Assembly: GCA_049322255.1 (NCBI GenBank)
Contig: JBMORE010000187.1
Location: 1-50,875, forward strand
Length of the DNA: 50,875 nt
Source: Myxococcota bacterium
GTDB taxonomy: Bacteria; Myxococcota; Myxococcia; Myxococcales; Myxococcaceae
Direction of reading: 5' to 3'
Shown here: one piece after another, positions 1-50,875 of the stretch
How the letters are laid out: each line of letters opens with the position of its first letter
Position numbering within the stretch: position 1 is the stretch's first letter
Notes under the pieces: generated by a model
What the model saw: the letters and a program-made list of their open reading frames with translations, nothing else
Told to the model about the DNA's origin: nothing
Databases searched by the model: none
Translations under genes and position numbers: made by a program

Positions 1-458
1 ACCCGGCAGGAGGGAGCGCCCCCGACGCTGCCGGTGCTCCAGGTATCCAAGGCTCCGGAGACGACCAGGCGCTCCTCTTCCACATACAGACGAGCGCCGA
101 GGTGAAGCTGCAGCCGGACGAGCTCGTCACTCGGGCGCGTGGACGGGCGAACGACCTCTCCGCGTAGGCGCACCGCGCCCACCATCTCGCCATCCGAGGG
201 GTTGAAGACATCTCCTGCGAGCACGAAGGGGAGCTGGCTGACCGGGTCCACCACCATGGTGCGGACGTTGCCTTCCGTCTGCTCGAGCACCAGCGAGGGC
301 CCGAGGAGGAAGGCAGGGAAGGGGCAGCGTCCGAAGGGAATGCTGCTCCGAAGCCCGAAGGTGCCGCTCACGTCGGGGCACTCGCGCACGCAGCGGGTGT
401 CCTCCGAGCCGCACGCCCACAGCCCCAAGGCCAACAGCGCCACCACTTTCGCCCGCAT
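1..458 (-). CDS. hypothetical lipoprotein (runs off window edge)
   Basis: Read by hand, not in the ORF track: ATG at 458, MRAKVVALLALGLWAC-GSEDTRCVRECPDVSG..., lipobox-like LWAC, open to position 1. Confidence 0.7.
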   Translation of the reverse strand, partial: MRAKVVALLALGLWACGSEDTRCVRECPDVSGTFGLRSSIPFGRCPFPAFLLGPSLVLEQTEGNVRTMVVDPVSQLPFVLAGDVFNPSDGEMVGAVRLRGEVVRPSTRPSDELVRLQLHLGARLYVEEERLVVSGALDTWSTGSVGGAPSCR

Positions 459-515
459 GGGCGTCAAGCTGGTCACGCGCGACGTCGGCGGCGCGCTGGC
501 CCGTCGGCCGACGCT

Positions 516-674
516 TCAGTCCATTGGATGAAGCCGGCGCAGCGCCTGAAGAATCTTCTTCTTCACCGGTTTGGGGCGCTCCGACGTCGGCGAAGCTGCC
601 GCCAGCTTGGCCTTGGCCAGCACCGGGCGGGGAATCCGGCTTGAGCGAACGGGGCCCTTCTTCGTTGGCTGCAT
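516..674 (-). CDS. small basic hypothetical protein (52 aa)
   Basis: MQPTKKGPV...KKKILQALRRLHPMD; ATG overlaps the TGA of the upstream gene at 672-676. Confidence 0.55.
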   Translation of the reverse strand: MQPTKKGPVRSSRIPRPVLAKAKLAAASPTSERPKPVKKKILQALRRLHPMD

Positions 675-895
675 CAGTACTTTCGCTTGGCGGCGATGGT
701 GCGCAACAGCCCGCCGTTCTTGACGAGGAAGGCGCGGAAGTCGGCCTCGGGGAGGTTCATCTTGGCCAGCACCCCTCGGAGGATGTCCTCCAAGCCGGCG
801 GCGCCGTTCTTTTTCATTTCCATCGCGATCTTCAACATCGCCACCCCGTACAGCGGGCTGCCCTCCACCTCCGCTGGAATCTTGGCGCTGTTCAC
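674..895 (-). CDS. small hypothetical protein (about 73 aa)
   Basis: GTG at 895 preceded by AGAGGGG; amphipathic helical sequence, GC-rich third codon positions; start could lie further upstream. Confidence 0.65.
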   Translation of the reverse strand: MNSAKIPAEVEGSPLYGVAMLKIAMEMKKNGAAGLEDILRGVLAKMNLPEADFRAFLVKNGGLLRTIAAKRKY

Positions 896-1094
896 TGGCT
901 GGTTTGCCCCTCTTTCCGCCGCATCGCGCAACGGTGGAGTGACCATACATGACGTTGATGGCAGCGTCAAATAACCGCTTGGGATCACTGAACAATTTCT
1001 CGACCCGATTGCACGCGTGGGGGGCGTCGTGCTTTATCTGCCACGGCGTCCAGGGCCCAACAAATCGGCCCCGGCGGCGATGAGGGGCACCTCG

Positions 1095-1739
1095 ATGGAG
1101 AACCGCTACATCGTTGTCGAAGGCCCTATCGGGGTGGGCAAGTCGAGTCTCACCGACATTTTGGCGCAACGCTTTTCCGCCCGCCGGGTGATGGAGGTGG
1201 TGGAGGAGAACCCCTTCTTGGCGAGCTTCTACGGCGACCGCGCCAAGTACGCCTTTCAGACGCAGATGTTCTTTCTGCTCAGCCGTTTTCGGCAGCAGCA
1301 GCAGCTCTTCCAGCAAGACCTCTTCAACTCGGTCACGGTGAGCGACTACCTCTTCGCCAAAGACCGCATCTTCGCCTGCCTCACCTTGGACCCCAACGAG
1401 CTGGCGCTCTACGACCGCATGTTCGAGGCCTTGGGCCCCCGGGTGGCCAAGCCGGACTTGGTCATCTACCTGCAGGCGCGCATCGACGTGCTCTTGACGC
1501 GCATCAAGAAGCGGGGGCGCGAGTTCGAGCGCAAGTTCGACCCCACCTACCTCGAAGAGCTCTGCAAGTCGTACAACGAGTTCTTCTTCCACTATGGCGA
1601 GACGCCGCTTCTGGTCATCAACACCTCGGACATCGACTTCGTCAACAACGAGGCCGACCTCGAGAACCTGATCTCCGTCATCCGCAAGATGAAGAAGGGC
1701 ACTCAGCACTACATCCCTTTGGCCTCCAAGAAGGGGTGA
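1095..1739 (+). CDS. deoxynucleoside kinase (dCK/dGK family)
   Basis: IVVEGPIGVGKSSL P-loop, ENPFL..FY, AFQTQMFFLLSR, PDLVIYL, RIKKRGR.FE motifs. Confidence 0.93.
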   Translation: MENRYIVVEGPIGVGKSSLTDILAQRFSARRVMEVVEENPFLASFYGDRAKYAFQTQMFFLLSRFRQQQQLFQQDLFNSVTVSDYLFAKDRIFACLTLDPNELALYDRMFEALGPRVAKPDLVIYLQARIDVLLTRIKKRGREFERKFDPTYLEELCKSYNEFFFHYGETPLLVINTSDIDFVNNEADLENLISVIRKMKKGTQHYIPLASKKG

Positions 1740-1754
1740 CGTTACACTTTGTTC

Positions 1755-1832
1755 GACGGCCCACGGCGATCCCCCAAAGGACGGCGAAGGGCCAGCAGCT
1801 TCAAAACATCGCCGTCACGCCATAGGAGGTGA
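1755..1832 (+). promoter_or_regulatory. structured leader upstream of panB (candidate pan-motif-like cis element) with SD
   Basis: Hairpin GGCCC(1758-62)/GGGCC(1789-93) with bulged A residues; alternative pairing of ACGGCGA copies with TCGCCGT(1809-15); AGGAGGTGA at 1824-1832. Confidence 0.45.
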
Positions 1833-1835
1833 ACC

Positions 1836-2729
1836 GTGAAGGACAAGGTCACCATCCACACGCTGAAGAAGCTCAAGCAGGTCGGCCAGAAGATCTGCAT
1901 GGTCACCGCCTACGACGCCACCTTCGGGCGGCTCTTGGACCAGGCGGGGGCCGACGTCATCTTGGTCGGTGACTCGGTGGGCATGGTGGTGCAAGGGCAC
2001 GACTCCACCCTGCCCGTCACCGTCGAGCAGATGATTTACCACGGCAAGGCGGTGAAGGCCGGCGCCCGGCGCGCGCACCTGGTGGTCGACCTGCCGTTCA
2101 TGAGCTACCAGGTGTCGCCGCAAGAGGCGGTGAAGAACGCCGGGCGGCTGGTGGCCGAGGGCGGGGCGGAGAGCGTGAAGCTCGAGGGCGGCGAGGAGTT
2201 CGCCGAGACGGTGCGGCGCATCGTCACCGCCAGCATTCCGGTGATGGGGCACATCGGGCTGACGCCTCAGTCGGTGCACAAGATGGGCGGCTACGTGGTG
2301 CAGGGCCGCGACGAGGAGACGGCCAAGAAGCTCGTCGCCGACGCCCTCGCTCTGGAGCAAGCCGGCGCTTACGCCCTGGTGCTCGAAGGGGTGCCGCTGG
2401 AGCTGGCGCGGCAAATCACCGCGCACCTGACCATTCCCACCATCGGCATCGGCGCGGGCGTGCACTGCGATGGGCAAGTGCTCGTCTGCTACGACCTGTT
2501 GGGAATGAACCCCGACTTCAAGCCGAAGTTCGTCAAGCGCTACGCCGACCTGCACGGCGACATCCGCAGCGCGGCCGAGACGTTTTTCCGCGAGGTGCGC
2601 GAAGGCTCCTTCCCCGACGAGGAACACTCGTTCAAGTCGAGCACCATCCGCCTGGTGGTGGACAACCCCGACGTCAAGCCCTCCGAGCGGGAGGAGAAGA
2701 CGGGCGGCGTCTACGGCGTGCCGGTGTGA
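1836..2729 (+). CDS. panB: 3-methyl-2-oxobutanoate hydroxymethyltransferase
   Basis: [47 protein letters not shown] motifs; strong SD. Confidence 0.98.
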
Positions 2730-2733
2730 GGCG

Positions 2734-3576
2734 ATGAAGCTCGTCCGGACGACGGCGGACGTGACGGGCTTTGCCGAGGGTTTGCGCCAAACCGGCCAAC
2801 GGCTGGCGCTGGTGCCCACCATGGGCTTTCTCCACGAGGGGCACCTCTCGCTCATCCGTGAGGGTAGCCGGCGTGCCGACGCGGTGGCGGTGTCGATCTT
2901 CGTCAACCCCACCCAGTTCGGCCCCCAAGAAGACCTCTCCCGCTACCCGCGGGACCTCGAAGGAGACTTAGGCAAGTGCGAGGGAGCGGGGGCGGCGCTG
3001 GTGTTCGCGCCCGAACCTACGGAGCTCTACCCCGAGGGTTACCAGACCTTCGTGGAGGTGACCGAGCTTGCGCACGGGCTGTGCGGCGAGCGGCGGCCGG
3101 GTCACTTTCGTGGAGTGGCCACCGTGGTCACTCAGCTGTTGTGCCTCTTTCGCCCCCACCTCGCGCTCTTCGGGGAGAAGGACTATCAGCAGCTCCAAGT
3201 CATTCGCGCCCTGGCCCAAGACCTTCACTTGGGGGTGGAAATCGTGGGGCTGCCCACGGTGCGCGAAGCCGACGGGTTGGCGATGAGCTCGCGCAATTCC
3301 TACCTCTCCGCCGAGAATCGGTCGAGGGCGCTGGCGCTGTGGCGGGGCATGGGCCGGGCCAAAGAGCTTCACGCGCGCGGCGTGAAGGAAGTACGCGAGC
3401 TGGTGACGGCGGTGCGCGAGGAGCTAAAGAAGGACCAGGTGCGCGAGGACTACGTGGAGATCGTCGACGCGGCGACCTTGAAACCGCTCTCCGAGGTGCC
3501 GCCCGGGCGGCCGGCGCGCCTGTTGGTCGCCGCGTTCGTGGGAACGACCCGGCTCATCGACAACGTGGCCTTATGA
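2734..3576 (+). CDS. panC: pantoate--beta-alanine ligase
   Basis: VPTMGFLHEGH, SIFVNPTQF, RPGHFRGV, FGEKDYQQL, GLAMSSRN, TRLIDN. Confidence 0.98.
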   Translation: MKLVRTTADVTGFAEGLRQTGQRLALVPTMGFLHEGHLSLIREGSRRADAVAVSIFVNPTQFGPQEDLSRYPRDLEGDLGKCEGAGAALVFAPEPTELYPEGYQTFVEVTELAHGLCGERRPGHFRGVATVVTQLLCLFRPHLALFGEKDYQQLQVIRALAQDLHLGVEIVGLPTVREADGLAMSSRNSYLSAENRSRALALWRGMGRAKELHARGVKEVRELVTAVREELKKDQVREDYVEIVDAATLKPLSEVPPGRPARLLVAAFVGTTRLIDNVAL

Positions 3577-4040
3577 AACCGGTCGCCGACGAATCGCTCA
3601 AGGTGATCGCCGAGAACCGCCGCGCCAAGTTCGACTACGTGGTGGAGGACAGCGTGGAGGCGGGCATCGAGCTGTTGGGCAGCGAGGTGAAGGCCCTGCG
3701 GGAGGGGACGGTCAGCCTCTCCGACGCCTACGCCTACCCCAAGGGGCCGGAGCTGTACCTGCTCAACGCCCACATCGGGGTGTACAAACCCTCGGGAACC
3801 TTCGCCCACGAGCCTACCCGCAGCCGGCGGCTACTGCTCCACCGGGAGGAAATCGACCGTTGGGCGGCGAAGGTGCGCGAGCGGGGTTATTCCATCGTCC
3901 CGCTCATGGTTTACTTCCGCAAGGGGCGGGTGAAGGTCCGTTTAGGGCTGTGCCGCGGTAAGACGCACGAAGATCGCCGTCACACCATCAAGGAGCGGGA
4001 GAGCAAACGCGAGATGGATCGCGCGATGCGGCGAAGGTGA
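3573..4040 (+). CDS. smpB: SsrA-binding protein
   Basis: IAENRRAKFDY, EAGIELLGSEVKALR, R.R.LLLHREEI, GKTHEDRR.TIKERE; ATGA overlap with panC. Confidence 0.96.
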   Translation: MKPVADESLKVIAENRRAKFDYVVEDSVEAGIELLGSEVKALREGTVSLSDAYAYPKGPELYLLNAHIGVYKPSGTFAHEPTRSRRLLLHREEIDRWAAKVRERGYSIVPLMVYFRKGRVKVRLGLCRGKTHEDRRHTIKERESKREMDRAMRRR

Positions 4041-4519
4041 TGGACAAGACGCTTGAAAAAAAAGAGCGCCTGCTCACCGCCCTCGACAAGGGCCTGACCA
4101 TGGTGCACTTGGACGCCCGCCGCGCCGGGGTGCTGGTGCCCTCCCACCTGAAGACCGAGGCGCACCTGCTCTTGAACCTCTCCTACCGCTTCGACCCGCC
4201 GGACTTGTCGGTGGGCGAGTGGGGAATCCGCTCCACGCTCACCTTCTCGGGCAAGCGCTTCACCGTGGCCATTCCCTGGTCGGCGCTCTACGCCATCACC
4301 AGCCATGTCACCAAAGAGTTCTGGATGTACCCCGACGACATGCCGGCGGAGATTCTCGAGGCAGCCAAGTTGACCTCGAAAGTTCCGCTCGAGGACGGGC
4401 CGATGAAGAAAACCCGCGGCTTGTTGCGCGAGGTGGTGGCCGAAAAACCCGCTCCGGACGAGAAGAAGGACGAGCCTCCCAAGCCACGCGGCCGAGGCCA
4501 CCTGCGAGTGGTGAAATGA
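4037..4519 (+). CDS. sspB: ClpXP specificity-enhancing factor SspB family protein
   Basis: VHLDARRAGVLVP, LNLSYRF, TLTFSG...IPWSALYAI; C-terminal ClpX-binding-like tail GHLRVVK. Confidence 0.85.
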   Translation: MMDKTLEKKERLLTALDKGLTMVHLDARRAGVLVPSHLKTEAHLLLNLSYRFDPPDLSVGEWGIRSTLTFSGKRFTVAIPWSALYAITSHVTKEFWMYPDDMPAEILEAAKLTSKVPLEDGPMKKTRGLLREVVAEKPAPDEKKDEPPKPRGRGHLRVVK

Positions 4520-4531
4520 CCCACCCCTCGC

Positions 4532-6166
4532 TCACTTTCTTTTCAACTTCACCTCGACCCGCTGCATTTCGCCACCGCGGAACGTCCCCGCGTACGGGCG
4601 ATAGCCTTCCTTGATCAGCTGGAAGGATACGTCGGTCGGCCCGTAGAGGTTCTCCTCGATCCAGGGAGTCGTCCCGATGTCCTTGCCGTTGATACGCACC
4701 TTGGCCCCGGGAGGCTCGCTGTCGATGTACAGCACTCGCTTGTCGGCGAAGGGCTTGGACAAGGCGTGCCGCTTCGGCCACAGGTAGAGCCCGAGGAAGG
4801 CACCAGCAGCGAGGAAGGTGACCAAGAGCATCACCCCACGGCCTAACCAACGGGCCCCGGAGCGCGGCGTCTCCACCGGAGGAATGAAGTCCTCTTCTTG
4901 CGCTTCGCGGCGAATGTCGCGTGCCAGCTCCAGCGGCTCCTCGGGGGGAGGCTCGAAGCCGGCGGGCTTCAAAGTGGGAGGCGGCTTGGCCGGCGCGGGT
5001 GGCGGAGGTGGGGGAGGAAGCTGGCTGGGATCGATCTTGGGAAACGAGCCGCTGATGGAGGTCTTCCCAAACGGGTCCTCATCGCCGAGCGCGACTTGGG
5101 GAGAGGGCGGCGAGTGGTCGATTTTCCCGCTCGGGTCGAGCACCGGACCCGTCGGCTGCCAGTCGAAAAGCTCGAACTCGGTGCCGGTCATCAAGCCAGG
5201 GGCAGAGGTGCCGTGCAGGGAGAAGCTCCCTTGCGCCGAGGCCTCGGCGCCGCTGCGCTGCGAGATGCGCGGCGGCAAGGAAAGCGTGCCGAGCAGCTGG
5301 GCCAGCTCGGCGTTGGTGGCTGGCTCGCCGGCCCGGGCCAGGTACTCCGCCAGCGCGCGCGAGAGGGCATCGGCAGAAGGGAAGCGCTCCGCGGGCTTTT
5401 TCTTCAGCAGCCGCTCGACCACGTGGACCAACGGGGTGGGCAAGCCGGTCAAGGGCGGCGGCTCTTGGTGCTGAATGGCGCCCACGTAGGCCAGCATGTT
5501 CTCGTGCTTGCCGAAGGGGTGACCGCCCGCCAGCATCTCGTAGAGCACCAGCCCCAAGGAGAACTGGTCGGAGGCGGCGGTGACCGTCTCGCCGCACAGC
5601 GCCTCGGGGGCGGCGTAGGCGACCTTGCCTTTGAACGTCCCCGGCTCGGTGCCCGTGGAGAGCGCCTCGAGCTTGGCGATGCCGAAGTCCGCCACCTTCA
5701 CTTCGCCTTCCACCGAGAGGAGGAGGTTGGAGGGCGAGATGTCACGGTGAGCGACGATGAGCGGCTTGCCGTCGAGCGTCTTCTTGTACGCGTGGGCAAG
5801 CCCGGTCACCGCCTGCAAGACGACGAACGCCGCCAGCTGCGGGGGAAAGCGGCGGCCCTGGTTGGTCAGGGCATCGAGCACGTCGGCCAAGTCCCAGCCG
5901 TCGACCAGCTCCATCACGATGTAGAGGCCGTCGGGGCTTTTGCCCACGTCGAGCACCTGCACGATGTTCTGGTGGTGCAGGTGGGTCGCCGCGCGAACCT
6001 CGCCCAAGAACATGCGGGCCACCGCCGAGTCTTTGGCCAGCTGGGGAAGAATGCGTTTGATCGCGACCGGCTTTTCGAACCCTTCTTCCCCGGTGGCCAC
6101 GCCGAGATAGACCTCGGCCATACCGCCGGAGGCCACCTGCCTGGTCAGTCGGTATCGCTCGCTCAT
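4532..6166 (-). CDS. membrane Ser/Thr protein kinase with C-terminal PEGA domain
   Basis: GGMAEVY, VAIKR, HRDISPSN, DFG, GKVAYAAPE; Pro-rich linker, TM helix, IDSEPPGAKV...GTTP; ATG at 6166 overlaps upstream TGA. Confidence 0.93.
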   Translation of the reverse strand: MSERYRLTRQVASGGMAEVYLGVATGEEGFEKPVAIKRILPQLAKDSAVARMFLGEVRAATHLHHQNIVQVLDVGKSPDGLYIVMELVDGWDLADVLDALTNQGRRFPPQLAAFVVLQAVTGLAHAYKKTLDGKPLIVAHRDISPSNLLLSVEGEVKVADFGIAKLEALSTGTEPGTFKGKVAYAAPEALCGETVTAASDQFSLGLVLYEMLAGGHPFGKHENMLAYVGAIQHQEPPPLTGLPTPLVHVVERLLKKKPAERFPSADALSRALAEYLARAGEPATNAELAQLLGTLSLPPRISQRSGAEASAQGSFSLHGTSAPGLMTGTEFELFDWQPTGPVLDPSGKIDHSPPSPQVALGDEDPFGKTSISGSFPKIDPSQLPPPPPPPAPAKPPPTLKPAGFEPPPEEPLELARDIRREAQEEDFIPPVETPRSGARWLGRGVMLLVTFLAAGAFLGLYLWPKRHALSKPFADKRVLYIDSEPPGAKVRINGKDIGTTPWIEENLYGPTDVSFQLIKEGYRPYAGTFRGGEMQRVEVKLKRK

Positions 6167-6504
6167 GCCGGATACTTTTGCGACAGCTCGCGCAGGTACG
6201 ACCAGTTGAAGATGCCGATGCGGTGCGCATCGCCGAAGGTGAAGCACAAAGCGTAGTTTCCCACCGGGGCCAGCTCGACGAGCTTCATCCCTTCGGGGAT
6301 GTTGGCTTGGTCGAAAGTGCGCTTGCCGCTCCACTCTTCGACGCACTCGGCGCACGGGCAATGCTGGCGCAGCGTTTGCGCCGACACTTGGGTTTTCACC
6401 CCGTCGTCCCAAGACAGGGTGAGCACCCGCTGGTCGCTCGAGAGCTCGACGTTCTGGGCGACGGGCGGCCGCTGGGAGGGTCTGACGTGGTCCCAAAAGC
6501 TCAT
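6163..6504 (-). CDS. DUF971 / GBBH-like N-terminal domain protein
   Basis: L.WDDG, LRQHCPCAEC, VGNYAL..F.D.H..GIF.W.YL. Confidence 0.9.
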   Translation of the reverse strand: MSFWDHVRPSQRPPVAQNVELSSDQRVLTLSWDDGVKTQVSAQTLRQHCPCAECVEEWSGKRTFDQANIPEGMKLVELAPVGNYALCFTFGDAHRIGIFNWSYLRELSQKYPA

Positions 6505-6515
6505 TGTGGCGAAAG

Positions 6516-7328
6516 CTACCGCTGCTCCTCGACGATCGCCACCACCGCGGCGGCCAGGCGCTGGGAGAAGCCCTGCACCAGCACCTCCTCGCGGGCGTCT
6601 TGCGGCCCGAGCACTCCCTCCTCGAAGGAAAGGTCGAGGCCGAACGCGCGCGGTAGGGGCGTAAACCCTCGGGTGTCGACCGCGAAGTCGGGTTGGCTGG
6701 GGTAGCGCAGCCGGCGGGCGGCGAAGTCGGAGGCCTCGCCCTCGTAGCGGGTCAGCCACCCATGCACCCGGTGGGTCTCCTGCACCGGCTGAAGCTGCAA
6801 CAAGAGCAGCGGCGGCAGAATCACCCCGAAGGCGCAGGCGAGGTTCTTGAGCGCCCGGTTGGACTCGACCGTCTCCACCTCCCCCACCACGACTCGGACC
6901 AACGTGGCGGGCCCGGACAGCTCTCCCAGCGTGCCGGTGGAGAGCACCTCCCAGGAGGGGCGCAGCCGCCGAACTTCGGCCAGCACCAGCCGATGCTCGG
7001 TGGAAAGCGAGCTCACCCGCGCGTAGACCGGCTTTTGCGCCACCTGCTGGGTGACCACCACGTCTTGCGGCACCCCGTAGGCGCCGTAAACCTGTACGTG
7101 CTCCGAGCGGGTGGCCAGCTCCCAGGGCGCCGACTCGAAGAAAGGCTCGAGCACCACCACCCGGCGCTGGCCCATGTCGGCGGGGGTGAGCGGCAAAGGG
7201 CTGGTGAGACGGGCAGTGGCGCAGCTGCAAAGGAACACGAGCAGCGCTGCAGCGGCCCGGGGAATCGACGTCCATCTGGTGTTTGGATGGAGTCCTATGG
7301 TGGGGAGACTCCTCTTGGCCTTACTCAT
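6516..7328 (-). CDS. hypothetical lipoprotein (start uncertain)
   Basis: Long ORF with coding-like composition, lipobox-like LLVFLCSC and a later hydrophobic segment; no convincing start or SD. Confidence 0.7.
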   Translation of the reverse strand: MSKAKRSLPTIGLHPNTRWTSIPRAAAALLVFLCSCATARLTSPLPLTPADMGQRRVVVLEPFFESAPWELATRSEHVQVYGAYGVPQDVVVTQQVAQKPVYARVSSLSTEHRLVLAEVRRLRPSWEVLSTGTLGELSGPATLVRVVVGEVETVESNRALKNLACAFGVILPPLLLLQLQPVQETHRVHGWLTRYEGEASDFAARRLRYPSQPDFAVDTRGFTPLPRAFGLDLSFEEGVLGPQDAREEVLVQGFSQRLAAAVVAIVEEQR

Positions 7329-7431
7329 GCCATCCTGCGCCATCGGAGGCTTCGGTATCTCATGCGTCCCCGGAACGCACTGCAATGTTGCAACCGGGTG
7401 GTGCGAGCCCGACCCGTGTGGCAGGGGTTGA
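7297..7431 (+). CDS. possible small Cys-rich lipopeptide or gene remnant (44 aa)
   Basis: MVGRLLLALLMPSC-AIGGFGISCVPGTHCNVATGWCEPDPCGRG; GGAG 5 nt upstream. Confidence 0.35.
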   Translation: MVGRLLLALLMPSCAIGGFGISCVPGTHCNVATGWCEPDPCGRG

Positions 7432-7462
7432 CGCGGCGCCGAGCTTGGAACAGGTTATACAC

Positions 7463-7690
7463 ATGAAACGCACAAATCTTGTGCTTGATGAAAAGCTCCT
7501 CGACGAGGCAACTCGCCTGTCGGGCGAGAAGACGTACTCGGCCACCGTCGAGCGGGCGCTCGAGGAGTTCGTCCGGCGCGCGAAAGCACGGCGAATCCTC
7601 GAGCTTACCGGCTCAGGGCTTTGGGAGGGCGACCTCAGGAAGATGCGCCGCGATGCTCCCGCGAAGGCGGCTCGCCGTGACGCTCGTTGA
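7463..7690 (+). CDS. vapB: type II antitoxin, VapB (DUF2191-like)
   Basis: MKRTNLVLDEKLLDEA..LSG.KT....VERALEEFVR...WEGDL..MR; overlaps PIN gene. Confidence 0.9.
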   Translation: MKRTNLVLDEKLLDEATRLSGEKTYSATVERALEEFVRRAKARRILELTGSGLWEGDLRKMRRDAPAKAARRDAR

Positions 7691-8069
7691 CACCTCGGTC
7701 TGGATTGCTGTCTTTCGCAAGAAAGAGCCGCTCGAGCTTGAGCACGTCGTCCCCTTGGACGAGGTGGTGACCTGTCTTCCGGTGGTGCAGGAGGTACTCC
7801 AGGGCTTTCGAGACGAGGCTGCGTTTCGCCTTGCCCGAGAGTCGATGATGGCACTGCCCCGGGTGGAGTCTCCGATGGGTCCTGACGTGTTTCACGAGGC
7901 TGCAAGCCTATACCGCACCGCGCGGCGCGCCGGCTGGACCGTGCGCTCGTCGGTGGACTGCCTCATTGCGGCGTGCGCGCTTCGAAACGACCTCGAGGTG
8001 CTCCACGTAGACCGCGACTACGACGCGCTGGCGAAGGTCTCGCAGTTGCGCGAGCGGCGCGCGGGTTGA
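7677..8069 (+). CDS. vapC: type II toxin, VapC PIN-domain ribonuclease
   Basis: LVDTSVWI, EVLQG, SVDCLIAACA, LHVDRDY acidic PIN residues. Confidence 0.93.
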   Translation: MTLVDTSVWIAVFRKKEPLELEHVVPLDEVVTCLPVVQEVLQGFRDEAAFRLARESMMALPRVESPMGPDVFHEAASLYRTARRAGWTVRSSVDCLIAACALRNDLEVLHVDRDYDALAKVSQLRERRAG

Positions 8070-8119
8070 GGTCGAGCGTCTGTCGAAGATTCCGTCTCAA
8101 TGCTTCGGTGCGTGTCCGC

Positions 8120-8392
8120 TCATGTGGCGCCGTCCAGCCGGAACCGCATCGTTCCTGCAATCGCGATCTCCTCACCATTCGCAAAAGCGCAGTCCATGGC
8201 TCGTTCTCCGCGGTAATAGATGCCCCACCAACCGTTAGTTGTTCGAGCAATTCGTATCCCGCTCCAACGGCCACAGCCGTAGCGGGATACAAAGACCCGA
8301 GGCACCCAGCCATGTGAGGCGAAGCGGACCAGCCCAAGGATCTTTTTAGATCCTGAAAACAGGTGTGGTGCACAGACGAAGACCGATTTCAT
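8120..8392 (-). CDS. ORFan or degenerate gene in AT-richer DNA (90 aa)
   Basis: AAGGAGG 8 nt upstream of ATG at 8392; atypical codon usage, no recognisable motif. Confidence 0.3.
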   Translation of the reverse strand: MKSVFVCAPHLFSGSKKILGLVRFASHGWVPRVFVSRYGCGRWSGIRIARTTNGWWGIYYRGERAMDCAFANGEEIAIAGTMRFRLDGAT

Positions 8393-8430
8393 GAGGAGCG
8401 CCTCCTTGTGAGGTTGTGCCAATCACGAGC

Positions 8431-10146
8431 TCACCCCGCGAGCTTCACCGTCTCCGCTCCGCCCTCCACCGGTACGCACTTCTTTTCCACCACCCGCCGT
8501 AGGGCGTCGAGCACCTGGGGGTCGAGCTGGGTGCCGCGCAGCCCTTCGAGAATCTCCAGCGCCCGCTCCATGGGCATCGCTTTCTGGTAGGGCCGGGTGG
8601 AGGTGCAGGCATCGAAGGTGTCGGCGCAGTTGACGATGCGGGCGATGAGGGGAATGGCGTCGCCCGCCAAGCCGTCGGGGTAACCCTTGCCGTCCCACCG
8701 CTCGTGGTGGTTTCTCACCGCGGCACGCACGCTGGCCAAGAAGCTCACCGGCTGAATGATGCTGTCGCCGATCACCGGGTGCTCCCGCATCGTCTTCATC
8801 TCTTCGTCGGTGAGTCGGCTCTGCTTGCACAGAATGGACTCCACGATGCCGATCTTCCCCACGTCGTGGAGGATGCCGCCGTAGTGGAGGTGCTTGAGCT
8901 CCCGCTCCGGCATGCTCAGCTCGCGGCCAATCTCCACCGAGAGGTCTCCCACCCGTTGGCTGTGGCCTCGCGTGTAGGCGTCCTTCGAGTCGATCGAGTT
9001 GGCCAGCGCGACGATCGTCTCGAGATATCCGTTCTCCAGGCTCTCGTAGAGCCGCTGGGTCTCCTGCGCCGACGCTTCGATCTGCGCCGACATGTAGTTG
9101 AAGGTCTGGGCGAGCTCGCCCAGCTCGTTTTTGTTCTTCAAGTCGACCTGCACGCCGAACTTGCCCTTGGCGATCTCCAGCGCGGCGCCGGCAAAGCGTC
9201 GCAGCGGGGTGGTCAGCTGACGGGAAAAGAGCGCCGCCAGCACCAGGGCCACACCCATGGCCGCCAAAACCCCCGCGGCGATCTGTCGCTCCATGGTGTC
9301 CACTTGGCGGTAGGCCAGCTCGACTGGCTGCTCCGAGACCACCGCCCAGCCGACCTCGGAGAGCACCGAAAAAGCGCTCACTACCCGCGCGTGACCCTCC
9401 CCCACGCTGGCCACATGCACCGACTCGGAGGCCGGCGTCGCCGCCAGAACCGCCAGCAAGCGGGCCACCGCCGGTCGGGTCGACAGATTCGCCCCCGTCG
9501 ACGCCCCCGGCAGCCCCGGTCCCGCCACCAGCCGCCCCGATCCATCGACCACGTAGGCAAATCCCCGTGAGCCCAACCGCTCCTTCTCCAGGGTCCGCAC
9601 CAGCTCGAACAGGGACACCTCGGCGGCCGCGTAGCCCTTGACCGGGTCGCCCACGGTGAACGCCAGCGTCACCACCGGTGCTCCACGCGCACTGCTGAAA
9701 TAGACCTCGGAGAACGCAGAACCGGGGCCACCGAGCGTTTCGAGCAGCGCCCCTGCCTTCACCTCGTGCACCGCCACGTCGCTGGGCGGAATGTCGCGCA
9801 CTGCGAAACCTTGCAGCCCCGGCACCTTTTGCTTCTTCCCGTCGTAGAGGGTGATGACCGCGATTTCTGAGCGCTGCTCCAGCACCGCGCCGATGTGCGC
9901 GCGCTGCTCGGCTTGGGGAAGCCGAAAGAAGCCGGCGATACGCGCCAAACCCATCACCGCGCGCGACGGCTCATGCAGCAGGTTGTGGGTCTTCAAACGC
10001 AGCTGTTTGACGCGCTCTTGGGCAAGCTCCTGCGCGTCGGTGACGAGCAGCTCCCGGGTACGGGAAACCGATGTCCACCCCACCATCACCGTGGGCACGA
10101 TGCTCGCCACCAGCATCAACAGAAGGATGAGCTTGAAAAGCCGCAT
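8431..10146 (-). CDS. membrane HD-GYP cyclic-dinucleotide phosphodiesterase (Cache-like + HAMP + HD-GYP), PmxA-like
   Basis: Two TM helices flanking a periplasmic Cache-like region, HAMP NELGELAQTFNYM, YTRGHSQRV, LHDVGKI, HHERWDGKGYPDGL, ADTFDA, RPYQ. Confidence 0.93.
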   Translation of the reverse strand: MRLFKLILLLMLVASIVPTVMVGWTSVSRTRELLVTDAQELAQERVKQLRLKTHNLLHEPSRAVMGLARIAGFFRLPQAEQRAHIGAVLEQRSEIAVITLYDGKKQKVPGLQGFAVRDIPPSDVAVHEVKAGALLETLGGPGSAFSEVYFSSARGAPVVTLAFTVGDPVKGYAAAEVSLFELVRTLEKERLGSRGFAYVVDGSGRLVAGPGLPGASTGANLSTRPAVARLLAVLAATPASESVHVASVGEGHARVVSAFSVLSEVGWAVVSEQPVELAYRQVDTMERQIAAGVLAAMGVALVLAALFSRQLTTPLRRFAGAALEIAKGKFGVQVDLKNKNELGELAQTFNYMSAQIEASAQETQRLYESLENGYLETIVALANSIDSKDAYTRGHSQRVGDLSVEIGRELSMPERELKHLHYGGILHDVGKIGIVESILCKQSRLTDEEMKTMREHPVIGDSIIQPVSFLASVRAAVRNHHERWDGKGYPDGLAGDAIPLIARIVNCADTFDACTSTRPYQKAMPMERALEILEGLRGTQLDPQVLDALRRVVEKKCVPVEGGAETVKLAG

Positions 10147-10155
10147 CGCTTGCCC

Positions 10156-10761
10156 CTACTTCCAGCTCGACGGTTTGACTTCGAGCTGAAGCGGCGCTTC
10201 TACCACCTCGAAGGTACGTGTCGCCGAAGGCTCGGAGGGCTTTCCCTCTTCGCTCCAAGCCCGCACCGACCACCGGTAGGTGCCCTTGGGCAGCGCCGGC
10301 AGCTGCGCCTCGGCCTTCGGAACCTTGAGGGAGAGCGTGCGCGCACCCGTCACCTCCACCTCGTAGGCCTGCGCGCCGCGTACCGGCTTCCACGAGAGCA
10401 NNNNNNNNNNNNNNNNNNNNNNNNNNNNNNNNNNNNNNNNNNNNNNNNNNNNNNNNNNNNNNNNNNNNNNNNNNNNNNNNNNNNNNNNNNNNNNNNNNNN
10501 TCCGGCCTGCTCGATGGCATTTTTGGCGGCAACCAGGGCGGAGAGCGCGAGCGTGCGTTCGGTCCCGGGGAGCTTGAGGAGGGTACCCGGGGCGGGGGCC
10601 ATCTCCGAAAGCCCGTTGAGCGCCTTGAGCTCGCTGGCCGCCGCGGCACTGCCCAGGGTGCGCTTGGCCACGTCGGCGAGCGTTTCGCCTTGCTTCACCC
10701 TCACTTCGCTGGGGAGGGGGGTGGCACACAGCCATAGGGAAAAAATGAGCAGAGCGCTCAT
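10156..10761 (-). CDS. secreted LysM protein with C-terminal fibronectin-III-like domain (spans gap; true length unknown)
   Basis: Signal peptide, VKQGETLADVAKR.LG...L..LNG...PG..L.LP (LysM); after the gap LSWKPV.GA..Y...G.Y.W.VRA (FN3-like). Confidence 0.75.
   Translation of the reverse strand: MSALLIFSLWLCATPLPSEVRVKQGETLADVAKRTLGSAAAASELKALNGLSEMAPAPGTLLKLPGTERTLALSALVAAKNAIEQAGXXXXXXXXXXXXXXXXXXXXXXXXXXXXXXXXXXLSWKPVRGAQAYEVEVTGARTLSLKVPKAEAQLPALPKGTYRWSVRAWSEEGKPSEPSATRTFEVVEAPLQLEVKPSSWK
10401..10500. other. assembly gap (100 N)
   Basis: Run of N. Confidence 1.
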
Positions 10762-11213
10762 TGGAAGACGATCTCCCTTCCCGCGCGCACCGTCGCCGAG
10801 GGAGTGGTGACGGTGATCGACTCTTTGGCCTGGTCGTCCAGCTCGGCGTCGATGGTGCCTTTGAGGACGGTGAGGTCGCTGCGCTCCTGGCCCGGGCGGG
10901 GGCGGGTTTCAGTGATGCTCACCAGCGCATCCTCGCCCAAGTTGACCGTCGAGCCGTTGGGGAAGTCGAGCACCGCCGTGGCGCCCGCAGCGGTGCGCAC
11001 CTTGTCGTTCTCGAACAGCTGCACCTCGCCGGCGGCGGTCATCCACCCATCCGAGGTGGCTCGCTTGACCGTCACTTCGCCCGAGATTGCCCGCAAGGTG
11101 GCCTTGGGCTCGGGGGCCACAGCGGCAGAGGCGAGCGGTGGAGGCGCCTCGCTCCCCGTGCACGCCAGGGGCACGAAAAGGAGGATCGCCAACATGGGGA
11201 TGCGTGGCTTCAA
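10758..11213 (-). CDS. FecR-domain lipoprotein
   Basis: Lipobox PLAC; GEVTVKR...LFENDKVRT...A.LDFPNGSTVNLGEDA...TPSATV. Confidence 0.82.
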   Translation of the reverse strand: MKPRIPMLAILLFVPLACTGSEAPPPLASAAVAPEPKATLRAISGEVTVKRATSDGWMTAAGEVQLFENDKVRTAAGATAVLDFPNGSTVNLGEDALVSITETRPRPGQERSDLTVLKGTIDAELDDQAKESITVTTPSATVRAGREIVFQ

Positions 11214-11309
11214 GGGCGAATAGAGTCTAGCGGATGAGGGGGTGCGCGCGTGCCCGACATCGTCCCCCTTCGTCGAGGAGGAGGGACAGGGGATCGGCGG
11301 GCTTGGGGG

Positions 11310-11716
11310 GGCCTGGTTCGGATTTCTCGAGCGGGCTCATCCGGCACGCGTGCAGCGCTTCTTTCGGCCGGAATGGAGGCTTGACCTCGCGTATTTCCTC
11401 GGCCAATCGCTCCTGTGGACCGCGCTGGCGCTTTTTGGCATCGAGGCGCTGCGGCATCTGGTGCCCAACCCTGCCGGAAAGTGTCCTCGCCGCCGTCGGC
11501 GCCCTCCCGGGCTGGGCGCAGGTCGCGCTGGGGGTCGTCCTGGGAGACCTACCATCTATTGGTTCCACCGCGCCTGTCACCGCTTCGATTGTCTTTTTGG
11601 CACCTACCCCCGGCCCGCGGACGACGCGCACTACAAGCTGGGGTTGCCGTCGCCGTTTCTCCGCTCCTACTTCGGCCGGCTCGCCTCGCCCTTCAGAAAG
11701 GGCCCGCGCCCCCTAG
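11310..11716 (+). pseudogene. sterol desaturase / fatty acid hydroxylase family pseudogene
   Basis: FLERAHPAR.QRFFRPEWRLDLAYF, then in another frame LPGWAQVALGVVLGDL, then YWFHRACHRFD joined directly to LFGTY; later His boxes deleted. Confidence 0.8.
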
Positions 11717-11740
11717 TTGGCCTTCAAGCGCCGACGGAGG

Positions 11741-12559
11741 TCAGCGCGCCGCTCGTCGGGTCCACCGCTCCCGCGACCGCTCGTACAACGGGCGGGGAAC
11801 GACAAGGTTCCAGTCGCGCAGATACGGGTCGCCCATTCTCCGGGACGACCTCTCGAAGTACGCCGGCGAACGGGGCCGCAACCGCTGCAGCTTCCTCAAG
11901 TCGGCAGGCGTTGTGCCCTTCAGGCCGAGCAGGAAGAACCCGAGGCGCGCGGCCGTGACCCGGTTGTGGAGGCGCGTGGCGTAGTGGACCATCTGCTCGA
12001 CGTCGAGGGCACCAGCTTTCTCGAACAACTTCCACAACTCGACCGGTTTGGGCGCGAGATCAAGGCGGTCAAGCAGGTCGACCATCGTACGTTCTCGCGT
12101 CGTGACTCTGAGCTCTTGGCCCGCGCGCTCGACGGTGACGACGCCCTCCTCCATCTCGCGTCCAGTCACGCCCAGGTAGACGACCTCGTTGAAAATGAAG
12201 TGAGTCGGCCGTTCGCGTGTCACGTACGAGATGTGGTGCCCGAGGCCCACCAGGCCGTGGAACGAAAGCGCTCCGTCAAACGCGATGGTCGCATCGTGCG
12301 TCAGCCGGCTGCCGATGACCCACGGGTCGACCCAGTGCGTATTTGCGGCGTACAGCCCGCGCCGGACGCTGCGGATGCGCCCAGCCTCGACGTGGTAGCG
12401 CAGCAACGCGATGGAAGTCGCCCGACTTCGGCCCGACGCGGTGTGCGCCTCGACGAAGTCGTCGAAACGAAACACCGGGTTTCGCGCGATGAACTGCGAA
12501 GCCTTGAACGGCTCCTCGATCGGGCCAGAACGGCGAGGTTTCTTCGTTGGGCGCGTCAT
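11741..12559 (-). CDS. type IV TA AbiEi-family antitoxin / transcriptional regulator
   Basis: wHTH-like N-terminus with GRIRSVRRGLY, AL.FHGL, VTTRERTMVDLL, RLGFFL, WNLVVP; SD GAGGAGG. Confidence 0.82.
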   Translation of the reverse strand: MTRPTKKPRRSGPIEEPFKASQFIARNPVFRFDDFVEAHTASGRSRATSIALLRYHVEAGRIRSVRRGLYAANTHWVDPWVIGSRLTHDATIAFDGALSFHGLVGLGHHISYVTRERPTHFIFNEVVYLGVTGREMEEGVVTVERAGQELRVTTRERTMVDLLDRLDLAPKPVELWKLFEKAGALDVEQMVHYATRLHNRVTAARLGFFLLGLKGTTPADLRKLQRLRPRSPAYFERSSRRMGDPYLRDWNLVVPRPLYERSRERWTRRAAR

Positions 12560-12601
12560 GTGCCTCCTCGGATGGGCGCACAGCTGGGGCATAGGGGATA
12601 T

Positions 12602-12632
12602 TTTATCGTACATATATATGCTATGCGATAAA
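12602..12632. promoter_or_regulatory. AT-rich inverted repeat, probable AbiEi operator/promoter
   Basis: TTTATCGTA...TGCGATAAA arms enclosing the perfect palindrome CATATATATG, about 45-75 nt upstream of the abiEi start. Confidence 0.6.
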
Positions 12633-12843
12633 TTACCAATTATAACGATATGTGAAAAAATGTGCCGAAAAGAGAGCGCCACGACTCGGCGCCGTCAGGG
12701 AGCGCGCGAAGGTAGCCTGCTGCCCGACCGGCGAGCCTGAACCCGGCGAGCAACTGGACCAGACGTCTTTCGTCGGTCATCCGTGGCGCGCTCGCGACTC
12801 CAATACGGGGCGACGGATCCCGCGACCTCGCAATTGACCAGCC

Positions 12844-15800
12844 TCAGGGAAGGGAGGCGAGCGGAGCCCCTTTTGCGAATCGGAGTAAGCCCTCGCTGGT
12901 GAGCAGCCAGGCCGCGCCGTCGGTGAAGATGAAATCGTTGACGTCACGGGCGGGGATGGGGAGGGAGAAGACGCCACGCTCGTCGACGCGCACTGGCGCC
13001 ATGCCGATGCCGCCAATCCACAGCGTGTCGCCCTGGGAGCGGATGGCCCGCGGCGGCACCCACTGGTGCGCAAGTTCCTTCATTCGGCTGGCGCGGCTGC
13101 CCTCGATGACGAACACTCCGGCATCGTAGGTGCCGGCGATGATGCGGTCGCCCATCGCATGGAGCGCGGTGACCCAGCCGGCGTCGAAGCCGTGCGCCAC
13201 CCCCAGTTGCTCGCCTTTGCCGTTGGCGAAGCGAAAGAGCCCCTCGAGGTTGCCGGCGTAAGTAGCTTCGCCCGTGCAAGCCACGGAGAGGAACTTGCCG
13301 TTGCCCGCTTTTTGAAAGTCGAGGCGGGTGGCTTCGCCGCCGTCGATTGCCCACAGGCCCGATGGAGTGGCTGCCACCACCCCTTGCGGGCAGGAGGCGA
13401 GGTCGTGCACCGCCGCGGGATGGACGCGCTCCACGTGGGCGCCGTCGTAGCGAAGCAGGCCGGCTTCGGTGCCCAGCCACAGGCTTTCGTCGTGGGCAAG
13501 GAGCGCGTTCACCTGCGCCTCCCGGGGGGAGAGGCCGATGTCCACCGGCGTCAGCTTTCCCTCGCGCAGCTGGAAGAGCCCGCGATCGAATCCGCCCACG
13601 TACCAGGTGCCGTTCCACTCGACGGAGGAGGTGAGCGCGCGCGAGGTCTCTTCGAAGTCGGGCACGCCGGCGGGGACGAAGCGATCTCTTCCGAGGACGC
13701 GCAGGCTGCGCTCTCCCGTCCAAACACGGGCGCCGTCGGGAGCGGTGGTGAGCGCCAGCGCGCGCTTGTCGGAAAGAAGGGTCTTCACCGCCTTGCCGCC
13801 GGCGATGCGCCACAGGCCGTTGTAGGCGGTGGAGACGAGCACGTCGCCGCGATCGGTGGCAATGTCGGTGATGAAGGCTGAGCCGACTTGGAGCTTGCTC
13901 TTCGTGAGCGCGCTCCCGCGCAGCTCGTACAGGCCCAGGCCGAGGGCGCCCACCAGCACGCGCTTGTTGTCCAGTGAGGCCAGCCCCGTTACCGGGTGCT
14001 CGGCGAGCGCGCGACCAAGAGCGGTGGCGGTGCACGTAGAGGTGCAGCGCAGATGAACGAGGTCTCCGCCCTGGGTGCCGAAGAGCAGCTCGTTCTTCTT
14101 GGGAGAGAGAGAAGCGGTGACATCGAGCGAGCGCAAAGGCGCCTCATCGAGAGAGAAGGTCCAACGCCTGTCGAGCACTTCGACGGTGGCGAGTCGACCA
14201 TCGACGGAAATCCCTCTTCCGGACGCTTGCAGCGAGACTCCCTCTCCCCGTGAGAGAGGGGTGGGGTGAGGGGCGTGGGCTCGACGAGTTTTCGTTCCCT
14301 CACCCTGACCCCCTCCCACAGGGAAAGGGATACTCGTGCGGTTCCCAGCGCGGTCGCGGGCGACGACGGTGAAGCGGGCTCCGGCTTCTGCGCGGGGCAC
14401 CAGCCAGGTGTCTCCGAGCGCGCTCAAGGCGAGCACGCGGCCGTCCTCGCGATGGAGCGAAACAGTGGAGAGGTCGGTCGCCTTCGGGCCCGGCACGATG
14501 CGCACCCACTGCTCGTCCAGGCGCACCGAGACGTCCGGTCCCTCTTCGTCGAGCCGGTAGAAGGCGCGCTCGGCGCGGGTGCTGCCGTCGGCGTAGCGCT
14601 TGAAGATTTCCACCGAGTACACCCGCTCGGCCCAGAAGCGCGGCACCAGGAAGCGGTCGATGAATGCTCCGTCGCCCTCCTTCACCAGCCGGCGCACCTC
14701 TCCGAAGGGGTACCACGCCACCACCTCCTCGAGTCCCGGCTCGGCCTTCACCCGAAGCAGCGGGTCGCCGGGCTTGATGTCCGCCAAGGACAGCTCGGGT
14801 GCGTCGACCTGCAGCGCGGTGAAGGCGGTGGGAATCTTCTCGCGCAAGGACAGCTCGATGATTTCCCGTTTCAACTTCTCGTCGTTCGCCTCCTTCCACT
14901 TCGCCATCCAGTCGGCGAGCACCTTCGCGTAGTACCCGCGGCGCAGCGCCTTGCCTTCCTCCGACGCCGGTTCGAGCGCACGCACGTCGAGCCGCTGGCG
15001 CAGCGGGCGATCTCCGACGATGGCATCTACCTCCACCGGCGCGAGCGAGGGAGCTTCGGCGAAGAGCCGGAGCATTCCTCCCTCGGCCACCCGCAGCCGC
15101 TGCTGGCCCAAGTCGATCGGCCCGCTGGCTTGGGAGGCCAGCCGCACGTCGAGCACCGGGAGCACGACCTGATCGACGATGGCGTGCAGCTTGGCCAAAG
15201 GCTCGCTCTCCGGCTGGTAGATGAGCGCACCCGCCGGCAGCCGTTCTTGCGCCCATGCCACCTCCGGCGCGTCGGCGAGGAACACCACCGGCAGTCCCAG
15301 CTCGACCAGCGGTGCCTGGTCCAGCCCGGCGAGGAGCGGATCGGTCACCACGATGCAGCGCACGCCTTTGGAGCGGCACTCCAGCCGCCCCACCAGCTCG
15401 GCGAGCTGCCCCCAGCGGGCGACGTGGCCGGCGGCCCCCGAGAGCACCTCGTGCGCCAGCTGCGCCGAATTGCCATTCTGAGCAAGCGACACCGTGCGCT
15501 CCGCCACCGCGTGCACGCGCACCGGCACCGGCGACTGCGCCTGTACACGCGCGAAGAGATCGGCCAGCGCGCCCGCGCGCTTTCGCATCGAGAAGGATGC
15601 GTCGGCGAGCACGTGCACCTGCCGGTAAGGCGGGGCCCATGCTCCGGCGTCGTTGAGCACCACCCGGAGGCCGAGCGCGGTCTTGCCGCCCTCCACCTCC
15701 ACCGCCTCGGCGCGCATCACCAGGGCTTCTGCACGCTCGTGCCACACCACCTCCGCCGCCCGGCGGGAGGTGAAGACGAGGGTGGCCGACTTCTCGGCAC

Positions 15801-16395
15801 GCTGAAGGACGCGGAAGCGGGCTCCCTCCACGCCGACGTCGGCGAGGCTTTCGCCCGTGGTGAGACGGAAGACGACCAGCCCCCGTGCCGCCGACTGCCC
15901 GAGGAAGGAATCGATGGGTAGCCGCACCCGGCTGCGTCCCATCTCCCGTTCCACCGGCAAGCGGAAGACGACCTCCACCTGCTTCAGCTCGCCTTCGCGC
16001 ACCGGGTAGACGGAGAAGACGTGGGTCGTGGCGTCGGAGGTGAGCAGCCCCGTGGAGCGCCCCCGGGCGGCGGCGTCGCGGTGCGCGGACTCGGCGGCGG
16101 AGCGCTCTTTCAGCGAGGCTTCGAGGCGCTTCTTTCCGTCCCAGAAGGCGAAGGAGACGATGGTCGCTCCTTGCGGCAGGTGCAGGCGGTACTCGGCCTG
16201 GCCGAGGTCGGGACCGTCGTTGGCGAACTGCTGCGTGAGGGTGAGGGTCGCTTCGGCGTCGGTCGCCGCTCCGCTCATCGTTTGCGTCACCAGCGGCAAC
16301 TGACGGGCGCGGGTGAACAGACCGGCGGCGTGGTCGTCTTGCGCGAGCGCGGAAGTGGAGAGCAGCGAAAAGAGCAGCGCAGTTTGGGCGTTCAT
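12844..16395 (-). CDS. secreted VIT + vWA-like + beta-propeller protein (1183 aa)
   Basis: Signal MNAQTALLFSLLSTSALA; VIT (LTQQFAND...AEY.L.LP.GA.I..F); MIDAS-like DASFSM; KPGDPLL...PFG...RFLVP; C-terminal propeller repeats (LWLGTEAGLLRYDG, IIAGTYDAGV). Confidence 0.85.
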   Translation of the reverse strand: MNAQTALLFSLLSTSALAQDDHAAGLFTRARQLPLVTQTMSGAATDAEATLTLTQQFANDGPDLGQAEYRLHLPQGATIVSFAFWDGKKRLEASLKERSAAESAHRDAAARGRSTGLLTSDATTHVFSVYPVREGELKQVEVVFRLPVEREMGRSRVRLPIDSFLGQSAARGLVVFRLTTGESLADVGVEGARFRVLQRAEKSATLVFTSRRAAEVVWHERAEALVMRAEAVEVEGGKTALGLRVVLNDAGAWAPPYRQVHVLADASFSMRKRAGALADLFARVQAQSPVPVRVHAVAERTVSLAQNGNSAQLAHEVLSGAAGHVARWGQLAELVGRLECRSKGVRCIVVTDPLLAGLDQAPLVELGLPVVFLADAPEVAWAQERLPAGALIYQPESEPLAKLHAIVDQVVLPVLDVRLASQASGPIDLGQQRLRVAEGGMLRLFAEAPSLAPVEVDAIVGDRPLRQRLDVRALEPASEEGKALRRGYYAKVLADWMAKWKEANDEKLKREIIELSLREKIPTAFTALQVDAPELSLADIKPGDPLLRVKAEPGLEEVVAWYPFGEVRRLVKEGDGAFIDRFLVPRFWAERVYSVEIFKRYADGSTRAERAFYRLDEEGPDVSVRLDEQWVRIVPGPKATDLSTVSLHREDGRVLALSALGDTWLVPRAEAGARFTVVARDRAGNRTSIPFPVGGGQGEGTKTRRAHAPHPTPLSRGEGVSLQASGRGISVDGRLATVEVLDRRWTFSLDEAPLRSLDVTASLSPKKNELLFGTQGGDLVHLRCTSTCTATALGRALAEHPVTGLASLDNKRVLVGALGLGLYELRGSALTKSKLQVGSAFITDIATDRGDVLVSTAYNGLWRIAGGKAVKTLLSDKRALALTTAPDGARVWTGERSLRVLGRDRFVPAGVPDFEETSRALTSSVEWNGTWYVGGFDRGLFQLREGKLTPVDIGLSPREAQVNALLAHDESLWLGTEAGLLRYDGAHVERVHPAAVHDLASCPQGVVAATPSGLWAIDGGEATRLDFQKAGNGKFLSVACTGEATYAGNLEGLFRFANGKGEQLGVAHGFDAGWVTALHAMGDRIIAGTYDAGVFVIEGSRASRMKELAHQWVPPRAIRSQGDTLWIGGIGMAPVRVDERGVFSLPIPARDVNDFIFTDGAAWLLTSEGLLRFAKGAPLASLP
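14240..14273 (+). repeat. palindromic triplex-type repeat (BoxC/PIT-like), intragenic copy A
   Basis: CCCTCTCCCCGTGAGAGAGGGGTGGGGTGAGGGG. Confidence 0.8.
14297..14330 (-). repeat. palindromic triplex-type repeat, intragenic copy B (inverted)
   Basis: Reverse complement TCCCTTTCCCTGTGGGAGGGGGTCAGGGTGAGGG. Confidence 0.75.
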
Positions 16396-16406
16396 CGGTT
16401 TCCTCT

Positions 16407-17330
16407 TCAGCCGGCAATCAGTGCGCGCAGCGGAGTCGCCGCGGGCACGCACTCGGACAGCTCGTAGGTCTCGCTTCCCCCGCGGCCGGTCGACAGGGAG
16501 AGCTCGACGGCGAGCTCTCCGTCTCCTCGCGTCACCTTGGGTGGCGCCAGCAAGCCGAGCCCCGGTGGCAAGGACACGGATAGACCGCACGTCTTTCCCG
16601 CGCGGGTCACCGGACGTAGCGCAAGCTCGGTGGCGCGCTCCGTTCGCTCCTTCAGTAAGACGCGGACGGCGGGCCCGTTGGGCGACTGCTCATCGCCTCC
16701 GGTGGGCGCCAGCGCCTTGAGCATCGCCTTCGCCAGGCCGGCTTCCTCGGTGCGTACCCGGCCGATGTGCTGGTAGCTCCCCTCGGTGTGGAAGGCGAGG
16801 CGGCGGAACTGCTCCTGGCCGTTCGCAGACAGCGAGCGGCACCCGATGGCGTTGACCACGATGCGCCGCGACAGTGCCTCGGCGATGAGCTCTTCGGGGG
16901 TGGGTGCTCCTTTGTAGAGCTGAGCGGGTGCGTCGCCGATGAGAAAGACCTGCCGCTCGGTCTGCGGCGTCTCGTCCCAGTTCATCTCGTAGAGTGCCGC
17001 GCGAAGGCCGGAGAGCACGTCCTCCGGCGCGTCGCCGCCGCCGTCGGCCCGGAGCGAGGCGAGGAAGGCGAAGCTTGCGTTCACGTTGGTGCCCAGCGGC
17101 GAGACCTTGGTGAGGTACTCGTCGCCCTTGTCCCGGTAGGCGACCACTCCGATGCGCACCCGTTGGTTGGGGCGGGCCTTGGAGAGGGTCTCGGCGATTT
17201 GCTTGACCCGCTCCTTCGCTTCTTGGATTTCGCCGCCCATGGACCCAGTGGTGTCGAGGAGAAAGACGACGTCTAAGTCCGCGAGGGCGACGGCGGGGGT
17301 GAGGGCAAAAAGCAGCGCGAAAAGACGCAT
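16407..17330 (-). CDS. secreted von Willebrand factor type A domain protein
   Basis: Signal peptide; DVVFLLDTTGSMG, IGVVAYRD, ADGGGDAPE, FLIGDAP. Confidence 0.92.
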   Translation of the reverse strand: MRLFALLFALTPAVALADLDVVFLLDTTGSMGGEIQEAKERVKQIAETLSKARPNQRVRIGVVAYRDKGDEYLTKVSPLGTNVNASFAFLASLRADGGGDAPEDVLSGLRAALYEMNWDETPQTERQVFLIGDAPAQLYKGAPTPEELIAEALSRRIVVNAIGCRSLSANGQEQFRRLAFHTEGSYQHIGRVRTEEAGLAKAMLKALAPTGGDEQSPNGPAVRVLLKERTERATELALRPVTRAGKTCGLSVSLPPGLGLLAPPKVTRGDGELAVELSLSTGRGGSETYELSECVPAATPLRALIAG

Positions 17331-17429
17331 GGGGCCTCCGCTGCCGACCCAAAGCAGGAGGCTTGCCAGCCAGTAAGTGGGCGAAGTCGCTGAAGGCGTG
17401 CTTCCAGTGCCCCGAAGCGCGTGTGCGTT

Positions 17430-17565
17430 CAGCCGCGTTAGGGCGCGGGCGCATGCACCGCGGGCAACAAGAGAAGAAGAGCTCGCCGCCGATGATTTCT
17501 CCCGTGAGGTGGTCGGGGAGCGCGAGGATGTCGTCGTAAGTCGCCCGGCGAGAGGATTTCTTCAC
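17430..17565 (-). pseudogene. Uma2 (DUF820) endonuclease N-terminal remnant
   Basis: RATYDDILALPDHLTGEIIGGELF, typical Uma2 N-terminus; nuclease core missing. Confidence 0.7.
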
Positions 17566-17655
17566 AGGATGCAGAGGCTAACACGAGCACCACTGGTCGT
17601 TTGGGGGCGCCGCAAGCAGCGCTCGTCCTACCCGGGTTCGCTGGCAGCGGGCCAG

Positions 17656-17985
17656 TCACTGCAATCCGAGCAGCCGCTGAAGGAGCAGGTCCTCGATCTC
17701 GCGGCGCGCATCCAAGACGGCGAGACCCCCCACTTCTCGGCCATCGATGCGATACACGAGCCTCCATGGTCCTTCGAGCAGCTCGCGAAATGCGGTGATC
17801 CCTTGGCGCCGTAGCTCGGGAACGACCCTTCCCCGCTCGGGGAACCTCGCCAGCGTTCGCGCGCGCGCCTCCAGCCGGTTCAAGACGCGGACGGCGTCGC
17901 TCGACGAATGCTCGGCGATGAAGTCCAAAATCTCGAGCAAGTCAGTTCGCGCCACGCTGGACCATCGGACGCGATAGCGCTTCAT
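17656..17985 (-). CDS. type II toxin, RelE/ParE family
   Basis: VRWSSVARTDLLEILDFIA...LARFPERGRVVPE...REL...WRLVYRI...VLDARR. Confidence 0.92.
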   Translation of the reverse strand: MKRYRVRWSSVARTDLLEILDFIAEHSSSDAVRVLNRLEARARTLARFPERGRVVPELRRQGITAFRELLEGPWRLVYRIDGREVGGLAVLDARREIEDLLLQRLLGLQ

Positions 17986-18257
17986 TCGCCGCGTGCGCGC
18001 CGTCGCAGCCGCGCCCGCGCTTGGCGAAAGACCTCGTCTTGCGTGAAGGCCCGGCCTGCTTCGAAGTCCCGCTCACCCATCGCCAAGAGCTTCAACATCG
18101 CCAGCGCCTTTCGACTCTGTTGCCACGTCTCGTGACTGACGATCACGGCAGCGCCTGCTCCATTTTGAGTGACCAGAACCCCGTCGCCGGTGGACTTCAC
18201 CGCTTCGAGAACTTCGGCGAAATGCGCTTTCACGTACGACACCGGCTTCGTCTTCAT
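17982..18257 (-). CDS. type II antitoxin, Phd/YefM family
   Basis: KPVSYVKAHFAEVL...VLVTQNG..AAVIVS..W...LKLLAMGE.D..AGR; 4-nt overlap with toxin. Confidence 0.9.
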   Translation of the reverse strand: MKTKPVSYVKAHFAEVLEAVKSTGDGVLVTQNGAGAAVIVSHETWQQSRKALAMLKLLAMGERDFEAGRAFTQDEVFRQARARLRRRARGE

Positions 18258-18526
18258 AGGTCGATAAAAGGTACTGAATATTGACCTGGTCGACAACCAC
18301 GTCGTGGCGAGAAGAGGACCAACCGTGTTTTCGACGCTCGTGGTTGCCGTGCTCAGACGGAGCTCTACGTGTACAGCTCCCAAGGGGTCGCACTAACGTC
18401 TCGGAAGCAGCGCAGCGGTCTGATCAGCAAGCTGGTCCTGGTGCGCGAACCAACGAACACGGTATTTCGCGATGGGAGCCTGCGCAGCTGGCGAAGCAAT
18501 GAAGCCGAAATAGTTCGGCGATTTGG

Positions 18527-19327
18527 CTATAGCCGTCGGTGCTCCAGCGCGGGGAGGTTCTTCCGAATCCGAGCGAGCAACTCGAGATCGAGCTGTGCCA
18601 CCGTCACCCCTTCGCCGTCCGAGGCCCGCGCCACCACCAGCCCCCACGGGTCCACCACCATCGCGTGGCCGTAGGTCTGCCGCTTCTCCGAGTGCTTGCC
18701 CCACTGCGCGGGAGCGAGGACGTAGGCCTGGTTCTCGATGGCCCGGGCGCGCAAGAGCACCTCCCAGTGGTCCTTCCCGGTCATCAGGGTGAAGGCAGCC
18801 GGCACGGTGAGCAGGGTCGCTCCTTGCGCGGAGAGCTTTCGGTACAGCTCGGGGAAGCGCAGGTCGTAGCACACCGAGAGGCCGACCTTGCCAATGTCGG
18901 TGGGCGCCACCACCACTTCCGAACCAGGCGCCACCGCATCCGACTCGCGGTAGGTGGCCCCGTCGCCGACGTCGACGTCGAAGAGGTGAATCTTCCGGTA
19001 AACCGCCAGGCGCTCTCCGGCCGGGCCGAACAGCACGCTGGTGTTGTACAGCTTGCCGCCGGGAGCCCCCGTCTCCAGCACCGAACCGGCGAGCAGGGTG
19101 AGCCCAAGCTCTCTGGCCAGCTGGGCAAAACGGCTCAGGGTCGGGCCGTCGAGGGGTTCGGCGGCGCCCGGCCGGTCACGCTCCGGACCCATCCAGACGA
19201 CATTCTCCGGCAAACCGACCAATTGAGCCCCCCGCTCGGCGGCCTGGCGAACGAGCCGGGTGGCGGTCTCCACATTGGCGGCCTTGTCTGCTCCCGAGGT
19301 CATTTGTACCGCTGCGATGAGTGCCAT
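18527..19327 (-). CDS. carbon-nitrogen hydrolase (Nit1 / deaminated glutathione amidase-like)
   Basis: E-K-C triad: LPEN, YRKIHLFDV, VCYDLRFPE; AFTLMTGKDHWEVLLRARAIENQ. Confidence 0.95.
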   Translation of the reverse strand: MALIAAVQMTSGADKAANVETATRLVRQAAERGAQLVGLPENVVWMGPERDRPGAAEPLDGPTLSRFAQLARELGLTLLAGSVLETGAPGGKLYNTSVLFGPAGERLAVYRKIHLFDVDVGDGATYRESDAVAPGSEVVVAPTDIGKVGLSVCYDLRFPELYRKLSAQGATLLTVPAAFTLMTGKDHWEVLLRARAIENQAYVLAPAQWGKHSEKRQTYGHAMVVDPWGLVVARASDGEGVTVAQLDLELLARIRKNLPALEHRRL

Positions 19328-19461
19328 TGGCTTCCTTTGCCGGGCCTGGAAATACCGGCTCCTCCCTCCTGGTTTTCGTCAGCCTGCCAGGGTGCTCCCT
19401 CGCTTTACACCCCGCGTGGGAATGTAGTAGGAGCGCCCCGACATTTTTCGGAAGTGCTTCG

Positions 19462-19495
19462 AAAAGTGGGCCTAGTTGCCCGCTTTTTGTTTTTT
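19462..19495 (+). terminator. rimP leader terminator/attenuator
   Basis: AAAAGTGGGC-CTAGTT-GCCCGCTTTT followed by TGTTTTTT, ending 6 nt before the rimP ATG. Confidence 0.8.
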
Positions 19496-19501
19496 GGGGC
19501 C

Positions 19502-19984
19502 ATGAATCAGCCATCGACCAAGCAGAGCATCGAAGAGCGCGCCCGCGAGGTGGCCGAGCCCATCGTCGCCGCCGAGGGCTACGAGCTGGTCGACCTCGAG
19601 TACGTGCGCGAGCGCGAGGGCTGGGTCTTGCGGCTTTTCATCGACAAGCCGGGCGGGGTGGGGCTGGAGGACTGCACCAACGTCTCCCGGGCAGTGGAGA
19701 CGGCCCTCGACGTAGAAGACGTGGTTCCCCAGGAGTACCACCTGGAGGTCTCCAGCCCGGGTCTTTCCCGCCCGCTGACCAAGCCAGACCACTTCCGCCG
19801 GGCCGAGGGGAAGAAAATCAAGGTGAAGACCTACGGGCCGATCGGGGAGCCGCCGCGGAAGAACTTCAGCGGGGTGCTGGCGGGCGTGGCCGACGACGGC
19901 GTCACCGTGGAGGTCGAGGGAGCGGGCGCTTTCCGCATTCCTTACAAAGACATTGCCAAAGCGAATCTGGAGTTCGAGTTCTAG
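19502..19984 (+). CDS. rimP: ribosome maturation factor RimP
   Basis: GYELVDLE, LRLFIDK.GGV.LEDC, YHLEVSSPG.RPL, I.KANL; first gene of the nusA-infB operon. Confidence 0.97.
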   Translation: MNQPSTKQSIEERAREVAEPIVAAEGYELVDLEYVREREGWVLRLFIDKPGGVGLEDCTNVSRAVETALDVEDVVPQEYHLEVSSPGLSRPLTKPDHFRRAEGKKIKVKTYGPIGEPPRKNFSGVLAGVADDGVTVEVEGAGAFRIPYKDIAKANLEFEF

Positions 19985-19993
19985 GAGAAGAAG

Positions 19994-21679
19994 ATGGCTA
20001 CCGCACCCGCACTACCGAACGTCAACTTGAACCTCGTTCTCGACCAAGTGGCCAAGGACAAGGGCATCGACCGCAGCGTGCTCATCGCCACCCTGGAGGA
20101 CGCGATGACCACCGCGGCGAAGAAACACTTCGGCATGGACCGCAACCTCGAGGCCAAATACGACTCCGACAAGGGCGTGGTGGAGCTGTTCCAGGCCATC
20201 ACCGTGGTGGAGCAGGTCACCGACCCGGTGCAGGCGGTCAACCAGCTCACCATGGAGGAGGCGAAGAAGAAGGGCATGGAGGTCGAGCCCGGCGACGAGC
20301 TGGTGTTCCAGATTTTCTACCGTGACGAGGATGCCGCCGAGGCCAAGGCGCAAGACGACCAGTACGGCGATATCTTGCAGCTGAAGACCTACCGACGCGG
20401 GTTCGGGCGCATCGCCGCCCAGACCGCCAAGCAGGTCATTCTCCAGCGCACCCGCGACGCCGAGCGGGAGAACGTCTACAACGAGTACAAAGACCGCAAG
20501 AACGAGATCATCACCGGCATCGCCCGCAGGTTCGAGCGGGGCAACATCGTCGTCGACCTAGGGAGGGCCGAGGCGGTGTTGCCGGTGCGCGAGCAGGTGC
20601 CGCGCGAGACCTACCGCGCCGGTGACCGGGTGCAGGCGTACGTCATCGACGTCTTACGCGAGGCCAAGGGGCCGCAGATCATTCTCTCCCGTGCCAGCGT
20701 CAACCTGCTCACCAAGCTGTTCGAGATGGAGGTCCCCGAGATCGCCGAAGGAATCGTGATCATCGAGGCCGCGGCCCGTGAGCCAGGCGGCCGGGCGAAG
20801 ATCGCCGTCAGCTCGCGCGACTCCGACGTCGACCCGGTGGGCGCCTGCGTGGGCATGAAGGGCAGCCGGGTGCAGGCGGTGGTGCAGGAGCTGCGCGGGG
20901 AGAAGATCGACATCGTCCCCTTCGACGAGGACCCGGCCCGCTTCGTGTGCGCTGCGCTGGCTCCCGCCGAGGTCAGCCGGGTGATCATCGACGAGGCCAA
21001 CCACGCGATGGAGCTCATCGTCCCCGACGACCAGCTCTCCTTGGCCATCGGCCGCCGGGGCCAGAACGTGCGGTTGGCCGCCCAGCTCACTGGCTGGAAG
21101 CTGGACATCAACAGCGAGACCCGCGTGAAGGAGATGCGCGAGTTCGCCAACAAGAGCCTGGGAGCGCTGCCCGGGGTCACCGAGATGCTCATCGAGACCC
21201 TCTACGCCCACGGCTTCCGCCAGGCCAAGGACATCGCCGAGGCCAACCCGGAGGTGCTGGCGCAAATCCCCGGGCTCGACCCCTCGCGCATTCCGGCGAT
21301 GCAGGAGCGGGCCAAGAGCCAGATGATCGACGACGCCGCCGAGCTGGCGCGCATCGACTACGAGCGCGAGCAGGCCCGGCTCATCGAGGCACGCCGCCAC
21401 CCCGACGAGCTCAACCCCACAGAGCGCATGCTGCGGGTGCGCGGCCTGGGCGAGAAGACCATCGAGCAGCTCACCGCCGGCGGCTACCACTCGGTGGAGG
21501 ACATCGCCAACGAGAAGGACATCGCCAAGCTGGGTGACGTGCCTGGGGTGGGAATCAAGAAAGCGCGGCAGCTCAAGAGCGCTGCGGAGAATTACCTGGT
21601 CGAGGAGGCCAAGCTGCGTGCCGAGCTCAACGCCGAGCGCGCGGCCAGCGGGGCTGGCGCCGCCGCGCCCCAAGGGTGA
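19994..21679 (+). CDS. nusA: transcription termination factor NusA
   Basis: [14 protein letters not shown]1, [40 protein letters not shown]-terminal HhH repeats. Confidence 0.99.
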
Positions 21680-21694
21680 GGGAACCAAGTCCGT

Positions 21695-21985
21695 TTGCTG
21701 TTAACCAAGAGACACACTGAAAAGGAGGCCGCCGCACCCGAAAGAACGTGCGTCGGCTGTGGACAGCGGCGACCCAAGTGGTCGCTCCACCGCCTGGTCA
21801 TCGATCAAGAAGGCCAGCTGGTGTTCGACAAGCCGCAGACCGCTCCTGGCAGGGGGGCGTACCTCTGCGGAAAAGGCTGCCTGACGGCAGCAGCCAAGCG
21901 GAGGGCCTTCCAGCGGGCCTTCCGGGGCAAAGCGAAGCCGCTGGAGACCACGGGCCTGGAGGCACTCCTGCAGGCGGCCCCGTAA
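21695..21985 (+). CDS. ylxR: YlxR family RNA-binding protein (DUF448)
   Basis: PERTCVGC, GRGAYLC, A.KRRAF.RAFR; position between nusA and infB. Confidence 0.93.
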   Translation: MLLTKRHTEKEAAAPERTCVGCGQRRPKWSLHRLVIDQEGQLVFDKPQTAPGRGAYLCGKGCLTAAAKRRAFQRAFRGKAKPLETTGLEALLQAAP

Positions 21986-22116
21986 GCGGGCTGCGAAGAC
22001 GACGAAGGACAGCGGTGGCTTGAAGCGTTGATCATTTCGTCTACCAGGAATTTGGAATATGCCGCGCTTCGCCAAACGGCGAGCGGACTGGCTCGTGATT
22101 GAGATTGGGTGTGGTC

Positions 22117-24729
22117 ATGTCGAAGAAACGCGTACACGAAATCGCCAAAGAGCTGAAGTCGCTCGGCATCGAGCTCGACAACAAGGAAGTCGTCAACGAG
22201 CTGGTGGCGCTGGGCTACGACGTCAAGAGCCATTCCAGCTCCCTCGAGGACGACCAGGCGACCGCGGCGATTCAGAAGATCGTCGACAAGAAGAAGCCCA
22301 AGAAGGTGGTAGCCCCGGTGGCGGCCAAGGGGTTCGTGGTGCGCCGCAAGGTGATCTCCGCCGACGAGGCGCCTGCGCCCGACGCTGCGCCGGTGGAGGC
22401 GACGCGAGCCCCCGAGCCGGTCGAGGAGCCCCCCGCCCCCGTTCATGTCCTCCCTTCCGCCGTCGAGCCGAAGGTGGAGGAGCTCGTCCCCGTGGCCCCT
22501 CCTGTCGCTGCGCCGGCACAAGCGCCTTCGCCCGCTCCCCGGCCCGCCGTGCACACGGCCGCCGCGGTAGCCCAGCCAGCGGTTCAACCCCGGCAGGCGC
22601 TCGACCCGCGCCAGCTCAGGCCCACCGCCACCCAGGCAGTGGTGATCAGCCGCCCTTCGGTGGCGGTTCGCCGGGTCACGCCGACTTCCACGGCGCACAA
22701 GCAGATTCCCGCTGCCCCGGGCAAGAAGGCCATCGGGGAGGTGCGCGAATTCAAGGTGGTGCCCGACCACCTGGGGCGCGGCCGTGAGCTGGTGGACGTT
22801 TCGAAGAACAAGGCCGATCGCGGCAAGAAGCGCTCCACCACCGAGAAGGAAGGCTCCTTCAGCCAGCAGGACATCAAAGAGCTGATGTTCGGGCGGGTGT
22901 CCATTCCCATTCGCGGCAAGAAGCGCAAGCCGACCAAGAAGGGTCAAAAGACGCAGATCACCGAGATGGCCGAGGAGAAGAAGGTCATCAAGGTGCAGGA
23001 GGGGGTGTCGGTCTCCGAGCTGTCGCAGCGCATGGGGGTGAAGACCGCCGACATCATCAAGAAGCTGATGGCCGCCGGCACCATGGCCACCGCCAACCAG
23101 ATGCTCGACGCCGAGACGGCGGGCATCCTCGCCTCCGACTACGGCTGGCGGGTGGAGAAGATCGGCTTCGAGGTGGAAGACCATCTCCCCGAGGTGGAGG
23201 ACCGGCCCGAGGATGCGCGGCCCCGCCCGCCGGTGGTGACGGTGATGGGGCACGTCGACCACGGCAAGACCTCGCTCCTCGACGCCATTCGCCAGACCGA
23301 CGTGGCTTCCGGCGAGGCCGGCGGCATCACCCAGCACATCGGCGCGTACACAGTGGCCACCCCCAAGGGGGAGATCACCTTCCTCGACACCCCGGGCCAC
23401 GAGGCCTTCACCTCGATGCGCGCCCGCGGCGCCAACGTGACCGACGTGGTGGTGCTGGTGGTGGCGGCCGACGACGGGGTGATGCCTCAGACCAAGGAAG
23501 CCATCAGCCACGCCAAGGCGGCCGAGGTGCCCATCGTGGTCGCCTTAAACAAGATGGACACCCAGGGCGCCAACCCCGACCGGGTGAAGAAGGAGCTCTC
23601 CGAGCAAGGGCTGCTCCCCGAGGACTGGGGCGGCGACACCATCATGGTGCCGGTGTCGGCCAAGACGAAGATGGGCATCGACCTGCTCCTGGAGAACATC
23701 GCTCTGCAGGCCGAGGTGCTCGAGCTGGCCTCCAACCCCAACCGCCCGGCGGTGGGGGCGATCATCGAGGCCAAGCTGGACAAGGGCCGCGGTCCGGTGG
23801 CCACGGTGCTGGTGCAGGAGGGCACGCTGCGGCACGGCGACCCCATCGTCTCGGGAACCGACTACGGGCGGGTCAAGGCGATGGTCAACGACCGGGGCGA
23901 GACGGTGAAGGAGCTCTTCCCCGGCTACTCCGCCGAGGTGCTGGGTCTGTCAGGGGTGCCCACTGCGGGCGACACGCTCCACGTGGTGGAAGACGAGAAG
24001 GCAGCCAAGGAAATCGCCGACCACCGCGCCCTCAAGGAGCGCCAAGCGCAGATGGGCAAGACCTCGAAGGAGTCGCTCGAGGCGTTGTTCAACAAGATGA
24101 AGGCCGGCGAGGCCAAGGACCTCAAGGTGGTGGTGAAGGCCGATGTGCAAGGCTCGCTGGAGGCGGTGTCCCAGGCGGTGGAGAATCTTTCCACCCCCAA
24201 GGTGAAGGTGACCCTGGTGCACAAAGGCGTGGGGGCGCTCACCGAGACCGACGTGATGCTGGCCGCGGCGTCCAAGGGCATCGTCATCGGCTTCAACGTC
24301 AAGCCTGAGTCGGGCGCCGAGGCCACCGCCAAGGCGCAGGGCGTGGGCATGTACACCTACAACATCATCTACGAGCTGCTCGACGGGGTGCGCGGGGCGA
24401 TGGAGGGAATGCTGGAGCCGATTCGCACCGAGAAGCGGCTGGGGAGGGCGGAGGTGCGCAACCTCTTCAACGTGCCCAAGCTGGGGACGATCGCCGGCGC
24501 GGCGGTCATCGACGGTACCATCAAGCGCACTGCGCTGGTGCGGCTGTGGCGCGACAACAAGCAGGTGCACGCCGGCAAGCTCGCCTCGCTCAAGCGCTTC
24601 AAGGACGACGTGCGCGAGGTGGCCCAAGGCTTCGAGTGCGGTATCGGCATCGAGGACTACTCGGACATCAAGCCCGGGGACATCATCGAGGCGTACGAGA
24701 TCGAGGAGACCCGGCCCAGCCTCACCTAG
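22117..24729 (+). CDS. infB: translation initiation factor IF-2
   Basis: [53 protein letters not shown]. Confidence 0.99.
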
Positions 24730-24835
24730 CCGCTTGGCGGGCGACGGGGCACTTTGGGCGGTGGATTAAAGCCGCCGTCAGGGTGCGCTATGCCCCGGCC
24801 AAAGAGGCCTTTCTTCCTTTCACAAAGGTGCCCCC

Positions 24836-25366
24836 ATGTTCGCCTGCGTCGCCCGCGTCACCTTGGAGATTCCCGACACCGGCTCGCTCAAGGCCAAGCG
24901 GCAGGTGCTTCGCCGCGTCACCGATCGGGTGAAGGCCCGCTTCAACGTCTCGGTCGCCGAGGTGGATGACAACGGGCTGTGGCAGCGCGCCACCGTCGGG
25001 CTGGCGGTGGTGGGTAACGAGCGCCGGTTCGTCAACGAGCAGATGGACAAGATTCTGCAGTTCATCGACGACATGTACGTGGCGCCGATGGTGAGCAGAG
25101 AAATGGAGATCGTCTCCTTCGGCGATCTGCTCTACGGCGAAGAGGATGCGCTGTCGTCGATTCACCACGGCCAACGCTCGCTCGCCGAAGCGGAAGGGCT
25201 GGGGGAGTGGGAGAAGCGTCACGAGGCCAAGAGCGCCCCCTCCGAGCCGCTTCGGCCCAAGGAGACGAAGAACGGCAAGGGCAAGCGACCGCGCACGTTG
25301 CCGCTCGAAGAGGCGCGCGCCAAGGCACGGGCGCTGCGTAACCCACGCGAGTGGGAGAAGGAATGA
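24836..25366 (+). CDS. DUF503 (YlxP) family protein with C-terminal extension
   Basis: SLKAKRQVL...[12 protein letters not shown]...WQRA.VG. Confidence 0.9.
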
Positions 25367-25370
25367 AGAA

Positions 25371-25730
25371 ATGGGTACGCACGCGCGCACCGAGCGGGTG
25401 GGGCAGGAGATTTTGGCGGCGATCGCCGACCTCTTGGCGCGGGGAATGCTGCGGGACCCCCGCATCGGCTACATCACCCTCACCGGGGTGAAGATGTCGC
25501 CCGACCTCCGGGTGGCCAAGGTCTACTACTCGCTCATCGGCAGCGAGGAGAAGCGCAAGGAGACCCAGGAGGGGCTCGACGCCGCCAAGGGTTTCGTGCG
25601 CCGCGAGGTGACCTCCAAGGTCAAGCTGCGGGTGTCCCCGGAAATCTATTTCGCCTACGACGGCTCCCTCTCTGAAGGGGACAAAATCGACCGCCTGCTC
25701 CGCGAGGTGAAGGAGAAGGAAGGCTGGTAA
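25371..25730 (+). CDS. rbfA: ribosome-binding factor A
   Basis: [27 protein letters not shown]...LRVSPE..F.YD. Confidence 0.97.
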
Positions 25731-25736
25731 CAAGCA

Positions 25737-25772
25737 CCCTCTCTCCCTCTGGGAGAGGGTGGGGGTGAGGGG
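25737..25772 (+). repeat. palindromic triplex-type repeat, copy C (rbfA-truB)
   Basis: CCCTCTCTCCCTCTGGGAGAGGGTGGGGGTGAGGGG. Confidence 0.85.
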
Positions 25773-25798
25773 CACGATGCTAAGCTGGTTGCTGTTCA

Positions 25799-26674
25799 AT
25801 GCACGGCGTCCTCGTCATCGACAAGCCCTCCGGTCCCACGTCCTTCGACGTGGTTCGACGGGTGCGCTCGGCGCTGAAGGTCAAGAAGGCGGGACACACC
25901 GGTACGCTCGACCCGATGGCCACCGGGGTGCTGCCCGTGTGCCTGGGCGACGCCACCAAGGTGGCCGGTTACATCACCGAAGGGGACAAGACGTACGAGG
26001 CGGTGGTGCGCCTGGGGCAGACCACCGATACCCTCGATGCCGAGGGCAAGGTGTTGGCCGAATCGCCCATTCCCGTGCTGCGCGCGGCCGAGCTCGAGGC
26101 GGTGTTGACGACGTTTCGCGGCAAGCAGCTGCAGACCCCGCCGATGTACTCGGCGGTCAAGGTGGGGGGGAAACGCTTGTACGAGCTGGCGCGGTCAGGA
26201 GCGGAAATCGCCCGTGCGGCGCGGCCGGTCGAGGTGTACGAGCTGTCGGTGCGAGACTTTTCCGCCAGCGAGCTTCGGCTGACCGTGCGGTGTTCCAAGG
26301 GCTTCTTCGTGCGGGTGCTCGCCGCCGAGCTGGGGGAAAAGCTGGGCTGCGGGGCGCACCTCAAGGCTCTGCGCCGTTTGCAGAGCGGGCCGTTCACCCT
26401 GGCGCAGGCGCTGCCGCTGGAGAAGGTCGAAGCGCTCGCCGCTTCCTCCCAAGGGCTGGCCGAGCTGGCTGGCCGCCTGGTGCCGGTGGAGGAGGCGCTC
26501 GCCGAGCTCCCGGCGTTTGGGGTGAGCGCAGCCGACGCGGTGAAGGTGACGCACGGGGTGCCGCTCGAGGCGGCGGCGACGGGGCGGGTGAGGGTGGTGG
26601 GGCCCAATGGACGCTTGTTGGCGATCGCCGACGTGGAGAGGGGCCGGCTCAAGTATCGTCGGGTGCTGGCATGA
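25799..26674 (+). CDS. truB: tRNA pseudouridine(55) synthase
   Basis: DKPSGPTSFDVV, GHTGTLDPMATGVL, QTPPMYSAVKVGGKRLYELAR. Confidence 0.98.
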   Translation: MHGVLVIDKPSGPTSFDVVRRVRSALKVKKAGHTGTLDPMATGVLPVCLGDATKVAGYITEGDKTYEAVVRLGQTTDTLDAEGKVLAESPIPVLRAAELEAVLTTFRGKQLQTPPMYSAVKVGGKRLYELARSGAEIARAARPVEVYELSVRDFSASELRLTVRCSKGFFVRVLAAELGEKLGCGAHLKALRRLQSGPFTLAQALPLEKVEALAASSQGLAELAGRLVPVEEALAELPAFGVSAADAVKVTHGVPLEAAATGRVRVVGPNGRLLAIADVERGRLKYRRVLA

Positions 26675-26991
26675 ATGTGACGGTGATGGTCGCCGATGCG
26701 CTCAGGCCCGCGGTGGAGGGCCGGCCCAAGCTCGAATTGGGCGTTCCTTCGGGCGCCGAGCTGGGCGAGGTGCTGCAAACGCTCTTCGAGCTCTACCCCA
26801 AGCTGGCGCAGCACATGCCCAGCGAGAAGACGGCCGCCCGAGCGCATTTGGCGGTCTACCTCGCCGAGCCGTTGACTGGCCGCCGCAGCCTCGCCATTCG
26901 TGAAGGGCAAAAGGTATGGCTGTTCGGAGCCACCAGCTTTCCGCCTCCCGTGGCGCAGGCGGCCGCGGCCAGCCGCAAGGGCCGCAAGTAG
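26671..26991 (+). CDS. hypothetical protein, possible MoaD/ThiS-like fold lacking C-terminal GG
   Basis: VTV....LR..V.G...L.L.V..G..LGEVL..L..LYP.L pattern; ATGA overlap with truB. Confidence 0.6.
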   Translation: MNVTVMVADALRPAVEGRPKLELGVPSGAELGEVLQTLFELYPKLAQHMPSEKTAARAHLAVYLAEPLTGRRSLAIREGQKVWLFGATSFPPPVAQAAAASRKGRK

Positions 26992-27010
26992 CGCACCTGG
27001 CCCCCGGCAG

Positions 27011-27039
27011 TTGACCAGCCGATACCAGGGGCCTATAAG
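27011..27039 (+). promoter_or_regulatory. sigma70-type promoter of rpsO
   Basis: TTGACC-N17-TATAAG, about 90 nt upstream of the rpsO ATG. Confidence 0.7.
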
Positions 27040-27129
27040 CGCCCGGCTTTTGAAGCTGGCGACCCCGCCTGTACCCCTCCGCGGACGGTGGCGTCTTTCG
27101 AATCATGGGAGCGGGAAGGAAGAAGAGTC

Positions 27130-27399
27130 ATGTCGTTGCACCGTGAGCGCAAGAGCGCGCTCGTCAGCAAGTTCAAGGTTCACGAGAAGGACACCGGGTC
27201 GCCCGAGGTGCAGGTGGCGCTGCTTTCCGAGCGCATCACCTACCTCACCGAGCACTTCAAGACCCATAAGAAAGACCACCACTCGCGCCGCGGGCTGCTC
27301 AAGCTCGTCGGTCAGCGCCGCCGGCTCCTCGACTACCTCAAGACGAAGGACGCCAATCGGTACAAGAAGCTGATCGAAGGCCTGGGTATTCGGAAGTAG
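27130..27399 (+). CDS. rpsO: 30S ribosomal protein S15
   Basis: [34 protein letters not shown]; 89 aa. Confidence 0.99.
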
Positions 27400-27416
27400 A
27401 GCGGTTTTTTCCCTGT

Positions 27417-27444
27417 GGGGCGCTCATGGGGAGCGCCCCGTTTC
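27417..27444 (+). terminator. hairpin downstream of rpsO (weak terminator-like)
   Basis: GGGGCGCTC-ATGGG-GAGCGCCCC followed by GTTTC. Confidence 0.55.
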
Positions 27445-27470
27445 ACATCGGCCGGACGGCGCCAAGGAAA

Positions 27471-27561
27471 GAGGGACGCGGACAAGGATTTTTGATTTCC
27501 GTTCGAGGTCGTCGAGCACGTCGACGGCGGCGAAAAGAGATCAAAGTCCCCCGCCTCCCTC
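27471..27561 (+). promoter_or_regulatory. long pnp leader stem-loop (candidate RNase III site)
   Basis: GAGGGA/TCCCTC, GCGG/CCGC, GGATTTTTGATTTC/GAGATCAAAGTCC, GTCGTCGA/TCGACGGC nested pairings. Confidence 0.65.
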
Positions 27562-27602
27562 GACTTTTGGAAAGCCTCTCCGAGCCGCCCTGGAGAAGCA
27601 CC

Positions 27603-29759
27603 ATGTTCCTCAAGAAGAGTGTTCAGTTTGGCGAAGGTGAGCTGTCCATCGAAACCGGCCGCATGGCCAAGCAGGCCGACGGTGCGGTGGTGGTGCGCTT
27701 TGGCGACACCATGACCCTGGTCACCGCGGTGAGCGCGAGAGAGAAGAAAGACGTCGACTTCCTCCCCCTCACCGTGGAGTACAAAGAGAATCTCTACTCG
27801 GCCGGCAAGATTCCCGGCAGCTACTTCAAGCGCGAGGGCCGCCTCACCGAGAAGGAAACCCTCACCTCGCGGCTGATCGACCGCCCTTGCCGCCCGCTGT
27901 TCCCCGAAGGCTACGCCTACGAGACCCAAATCATCGCCAACGTCATCTCCTCCGACGCGCAGAACGAGGGCGACGTGCACGGCATCACCGGCGCGTCGGC
28001 GGCGTTGATGTGCTCCGACATTCCCTTCCACGGCCCCATCGCCGGGGTGCGGGTGGGCCGGGTCGAGGGCAAGCTCATCGCCAACCCCACCGCCAAGCAG
28101 CGGGCGGTGTCCGACATGGACATCGTGATGGCCTGCTCGCGCGACGCGATCGTGATGGTCGAAGGCGGCGCCGAGGAAGTCTCTGAAGCTGACATGGTGG
28201 CGGCGCTGCAGTTCGGCCACCAGGCGGTGCAGCCGGTGCTCGAGCTGCAGCTGGCGATGCGCCGGGAGCTGGGCAAGACGGAGCGCGCCTACGAGAAGCT
28301 GCCCGCGCACGACGAGGCCCTCAAGGCGACGGTGAAGGCGCTCGCCTTCGATGGAATCAAGAAGGCCTACGGCATCAAGGAAAAGGGCCCCCGCTACGAA
28401 GCGCTCGGTGCCGGCAAGAAGGAGCTGGTGGCCAAGCTGAAGGCGGAGATGGGTGAGGCTTTCACCGCGCAGAGCGAGAAGAGCGCCAAGGCCATCTACG
28501 AAGACTTGAAGTACGAGCACATGCGCGCCATCACCGTGGCGGGCGGGCGCATCGGCGATCGCCGACACGACGAGGTGCGGCAGATCACCTGCGAGGTGGG
28601 GGTGCTCCCGCGCACCCACGGCTCGGCGCTCTTCACCCGTGGCGAGACGCAGGCGCTGGTGGTCACCACCTTGGGGACCGCGGAGGACGAGCAGCGCCTG
28701 GAGCTGCTCACCGGGCAGGCCTTCCGCAAGTTCATGCTCCACTACAACTTCCCGCCCTTCTCGGTGAACGAGACCAAGCCCTTGCGTGGGCCGGGCCGGC
28801 GGGAGATCGGCCACGGGGCGCTGGCGGAGCGGGCGCTGCGCAACATGCTCCCCAAGAGCGAGACGTTCCCCTACACCGTGCGCATCGTGAGCGACATTCT
28901 CGAGTCCAACGGCAGCTCGTCGATGGCCTCGGTGTGCGGCGGCACGCTGGCGCTGATGGACGCAGGCGTGCCGGTCAAAGCCCCGGTGGCCGGCATCGCC
29001 ATGGGCTTGGTGAAGGAGGGCGAGCAGGTGGCGATCCTCTCCGACATCCTTGGTGACGAAGACCACCTGGGGGACATGGACTTCAAGGTGTGCGGCACCA
29101 AGCAGGGCATCACCTCGATCCAGATGGACATCAAGATTGCCGGCCTCACCACTCAGATCATGCAGCGCGCGCTGGAGCAAGCGCGGGTAGGGCGCCTGCA
29201 CATCTTGGGAAAGATGCTCGAGGCGCTGGCCGAGCCGCGCAAGGAGATCAGCCCTTATGCGCCGCGGATCACCACCATCACCATTCGTCCCGAGTACATC
29301 AAGAACGTCATCGGGCCGGGCGGCAAGGTGATCAAGGACATCATCGCCCGCACCGGGTGCTCGATTAACATCGAGGACTCGGGCCGGGTGGACATCGCCT
29401 CGGCCGACGGCGAGGCGGTGAAGCAGGCGATCTCGATGATCCAGGCGCTCACCCGCGAGGCCGAGGTGGGCAAAATCTACCTGGGCACGGTGCGGAAGAT
29501 CGCCGAGTTCGGAGCCTTCGTCGAAATCTTCCCCGGCACCGATGGCTTGATTCACATCTCCGAGCTGTCCGACAAGCGCGTCAAGTCAGTCTCCGACGTG
29601 CTCAAGGAGGGCGACGAGGTGATGGTGAAGGTCATCTCCATCGACAAGACCGGGAAGATCCGCCTCTCGCGCAAGGAAGCGCTCGCCGAGCGTCAAGCCC
29701 AGGCGCAAGGTGCCACTCCTCCCGCTCCCGCCGCCGAGCAGCCCAAGGCGAAGGCGTAG
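27603..29759 (+). CDS. pnp: polyribonucleotide nucleotidyltransferase
   Basis: [64 protein letters not shown] and S1 domains. Confidence 0.99.
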
Positions 29760-29769
29760 GCGCGGCGCA

Positions 29770-29803
29770 CCCTCTCCCTCTGGGAGAGGGTAGGGGTGAG
29801 GGG
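29770..29803 (+). repeat. palindromic triplex-type repeat, copy D (after pnp)
   Basis: CCCTCTCCCTCTGGGAGAGGGTAGGGGTGAGGGG. Confidence 0.9.
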
Positions 29804-29806
29804 CGA

Positions 29807-30652
29807 GTGCTCAACCGCCACGCCATCGTCCTGTACCTGGGGCTCGCGGCGCTCCTGCTCTTGAGGGCGCCGCCCGGCGGCAGTCTCGCCACGCTGGGCG
29901 CTGCGTTCATCGTACTCGTCGGTGGATTGCTCCTCGACGCCGGTGAGCCGGGGAGCCCCCGCACGGCTGCGGCGCACCTGCTCCAAGCGACCGCGGTGGT
30001 GATGCTCCTCTTCACCGCCGTTCGCCACCTCGTCATCGACGGAACTTCCTCGCTGCACCTGGTGCTCGCCGAGGGAGGCATCGCCGTCGCCTCGCTGGGC
30101 GTGCTCCTGGAGATGCGCCTGTCCTACGCGGCGCTGAGGAAAGGAGTGGCGGTGCAGGCGGCAGGCGACGGGCTGTACCTCGCCGCCGTCGGCGTGTCGC
30201 TGGTCGGGCGCACCGAGACACCCAGCACCATTGGCTGGGTGTTCATCGCCATCGCCGGGCTGCTCGGGCTCTACGCGGCGGTGACCAATCTCCTCTTGCA
30301 GTTCGGTCGTCTGAAGAACCCGCAGGCCGGGTGGCGCTTTCGGGTTCTGGAGCTGAATGAGACCGCACTGCGGCTCAAGACACCCGGAGGCGAGAGCCGC
30401 ATCGAGCTTCGCCACATCGAGTCGGTGAAGCGGCTCGATGAACGGCACCTCTTGCTCGTGCTCCCCTCGCCGCTGCCGCCGGAGCTGAAGACTTCCGGCC
30501 TCCCCTTCGAAGAGCTGCGCGAGGGCGCCGAGCCGGTCATCAGCGAAACCGCACCACCGCCTGCGCGTTACGGCTTCATCCTCCACGAGCAGGAGCTGGG
30601 CCGAGCGCTCACCGACGCCGAGGCCGTGCTTCAAAAGAATCCCACGCACTAA
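29807..30652 (+). CDS. hypothetical membrane protein
   Basis: About 6 hydrophobic segments followed by a soluble C-terminal domain. Confidence 0.75.
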   Translation: MLNRHAIVLYLGLAALLLLRAPPGGSLATLGAAFIVLVGGLLLDAGEPGSPRTAAAHLLQATAVVMLLFTAVRHLVIDGTSSLHLVLAEGGIAVASLGVLLEMRLSYAALRKGVAVQAAGDGLYLAAVGVSLVGRTETPSTIGWVFIAIAGLLGLYAAVTNLLLQFGRLKNPQAGWRFRVLELNETALRLKTPGGESRIELRHIESVKRLDERHLLLVLPSPLPPELKTSGLPFEELREGAEPVISETAPPPARYGFILHEQELGRALTDAEAVLQKNPTH

Positions 30653-30670
30653 CAACAGGTTGCCGGTCGG

Positions 30671-31075
30671 CTACTCCCCGCAGCTCTGCGCCGGCCAACG
30701 GAAGAAACGCGCGTGCACCCGCCCGTAGGTGAACATGCCCAAGGCGATGCCCGCGAGAGTCGCCAGCACGTAGAAGCGCCCCTCGCCCAGCTGTGCGAAC
30801 ACCACCCCGGGGCAGGTACCGGTGAGCGCCCAGCCCAACCCGAAGAGCACGGCGCCGGGCAGGGTGCCCGGAGTGAACAGCGGACTGGCGTCGCGCGCCT
30901 GAAGGACACGGAAGGCGGCGAAGCTCAAGCCGACTCCACCGGCGAAGGTGAAAAGCAGGCGCAAGTCCTCGAGGGCGAACATGGCGCGCACCTGACCGAA
31001 ATCGGTGAAGCCGATGAAGCAGAGGGCAAACCCAAACGAAAGCCCTAAGCCGGCCGCCACCAGATGGTTTCTCAC
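30671..31075 (-). CDS. YeeE/YedE family (DUF6691-like) sulfur-compound transporter subunit
   Basis: [23 protein letters not shown]. Confidence 0.85.
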
Positions 31076-31689
31076 GAAAGCACCTTGTTCCACAGCAACG
31101 TGACCGCCACCGCCACGCCGAGGAAGGTCGCCGTCGCCGAAAGGCTGGCGGGCCGAAGCCGCGAGCACCCCGACAACCCGTGGCCCGAGGTGCAGCCGCC
31201 CGACATGCGCGTACCGAAGCCGACGAGGAAGCCGCCCAGCGCGAGCGCGGCCGAGGCCTGTGCCACCCCGCCGTAGGTCGTCAGGAGCGCGGCGTCGAGG
31301 GAGAACCCCGCCTGCCTTCCGCGAAGCAGACCCGCCAGGGCGCCGCCGACCGCCACCATCGCCAAAAAGACTGCGTGCACCGACACCGGCAGCCGTTTGG
31401 ACGCCGCCGGCGGTGGGGCTTTGGGCACATCGACGTCGGCGACGCTTGCTCCTTGGGCCAGCGCTTGTTCCCCGAAGGCCTCCAGGGTTGCCGCCCGCAG
31501 CGCCTCGGCCGCCTTGGCCTCGTCATCGCCCAGCCGGGCCTCGAGCTCCGCCCGCTTTCTCTCGGCACGCAGCTCGAGCAACCGTCCGAAGGCGCCTGAA
31601 GCGCCCAGCGGCCGCCCCAGCGCGCGGTAGTAGACCGCGGCGATGGTTCCGAGCGCGAGCGCCCCCGCCCACCAGGGCCAGTAGGTCAT
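31072..31689 (-). CDS. YeeE/YedE family sulfur-compound transporter subunit
   Basis: [39 protein letters not shown]. Confidence 0.9.
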
Positions 31690-31880
31690 CACTTGGGGAC
31701 CTCGAGCAGTTTGCCGTTGGGGAGCAGGTTCTTGGGCACCTTCTCGCCTGAGCAGCCCAGCGTGTAGCGCGCGCAGTTGTGGAACTGCCCCTCGCAGTAG
31801 TTCACCTTCCAGACTTTGAGGAGGCTTTCCAAACGGAACTGCGCATACAGCTCACAACTGGGAATGTGGGGGCAGTTCAT
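31689..31880 (-). CDS. small Cys-rich hypothetical protein (63 aa)
   Basis: [12 protein letters not shown]...[12 protein letters not shown]...[20 protein letters not shown] coupling to the YeeE gene. Confidence 0.8.
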
Positions 31881-31997
31881 CGAAAGCTCCTGGCTGGCAG
31901 ATTCCTCGGTTTTAGGCTTCGGGTCAGGTTTTTGGAAAGGCCCTTGCAGTCGAGATCCAATCGCTCCGTCGTTCGTTTGAGCCACTCGAGCGCTGCC

Positions 31998-32801
31998 ATG
32001 GCCGCCTTCCCTACATCGCCGCTGGGCCCACCTCCTCGCCGCGGCAACTTCGTCACCAACGTGTCGACGTTCTTCGGCTTTTTCCGGTGGGCGTTCATGC
32101 CGCTGGGGTTGTTCGCCCTGGTGGCGGTGGGAGTACACGCGGCCGCCGATACGCTGGATGACCGCATCCTGTGGCTTTTGGACCACGCCGACGCCCTCTT
32201 CGACGGGCTCTTCGCGCGCTTCGAAGCCACGCAGTCGCTGGTGCACTGGGTGGGCATCGAGCAGCGCACCCTCTTTTCCCGGGCAGTGACGCTGGGGTGG
32301 GAAATCGCCGCCGATCTCGCGGTGGCGTTGCCGCTCTTCGGCTACCGCGAGGAGGACCCAAAAGCCAAGGCGCGTGCCCTCACCCTGCTGCCCAAGACCC
32401 GAACCTGGCGGGGACTGTTCAAAAAGCTGGTGGCTCGCCCCACCTCGATGCGCCTTTTGCGGCCGCTGGCGACCCTGTCGCTCGTCCTCGCCGGAGCCTG
32501 TGCCATCGCTCGCATGGTGCAGGGGGCCCTCTACTTCTCCTTGCGCGAGGGCGTTCTGGGAGACGACGTTGCGGGGCCGGCCGCGCGGGTCGCTGCCTTA
32601 GGGGCGCTGTTCCTGGTGCTCGCCACTCTGGGCTGGCGCGCGGTCCTGAGAAACCTTCAGCACGCCGACGCGGTGAGCGAGGAGGCGGCGAAGAACCGTT
32701 TTCGCGCGATGACCGCCGGGTGGTTGGGCTCGGCGGTGGTGGCGCCCCTGGCGCTGGCCGCGCTCATCGACGCGTCTCCGCTCCTGTCCTTCTTCCGCTG
32801 A
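31998..32801 (+). CDS. hypothetical integral membrane protein
   Basis: About 5 TM segments; coding-like composition; stop 2 nt before the next gene. Confidence 0.8.
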   Translation: MAAFPTSPLGPPPRRGNFVTNVSTFFGFFRWAFMPLGLFALVAVGVHAAADTLDDRILWLLDHADALFDGLFARFEATQSLVHWVGIEQRTLFSRAVTLGWEIAADLAVALPLFGYREEDPKAKARALTLLPKTRTWRGLFKKLVARPTSMRLLRPLATLSLVLAGACAIARMVQGALYFSLREGVLGDDVAGPAARVAALGALFLVLATLGWRAVLRNLQHADAVSEEAAKNRFRAMTAGWLGSAVVAPLALAALIDASPLLSFFR

Positions 32802-32803
32802 CC

Positions 32804-33871
32804 ATGTTCTCCCACCGCGCCAGAGGGCTCGTCGACTTCCTCGCGGCGGCTCTGTGTCTGTGGGCGGCGGCGTACCACACGCCCGTCGGCGCCGGGGTGC
32901 GGGGCGTGGGCGGGCGCCTCTTGGGAGTGAAGAGCTCGGCGCAGCCGCTGCTCGCCTACTACAGCGGCGGGGTTTACTCGGCGCACGAGGTGAAGACGCC
33001 GCTCGAGCCACCGATGCCCGCGCAACTTGCCGCCGCCTCCGCCGAGCTCTCCCGCTCCGAGGGGCTTGGCTACGGCGTTTGGGCGGTGTGGAGTCAGCTG
33101 TCTTTTGAGCAACGTCGGTCCTTCGCGGCATCGGGGCTCGACTCGGCGACCCTGCTCGATCCGCTCAGTGGCCCTGACCAGATGACTCGCCTCGTGGGGG
33201 ACGCCTCGCGGAAGTGGGGCTCGGAGGAGGTGGCGGTGCTTTCCCTCTTCGGAGGCCAGGAACCGGCGCGCTACGCCTCCGAGCGGGCGCGGGCCGAGGG
33301 TTCGGGTCTCACCCTCGATGAGTTGGCGCGCCACCTCCCACCGGGTTTCGACGAGCAGGTGGGGTTGGCCTCGCAGGCGATGGCGTTGGGCACCGCCTAC
33401 GCCTTGAGCTGGCCAGTGCCGGCGTGGGCGAAGGTCACCTCTCCTTTTGGCATGCGCCAGCACCCCTTGCTCGGTGGCCGGCGCATGCACACCGGGGTCG
33501 ACTTGGGGGTGCCTACGGGGACTTTGGTGCGCGCGGTAGAGCGGGGAGTGGTGCGGCGAGCCAGTGAAGACCACGTCAACGGCAAAGTGCTGGTGGTGGA
33601 CCACGGGCGTGGCGTCACCACCGCCTACTGCCACAACTCGGCGCTCCTGGTGGTGCCCGGTCAGCAGGTGGAGAAGGGTCAGATCATCGCCCGCTCCGGG
33701 AGTACGGGCCGCTCCACCGGACCGCATCTGCACTACCAGCTCGAGCTGGGCGGGATGCCGATGGATCCCTTCCTTTTCAAGCAGCTCTTGACGAATGCGC
33801 CGGAACGGGTAGGTGTGAAGGGCCGTGACGAGAGTGACGCTCAAAGTCTCGCGGACGCGACCGAGCTCTGA
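32804..33871 (+). CDS. M23 family metallopeptidase
   Basis: [35 protein letters not shown]. Confidence 0.93.
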
Positions 33872-34274
33872 CCTGCCCCTGCCGCGCTACGAGAGCGAGC
33901 TCGCCGCCGGGCTCGACCTGCGCGCTGACGTGGAAGCGCCTTTGACGCTGGCTCCGTTCGAGCGCTTCGCGGTGCCCACCGGGCTGCACATCGAAGTGCC
34001 CGTGGGCTACGAGGGCCAGGTGCGGCCCCGCTCGGGGTTGGCGCTGCGGCACGGTATCACCTGCCTCAACTCCCCCGGCACCATCGACGCCGACTATCGC
34101 GGCGAGGTGAAGGTGCTGCTCGTCAACTTCTCCAACACTCCCTTCACCCTCCAGCGGGGAGAACGAATCGCTCAGCTGGTCATCGCTCCCGTCGCCCGCG
34201 CCGAGGTAGTCGACGTCGCCCAGTTGGGGGAAACCAATCGAGGATTCGGGGGTTTTGGCTCGACGGGTCGCTAA
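33825..34274 (+). CDS. dut: dUTP diphosphatase
   Basis: [35 protein letters not shown]. Confidence 0.98.
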
Positions 34275-34369
34275 AACGGCCCTTCCTTGATGTGGGCCCC
34301 GGCGGCGCGATAAAAACCATCGTCCGATTCAGGCCTTAGGCTTAGGGTCGGAGCCGGGAGCACCCCTCG

Positions 34370-36664
34370 TTGCTTTGTTACCGTTGCGGCAGTCACGTCC
34401 CCGACTCCAGCGACACTTGCGGGAGCTGCGGCCAGAAGCTGGCCGGTGGCGGCGTGCGTCAAGCGACTGCCACCTTCTCGCGAAAGCGCCCAGGACAAAA
34501 CGTCGTCGAGGGCGCGCCCTTCAAGCCGGGCGAGTTGATCGCCAACCGCTACGACATCAAGGACACGGTGGGCGCTGGCCCCTTGGGCTTCGTCTTTCGG
34601 GCGCACGACAAAGAGATCGACGTCGAGGTTGCGCTCAAGGTGATTCACCCCCGGCTTCTACAAACCGCGGAAGAGCGCCGAGCCTTCGCCAAGGTCATTC
34701 ACAGCGCTCGCAAGCTCTCTCACCCCAACCTGGCCCGGGTGTACGAGGAAGGTGAGGACAAAGACCGCCCCTTCTTCTCCATGCAGTTTCTCGAAGGGTT
34801 GTCTTTACGGAAAATCATCGACCTGCGCCTGAGCAAGGGCCAGTTCTTCTCCTTGCGGGAGATTGAGCCCATCCTCACCCAGGTGGGGGCAGCCTTGGAG
34901 GGCGCGCACAAGGTCGGCCCTCACTCGGACTTGAAGCCAGAGAACGTGGTGGTGTTGCCCGACTTGCTCAAGGTCACCGACTTCGGAGTCGGCCTGGCGA
35001 TGCCCCGGCTGCCCTTCGTGCAGGCGGTGAAGGCGCGCAAGGCCGATCGCTACCTGGCTCCCGAGTTCGTCGAGGGCGGGGAGATCGACCACCGCGCCGA
35101 CATCTTCTCCCTGGGAGTCATTCTGGGAGAGATGCTCTCGGGGTTGACCCCCGACGGGGCGATTCCCGAGCTTGGGCGACGCAACCCCGAGGTGCCGCCA
35201 GCGGTCGAAGGCCTCTACCGCCGCGCGCTCAACCAAAACCCGCTCGCCCGCTTCAAATCCGCCCAGGAGATGGTGGAGGAGCTCGCCGACATCTCCCGCC
35301 GCGTCTTGCCGCCGCCGCTCAAGTCGAAGCCCGAGCCAGCCAGCGAGGGTCCTTCGTCGCGTCCGCGGCCCGGGGGCGGGGCGGCCCTGCAGCTGTCACC
35401 ACGAAGGACGATCGAGAAGCCGCCTCCTCCGGTGCCCGAGAGCGCCCTGTTGGGCTCGGAGTCCGACGCGATTCAGCTCGAAAGCGGGGAGGTCGAGGCG
35501 CTGCCCTCCGACGCCACCCAGCCGGTCGATTCGTCGCAGCTGCCCTCCGACCTGTTTCCTCCCTCGCCTCCGCCGGAGTCGCACGAGCCGACCGAGGTGG
35601 TGCTCTCCGGTCCCTCGCCCGCGCGCGATCACGAGCGCCCCGAGCCCCTTCCACCTCCTCGCCCGCAGCCCAACCGCAGCCGTTCGGCCATCTGGCTCTT
35701 GGTGCTCACCGTGTCAGGGTTGATCACTGGTTCGGCAGGCGGCTACTTCGTGTTGCAGAAGATGCGGCAGCGGCCGCCGACGGTTACGCCGCCCCGGGAG
35801 GACTCCCGCGCGCGCGAGGAAGAACGGCGCAAGGAGGCCGAGCGGCTCGCCGAAGAACGACGTCTGACGCTGGCGCGCCAAAAAGCCGAGGAAGAGCGGC
35901 GGGCGGCGGAGGNNNNNNNNNNACAAGAGCGCCAAGCGGAAACGGAACGGCGGCTCGCCGAAGAACGGCAAGCGGCGGAGGAGAAGAAGAAAGCCGAGGA
36001 GCGCCGCAAAGAGGAGGAGCGTCGGGTCGCCGAGGAGAAGAAGGAAGAGGTGAAGGTCGTCTCGGCCAAGCTGGTGGGTGATGCCCGCTGTCCCGAAGGC
36101 ATGCGTCTGGTGGGGGCTGGGGTGTTTCGCATGGGTACCTCCGCCGACGACCCAATGCGCGGTTTCGACGAGAGAAGCCTCGCCGCCGTCGACGTGCCCG
36201 CGTTCTGCATCGACGCCTACGAGTACCCCAACCGTCGAGGGGTGACTCCCACGGTGAACGTGAGCTGGAACGACGCACGGCGGTTGTGCGACGGCCGCGG
36301 AAAGCGGCTGTGCGCGGAGGAGGAGTGGGAAAAGGCCTGCAAGGGTCCGGGCAACGCGCGCTTCCCTTACGGCAACGGGTTCGACCCCAACGCCTGCAAC
36401 ACCGAGGACGAAACGGGGGAGGACCGCCGCCTGGCGCTCTCCGGCAGCTTCCCCAAGTGCCGTTCGGGGTTTGGTGTGGCCGACTTGTCGGGCAACGTCG
36501 CGGAGTGGACCGCCAGCCAGTACGCCGCCAACCAGGACAAGGCCATCAAGGGCGGCGCGTTCGATCGGCCGGATTATGCGACGCGCTGCTCGGCGCGTAA
36601 GAACGGCTCGCCCAACGTGCGCGCCGCGGAGGTCGGTTTTCGCTGCTGCGCGAGCCCGAAGTAG
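34370..36664 (+). CDS. zinc-ribbon + Ser/Thr kinase-like + TM + coiled coil + SUMF1/FGE-sulfatase domain protein
   Basis: CYRCG..CGSCG; VALK, HSDLKPEN, DFG, YLAPE; TM; RCPEGM, FCIDAYEYPN, RLC.EEEWEKAC, DLSGNVAEW, GFRCC; spans a 10-N gap. Confidence 0.88.
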   Translation: MLCYRCGSHVPDSSDTCGSCGQKLAGGGVRQATATFSRKRPGQNVVEGAPFKPGELIANRYDIKDTVGAGPLGFVFRAHDKEIDVEVALKVIHPRLLQTAEERRAFAKVIHSARKLSHPNLARVYEEGEDKDRPFFSMQFLEGLSLRKIIDLRLSKGQFFSLREIEPILTQVGAALEGAHKVGPHSDLKPENVVVLPDLLKVTDFGVGLAMPRLPFVQAVKARKADRYLAPEFVEGGEIDHRADIFSLGVILGEMLSGLTPDGAIPELGRRNPEVPPAVEGLYRRALNQNPLARFKSAQEMVEELADISRRVLPPPLKSKPEPASEGPSSRPRPGGGAALQLSPRRTIEKPPPPVPESALLGSESDAIQLESGEVEALPSDATQPVDSSQLPSDLFPPSPPPESHEPTEVVLSGPSPARDHERPEPLPPPRPQPNRSRSAIWLLVLTVSGLITGSAGGYFVLQKMRQRPPTVTPPREDSRAREEERRKEAERLAEERRLTLARQKAEEERRAAEXXXXQERQAETERRLAEERQAAEEKKKAEERRKEEERRVAEEKKEEVKVVSAKLVGDARCPEGMRLVGAGVFRMGTSADDPMRGFDERSLAAVDVPAFCIDAYEYPNRRGVTPTVNVSWNDARRLCDGRGKRLCAEEEWEKACKGPGNARFPYGNGFDPNACNTEDETGEDRRLALSGSFPKCRSGFGVADLSGNVAEWTASQYAANQDKAIKGGAFDRPDYATRCSARKNGSPNVRAAEVGFRCCASPK
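35913..35922. other. assembly gap (10 N)
   Basis: Run of N in the low-complexity coiled-coil region. Confidence 1.
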
Positions 36665-36675
36665 TGGGGGACGTC

Positions 36676-37617
36676 ATGAGACATACCCGGGTGGCCCAGC
36701 TCGTCCTCGCGGCGCTCTTTTGTGCCGGGCAGGCCCGCGCTGGCCGTCCCAGGGTGGTGGTGGTGAAGTCGTCGCAGCTGGCGGCTTACACCTCGGTGGT
36801 CGCCGGCTTCTCCGCCGAGGTGCGAGGCGAGGTGACCGAGGTGGTGCTCGAGGAGGGTGCCGGCGCCGCGGCGAAGACGTTCGAAAAAATCGCCTCCGAC
36901 GCGCCGGCGCTGGTGCTGGCGATTGGCCCCGCGGCGGCCAACGGCGCCAAGCGCGCGTTCACCCAAGTGCCGGTGATTTTCGCCATGGTGCCCTACTACG
37001 AGAAGTATGGGCTCGAGGGGCCCAAGGTGACCGGCATCGCTCTGACCAGCGATCTCTCGGTCGAGTTGGAGACGCTCAAGGCGGTGGCGCCGGGCACACG
37101 CCGCGTGGGTGTTCTCGAAGATCCGAGGTACTCGGCGAAGGTGGTGCGCGAGGCGCAGGAGGCGGCGACGCGGGCGGGGCTGACGGTGGTGCCGCTGGAG
37201 GTCGACAGCGCGGCCAAGACAGACAAGACGCTCGAGGGTGCACGGGGAAAGGTCGACGCGCTCTTGATGGTGGTCGACAAGACCGTGGGCAACGCCGCGG
37301 TGGTGAAAAAGCTCATCGCCTTCAGCGAAGAACAGAAGATTCCTCTGGTGGGGCTCTCGGCCAGCCAGGTGAAGGAGGGCGCCACCTTTTCCCTCTCCCC
37401 CAGCCATACGGGAATCGGGCAGCAGGCGGGGCGGTTGGCCAACCGCATACTGCACGAGAGGGTCGACCCTGGAGCGCTGGCCGTGGCGCAACCCGAGGTG
37501 CTCGAGCTGGCGATGAACCTCTCCGCCGCCAAACGGCTGGGCTCGGCGTGTGACGTGGCTCTCGAAATCTTCAAGTTCGCTGCCGGGCGTGGTTACCCCA
37601 TCAAGGTCTACGAATGA
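36676..37617 (+). CDS. ABC-type substrate-binding protein (ABC_sub_bind-like)
   Basis: Signal peptide; LVLAIG..A, PVIF.MV, VTGI, RRVGV, V.EGA, IGQQAG.LA..IL, L.MNL..A..LG. Confidence 0.85.
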   Translation: MRHTRVAQLVLAALFCAGQARAGRPRVVVVKSSQLAAYTSVVAGFSAEVRGEVTEVVLEEGAGAAAKTFEKIASDAPALVLAIGPAAANGAKRAFTQVPVIFAMVPYYEKYGLEGPKVTGIALTSDLSVELETLKAVAPGTRRVGVLEDPRYSAKVVREAQEAATRAGLTVVPLEVDSAAKTDKTLEGARGKVDALLMVVDKTVGNAAVVKKLIAFSEEQKIPLVGLSASQVKEGATFSLSPSHTGIGQQAGRLANRILHERVDPGALAVAQPEVLELAMNLSAAKRLGSACDVALEIFKFAAGRGYPIKVYE

Positions 37618-37620
37618 TCT

Positions 37621-37655
37621 CCCCTCTCCCTGTGGGAGAGGGTAAGGGTGAGGGG
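37621..37655 (+). repeat. palindromic triplex-type repeat, copy E (before purB)
   Basis: CCCCTCTCCCTGTGGGAGAGGGTAAGGGTGAGGGG. Confidence 0.9.
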
Positions 37656-37657
37656 CT

Positions 37658-38986
<1,329 letters not shown>

Positions 38987-38996
38987 GGGGCGATTT

Positions 38997-39953
38997 CTAC
39001 AAGTACCCCTTCGCGCGCAGATTCTTCTCGATGCGCGCGCTCACCTCGCCCACCTTCAACGTCAGCGCCTCGCCGGTGATGCGCTCGTAGGCGGCGAGGT
39101 ACTTCTCCGCCAGCTCCACCCGCACCTCGTCGGGGATGGGCGGCGGCTTTCCCTGCCCAAAGAAGCCCCGCTCGCGAATGAGCCACTGGCGGATGTTCTC
39201 CTTGTCCAACATGCGTTGTTCCTCTCCTCTGGCCAGGCGCGCCTCGTACTCGTCGGCCACCCAGTACCGGCTGGAGTCGGGAGTGTGGATCTCGTCGATC
39301 AGCACCAGCTCGTCCCCGGCCTTCCCCAGCTCATACTTGGTGTCGACCAAGAGCAACCCGCGGGAGCGCGCCCACTTCTGCCCTTCGGAAAACAGCGCCA
39401 GCGCCGCCTCTTTGGCCTCCGCCAGGTCGCGCTCGGACAACAGCCCCCGGGCAACGATTTCCTTCTCGCTGATTGGCTCGTCGTGCGCACCGTACTCGGC
39501 TTTCGTCGTGGGGGTGAGAATCGGCCGCTCGAAGGCCTGGTCCTTTTTCATCGCCGCGTCCAAGGGCACCCCGTAGGCCAGGTGCGTTCCTTTTTGCAGG
39601 TCGCGCCACAGGCTGCCGGTGAGATAGCCGCGCACCACCAGCTCCACCGGGAAGGGTTGGCAGCGCCGCGCCACGGTGACGTTGGGGTCGGGCACGTCGA
39701 GCACGTGGTTCTTCACCACGTGCGCCGTCTTCTGGAACCAGAAGCTCGCCAGCCGGTTGAGGACCTCTCCCTTGAAGGGAATGGTGGTGAGCACGTGGTC
39801 GAACGCCGAGAGCCGATCGGTGGTGATGAGCACCAGGCGATCTCCTCTGCGGTAGGTGTCGCGGACCTTTCCCTGGTAGCGCTCCCCGAGCGAGGGAAAG
39901 TGCGTCTGCGCCAGCGTGTGCGGTAGCTGCTGAACGAGGAGGGGATGGGTCAT
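38997..39953 (-). CDS. purC: SAICAR synthase
   Basis: YQGKVRD, TDRLSAFD, VVRGYLTGS, TPTTKA, LVDTKYE, DEIHTPDSSRYW, DKE..RQWL. Confidence 0.97.
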   Translation of the reverse strand: MTHPLLVQQLPHTLAQTHFPSLGERYQGKVRDTYRRGDRLVLITTDRLSAFDHVLTTIPFKGEVLNRLASFWFQKTAHVVKNHVLDVPDPNVTVARRCQPFPVELVVRGYLTGSLWRDLQKGTHLAYGVPLDAAMKKDQAFERPILTPTTKAEYGAHDEPISEKEIVARGLLSERDLAEAKEAALALFSEGQKWARSRGLLLVDTKYELGKAGDELVLIDEIHTPDSSRYWVADEYEARLARGEEQRMLDKENIRQWLIRERGFFGQGKPPPIPDEVRVELAEKYLAAYERITGEALTLKVGEVSARIEKNLRAKGYL

Positions 39954-39979
39954 GGGCGCCTCGCAAAGAAGGCGCGACT

Positions 39980-40552
39980 CTACTGGAGCGACGGCCCGGC
40001 GGAAGGGCTGACCGACGCAGCTGCCAGATAGACGAACGCCGGGTTGACCCGGAGCGTCCCGTCCACGTAGGCGGCGGCGTAAGGGGCTCCGGTGGCGCGG
40101 TCGACCGACACCACCCCTTGCGGGCGGATACCCCAGTGCGCCAGCAGGGAACGGGCAATCAGCTCGACGGCCTCGCGCTCGGAGAGGCCTTGCAGGCTCT
40201 CGCGGCGGTCCTCGGCCCAACGTTCACGGCCATCGAAGGAGAGCTGCAACGGTTCACCGGCGTCGGGCGCCTGAAGGAGGTCGGCGCGCGGGTCGAAGCC
40301 GGGGGCGGCCACCAGCTCCCCCCCAAAGACGACCGGAAAGAAGACCGGGCCCGTGGCCGGTCGCCCTGCCTCCATCTCGGAGGCGCGCGCGATGTCGCGG
40401 AAGAGCTCTTGGCGGGTCGCCCCCGACTCGAGCTCGAGCAGCTCGGCGGTCCCGGTCAGCGCCTGAGAAGCGGAGAGCACCCGTGAAGGCGAGGTGCCGT
40501 ACCCGCACGCGGCGAGGATCAACAGGCACGAAGGGAAGGTCAGCCGGCGCAT
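39980..40552 (-). CDS. hypothetical lipoprotein
   Basis: Lipobox LAAC after a short signal; no recognised domain. Confidence 0.75.
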   Translation of the reverse strand: MRRLTFPSCLLILAACGYGTSPSRVLSASQALTGTAELLELESGATRQELFRDIARASEMEAGRPATGPVFFPVVFGGELVAAPGFDPRADLLQAPDAGEPLQLSFDGRERWAEDRRESLQGLSEREAVELIARSLLAHWGIRPQGVVSVDRATGAPYAAAYVDGTLRVNPAFVYLAAASVSPSAGPSLQ

Positions 40553-40617
40553 CTTCAAGGCCGCAATATATCGACGACCGGCGAAAGGAGCCAGCTAAAG
40601 TCCGGCGCCCATCTTCG

Positions 40618-41355
40618 ATGCATGCCTTCCCCGCAAACCTGTTCGTGGTGTGCCACCAGATCCGTTCACTCGACAACCTCGGAGCCATTGCGCGGGTGAT
40701 GGCCAACTTCGGGGTCAGCCGGCTGATTCTCTCGGATCCAGCGCGCTACGACTTCCGCGGGGCCGAGAAGCTGGCGGTGGGTGCCGAGGAGGTTTTGGCC
40801 AACATGGCTGTAGCACGCGATCTCGACGAGGCGCTGACGGACGTGGTCTACGCGTTGGGTTCTAGCTCGCGCGAGCGGCTCAAGCGTCAAAGCGTGCTTG
40901 CCCCTGACGATGCGGCGCGGCGGTTGGCTGCGCAGGCCCAGCGGGGAAAGGTGGCGCTGGTGCTCGGAGGCGAAAAGCGAGGGCTCTCCGACGACGAGCT
41001 GGCCCGCTGTCAGGACGTGGTGGTCATCCCCACCGCACCCAAGCAGCCGTCGATGAACGTAAGCCACGCGGCGGCGGTACTGCTCTACCTCATCACCCAG
41101 GCAAAGAAAGCTTCGCCGCCGTCGGCGACTCCGGAGCCGGGAGCGCCCCAGAGGCTGTGGCAGAAGCTGGAGGAGACGATGAAGGAGGCGCTGGAAGGGG
41201 CCGGCTGGCTCAACCCTCAGGCCCCTCGGCATGCCCTGCGCGAGCTGATGCGCGCCCTGCAAAAAGGTCGGCTGTCGCAGCGCGAGGCCCAGATGTGGCT
41301 CTCCGCCTTCGAGCACCTCGCGCGCGCTACGCGGCGGCCGGCTCGCCCTTCTTGA
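40618..41355 (+). CDS. SPOUT RNA methyltransferase, TrmJ/LasT family
   Basis: NLGAIARVMANFG, ALVLGGEKRGLS.DEL, IPT...PSMNVSHA. Confidence 0.9.
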   Translation: MHAFPANLFVVCHQIRSLDNLGAIARVMANFGVSRLILSDPARYDFRGAEKLAVGAEEVLANMAVARDLDEALTDVVYALGSSSRERLKRQSVLAPDDAARRLAAQAQRGKVALVLGGEKRGLSDDELARCQDVVVIPTAPKQPSMNVSHAAAVLLYLITQAKKASPPSATPEPGAPQRLWQKLEETMKEALEGAGWLNPQAPRHALRELMRALQKGRLSQREAQMWLSAFEHLARATRRPARPS

Positions 41356-41587
41356 AGGCCTCGTTGTAGTGCTGCTCGCACAGCCCACCTTTGAGCACCT
41401 TCTTGCGGCACTCGGCCTTCGAGCAGGTGCGGTAGCGCGAATGGGGTAGCTCCCCTTGGCGCCACTTCTTGTAGTGGAAAAAGCAAAACCCCTTGGCGCG
41501 GTACGGGCGCTTGCAGCCCTGCGCCGAGCACGTCTTCTTGCCGCCGCCTTTTGCTTGGCGGGGCCACTTCTTGAATCGGTTTGGCAT
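41327..41587 (-). CDS. small basic protein with two C-x4-C-x9-C-x2-H repeats
   Basis: CSAQGCKRPYRAKGFCFFH and CSKAECRKKVLKGGLCEQH. Confidence 0.85.
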   Translation of the reverse strand: MPNRFKKWPRQAKGGGKKTCSAQGCKRPYRAKGFCFFHYKKWRQGELPHSRYRTCSKAECRKKVLKGGLCEQHYNEAFKKGEPAAA

Positions 41588-41599
41588 GGGGCGGGGTAC

Positions 41600-42973
41600 C
41601 TACTCCGGGGCTTGGGGCTTGCGCAAGCTGAAGGTCAACGTGCTCGTCCCCCGCCGGGCGTAGAGGCGCACCAGGCTGCCGCCGGGAAGGCTCTGGAGCA
41701 CGGCATGAAGCTGCGCCGGGTTCGAAATCTCGGTGGTGTTCACCTTGAGCACCACGTCGCCCTCGGCCAACCCGGCCTTCTGTAGCGGCCCCCCGGGAAC
41801 TACGGAGCGGACGAGCGCGCCCATCGGCTCGGCCAGCCCGCAGCGCAACGAAGCGGTGCGGTCGACGGTGGAGACGCTCGCCCCCAAGGCGAGCGCGAGG
41901 GGTTCGTCCGGGGCCGGAGAAGGCGCCTGCTGAAAGGGTGTCTCGCCCAGCCGTAAGGAAAGCTCCACCGGCTTGCCCTCTCGGCGCACGGTGAGAGCCA
42001 CCTGTTGGCCGACGGTCGAGGTGGCCACCCGCCAGCGGAGCGCGTGGGCCCGCTCCATCGTCTCGCCGTCGAGGGAGACGATGACGTCGCCCGCCTTCAT
42101 CCCCGCGGCGTCGGCAGGGCTGCCGCCTCGCACGTCGGTCACCAACACTCCCGAGTAGCTTCTTTGGCGGTGGCTCTTGGCCACCTCGGGAGTGAGGTCT
42201 TCGACCATCACCCCCATCCACCCGCGGCGGAACTTGCCGTGCGCTCGAAGCTGCGGCAGCACCGCCTTGGCGACGTCGATCGGCGTGGCGAAACCGATGC
42301 CTTGCCCCGCCACGTTCACCGCGTTGGCAATCGCCACCACTTCGCCGTGCAGGTCGAGGATGGGGCCTCCCGAATTGCCGGGGTTGATGGGCGCATCGGT
42401 CTGCAGGTAGTCGAAAAAGCCGCTGCGCCCGGAGGGCACCACGTCGGTGCGGCCCTTGAAGCTGACCACCCCCACGGTGACCGAGTGCGACAGCCCGAAG
42501 GGGTTGCCAATCACCACCACCCAATCGGCGATCTCCACGCTGCGCGAGGTCGATAGCTCGAGCACGGGGAACTTTCGTTCACCGTCGACCTTGAGCAACG
42601 CGATGTCCGTCTGCGGGTCTTTTCCGATGACTTGGGCGTCGAGCTCCTCGGGCACCCCACGTGTCGATTGCAGCGACACCTTGATCTCGGTGGCGTCTTC
42701 GATGACGTGCGAGGCGGTGAGCAAGTAGCCATCGGGGTGGATGAAGAAGCCCGCGCCCAGCCCCTTCTGCGGTTCCTCGTCGTCTCCTGCCTCCGGGGGC
42801 GTGCGAGTGGTGATCGAGACCACCGCCGGAAGCGCCCGCCGCGCCACTTCGGCGATCGCCGAGCGCTCGGCGCGGACCTGGCGTTGCTTCGCCTCCGTCC
42901 ACAGCGACGGTGTCGGGGCTGCGCCCGCGGCCGCTATCCACCCGAAGACCAGCCAACCCCATACCCGCCCCAT
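41600..42973 (-). CDS. HtrA/DegP-like serine protease with two PDZ domains
   Basis: LTASHV, TDIALLK, IGNPFGL, QTDAPINPGNSGGP, two PDZ (GSPA..AG...GDVI). Confidence 0.96.
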   Translation of the reverse strand: MGRVWGWLVFGWIAAAGAAPTPSLWTEAKQRQVRAERSAIAEVARRALPAVVSITTRTPPEAGDDEEPQKGLGAGFFIHPDGYLLTASHVIEDATEIKVSLQSTRGVPEELDAQVIGKDPQTDIALLKVDGERKFPVLELSTSRSVEIADWVVVIGNPFGLSHSVTVGVVSFKGRTDVVPSGRSGFFDYLQTDAPINPGNSGGPILDLHGEVVAIANAVNVAGQGIGFATPIDVAKAVLPQLRAHGKFRRGWMGVMVEDLTPEVAKSHRQRSYSGVLVTDVRGGSPADAAGMKAGDVIVSLDGETMERAHALRWRVATSTVGQQVALTVRREGKPVELSLRLGETPFQQAPSPAPDEPLALALGASVSTVDRTASLRCGLAEPMGALVRSVVPGGPLQKAGLAEGDVVLKVNTTEISNPAQLHAVLQSLPGGSLVRLYARRGTSTLTFSLRKPQAPE

Positions 42974-43061
42974 GTCCCACCTCCCGCCGCTGCGAGAAGT
43001 TAGGAAGCGGCACAGGGCCGTGCCAAGGCGAGCGTGGGGTGGCGAACAAGCACCCGGAAAG

Positions 43062-43454
43062 CTACGGATCCTCTGGGCCGGGCGGAGCGCGGTTCTTCGC
43101 CTCCACTGCCTCCATCAGCTCGCGGGTGGGTGGGTCACGGGGCTGTACCGTCTTGCGCACCAAATCCACCGAGAAGCGGTAGGGCTGTGGGGCGCCGGCG
43201 GAGCAGCTCACTTCCAGCGTGCCGGCGAAGGAGGACACGATGCGTGGCGCACACTGTGGCGTCGAGGTGCCGGCGCGGGCATTGAGCTCGTCGGCCACCG
43301 ACCACTTCGCGCCTGGGGCCTTGGAGAGGAGCAGCTCCACGGCGCGGCGTTCGTCTCCTTGATCGAACTGTTGCTGCAAGTAGATGAGCGTGAGCGCCAA
43401 GATGGCGATCATCAGCCCACCGATGACGAGCTTTCCTGGTGGAGACGCTTCCAC
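43062..43454 (-). CDS. hypothetical membrane-anchored protein
   Basis: N-terminal TM helix, Cys pair, coding-like composition. Confidence 0.7.
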   Translation of the reverse strand: MEASPPGKLVIGGLMIAILALTLIYLQQQFDQGDERRAVELLLSKAPGAKWSVADELNARAGTSTPQCAPRIVSSFAGTLEVSCSAGAPQPYRFSVDLVRKTVQPRDPPTRELMEAVEAKNRAPPGPEDP

Positions 43455-43487
43455 GCCGGCTTCATAAGGAATGTGATGCGCTTTTGC

Positions 43488-43754
43488 CTACCGCTTCTTG
43501 GCGAAAAGGTCGTTCACCGCCGCCCGCTCCTCCGTCGAGTAGCGCTCGGTCGGCTGCCCGCGTCGTGCCGCGCGCACCTCGTCCACCGCTTCGCCGATGC
43601 CCGCCTTGAGGCGCTGAAGCTTGTGCGGCCCACCGTTCTCCCACGCACGCTGGGCGTGCTCGACGGGCGTACGCCCGAGCACCGGCTGGGTGGCGAGGAA
43701 GATTCCCAACCCCACCGCCAACGAAGTCCACACCACGAACTTGATGAAGCCCAT
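43488..43754 (-). CDS. hypothetical membrane-anchored protein
   Basis: SD GGAGG; N-terminal TM helix. Confidence 0.72.
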   Translation of the reverse strand: MGFIKFVVWTSLAVGLGIFLATQPVLGRTPVEHAQRAWENGGPHKLQRLKAGIGEAVDEVRAARRGQPTERYSTEERAAVNDLFAKKR

Positions 43755-43848
43755 GCTTCCTCCCTTCAGCTCCTACCTGGTCGTACCTTGACCCACCTGC
43801 CTCCGCCAGTTTTTGACCGTGGGGTCGGCGGTCTTTAAGAAGACAAGG

Positions 43849-44904
43849 GTGCAGCCGGAGGAGCTCATCGAGTCGGCGAAGGCGCGGGCGGAGGCGTTGG
43901 CTCCGCCCAGCGACGTCGAACGGGAGCGGCTTCGGGGCGAGTGCGTGGCTTTCTTCGACCAAGTGCCCGAGCCGCCTGTGTACCGGCGCGCCAACGACCC
44001 TTCACGCGCGCTCGCCCTGGCGTTGACGCAACGGGGCGAGGAGCTGCTTGCCCGCTGCATGTCCGCCTCGCGCGAAGACGGCGGCTCGGGGCTTGCGCGC
44101 TTGGTGCCTGTCTTGAAGGCCTACCTCGCCGCGCTGTGCCACACGGCCGAGGGGCGCTTGGGATCGGCGGAGAATGCGTGGCGTGAGGGCCTGTTGCTCG
44201 AGCGGGAGGCGGTGCGCGGTCGCTCGCTGTGTGTCCATTCCACCGCCGAGCCGGTGCCGGTGTTCGACAAGGCGACGCGCACCTCACGCTACGACCCTCG
44301 GCCCGAGCCGACGGTAACGGTGCGACTCGCCTGTCCGGCGGCGGGTTGCGCCAAGGAGGCGGCCTTTGCTCTGCCGGGGCGCCTCGCCTTGCACGCGCTG
44401 ACTTGTCCTAGCTGCCAGAGCCCTTTTTTGGCCTACGTCGGCGAGGTGCGCGCGGCGGAGAAGAGCTCTCCGGTGCAAGGGGTGGTGAGCTACAGGCTGC
44501 GCATCGAGGAGCCTGACGGCACGGTTTCACGGGTGGAGATAGACGACACCAGCGGTGCGGAGCTGTCGGTGGCGCGAAAGGACCAGGTCGCTTGCCTCTA
44601 CACCGCCCACCGGCAGCTGCGCGGCCTGCTCAACCTCTCCAGCGGCCGGGTGCTGTGGGTGAACCGGAGCGGCGCCTGCTTCGTGGCCACCGTGGCCTTC
44701 GGCGAGGACGCACAGGAGCTTGTTGCCTTCCGCGCCTTTCGCGACCGAGTTCTCCTGCGCCACACCGCGGGAGCGGCGGCGGTGCGGCTCTACTACCGCC
44801 ATGGCCCCGCATGGGCGCGCTTTGTCGCTCGGCGGCCGTGGCTCTTGGCGGCGACCCGTTACGGCTTACGCCGGTTGCACCACCACTTGGAGCGGCGCGG
44901 ATGA
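43849..44904 (+). CDS. CFI-box-CTERM-type domain protein with Cys-rich segment
   Basis: C-terminal GACFVATVAFG...L..FR.FRD..L.......VRLYYR.GP..A; internal CPAAGC and CPSC; start uncertain (43813 or 43849). Confidence 0.82.
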   Translation: MQPEELIESAKARAEALAPPSDVERERLRGECVAFFDQVPEPPVYRRANDPSRALALALTQRGEELLARCMSASREDGGSGLARLVPVLKAYLAALCHTAEGRLGSAENAWREGLLLEREAVRGRSLCVHSTAEPVPVFDKATRTSRYDPRPEPTVTVRLACPAAGCAKEAAFALPGRLALHALTCPSCQSPFLAYVGEVRAAEKSSPVQGVVSYRLRIEEPDGTVSRVEIDDTSGAELSVARKDQVACLYTAHRQLRGLLNLSSGRVLWVNRSGACFVATVAFGEDAQELVAFRAFRDRVLLRHTAGAAAVRLYYRHGPAWARFVARRPWLLAATRYGLRRLHHHLERRG

Positions 44905-45437
44905 AATCGGGCTGGCTCGGCCAGGCGTTCACCGTGTTGCTCGTCGTGGGCCTTCTTTTGGGCGCCATCTACCAGGGCGTGCAGGAGGCGAAAGAAAAAC
45001 GCCTCCTTTCCACGGGCGAGCTGGCGCCGGACTTTGGGTTGCGCCGGCCTGACGGGAGCCAAGTGACGCTCTCCTCTCTTCGCGGGCAGGTGGTGATGCT
45101 CGACTTCTGGGCGACCTGGTGCCCACCTTGCGTTCGCGAGATGCCCTACCTGACTCGGTTGGCCAAAGAGTACGAAGCCAGGGGCCTGGCCTTCGTCGCC
45201 GCCAACAATGACGAGCCGGACGAGGCAGAAGGCGCCGTCGAGGCCTTCGTCTCCTCGCGGGCGCCCGAGCTTCGGCGCTACGTCGCTTTTTCCGACGAGG
45301 TCACCAGCCAGCGCTACCGGGTGCGGACGCTGCCGACGGTGTACGTCATCGATCGCCAGGGGCGGGTGGCCAAGGCGCATGCCGGCCTGGCCTCGGAGAC
45401 GATGCTGCGCCGGTGGATCGAGGAAGCACTGAGGTAA
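44901..45437 (+). CDS. TlpA/ResA-like disulfide reductase
   Basis: N-terminal TM, APDF.L, LDFWATWCPPCVREMP, LPT.YVID..G. Confidence 0.95.
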   Translation: MKSGWLGQAFTVLLVVGLLLGAIYQGVQEAKEKRLLSTGELAPDFGLRRPDGSQVTLSSLRGQVVMLDFWATWCPPCVREMPYLTRLAKEYEARGLAFVAANNDEPDEAEGAVEAFVSSRAPELRRYVAFSDEVTSQRYRVRTLPTVYVIDRQGRVAKAHAGLASETMLRRWIEEALR

Positions 45438-45438
45438 A

Positions 45439-45471
45439 CCCTCTCCCTTTGGGAGAGGGAAAGGGGGAGGG
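45439..45471 (+). repeat. palindromic triplex-type repeat, copy G (between convergent genes)
   Basis: CCCTCTCCCTTTGGGAGAGGGAAAGGGGGAGGG. Confidence 0.85.
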
Positions 45472-45475
45472 AGCG

Positions 45476-47122
45476 CTACTTCGCCCCCGGCTCCGGTTTC
45501 TTCTCCCCCTCCTCCTTCACCGCCTCCTCTTCGCTGACCAAGCGGAACTCGGTGCGGCGATTCTTCGCGCGGCCCAGCGGGGTGGCGTTGTCGGCGATCG
45601 GCTTGTCGAAGCCGAAGCCGGCGCTCTTGAGCCGGTTCTTGGCGATGCCCTTGTTCAGCAGGTAGTTGACCACGGCCTGGGCGCGGCGCTTGGAGAGGTC
45701 GAGGTTGTAGGGGCGGGTGCCGCGGTCGTCGGTGTGGCCCTCGACGAGCACGGGGCCTACCTCGGGGTTGTCGGCGAGCACCTTGTAGACGTCGTCGAGC
45801 ATCTTGAAGGACTGCGGCAGGATGGTGGCTTGAGCGGTTTCGAACTGAATCTGCCCGCGTACACGAATACGTTCGGACTCCAGCTCTACCTCGGGCTCTT
45901 CGGGCACAGGGCAGCCCTCGTTCTCCACCGGGCCGGGCTCGTCGGGGCACTTGTCGACGATGTCGGGCACGCCGTCGCCGTCGCGGTCGGGACAGCCCTC
46001 GAGCTCACCGGGGCCGGGGTCCATCGGGCAGCCGTCTTCGTTGTCGTTCACTCCGTCCTTGTCGTTGTCCGGCTCCGGACAGCCGTCGGAGTCCTCGAAG
46101 CCGTCTTTGTCTTCGGGCACGTCGGGGCAGGCATCGACATGGTCGGCGATACCGTCGCCGTCGCGGTCGTCGAAGGTGAAGTCGTAGCGAACCCCGGCCA
46201 AAAGGCGAAACGCCTCCCGCCCGTAGCCGGTGGTGGTGCCCAGCCCGCGACCCAAGGTGACCTCGGCGCCCCAGTTGCCACGCACTTTGCCGCGCACGCC
46301 CAGAAGCAGCTCCCACGGCGTTTTGAGCGAGTCGGCCTGGTCGAAGGTGAAGGGCCGCTCGGTCGGGGTGACCAGGTGGGTCTCGCCCACGAACTGCACC
46401 TCGGTGAAGCGACTGAACGAGGGGAGGTCGACGATGGCTCCTGCGCCGGCGGTGAACTCGTTGCCGATGAAGAGGTTGATGAACTGGGCGTGGTAGGGGC
46501 GCAGCCGGTAGCCCATGTTGGCGAGCACCCGCACCGGGCCGAAGGCTCGTTCAGCCGCGAGCCTGGGAGCGAAGACGAAACCGGCGTCGCCGATGAAGCT
46601 TTGCGCCGACGGAGCGGGCAGTCGCACCTCGGCCACCGCCGCCAGCCCGAAGAGTGCCTTGGCCGGGTCGAGAATGGACACGCGTGGCAACACTCGCAGC
46701 GAACCGACGCCCAGCGCCGACGGCCCCGCTGTGCGAAAGCCCTGCTGGGCGAGCAAATCGAAGTCGTTCACCTGGGCGAGGGTCAGCGGCAGGTGTGCTC
46801 CCAGCTCCAGCTTGGGGAGCAATTGGTAGCTGCCGAAGAGGTGAAGGTCGGTGCGAAAAGGAACCAGGTCGCCCAGCTTTTCCTGCCCCAGCTTGAGCGC
46901 GAGCATGCCCACGCCCATGTCGAACATCGCGGCGAAGCGGAAGCTCTTCGGCCCGCGGAAGGTGGCGCCTTCGAGGCCCACGCCGCTGTCCATCGCGGTG
47001 GTCTGCTTGACGGGAAAGAGATCGAAACCCTTGCCGAAGGCGTCATGCGTGGCATGGGCCAAGGGGGCCGTCACGAAAACGGCGAGAAGCGTGAGTCGAC
47101 GCGCGGCGTAGGTCGCTGTCAT
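45476..47122 (-). CDS. OmpA-family outer membrane protein (beta-barrel + thrombospondin type 3 repeats + OmpA_C)
   Basis: Signal peptide; DRDGDGI.D..D.CP repeats; VEGHTD, YNLDLSKRRA, GFG..KPI, RAKNRR.EF. Confidence 0.93.
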   Translation of the reverse strand: MTATYAARRLTLLAVFVTAPLAHATHDAFGKGFDLFPVKQTTAMDSGVGLEGATFRGPKSFRFAAMFDMGVGMLALKLGQEKLGDLVPFRTDLHLFGSYQLLPKLELGAHLPLTLAQVNDFDLLAQQGFRTAGPSALGVGSLRVLPRVSILDPAKALFGLAAVAEVRLPAPSAQSFIGDAGFVFAPRLAAERAFGPVRVLANMGYRLRPYHAQFINLFIGNEFTAGAGAIVDLPSFSRFTEVQFVGETHLVTPTERPFTFDQADSLKTPWELLLGVRGKVRGNWGAEVTLGRGLGTTTGYGREAFRLLAGVRYDFTFDDRDGDGIADHVDACPDVPEDKDGFEDSDGCPEPDNDKDGVNDNEDGCPMDPGPGELEGCPDRDGDGVPDIVDKCPDEPGPVENEGCPVPEEPEVELESERIRVRGQIQFETAQATILPQSFKMLDDVYKVLADNPEVGPVLVEGHTDDRGTRPYNLDLSKRRAQAVVNYLLNKGIAKNRLKSAGFGFDKPIADNATPLGRAKNRRTEFRLVSEEEAVKEEGEKKPEPGAK

Positions 47123-47221
47123 TCGCGGTTTCTCTTCCCTGCCGTCGTTCTTATAGCTCTCGCCGTGGCGTCTTAGAAGAAAGGCTCCCCGAAGCCACGC
47201 GCTACAAGCTGCGACAGAAGG

Positions 47222-48763
47222 CTAGTTCTCCATGAAGACCTGTGCGTCTTGGATTCGAATCAGCTGAGGGTGCATCGGCAGTGGCTCGCGCTCGAGGGTT
47301 TTGTCCTTCTTTGTCACTTCGGCGGGCTTCGACGTCGGATAGCGAATGGGCGAGGGTTTCTTGCTCGCCAAGCGGGCCTCGAGGTCCTCGGCGTCTTGGG
47401 TGACGTAGACGAAGTTGAGCTTGGAGGGTGTCAGGTGCCGGGCGGCGGCTTGCTGGAGCGCGTGGGGCGTCATCGTCGCCAGCGCCTGGCGGTAGCCCTC
47501 GAGAAAGCCCGGGGTGCCGTAGAACAGCTCGTCGATGGCCAAGCCCAGCCGCCGCTGGTCGGTCTGCTCCCACAGGCGGGTGTAGCCGATGAGGAAGCCG
47601 CGGGCGGTCTCCATCTGCTCCAGCGGCGGAGGGTTCTTCGTCAGCTCCGTCAAGTAGTGCAGCGCGCCGCGGGTGGCGAAGATCGCGTTGGGCGGCTCCA
47701 CCGGGCGAAGCCAAATGGAGAAGTCCTGCTCGGCACGGGCCACGTTGAAGCTGGGCTGGGTGCCCCAGCCCTCCTGGTGGAAGTGCTCGGCGTAGGCATA
47801 GTCGCCGTAGTTGAGGCCGCGCTTCTCCCGCAGCTCCTGGAAGAGCACCCCGTGGAACTGGCGATGCTCGCCCAGGTAGGAGAGGGCGAAGGCCACCGCG
47901 TAGAAGTCGGGGTCGCCCCGGCGGAGCGGGTACGTGTAGCCCATCGAGACCGCGGTGGAGAGCGTGTTCTTCTTCAAGATGAGCGTGTGCCCCTGCACTC
48001 CGGGCGCGGGAGGTAGCTCCACCCTCGGTGCACCGGTGGCGGGCAGCTTAGCCAAACGCTTCTTCACTTTCGCCTCCAGGGCGGAGTCCACGGCGCCTGC
48101 CAGGCCGATCACCAGGCGGTCTTGCGTGAAGACGCGAGCGGCGTGAGCTTTGACGTCCTCCAAGGTGATTGCTTGCAGCCCCTGCACGGTCCCACCGGGG
48201 AAGTGGCGGTAGGGGTGGTCGGGGTAGAGCAGAGCATCGAGGGCAATCTTTCCCAGCTCCTCGTCGTCTTCGGCGCGCAGGCGGTTCTTCACCGTGTTGA
48301 TCGCATCGGTACGCAGCCGCTCGAGCTCCTTGAGGTCGAAGCGGGGCTCGAGCAAGACGTCGCTGAAGATGTCGAAGAAGCGTTGGAGCCGGTCGGAGTG
48401 CACCCGGCCCACGAAGACGGTCACCTCTTTGTCGGTGGAGGCGTCGAGCTCGGCGGCCATGGGGTAGAGCGCGTCGAGTAGCTGGGCCGAGGAGAGCTTC
48501 TTCGTTCCACCCTCTGCCATCAGTTGCGCGGTGAGCGCGGTGAGGCCCTCCTTGCCCTTGGGGTCGTCGACCGACCCGGCGTGGAAGACCAGCCGGAAGC
48601 TGACGATCGGCTTGTTCTTCACCGGCAACAGCACGGTGGTCATCGGTGGCGGCCGATTCAGCGGGCGATAGGGAACCGGAACGGGTTTGGGAAGGGGTGG
48701 AAGGGTGGCGGCGCAGGAGACGAACACGCCGACGGCGGCGAAGCGCAACGCGACACGGACCAT
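47222..48763 (-). CDS. M16 peptidase, non-catalytic subunit (lipoprotein)
   Basis: Lipobox FVSC; GS..DP.GKEGL..LTA (no HxxEH); LREKRGLNYG R/Y motif. Confidence 0.9.
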   Translation of the reverse strand: MVRVALRFAAVGVFVSCAATLPPLPKPVPVPYRPLNRPPPMTTVLLPVKNKPIVSFRLVFHAGSVDDPKGKEGLTALTAQLMAEGGTKKLSSAQLLDALYPMAAELDASTDKEVTVFVGRVHSDRLQRFFDIFSDVLLEPRFDLKELERLRTDAINTVKNRLRAEDDEELGKIALDALLYPDHPYRHFPGGTVQGLQAITLEDVKAHAARVFTQDRLVIGLAGAVDSALEAKVKKRLAKLPATGAPRVELPPAPGVQGHTLILKKNTLSTAVSMGYTYPLRRGDPDFYAVAFALSYLGEHRQFHGVLFQELREKRGLNYGDYAYAEHFHQEGWGTQPSFNVARAEQDFSIWLRPVEPPNAIFATRGALHYLTELTKNPPPLEQMETARGFLIGYTRLWEQTDQRRLGLAIDELFYGTPGFLEGYRQALATMTPHALQQAAARHLTPSKLNFVYVTQDAEDLEARLASKKPSPIRYPTSKPAEVTKKDKTLEREPLPMHPQLIRIQDAQVFMEN

Positions 48764-50103
48764 CACTTGCCCTCCTTGGCGCTGAAGGTCAGCACGGTGC
48801 GGTTCTGCTCGGTGAGGTGCTTCTGGGCGAAGGCGACCAGCTGCTCGGGCGTCACCTGAGCGATGTTCCGGTAGTGCAGGTCGAGCGCGTTGGGCGCTCC
48901 CAGAATGCCGGCGTACCAGGCGAGCTGGAGAGCCACCTCGTTGGGAGTCTCCAGCGACATCAGGAGGCCGTAGCGCAGGTTGTCCTTCACCGCTTGTACG
49001 CGGTTTTTGTCCACTTTGCCCTTGGCGAGCTCGGCAATCGCCCGGTCCAGGGCCGCACGCACCGTCTCACGGTGGTTCTCCGCCTTGAGGGTGACGGCGA
49101 GGGAGAAGAGCGCAGGGTCGCGGTGCTCCGAAAAGCCTGAGCCGACGCTCTCGGCGAGCTGCTTTTCCAGGACCAGCTCCTTGTGCAGCGGGCTGATGGG
49201 ACCAGTGAGGTAGGCGGCGAGCACGTTTTGAATGGCCCCATCGCTCGTCGCCATCGCCGTCGCTGGGGTGTGCCAAGCATGAATGTGGCGAGGCAAAGTG
49301 GGTGTTTCCCACTGCACTTGGGCGGAGCGGGCCTGGGTCTGTGGCGGCTCGTGAGGAATCTCCACCGTGGCCGCTTTGCCCTTCCATGGTCCGTAGTGCT
49401 TCTTCACCCACTCGATCACCTTTTCGCCGTCGAGCTCTCCCACCACGAAGACGAACGTGTTGTCCGGGGTGTACCAGCGGTGGAAGAACTCCTTCGAGTA
49501 CTCGTAGTATTCGGGCATCTTCTTGATGTCCTCGTAGTAGCCCAGCGTGGTGTGCCCGTAAGGGTGCTTGGTGAAGGCGGTGGCCACGAGCGTCTCCTCA
49601 ATCTTCAACCCCGGGTCGGCGGCGTTCTTGTGGTACTCGCCCAAGACCGCCTTCGCCTCCGTCTGGAAGGTGGGTTCACTGTAGGCAAGGTTGATGAAGC
49701 GATCGGCTTCGAGCTCGATGAGCTTCTCTAAGCCCGAGGTGGGACCGGCCACGTGATAGACGGTCACGTCGTCTGAGGTGAAGGCGTTCTCGTTGAAACC
49801 CAGCTTGCCTAAAGCCGCCTCGCGTACCCCTTCGGGGTGGGTTGGGGTGCCCTTGAACATCATGTGCTCGAAGAAGTGGGCGAAGCCCGAGTGGCCTGCC
49901 TCCACTTCGTTGCGCGAGCCCACCCGCACCACGGTGTAGTAGGCGACCAGGCCCGGGGAGGAAAAGGGCACCCGCACCAGGGTGAGCCCGTTGTCCAACC
50001 GAGTGACTTGAAGCGGGTAGGGGAAGAACGACTTGGCTTTCTGAGCGTGGGCCGGCGTGGCGAGCGTGAAGGCCACCGCCAGGGCGAAGGCAGAGCGGAG
50101 CAT
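48763..50103 (-). CDS. M16 (pitrilysin) peptidase, catalytic subunit, secreted
   Basis: Signal MLRSAFALAVAFTLATPAHA; LDNGL, VGSRNE, GFAHFFEHMMFKGT, NAFT..D.T.Y. Confidence 0.95.
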   Translation of the reverse strand: MLRSAFALAVAFTLATPAHAQKAKSFFPYPLQVTRLDNGLTLVRVPFSSPGLVAYYTVVRVGSRNEVEAGHSGFAHFFEHMMFKGTPTHPEGVREAALGKLGFNENAFTSDDVTVYHVAGPTSGLEKLIELEADRFINLAYSEPTFQTEAKAVLGEYHKNAADPGLKIEETLVATAFTKHPYGHTTLGYYEDIKKMPEYYEYSKEFFHRWYTPDNTFVFVVGELDGEKVIEWVKKHYGPWKGKAATVEIPHEPPQTQARSAQVQWETPTLPRHIHAWHTPATAMATSDGAIQNVLAAYLTGPISPLHKELVLEKQLAESVGSGFSEHRDPALFSLAVTLKAENHRETVRAALDRAIAELAKGKVDKNRVQAVKDNLRYGLLMSLETPNEVALQLAWYAGILGAPNALDLHYRNIAQVTPEQLVAFAQKHLTEQNRTVLTFSAKEGK

Positions 50104-50181
50104 CAAGTAAACCTCAGCCGACCATTTAGCCGGCTGAGGCTCCTTACAGAACCGGACGTGCGGTTTTCCCGCATCCGGCTC
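50102..50181 (-). ncRNA. group II intron catalytic domains V and VI
   Basis: DV GAGCCGGATGCGGGAAAACCGCACGTCCGGTTC (50181-50149; AGC triad, AC bulge); DVI AAGGAGCCTCAGCCGGC..GTCGGCTGAGGTTT-A-CTT then GAT; branch A at 50108. Confidence 0.92.
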
Positions 50182-50875
50182 TTCGGTTGGTGTTTCCGTA
50201 CAGCACGGTGCTCCGAGGTGATGTCAATCAGCTGCTCGCCGTGGGGCGGGAGTGGGAGCGGATTGAAGTGCAGCTTCCGCTCGAACTGCTGCCAACTGAA
50301 GGAGCGTTTCTGGCTCCTGCGGTTGAGCCACTTGAAGAGTGCGCCGATGCAAACGAAGCGGAAGTGACAGAGCTTCGCTTCGTTGAAGCGCACCGCGAAG
50401 TACTCAAAGTGGCCCCTGAGCCGTGCACGTACATCGGCCCAGAGCTGCTTGAGCGGCTTTTTGCTGCGCGTCTTCTTCACCCACTCGGTGAAGGCTTGCA
50501 TGCTGCGGTGGAGCCTCTTCGCGGCCGTCTTGAGCTTCAACAGCCGGCCGCCCTGCTTGTCCCTGCCCCAGTAGAAGTCGAACCCGAGAAACGAGACGAC
50601 CCCTTCGGGGGCCCTGGACGAGAAGGGCACGATGGCACTCTTCGCGATGTTCAGCGACAGCCCGGCCTCTTGCAGTCGGAGTTGCAGCGCCGCCTGAAAG
50701 GACCTGGCCGTTTCCTCGTCGGTGAAGACGAAGACGGCGTCATCGGCATAGCGAACGAATTCCCCGCGACCGGCGTATTCCGCGTCGAACCACCCGTCGA
50801 GGAGATGATGCAGGCAGATGTTGGCCAGCATCGGGCTGACAGGAGAACCCTGAGGGGTGCCACGCTCGGTTTCTG
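50103..50875 (-). CDS. ltrA: group II intron reverse transcriptase/maturase (5'-partial, no endonuclease domain)
   Basis: GTPQGSPVSPMLANI.LH, VRYADD, FLGF, domain X LRGHFEYF...KWLNRRSQ. Confidence 0.93.
   Translation of the reverse strand, partial: ETERGTPQGSPVSPMLANICLHHLLDGWFDAEYAGRGEFVRYADDAVFVFTDEETARSFQAALQLRLQEAGLSLNIAKSAIVPFSSRAPEGVVSFLGFDFYWGRDKQGGRLLKLKTAAKRLHRSMQAFTEWVKKTRSKKPLKQLWADVRARLRGHFEYFAVRFNEAKLCHFRFVCIGALFKWLNRRSQKRSFSWQQFERKLHFNPLPLPPHGEQLIDITSEHRAVRKHQPKSRMRENRTSGSVRSLSRLNGRLRFT

Follow-up and report, generated by a model that had tools for sequence, protein, structure and literature searches.

What becomes of a gene when a mobile intron comes to lie inside its start codon, and why should the reading frame of the intron-encoded protein run on into the last bases of the ribozyme? 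Both questions are raised by the window, the whole analysed stretch of 50,875 nucleotides from a Myxococcota bacterium, which appears to end inside a group II intron on the minus strand. The original prediction held that the frame of its reverse transcriptase (RT) reads through ribozyme domains V and VI (DV, DVI) instead of ending before DV, as intron ORFs usually do, and stops in a TGATG overlap with the host gene. Ribosomes translating the RT would, on that proposal, melt DV-DVI, block splicing, expose a Shine-Dalgarno (SD) sequence and re-initiate on the host gene. The features concerned are:

50103..50875, minus strand: 3' part of the RT/maturase ORF, 256 aa held, no endonuclease domain; the contig ends at 50875, and full-length relatives have ~477 aa
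50739..50750, minus strand: YADD catalytic motif, intact (read from sequence and translation)
50149..50181, minus strand: ribozyme domain V with its AGC triad, translated as SRMRENRTSGS within the RT tail (RF00029, fold)
50104..50146, minus strand: ribozyme domain VI, translated too; basal stem 50146-50143 pairs with 50107-50104 (RF00029, fold)
50108, minus strand: bulged branch-point A, 7th base from the intron end (RF00029, fold; invariant in the lineage alignment)
50111..50115, minus strand: SD-like GAGGT on the 3' strand of the DVI stem, found in the window's subgroup and absent from most of the lineage
50103..50105, minus strand: RT stop TGA, intron bases -4 to -2 (sequence, lineage alignment)
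50101..50103, minus strand: rebuilt start codon, intron AT plus exon G (50101, IBS3), with the 3' splice site between 50102 and 50101 (RF00029, pairings)
48763..50103, minus strand: host gene 1, an M16 peptidase of 446 aa whose N-terminus resembles a signal peptide; orthologues without the intron often appear to be leaderless
47222..48763, minus strand: host gene 2, another M16 peptidase; a TGATG overlap of its own at 48765-48761 links it to gene 1

The predicted overlap was borne out. The RT frame ends in the tail KSRMRENRTSGSVRSLSRLNGRLRFT followed by TGA at 50105-50103, and A 50103 is both the last base of this stop and the A of the peptidase ATG (50103-50101). Rfam RF00029 (group II) matches DV-DVI at 50183-50102 with 52.6 bits against a gathering score of 40, the region folds with z = -5.3, and the C-terminal 25 residues of the RT are translated DV-DVI. 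A DV with the AGC triad, followed by a DVI with a bulged A, and an AY end are features of group II membership present in the window. According to the Rfam match and the gamma-gamma' test, the last intron base is 50102; the A and T of the ATG are intronic and the G alone is exonic. The RT matches RVT_1 and TIGR04416, with scores under the full-length cut-off since the contig end truncates the ORF. The GIIM domain was matched weakly in one of three full-length RT homologues, and in the domain search an endonuclease domain was absent from both the window ORF and the full-length homologues. What the window probably holds is the 3' terminal part of a mobile group II intron from a class E-related clade. 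Several identical copies lie at unrelated sites within the same genome, an indirect sign of activity. This lineage was found mainly in Myxococcota and Bdellovibrionota; a search with P0001 found no relatives in viral contigs.

Sequence error or recent stop loss, which the original prediction had itself raised as a danger, was rejected as the source of the overlap, judging from sequence comparison. A contig from run X1, which is not independent of the window because X1 may be the source sample, covers 49858-50130 with zero differences and so speaks against an error. Chance is countered by the agreement of three sets. All five intron 3' ends in the window's genome read ACTTGAT/G (the slash marks the splice site), each opening a different ORF of 176-932 aa. 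Among the best 120 of 1907 protein homologues, a list biased toward the tail because the query included it, 115 have a C-terminal Thr after translated DV-DVI. Finally, the lineage set comprised 104 loci, 14 of them cut off by contig ends, and in 90 of the 90 with a complete 3' end the RT stop falls at the terminal TRA.

The terminal stop is a lineage trait. TRA followed by TG was present in 83 of 88 distinct 3' ends, and the distance from DV to the stop takes only the values 67, 70, 73 and 76 (33, 39, 5 and 13 of 90). Within the body of DV-DVI, the RT frame contains stops in none of 77 distinct sequences, compared with 50 and 47 in the other frames. The T of the terminal stop is invariant (77/77), even where it faces G (30 sequences) or C (3 sequences) in the stem, and C is what most outgroup introns have at this position; the alignment shows selection on the stop beyond RNA structure. 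Of 19 related class E introns, 18 have the stop before DV, one has it inside DV and none at the terminus, a count that leaves out many loci without a DV match, and the claimed departure from the usual ORF end holds in this respect. As a control for DVI length this outgroup is weak, 14 of 18 sharing one length. The lineage sequences are related and form 20 clusters at 70% RT identity; per cluster, G follows the intron in 20/20, the upstream frame described below is open in 12/17 and a TA box is found in 13/16.

Across the lineage, the intron boundaries read AT/GTGCG...TACTTRAT/G. Gamma is A with a terminal T in 65 of 70 introns, and G with a terminal C in four sister introns. EBS1 reads AT(G) and covaries with the exon in L036, L123, L129, L130 and L152; Watson-Crick pairs at -1 to -4 number 66, 58, 46 and 34 of 71, compared with 59, 49, 34 and 17 in shuffles, in a count that includes ~7 mis-anchored rows. 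This pairing reaches -3 and -4 (weakly -5 and -6), positions that lie 5' of the presumed start site; this fits DNA targeting, though longer 5' exons could explain it too. The GUGYG 5' end and the EBS1-IBS1, EBS3-IBS3 and gamma-gamma' pairings are found in relatives, the window's own 5' half being unassembled. An intron that ends in ATG, inserted after the codon, was ruled out by gamma-gamma', the EBS1 register and five copies with a base other than G after AT.

The 5' exons point to where the intron inserts. In the set of 73 distinct 5' exons, the last two bases are AT in 58 and GT in 9, and 36 carry a TAnnnT box whose end is 5-8 nt from the A of the start codon, with a peak at 6 nt. As controls, 3190 flank ATGs and 3131 first ATGs of long ORFs in the window's genome had this box in 2.6% and 3.1% of cases. 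At -39 to -35 there is a signal of T-rich sequence followed by G. SD-like words occur in 5 of the 73 versus 31% in the control, and an SD of -6 kcal/mol or better in 3 of 68. The rebuilt ATG opens at least 50 codons in 45 of 58 cases, as opposed to 6 and 27 in the other frames. Sixteen of 22 hand-picked long host ORFs match unrelated Pfam families, the match starting at residue 3-4 in several (PFK, DivIVA, YacG, Exo_endo_phos); the lineage sits at the first codon of ordinary genes, including those for phosphofructokinase, IspG, DivIVA and a Mur ligase. A TANNNT box ~12 bp before the start was taken as a sign of leaderless genes in the available text of PMC3160421. Because a -10 box lies ~6 nt before the ATG and almost no SD is present, the lineage probably targets the transcription starts of leaderless genes, the position of the true start being read from these signals.

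Neither the 5' half nor the 5' exon of the window copy was found in the window's genome assembly, and the upstream genes of peptidase orthologues did not map to any contig with an intron 5' end. Because these parts lie outside the assembly, the upstream ORF and promoter of the window copy are read from relatives, among them L031, with 91% RT identity to P0001. A TA box is present at three of four other intron 5' ends in the same genome and, 5-9 nt ahead of the ATG, in 11 of 19 peptidase orthologues that lack the intron. The TAGGGT box of one contig, C65, resembles that of some peptidase orthologues; nothing ties C65 to the window copy. In six RNA runs, at most 0.05 of the window's words were present; a spliced form, a transcription start or an empty site did not turn up in the contigs, which at this coverage speaks neither for nor against the reading given below.

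A second open frame covers the other end of the ribozyme. Starting from the leaderless AUG, this upstream ORF (uORF) is open for at least 120 codons across DI-DIII in 59 of 79 relatives, versus 0 and 6 in the other frames, and takes 25 different lengths from 138 to 183. Such openness was seen in 1.6% of shuffles and in none of four sister class E introns. The RT starts 446-548 nt after the intron 5' end and is out of phase with the leaderless AUG (offset 2 in 64/79). Its start is overlapped or abutted by the uORF stop: of 65 full introns, 26 have TRATG, 12 have RTGA and 7 end 5 nt before the RT ATG, and in the window's closest kin the junction has changed from TAATG to GTGA. An SD of -6 kcal/mol or better precedes 44 of 45 RT starts. 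Substitutions by codon position were 0.145/0.167/0.163 in the uORF versus 0.143/0.100/0.342 in the RT, and uORF peptides had no Pfam match in the four tried. A functional uORF protein was ruled out on these two grounds; the missing codon-position bias indicates that openness and not the peptide is kept. In 19 of 65 full introns this frame is closed, so the uORF is not required. The 5' half of L031 gave z -1.7 in a single-sequence fold.

How the host gene might then be initiated is where the original prediction held only in part. In the window, GAGGT lies within DVI, 7 nt 5' of the host ATG, and pairs with this genome's anti-SD at -6.8 kcal/mol. Strong SD words were found in only 17 of 88 distinct 3' ends, and an SD of -6 kcal/mol or better at only 17 of 65 host ATGs; exposing an SD is thus not the family's rule, and a conserved SD in DVI is unsupported as a general mechanism. 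Beyond what had been predicted, the intron appears to split the start codon itself, to target leaderless transcription starts and to be mostly open across its 5' ribozyme half too.

We consider it probable that a class E-related intron inserts between +2 and +3 of transcripts from sigma-70-type promoters, usually as AT/G, and that its unspliced RNA is a three-cistron message. A relay of three ORFs (uORF, RT, host gene) is suggested because the uORF and RT stops overlap or abut the next starts. A ribosome would start on the leaderless AUG, composed of exon AU and intron G, cross DI-DIII while making a disposable peptide, and re-initiate on the RT. The ribosome translating the RT would cross DV-DVI and, at TRATG, start again on the rebuilt AUG of the host gene. 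Lacking an SD of its own and displaced from the 5' terminus, this gene could in this way be expressed without splicing, and the RT would borrow the host promoter and initiation. More weakly, ribosome transit may unfold the ribozyme, restricting splicing to the time between initiation rounds or after maturase binding; a 5' exon of ~2 nt may make exon ligation poor and the bypass necessary; and the endonuclease-less RNP may find its target in DNA opened by RNA polymerase at the promoter. Splicing of RmInt1 in vivo amounts to 0.07% according to the accessible part of PMC3035460. Translational coupling, the splicing block and the true transcription start are what we infer. A more far-reaching version, toward which we lean only slightly, combines open-complex targeting at +2/+3, the whole ribozyme as an mRNA relay, a dinucleotide triphosphate 5' exon or splicing by lariat release only, and ribosome traffic that sets the balance between message and ribozyme.

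The open frames might instead keep ribosomes on the intron as protection against Rho termination and RNase, with re-initiation secondary and the host gene expressed mostly from spliced RNA. Untranslated RNA causes polarity, and a uORF peptide lacking codon-level selection and Pfam matches would suit such a role. So would the terminal stop of five copies in which no ATG is rebuilt (L034, L036, L129, L130, L173); these copies, and the 13 of 58 rebuilt ATGs that open fewer than 50 codons, also tell against the relay. Ribosome association protects Ll.LtrB RNA, as stated in the available portion of PMC3851717. We nevertheless hold this explanation to be unlikely: coverage needs no exact stop-start overlap at two junctions, nor a shift from TAATG to GTGA that preserves the overlap at the first, and the leaderless host genes have no SD, leaving the unspliced message no other evident route of initiation.

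Somewhat less likely again is insertion at any CAT/G-like site by short EBS1 and EBS3 pairing, with the promoter bias due to survivorship and TRATG a by-product of the AY/G end and the DVI stem. EBS1 AT(G) and EBS3 C alone would select YAT/G, an A-T end and a G exon give ATG without selection on translation, and an altered EBS1 goes with a non-ATG site in three copies. Against this, SD-led start codons should be equally tolerable and yet are nearly absent (5/73; 3/68 at -6 or better), a TA box is still present at seven of the eight sites where no long ORF follows the ATG, the same +2/+3 position is reused by the tandem copies at L126 and L128, and in 33 of 77 sequences the T of the stop persists although its partner is G or C; the open 5' frame is left unexplained as well. 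It is very improbable that the tail is kept because the RT needs its 25 residues for DNA or RNA binding, the stop position following protein function. This basic tail has FT, ST or LT as its last two residues in 114 among the best 120 of 1907 homologues, and class-specific C-terminal extensions matter in class D in the accessible text of PMC3552965, but substitutions by codon position (0.067/0.109/0.086) show no third-position excess, as expected for RNA constraint, tail length varies by 3 residues across the lineage, and neither target choice nor the uORF would be explained.

Poor splicing is the reason usually given for the survival of bacterial group II introns by hiding in mobile DNA or behind terminators. 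The lineage described here does the opposite and occupies the first codon of ordinary genes, where on the preferred three-ORF reading splicing appears unnecessary for the host. It offers a test case for start codon or promoter recognition, for minimal 5' exon length and for translation versus ribozyme folding on one RNA; for the IIB1 clade, the available part of PMC12584367 states recognition of the start codon or promoter by the intron as unknown. A 1.9-kb ribozyme held in frame across 25 length variants would be a rare dual constraint on RNA and reading frame. An integrator that seeks promoters and keeps the downstream gene on could serve as a tool, and in annotation, RT C-termini such as SRMRE.RTSGSVR flag a host start codon.

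Among known systems, class E is closest. In a quick IQ-TREE of 70 rows (SH-aLRT only; 4 of 74 picked loci without an intact ORF left out), which holds one directly labelled E reference and no labelled row for classes A, B, CL or ML, the lineage (21 rows) received 100, and 99 together with the E-labelled L192, apart from class D, F (g2, g3) and G (g1) references. It groups with the Acaryochloris marina pREB3 intron, labelled E in the accessible supplementary Table 3 of PMC8919778, at SH-aLRT 99. An endonuclease-less RT, the GUGYG start, the AY end and EBS3-IBS3 are common to both; unlike the lineage, sister and outgroup class E introns have a stop before DV, an AC end, ordinary 5' exons and closed 5' frames. 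IIE RNA features given in the available text of PMC3753933 are alpha' at the stem-loop end in DId3, an extra bulge, a 5-nt DV loop and EBS2. Most bacterial introns confine the ORF to DIV; here it crosses DV-DVI in 90 of 90, which, on the alignments at hand, is a departure from class E and no ground for exclusion by RT phylogeny. The accessible class E literature yielded no mention of start-site targeting or a translated ribozyme, and a full-text search, with most subscription papers outside its reach, found no publication on promoter- or leaderless-targeting introns or a translated ribozyme.

Introns of the IIB1/CL1 clade (Avi.groEL, EcKTE56.groEL; Michel et al. 2007 per the accessible text of PMC12584367) lie at initiation or termination codons, and share with the lineage insertion within or adjoining host start or stop codons. 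As far as that text goes, the groEL introns (IIB1) interrupt a codon after its second position and restore a stop, much as the lineage restores a start; EcKTE56.groEL homes to one gene, whereas the lineage enters many unrelated genes at promoters; and the clade has a CL1 RT with endonuclease and a subdomain Ia of 300-700 nt. The lineage has neither, its whole 5' half measuring 446-548 nt and aligning without a 300-700 nt subdomain Ia insertion. Class C (IIC) introns, which insert after intrinsic terminators, resemble it in context-directed targeting, short exon pairing and many unrelated sites (accessible parts of PMC12584367 and PMC7306698). They differ in that the landmark of the lineage is a promoter and not a terminator, and in RT class and translated ribozyme; judged from the aligned 5' exons, with their -10 and -35 signals and AT or GT end, the terminator hairpin of IIC sites is absent. 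Of 14 pairs with ATGA or TGATG overlaps tested in the available text of PMC6728339, 13 were strictly coupled, their need for an SD varying, and both junction types of this termination-reinitiation occur in the lineage, at the uORF-RT and RT-host boundaries. Unlike the pairs described in that portion of the source, the upstream ORFs of the lineage overlie catalytic RNA and would couple a mobile element to any gene that it hits.

On the minus strand, the right-hand end of the window falls within a group II intron reverse transcriptase/maturase (RT) gene, whose frame continues as ...HQPKSRMRENRTSGSVRSLSRLNGRLRFT to a TGA at 50105-50103. The A of this stop is the first base of the ATG of a 446-aa M16 peptidase. 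Together with the match to the Rfam model of ribozyme domains V and VI (DV-DVI), this confirmed the original prediction that the RT ORF runs through DV-DVI and that its stop overlaps the peptidase start. The following features were located:

50183-50102, minus strand: group II intron DV-DVI match (Rfam RF00029)
50181-50149, minus strand: DV
50146-50104, minus strand: DVI
50108, minus strand: bulged A of DVI
48765-48761, minus strand: TGATG overlap joining both M16 peptidase genes
45476-47122, minus strand: OmpA-family protein carrying thrombospondin type 3 repeats, on the downstream side of the peptidase genes; ordinary
44592-45437, plus strand: TlpA-like redoxin gene facing the OmpA-family gene; ordinary
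43813-44904, plus strand: 363-aa ORF that carries CxxC motifs plus the C-terminal motif CFVATVAFG...R.FRD; no Pfam match at E 0.01

The intron ends in ...ACTTGAT with its last base at 50102, so it supplies the first two bases of the start codon. A contig of sequencing run X1, possibly the source sample itself, crosses the RT/peptidase junction with zero differences. Since the two peptidase genes share a TGATG overlap, coupling could extend beyond the first host gene.

An alternative cut, ATG|TGCG...ATG|, would yield an identical spliced product, and the boundary was therefore tested. Of 70 introns, 65 combine a gamma A with a terminal T, and four sister introns combine G with a terminal C. The EBS1 loop is AT(G) and covaries with the exon, with the changed pairs TCG/CGA in locus L036, GGG/CC in L129 and L130, CGA/TCG in L152 and CGT/ACG in L123; EBS3 is C facing G in 55 rows. 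Domains and EBS elements are named by group II convention, with covariation as a check where stated. Gamma pairing and EBS1/exon covariation ruled out the alternative cut; read from these pairings, the insertion point is between bases 2 and 3 of the start codon.

The window's genome holds five intron 3' ends (contigs C187, the window's own, C73, C35, C101 and C76), all ACTTGAT|G, and the rebuilt ATG opens a different ORF at each (446, 932, 217, 508 and 176 codons, respectively). Its four intron 5' ends (C171, C65, C12 and C73) all read CAT|GTGCG. The assembly breaks within repeats and lacks the 5' half of the window's copy, whose promoter and upstream frame are predicted from relatives. In another copy, L027 (C73:20838-19995, minus strand), which precedes a 932-aa exonuclease/helicase-like ORF, the first 125 nt of the intron are joined straight to the middle of the RT gene; the missing ~1.1 kb reflects either a true deletion or an assembly join.

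Myxococcaceae and Archangiaceae genomes are the closest named relatives. With the homologue P0001 (477 aa, 90% identity to the window's RT) as query, the best 80 of 146 confirmed genome loci and the best 80 of 546 metagenome loci were fetched. The lineage was defined as loci of at least 47% identity to P0001 plus the frameshifted copy L056, a cut-off set independently of the feature counted, and comprises 104 loci, 14 of them cut by contig ends. As the original prediction required of close homologues, the RT stop sits at the last intron bases, as a terminal TRA (TGA or TAA), in all 90 complete lineage loci. Among 88 distinct ends it is TGA in 49 and TAA in 39, and TG follows directly in 83. 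DVI lengths differ by multiples of three only, and the DV-DVI body lacks a stop in the RT frame in 77 of 77 distinct sequences, the other frames holding one in 50 and 47. The T of the terminal stop is invariant in these 77 stems, though the base facing it is G in 30 of them and C in three. Of 19 outgroup introns, 18 have the RT stop before DV and one has it within DV. Thr is the final residue in 115 of 120 RT protein homologues among the matches listed. From these alignments we conclude that the arrangement at the RT 3' end is a lineage trait, and that read-through to the terminal stop is real, conserved and under selection. The predicted Shine-Dalgarno sequence (SD) before the host ATG stood for the window copy (-6.8 kcal/mol, within DVI) but not as a general feature, being strong in only 17 of the 88 ends. 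Two introns are shorter (L190:60-1804, 1744 nt; L052:1840-3620, 1780 nt), with deletions inside the ORF and intact ends.

Upstream, 58 of 73 distinct 5' exons end in AT and nine in GT. TAnnnT ends 5-8 nt upstream of the A in 36 exons, 25 of them with a distance of exactly 6 nt, and TA alone occupies this place in 56, compared with 2.6% and 10.9% of 3190 flank ATGs, and 3.1% and 10.7% of 3131 first ATGs of long ORFs in the window's genome (with starts called roughly). The exons also show a -35-like signal at -39 to -35 and, in 64%, a C directly before the A; SD-like words are present in 5 of 73 versus 31% of controls. This pattern matches the leaderless signature described in PMC3160421. Intron-free peptidase orthologues carry a TA box 5-9 nt upstream of the ATG in 11 of 19 cases. 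The rebuilt ATG opens at least 50 codons, in unrelated genes, at 45 of 58 sites; the other 13 lead into no long frame. At L126 (at 1576) and L128 (at 1945), the 3' exon is itself a further lineage intron, beginning GTGCG: a tandem insertion at the same position. Since seven of the eight sites whose ATG frame is short also carry the box, and given these second introns, the landmark looks like a transcription start site rather than the codon as such.

Exon AT and intron G also create a new leaderless AUG, which opens a frame (uORF). Of 79 distinct 5' halves, 59 keep it open for at least 120 codons; the corresponding counts for the other frames are 0 and 6, five of these six being copies with changed EBS1 in which the frame begins at the intron's own GTG. 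uORF length varies between 138 and 183, with 25 distinct values; shuffled sequences are open in 1.6%, and four sister class E introns have the frame closed. The RT lies in a different frame from the leaderless AUG and is reached via an overlap. Of 65 full introns, 26 have a uORF that stops in TRATG at the RT start, 12 (the closest kin of the window, L031 among them) have one that stops in RTGA, and in 7 it stops 5 nt short of an in-frame ATG; in 1 it ends otherwise, and in 19 it is closed. A coupled uORF accompanies an intact RT in 44 of the 65, and a good SD precedes the RT in 44 of 45. The counts hold across 20 clusters at 70% RT identity.

Several members depart from this layout. L045, L051, L056, L144, L150, L153, L157, L161, L163 and L174 start GTGCGCCGAG, as sister class E introns do; they retain promoter targeting and the terminal stop, and their 5' frame is closed, which may be the older state. 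The changed-EBS1 subfamily L036, L129 and L130, at non-ATG sites, retains the terminal stop and a 154-codon frame from the intron's first GTG. In L152:85-2038 and L154 the 5' exon ends CGA and EBS1 holds the matching TCG, the uORF begins at the intron's own GTG and the intron-made ATG opens 146 codons. The spliced exons would carry no ATG, and this host gene may rely on the intron remaining unspliced.

We propose a translational relay. Box spacing suggests that transcription begins at the A, and the precursor would then be translated in the order uORF, RT, host gene, allowing a host gene lacking an SD to be expressed without splicing; in the window, the relay would pass via the further TGATG into the second M16 peptidase. 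Translation is usually coupled at ATGA and TGATG overlaps, which need an SD to varying degrees (PMC6728339), and splicing of a bacterial intron can be as low as 0.07% (PMC3035460). Passing ribosomes would have to unfold DI-DIII and, as in the original prediction, DV-DVI, so splicing would need a pause in initiation or maturase binding. The RNP probably exploits DNA opened by RNA polymerase, since 3-4 base pairs cannot produce the promoter bias; this is the least supported step.

The 19 closed uORFs speak against the relay, as do five copies that retain the terminal stop without an ATG and the 13 rebuilt ATGs that open no long frame. Open frames might instead protect the transcript from polarity or decay, which we regard as unlikely, and somewhat less probable still is that survivorship explains the target bias, with TRATG as a by-product. 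That the translated tail is a functional protein tail seems very improbable; among the substitutions in 16 disjoint pairs, the RT core has the usual codon bias and the uORF and RT tail have none.

In a quick tree with labelled references for classes such as D, E, F and G but none for A, B, CL or ML, the lineage forms one RT clade of 21 rows (SH-aLRT 100). Its neighbour is the pREB3 intron of Acaryochloris, assigned to class E in the PMC8919778 supplement; the D, F and G references, drawn from the PMC3552965 tables, lie apart. The same design was not found in the passages covered from PMC4424553, PMC5894124, PMC3753933, PMC8919778, PMC7923331 and PMC3851717, nor elsewhere in the literature searched, though papers beyond this set may mention it. 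Class C introns target terminators (PMC7306698), whereas this lineage targets promoters. The known start/stop-codon clade, IIB1/CL1, carries an endonuclease and subdomain Ia (PMC12584367 and PMC4028801); both are absent here, so the lineage resembles that clade in part of its behaviour without belonging to it. Our verdict, from sequence comparison, is that the lineage represents a promoter-targeting group II intron variant whose ribozyme would be largely or wholly translatable.

Follow-up and report, generated by a model that had tools for sequence, protein, structure and literature searches.

How is a gene expressed whose start codon is made in part by the last bases of a group II intron? The window analyzed here (50,875 nucleotides, the whole of contig C187 of the Myxococcota genome G000; 66% G+C) raises this question at its end, where an intron running off the contig borders directly on an operon for M16 peptidases. 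The features concerned are the following (with the source of each in brackets):

47222..48763, minus strand: host gene 2, the second M16 subunit (open reading frame; Pfam)
48763..50103, minus strand: host gene 1, an M16 peptidase of 446 aa with a signal-peptide-like N-terminus (open reading frame; Pfam)
50101..50105, minus strand: TGATG, in which the TGA that ends the intron protein (50105-50103) shares its A with the rebuilt ATG (50103-50101) (sequence)
50102..50875, minus strand: group II intron, 3′ part, 774 nt (Rfam; comparison with the intron L026)
50103..50873, minus strand: reverse transcriptase/maturase frame, 3′ part (open reading frame; Pfam RVT_1; TIGR04416)
50104..50147, minus strand: domain VI hairpin, which is coding too (fold)
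50108, minus strand: bulged A, the predicted branch point, 7 nt from the intron end (fold)
50111..50115, minus strand: Shine-Dalgarno (SD)-like GAGGT in the 3′ strand of domain VI, paired, found in the closest subclade only (sequence; fold)
50149..50181, minus strand: domain V, coding in frame for the end of the intron-encoded protein (Rfam; fold)

The element is recognizable as a group II intron by a domain V, a domain VI with a bulged A, an AY 3′ end, and a reverse transcriptase/maturase. The Rfam model RF00029 matched at 50183-50102 (minus strand, 52.6 bits, model positions 1-77), and domain VI folded into one hairpin with a single bulged A (z −6.5; 0/200 shuffles). Over 773 nt, the sequence is 89% identical to a full-length intron, L026, and by this comparison the remaining ∼1.15 kb, the 5′ half, lie past the contig end. 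The intron's last bases are AT (50103-50102) and the next base, 50101, is G, so that an ATG (50103-50101) spans the 3′ splice site predicted between 50102 and 50101. The sequence-only reading of this locus had placed the splice site exactly there, with the branch A 7 nt from the intron end and with GAGGT 7 nt ahead of the ATG, on the 3′ side of the domain VI stem. All of this held: the splice site did not map elsewhere, the fold bulges the A at 50108, and GAGGT is found, paired, at 50115-50111. The intron-encoded protein, with its YADD motif at 50750-50739, has RVT_1 as its sole Pfam domain and TIGR04416 as its best NCBIfam match (being a fragment, it scores under the whole-protein cut-off); a search with Pfam revealed no endonuclease domain, HNH included. 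The protein continues for ∼213 aa past YADD and ends 1 nt short of the intron end. The resulting overlap of its TGA with the host ATG was absent from the earlier reading.

By eye, residues 1-20 of the M16 peptidase resemble a signal peptide, as had been claimed, and at most of 19 orthologue loci the N-terminus likewise looked hydrophobic (also by eye) and began no more than a few codons away, L083 and L085 being different. In frame, one codon upstream of the ATG, stands a TTG. The two M16 genes are joined by a TGATG overlap of their own. An OmpA/TSP3 protein is encoded 100 nt downstream of the pair (45476-47122, minus strand); it is most like myxobacterial TraB (NCBIfam, 202 bits, below the cut-off).

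Insertion sites in the genome and among relatives

Five intron 3′ ends were found in G000 (contigs C187, C73, C76, C101, and C35), all of which join AT to G, each leading into a long coding frame (176-932 aa). Six 5′ ends (C12, C65, C171, C116, C118, and an internal one in C73) begin with GUGYG, as do L026 and L027, and the exon in front of them ends in AT in 6/6 cases. This is the AT|GTGYG junction that had been expected, the C187 copy's own 5′ end lying off the contig. A divergent gene faces four of the five 5′ exons located at contig ends, and that of C118 lies 15 nt past a same-strand stop codon. Synteny paired C65 with C35 and C118 with C76 in 5/5 relatives, and orthologues of the C76 gene aligned from residue 1 in 5/5; for the C101 gene, no synteny partner was found (three loci). 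By elimination, the 5′ exon of the C187 copy is that of C12 or C171, and these candidates are intergenic rather than coding sequence of a longer gene. Synteny of the M16 peptidase yielded no common neighbor in 19 loci with 1.5-kb flanks, and in 14 longer upstream regions no 5′-exon partner for C187 was detected, the matches to C118 and C40 lying away from the junction. The 5′ stub of C12 is identical to L026 over 122 nt, as compared with 89% for the C187 3′ part; as the candidate stubs are of the L026 type, the C187 copy may combine parts of different intron variants. In contigs of four DNA runs, no empty allele was present at 50101, a result that carries no weight; a loose end at 50873 in the DNA-run contigs represents another intron variant and was set aside.

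An intron-less allele for comparison was provided by C55, the right end of which (L209) matches the DNA upstream of the C116 intron over 133/134 identical nt and then continues with AT-G. The ORF entered at the empty site has 68 aa and is followed by a PIN gene. The ATG of this ORF is presumably its start codon, with an in-frame GTG further upstream, and the small gene and the PIN-domain gene are probably a toxin–antitoxin pair. The occurrence of filled and empty alleles in the same assembly suggests recent or ongoing homing. An internally deleted copy in C73 (19996-20838, 842 nt) has kept a single frame from ATG to TGATG (1/3 by chance), and its 3′ end still lies on the ATG of a DEDD/helicase gene. 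Deleted or truncated copies were also seen at L071 (∼3744-4105) and L062 (∼4000-4294), again with the 3′ end on the gene's ATG; the gene following the former we take, by its resemblance, to be TldD-like. In five G000 5′ stubs, the AT|G frame is open over 40-42 codons, a second frame being open as well in three. Other repeats also break the G000 assembly, namely two families starting with CTAG (five and seven contig ends) and one that follows a stem-loop-like sequence (four contig ends).

To place these sites among relatives, 82 loci were examined, namely L026 and L027 together with the 80 best among 131 matches in metagenomes (identity 52-88%). The relatives are non-independent samples, and the permutation tests ignore kinship. 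In a separate protein search, 399 homologues at E 1e-150 or better were found among 8000 scored candidates. The 3′ end was present in 71 of the 82 loci, and 67 of 69 distinct junctions were AT|G, of which two lead into a second intron and a few comprise only 1-2 exon bases. The distinct 5′ exons (n = 58; 52 from relatives and six from G000) ended in AT (47), GT (seven), or otherwise (four), and in the seven GT cases a GTG becomes ATG. Where the 3′ exon comprised at least 150 nt (n = 42), the ATG frame was open over 50 codons or to the end in 34 cases and short in eight, compared with six and 23 open cases for the other two frames. Among 37 downstream proteins scanned, 20 had a Pfam match, the first domain of which began at model position 1-9 in all but one. 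The target genes are unrelated (e.g., symporter, kinase, IspG, Mur ligase, DivIVA, and YacG); intact introns measure 1885-1981 nt, with 444-546 nt from the 5′ end to the enzyme start where measured. It is near certain from these comparisons that initiation codons are the target of the intron, which enters them between AT and G and restores the ATG, as the sequence-only reading had proposed for the single site; the copies, with AT|G at 5/5 3′ ends in G000, are not randomly placed. Because the 5′ junction of the intron recreates the target, copies can stack, and tandem introns were observed in L123 (3′ end at 1576) and L127 (3′ end at 1945), where AT is followed by GTGCG of the second copy. L129, L130, and L144 have an altered EBS1 and occupy non-ATG sites; their upstream frame runs from the intron's first GTG.

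Target recognition and reading frames

Among the 58 5′ exons, T is found at −14 in 28, A at −13 in 40, and T at −9 in 33. A −10 box of the corresponding form, TAnnnT, precedes the AT by 5-8 nt in 27/58 (by exactly 6 nt in 20). Its frequency was 2.2% among flanking ATGs (n = 1839), 0.6% among ATGs (n = 89,160), and 5.5% among putative G000 starts (n = 1339). SD-like words, which precede 31% of putative G000 starts, occurred in 3/58. According to the accessible part of PMC3160421, TAnnnT ∼12 bp upstream is a mark of leaderless genes; the targets are thus mostly predicted gene starts of the leaderless type. With standard sigma-70 geometry, a 6-nt spacer would put position +1 at the A of the start codon and leave a 5′ exon of only 2 nt. 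Of the six G000 exons, two (C65 and C73) have the box at 5-8 nt and two an SD-like word. The box is absent from both C12 and C171 (the latter with an SD-like word), so the leaderless status of the M16 peptidase gene is not established by its candidate exons. A replacement promoter at the 3′ end of the intron was considered and rejected, as TAnnnT occurred there in 1/63.

EBS1 was located in domain I, with L112 and L158, which fell just below the threshold, included by hand. In 52 exon–intron pairs, it could pair with the exon at −1 in 51, at −2 in 45, at −3 in 35 (shuffled mean 24.7), at −4 in 21 (13.0), at −5 in 11 (11.8, i.e., no excess), and at −6 in 21 (14.5). EBS1 covaries with exon positions −1 to −3/−4, and the pairs in which it is switched (L121, L129/L130, and L144) confirm the 5′ splice site. 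In the same 52 pairs, EBS2 pairs at −9, −10, and −11 (z 2.9, 3.8, and 3.5), two off-diagonal cells of this analysis also having z of at least 3. The notion that EBS2 reads the entire −10 box was rejected, as pairing at −12 was at chance (11/52) and the TA at −14/−13 is unpaired. Being unpaired, this TA must presumably be read by protein or through promoter opening, which suggests that the intron enters single-stranded DNA at the open promoter.

At the other end of the intron, TGA or TAA precedes the final T in 65 distinct 3′ ends and closes the YADD frame in 64 of them; in the exception, L173, the frame is open over 384 codons, and a YADD motif was not found. As the pattern used to search for 3′ ends contained T[G/A]A, it is the frame, and not the stop word, that constitutes independent evidence. 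Domain VI was solely 38, 41, 44, or 47 nt long, i.e., it varies in steps of three. In a sister group (37 loci, 32 scored), the enzyme stops before domain V in 31/32, and the target is mostly a different one (junction ATC in 25, ATG in four, others in three).

Upstream of the enzyme, the AT|G frame (exon AT plus intron G) is open across domains I-III in 43/62 introns (28/42 after dereplication), compared with three and none for the other forward frames, none, four, and five for the reverse frames, and 0.45% of shuffles. It is 138-183 codons long and ends at or near the enzyme start. The frame is closed in 14/42 representatives, L027 among them, and eight introns, including both non-ATG variants, are open instead in the frame set by the first GTG of the intron. 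In 56 distinct introns, the upstream frame ends on the GTG of the enzyme (as GTGA) in 12, close upstream in 28 (24 of which stop ∼30 nt before the enzyme start), and early in 16. The GTGA ending is found in 12 of the 13 closest relatives, L026 included, and of the 40 introns in which the frame extends as far as the enzyme region, 28 show no overlap with the enzyme start. Counts by codon position were 969/807/859 for the upstream frame versus 938/462/3685 for the enzyme, and this lack of bias indicates that openness is kept, not a peptide. A functional peptide was rejected on the same ground and for lack of a Pfam match (two tested).

Expression of the host gene

Overlaps such as TGATG and ATGA are signals of termination–reinitiation coupling, as described in the accessible portion of PMC6728339. 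We favor, with a probability of roughly two in three, the reading that the intron belongs to an endonuclease-less lineage inserting at AT|G of mostly leaderless starts, the frames of which would carry ribosomes across the unspliced intron to the host gene in a relay. The relay would begin with an insertion into AT|G or GT|G, after which the terminal AT of the intron restores the ATG. From the host ATG, ribosomes would enter the 138-183-codon frame across domains I-III, which is seen in relatives and presumed for the C187 copy, and which would release them on the enzyme's GTG (GTGA) in the closest subclade and ∼30 nt before the enzyme start in others. The enzyme frame, in the C187 copy as in its relatives, would then lead through domains V and VI to the TGATG or TAATG on the rebuilt ATG. 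Termination–reinitiation at both overlaps would let the intron make its enzyme with the promoter and start of the host, and would keep the host operon translated when no splicing occurs; in the close subclade, the arriving ribosome would unwind GAGG and thereby aid reinitiation. Sites would be chosen by EBS1 (−1 to −3/−4) and EBS2 (−9 to −11), to which the covariation points, and by the −10 box 6 nt upstream, which would place +1 at the A, leave the 2-nt 5′ exon, and permit entry at the open promoter. With such a relay, splicing would be unnecessary for expression of the host; expression of the unspliced host gene is plausible, most likely through translational coupling. Against this reading, translation of the ribozyme should compete with the folding needed for mobility.

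The sequence-only reading had assigned this task to the GAGGT of domain VI, acting as a replacement ribosome-binding site for fresh initiation and switched by opening of its stem. The word lies 7 nt from the ATG, and all five G000 copies have it as GAGG; an SD-like word positioned 5-18 nt upstream of the ATG was present in 16/17 3′ ends at least 72% identical, but in only 3/46 others, and the 43 more distant members without it keep AT|G and the stop-start overlap. As the overlap is nearly universal (64/65) and the SD confined to the closest subclade, the SD is not the general device of the lineage. GAGGT is, furthermore, fully paired (unpaired probability 0.000-0.006) in a hairpin of −28 kcal/mol, for which three test folds gave no alternative, and as it pairs with CCTC of the other strand, it is perhaps merely inherited. 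Neither the replacement signal nor the buried switch was borne out, and we consider fresh initiation at this word quite improbable; at most, it helps reinitiation once a ribosome unwinds the stem.

A host that does need splicing is a less distant, albeit still unlikely, alternative. The frames would then serve only to supply the enzyme and to keep ribosomes on the long precursor, shielding it from polarity or decay, and the ATG would be a by-product of the AY end followed by G. AT is the usual 3′ end of group II introns, 29/32 sister-group ends are AT as well, and EBS1/EBS2 and domain VI, bulged A included, remain intact and covary, which argues that the splicing chemistry is retained. However, this alternative leaves unexplained why, with domain VI varying by threes, the stop codon is invariably placed right on the ATG, and the 2-nt 5′ exon at leaderless targets would likely make exon ligation inefficient. 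It could also be argued that the intron has no preference for starts and inserts at any short EBS match, with only harmless start sites surviving: EBS1 pairing extends over just 3-4 bp, the retargeted L129/L130 variant is found at non-ATG sites, and a long ATG frame is absent in 8/42 3′ exons. Yet selection alone would leave intergenic and SD-led sites too, whereas A occupies −13 in 40/58 exons and SD-led starts are depleted, and the still polymorphic C116/C55 site likewise lies at an ATG; this explanation appears very improbable.

The relay would be a route to a harmless intron without splicing, in which stop codons are avoided and indels come in threes, in domains I-III and in domain VI. In its widest form, the proposal is tentative and falls somewhat short of an even chance: the lineage would be widespread, undescribed, and translationally transparent, homing to leaderless starts (probably via the open promoter bubble), with a 2-nt 5′ exon, three coupled frames (domains I-III, IV, and V-VI), and a rebuilt AUG, such that splicing is not needed and the contest between translation and ribozyme folding sets mobility. 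The lineage would serve as a model of dual coding in structured RNA, of splicing where the exon has 2 nt, and of tools for promoter-directed integration. A literature search found no account of leaderless targeting or of translation through a ribozyme, although Michel 2007 and Simon 2008 may hold more; the accessible parts of PMC3753933, PMC4028801, PMC4424553, and PMC5894124 contain no mention of such an intron design.

Relation to known introns and coupled genes

In a quick tree of 50 proteins, 19 members formed one clade (SH-aLRT 100) apart from the references for classes D, g1, g2, and g3, which were taken from PMC3552965; the lineage is thus set apart from these in a tree holding no CL1 or class E reference. 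L009 and L052 were left out of the tree. Class E is suspected from a C-terminal motif of the intron-encoded protein. As far as PMC3552965 and PMC3753933 describe them in their accessible parts, introns of class E/F type resemble those studied here in having reverse transcriptase and maturase only, a small IIB-like ribozyme, and EBS1/EBS2. A second, unrelated endonuclease-less lineage adjoining apparent gene starts was noticed (L012, L013, L014, L018, L019, and L021), in which a strong SD-like word opens domain VI, the intron ends in ACCAATG, and the enzyme frame extends into domain V in 5/6; in the tree, it stands near Rh.sp.I1. Its likeness to the AT|G lineage is possibly a case of convergence.

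A link to the lineage of the Azotobacter groEL intron, as drawn in the sequence-only reading, found no support. The accessible part of PMC12584367 describes a clade at start and stop codons as IIB1 introns in which 300-700 nt are inserted close to the 5′ end, and its groEL members (Avi.groEL and EcKTE56.groEL; Michel et al, 2007) as encoding a CL1 enzyme with an endonuclease. The introns described here share with these two the insertion in or beside start or stop codons and the replacement of codon letters, which there turns UAA into UAG and here GTG into ATG (seven cases). Unlike that clade as portrayed there, they lack both the endonuclease and the 5′ insertion, measure ∼1.9 kb, reside at many unrelated genes, and would be translated through the ribozyme; a blastn search of E. 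coli genomes with L026 gave no match. Reviews distinguish three target habits of bacterial group II introns, namely homing sites, terminators, and attC (PMC4424553, accessible part), and PMC12584367, as far as accessible, states that the way in which the start/stop-codon clade finds its sites is unknown. Short EBS pairing plus a −10 box at a fixed distance would be a concrete answer.

With group IIC introns, as that same portion of PMC12584367 presents them, the lineage has in common a short EBS1–IBS1 pairing and a target set by a transcription signal; unlike in the terminator-inserting IIC introns, this signal is the promoter and start end of the gene, and EBS2 is present. Its overlap words are identical to the TGATG and ATGA of termination–reinitiation coupling (PMC6728339, accessible portion), and, as in the orf121–tnpA overlap of IS91 (PMC13181058, likewise in part), a mobile element would feed its enzyme via an upstream ORF. 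Unlike in the coupling described in these sources, the frames here overlie a catalytic RNA and would hand the ribosome on to a host gene.
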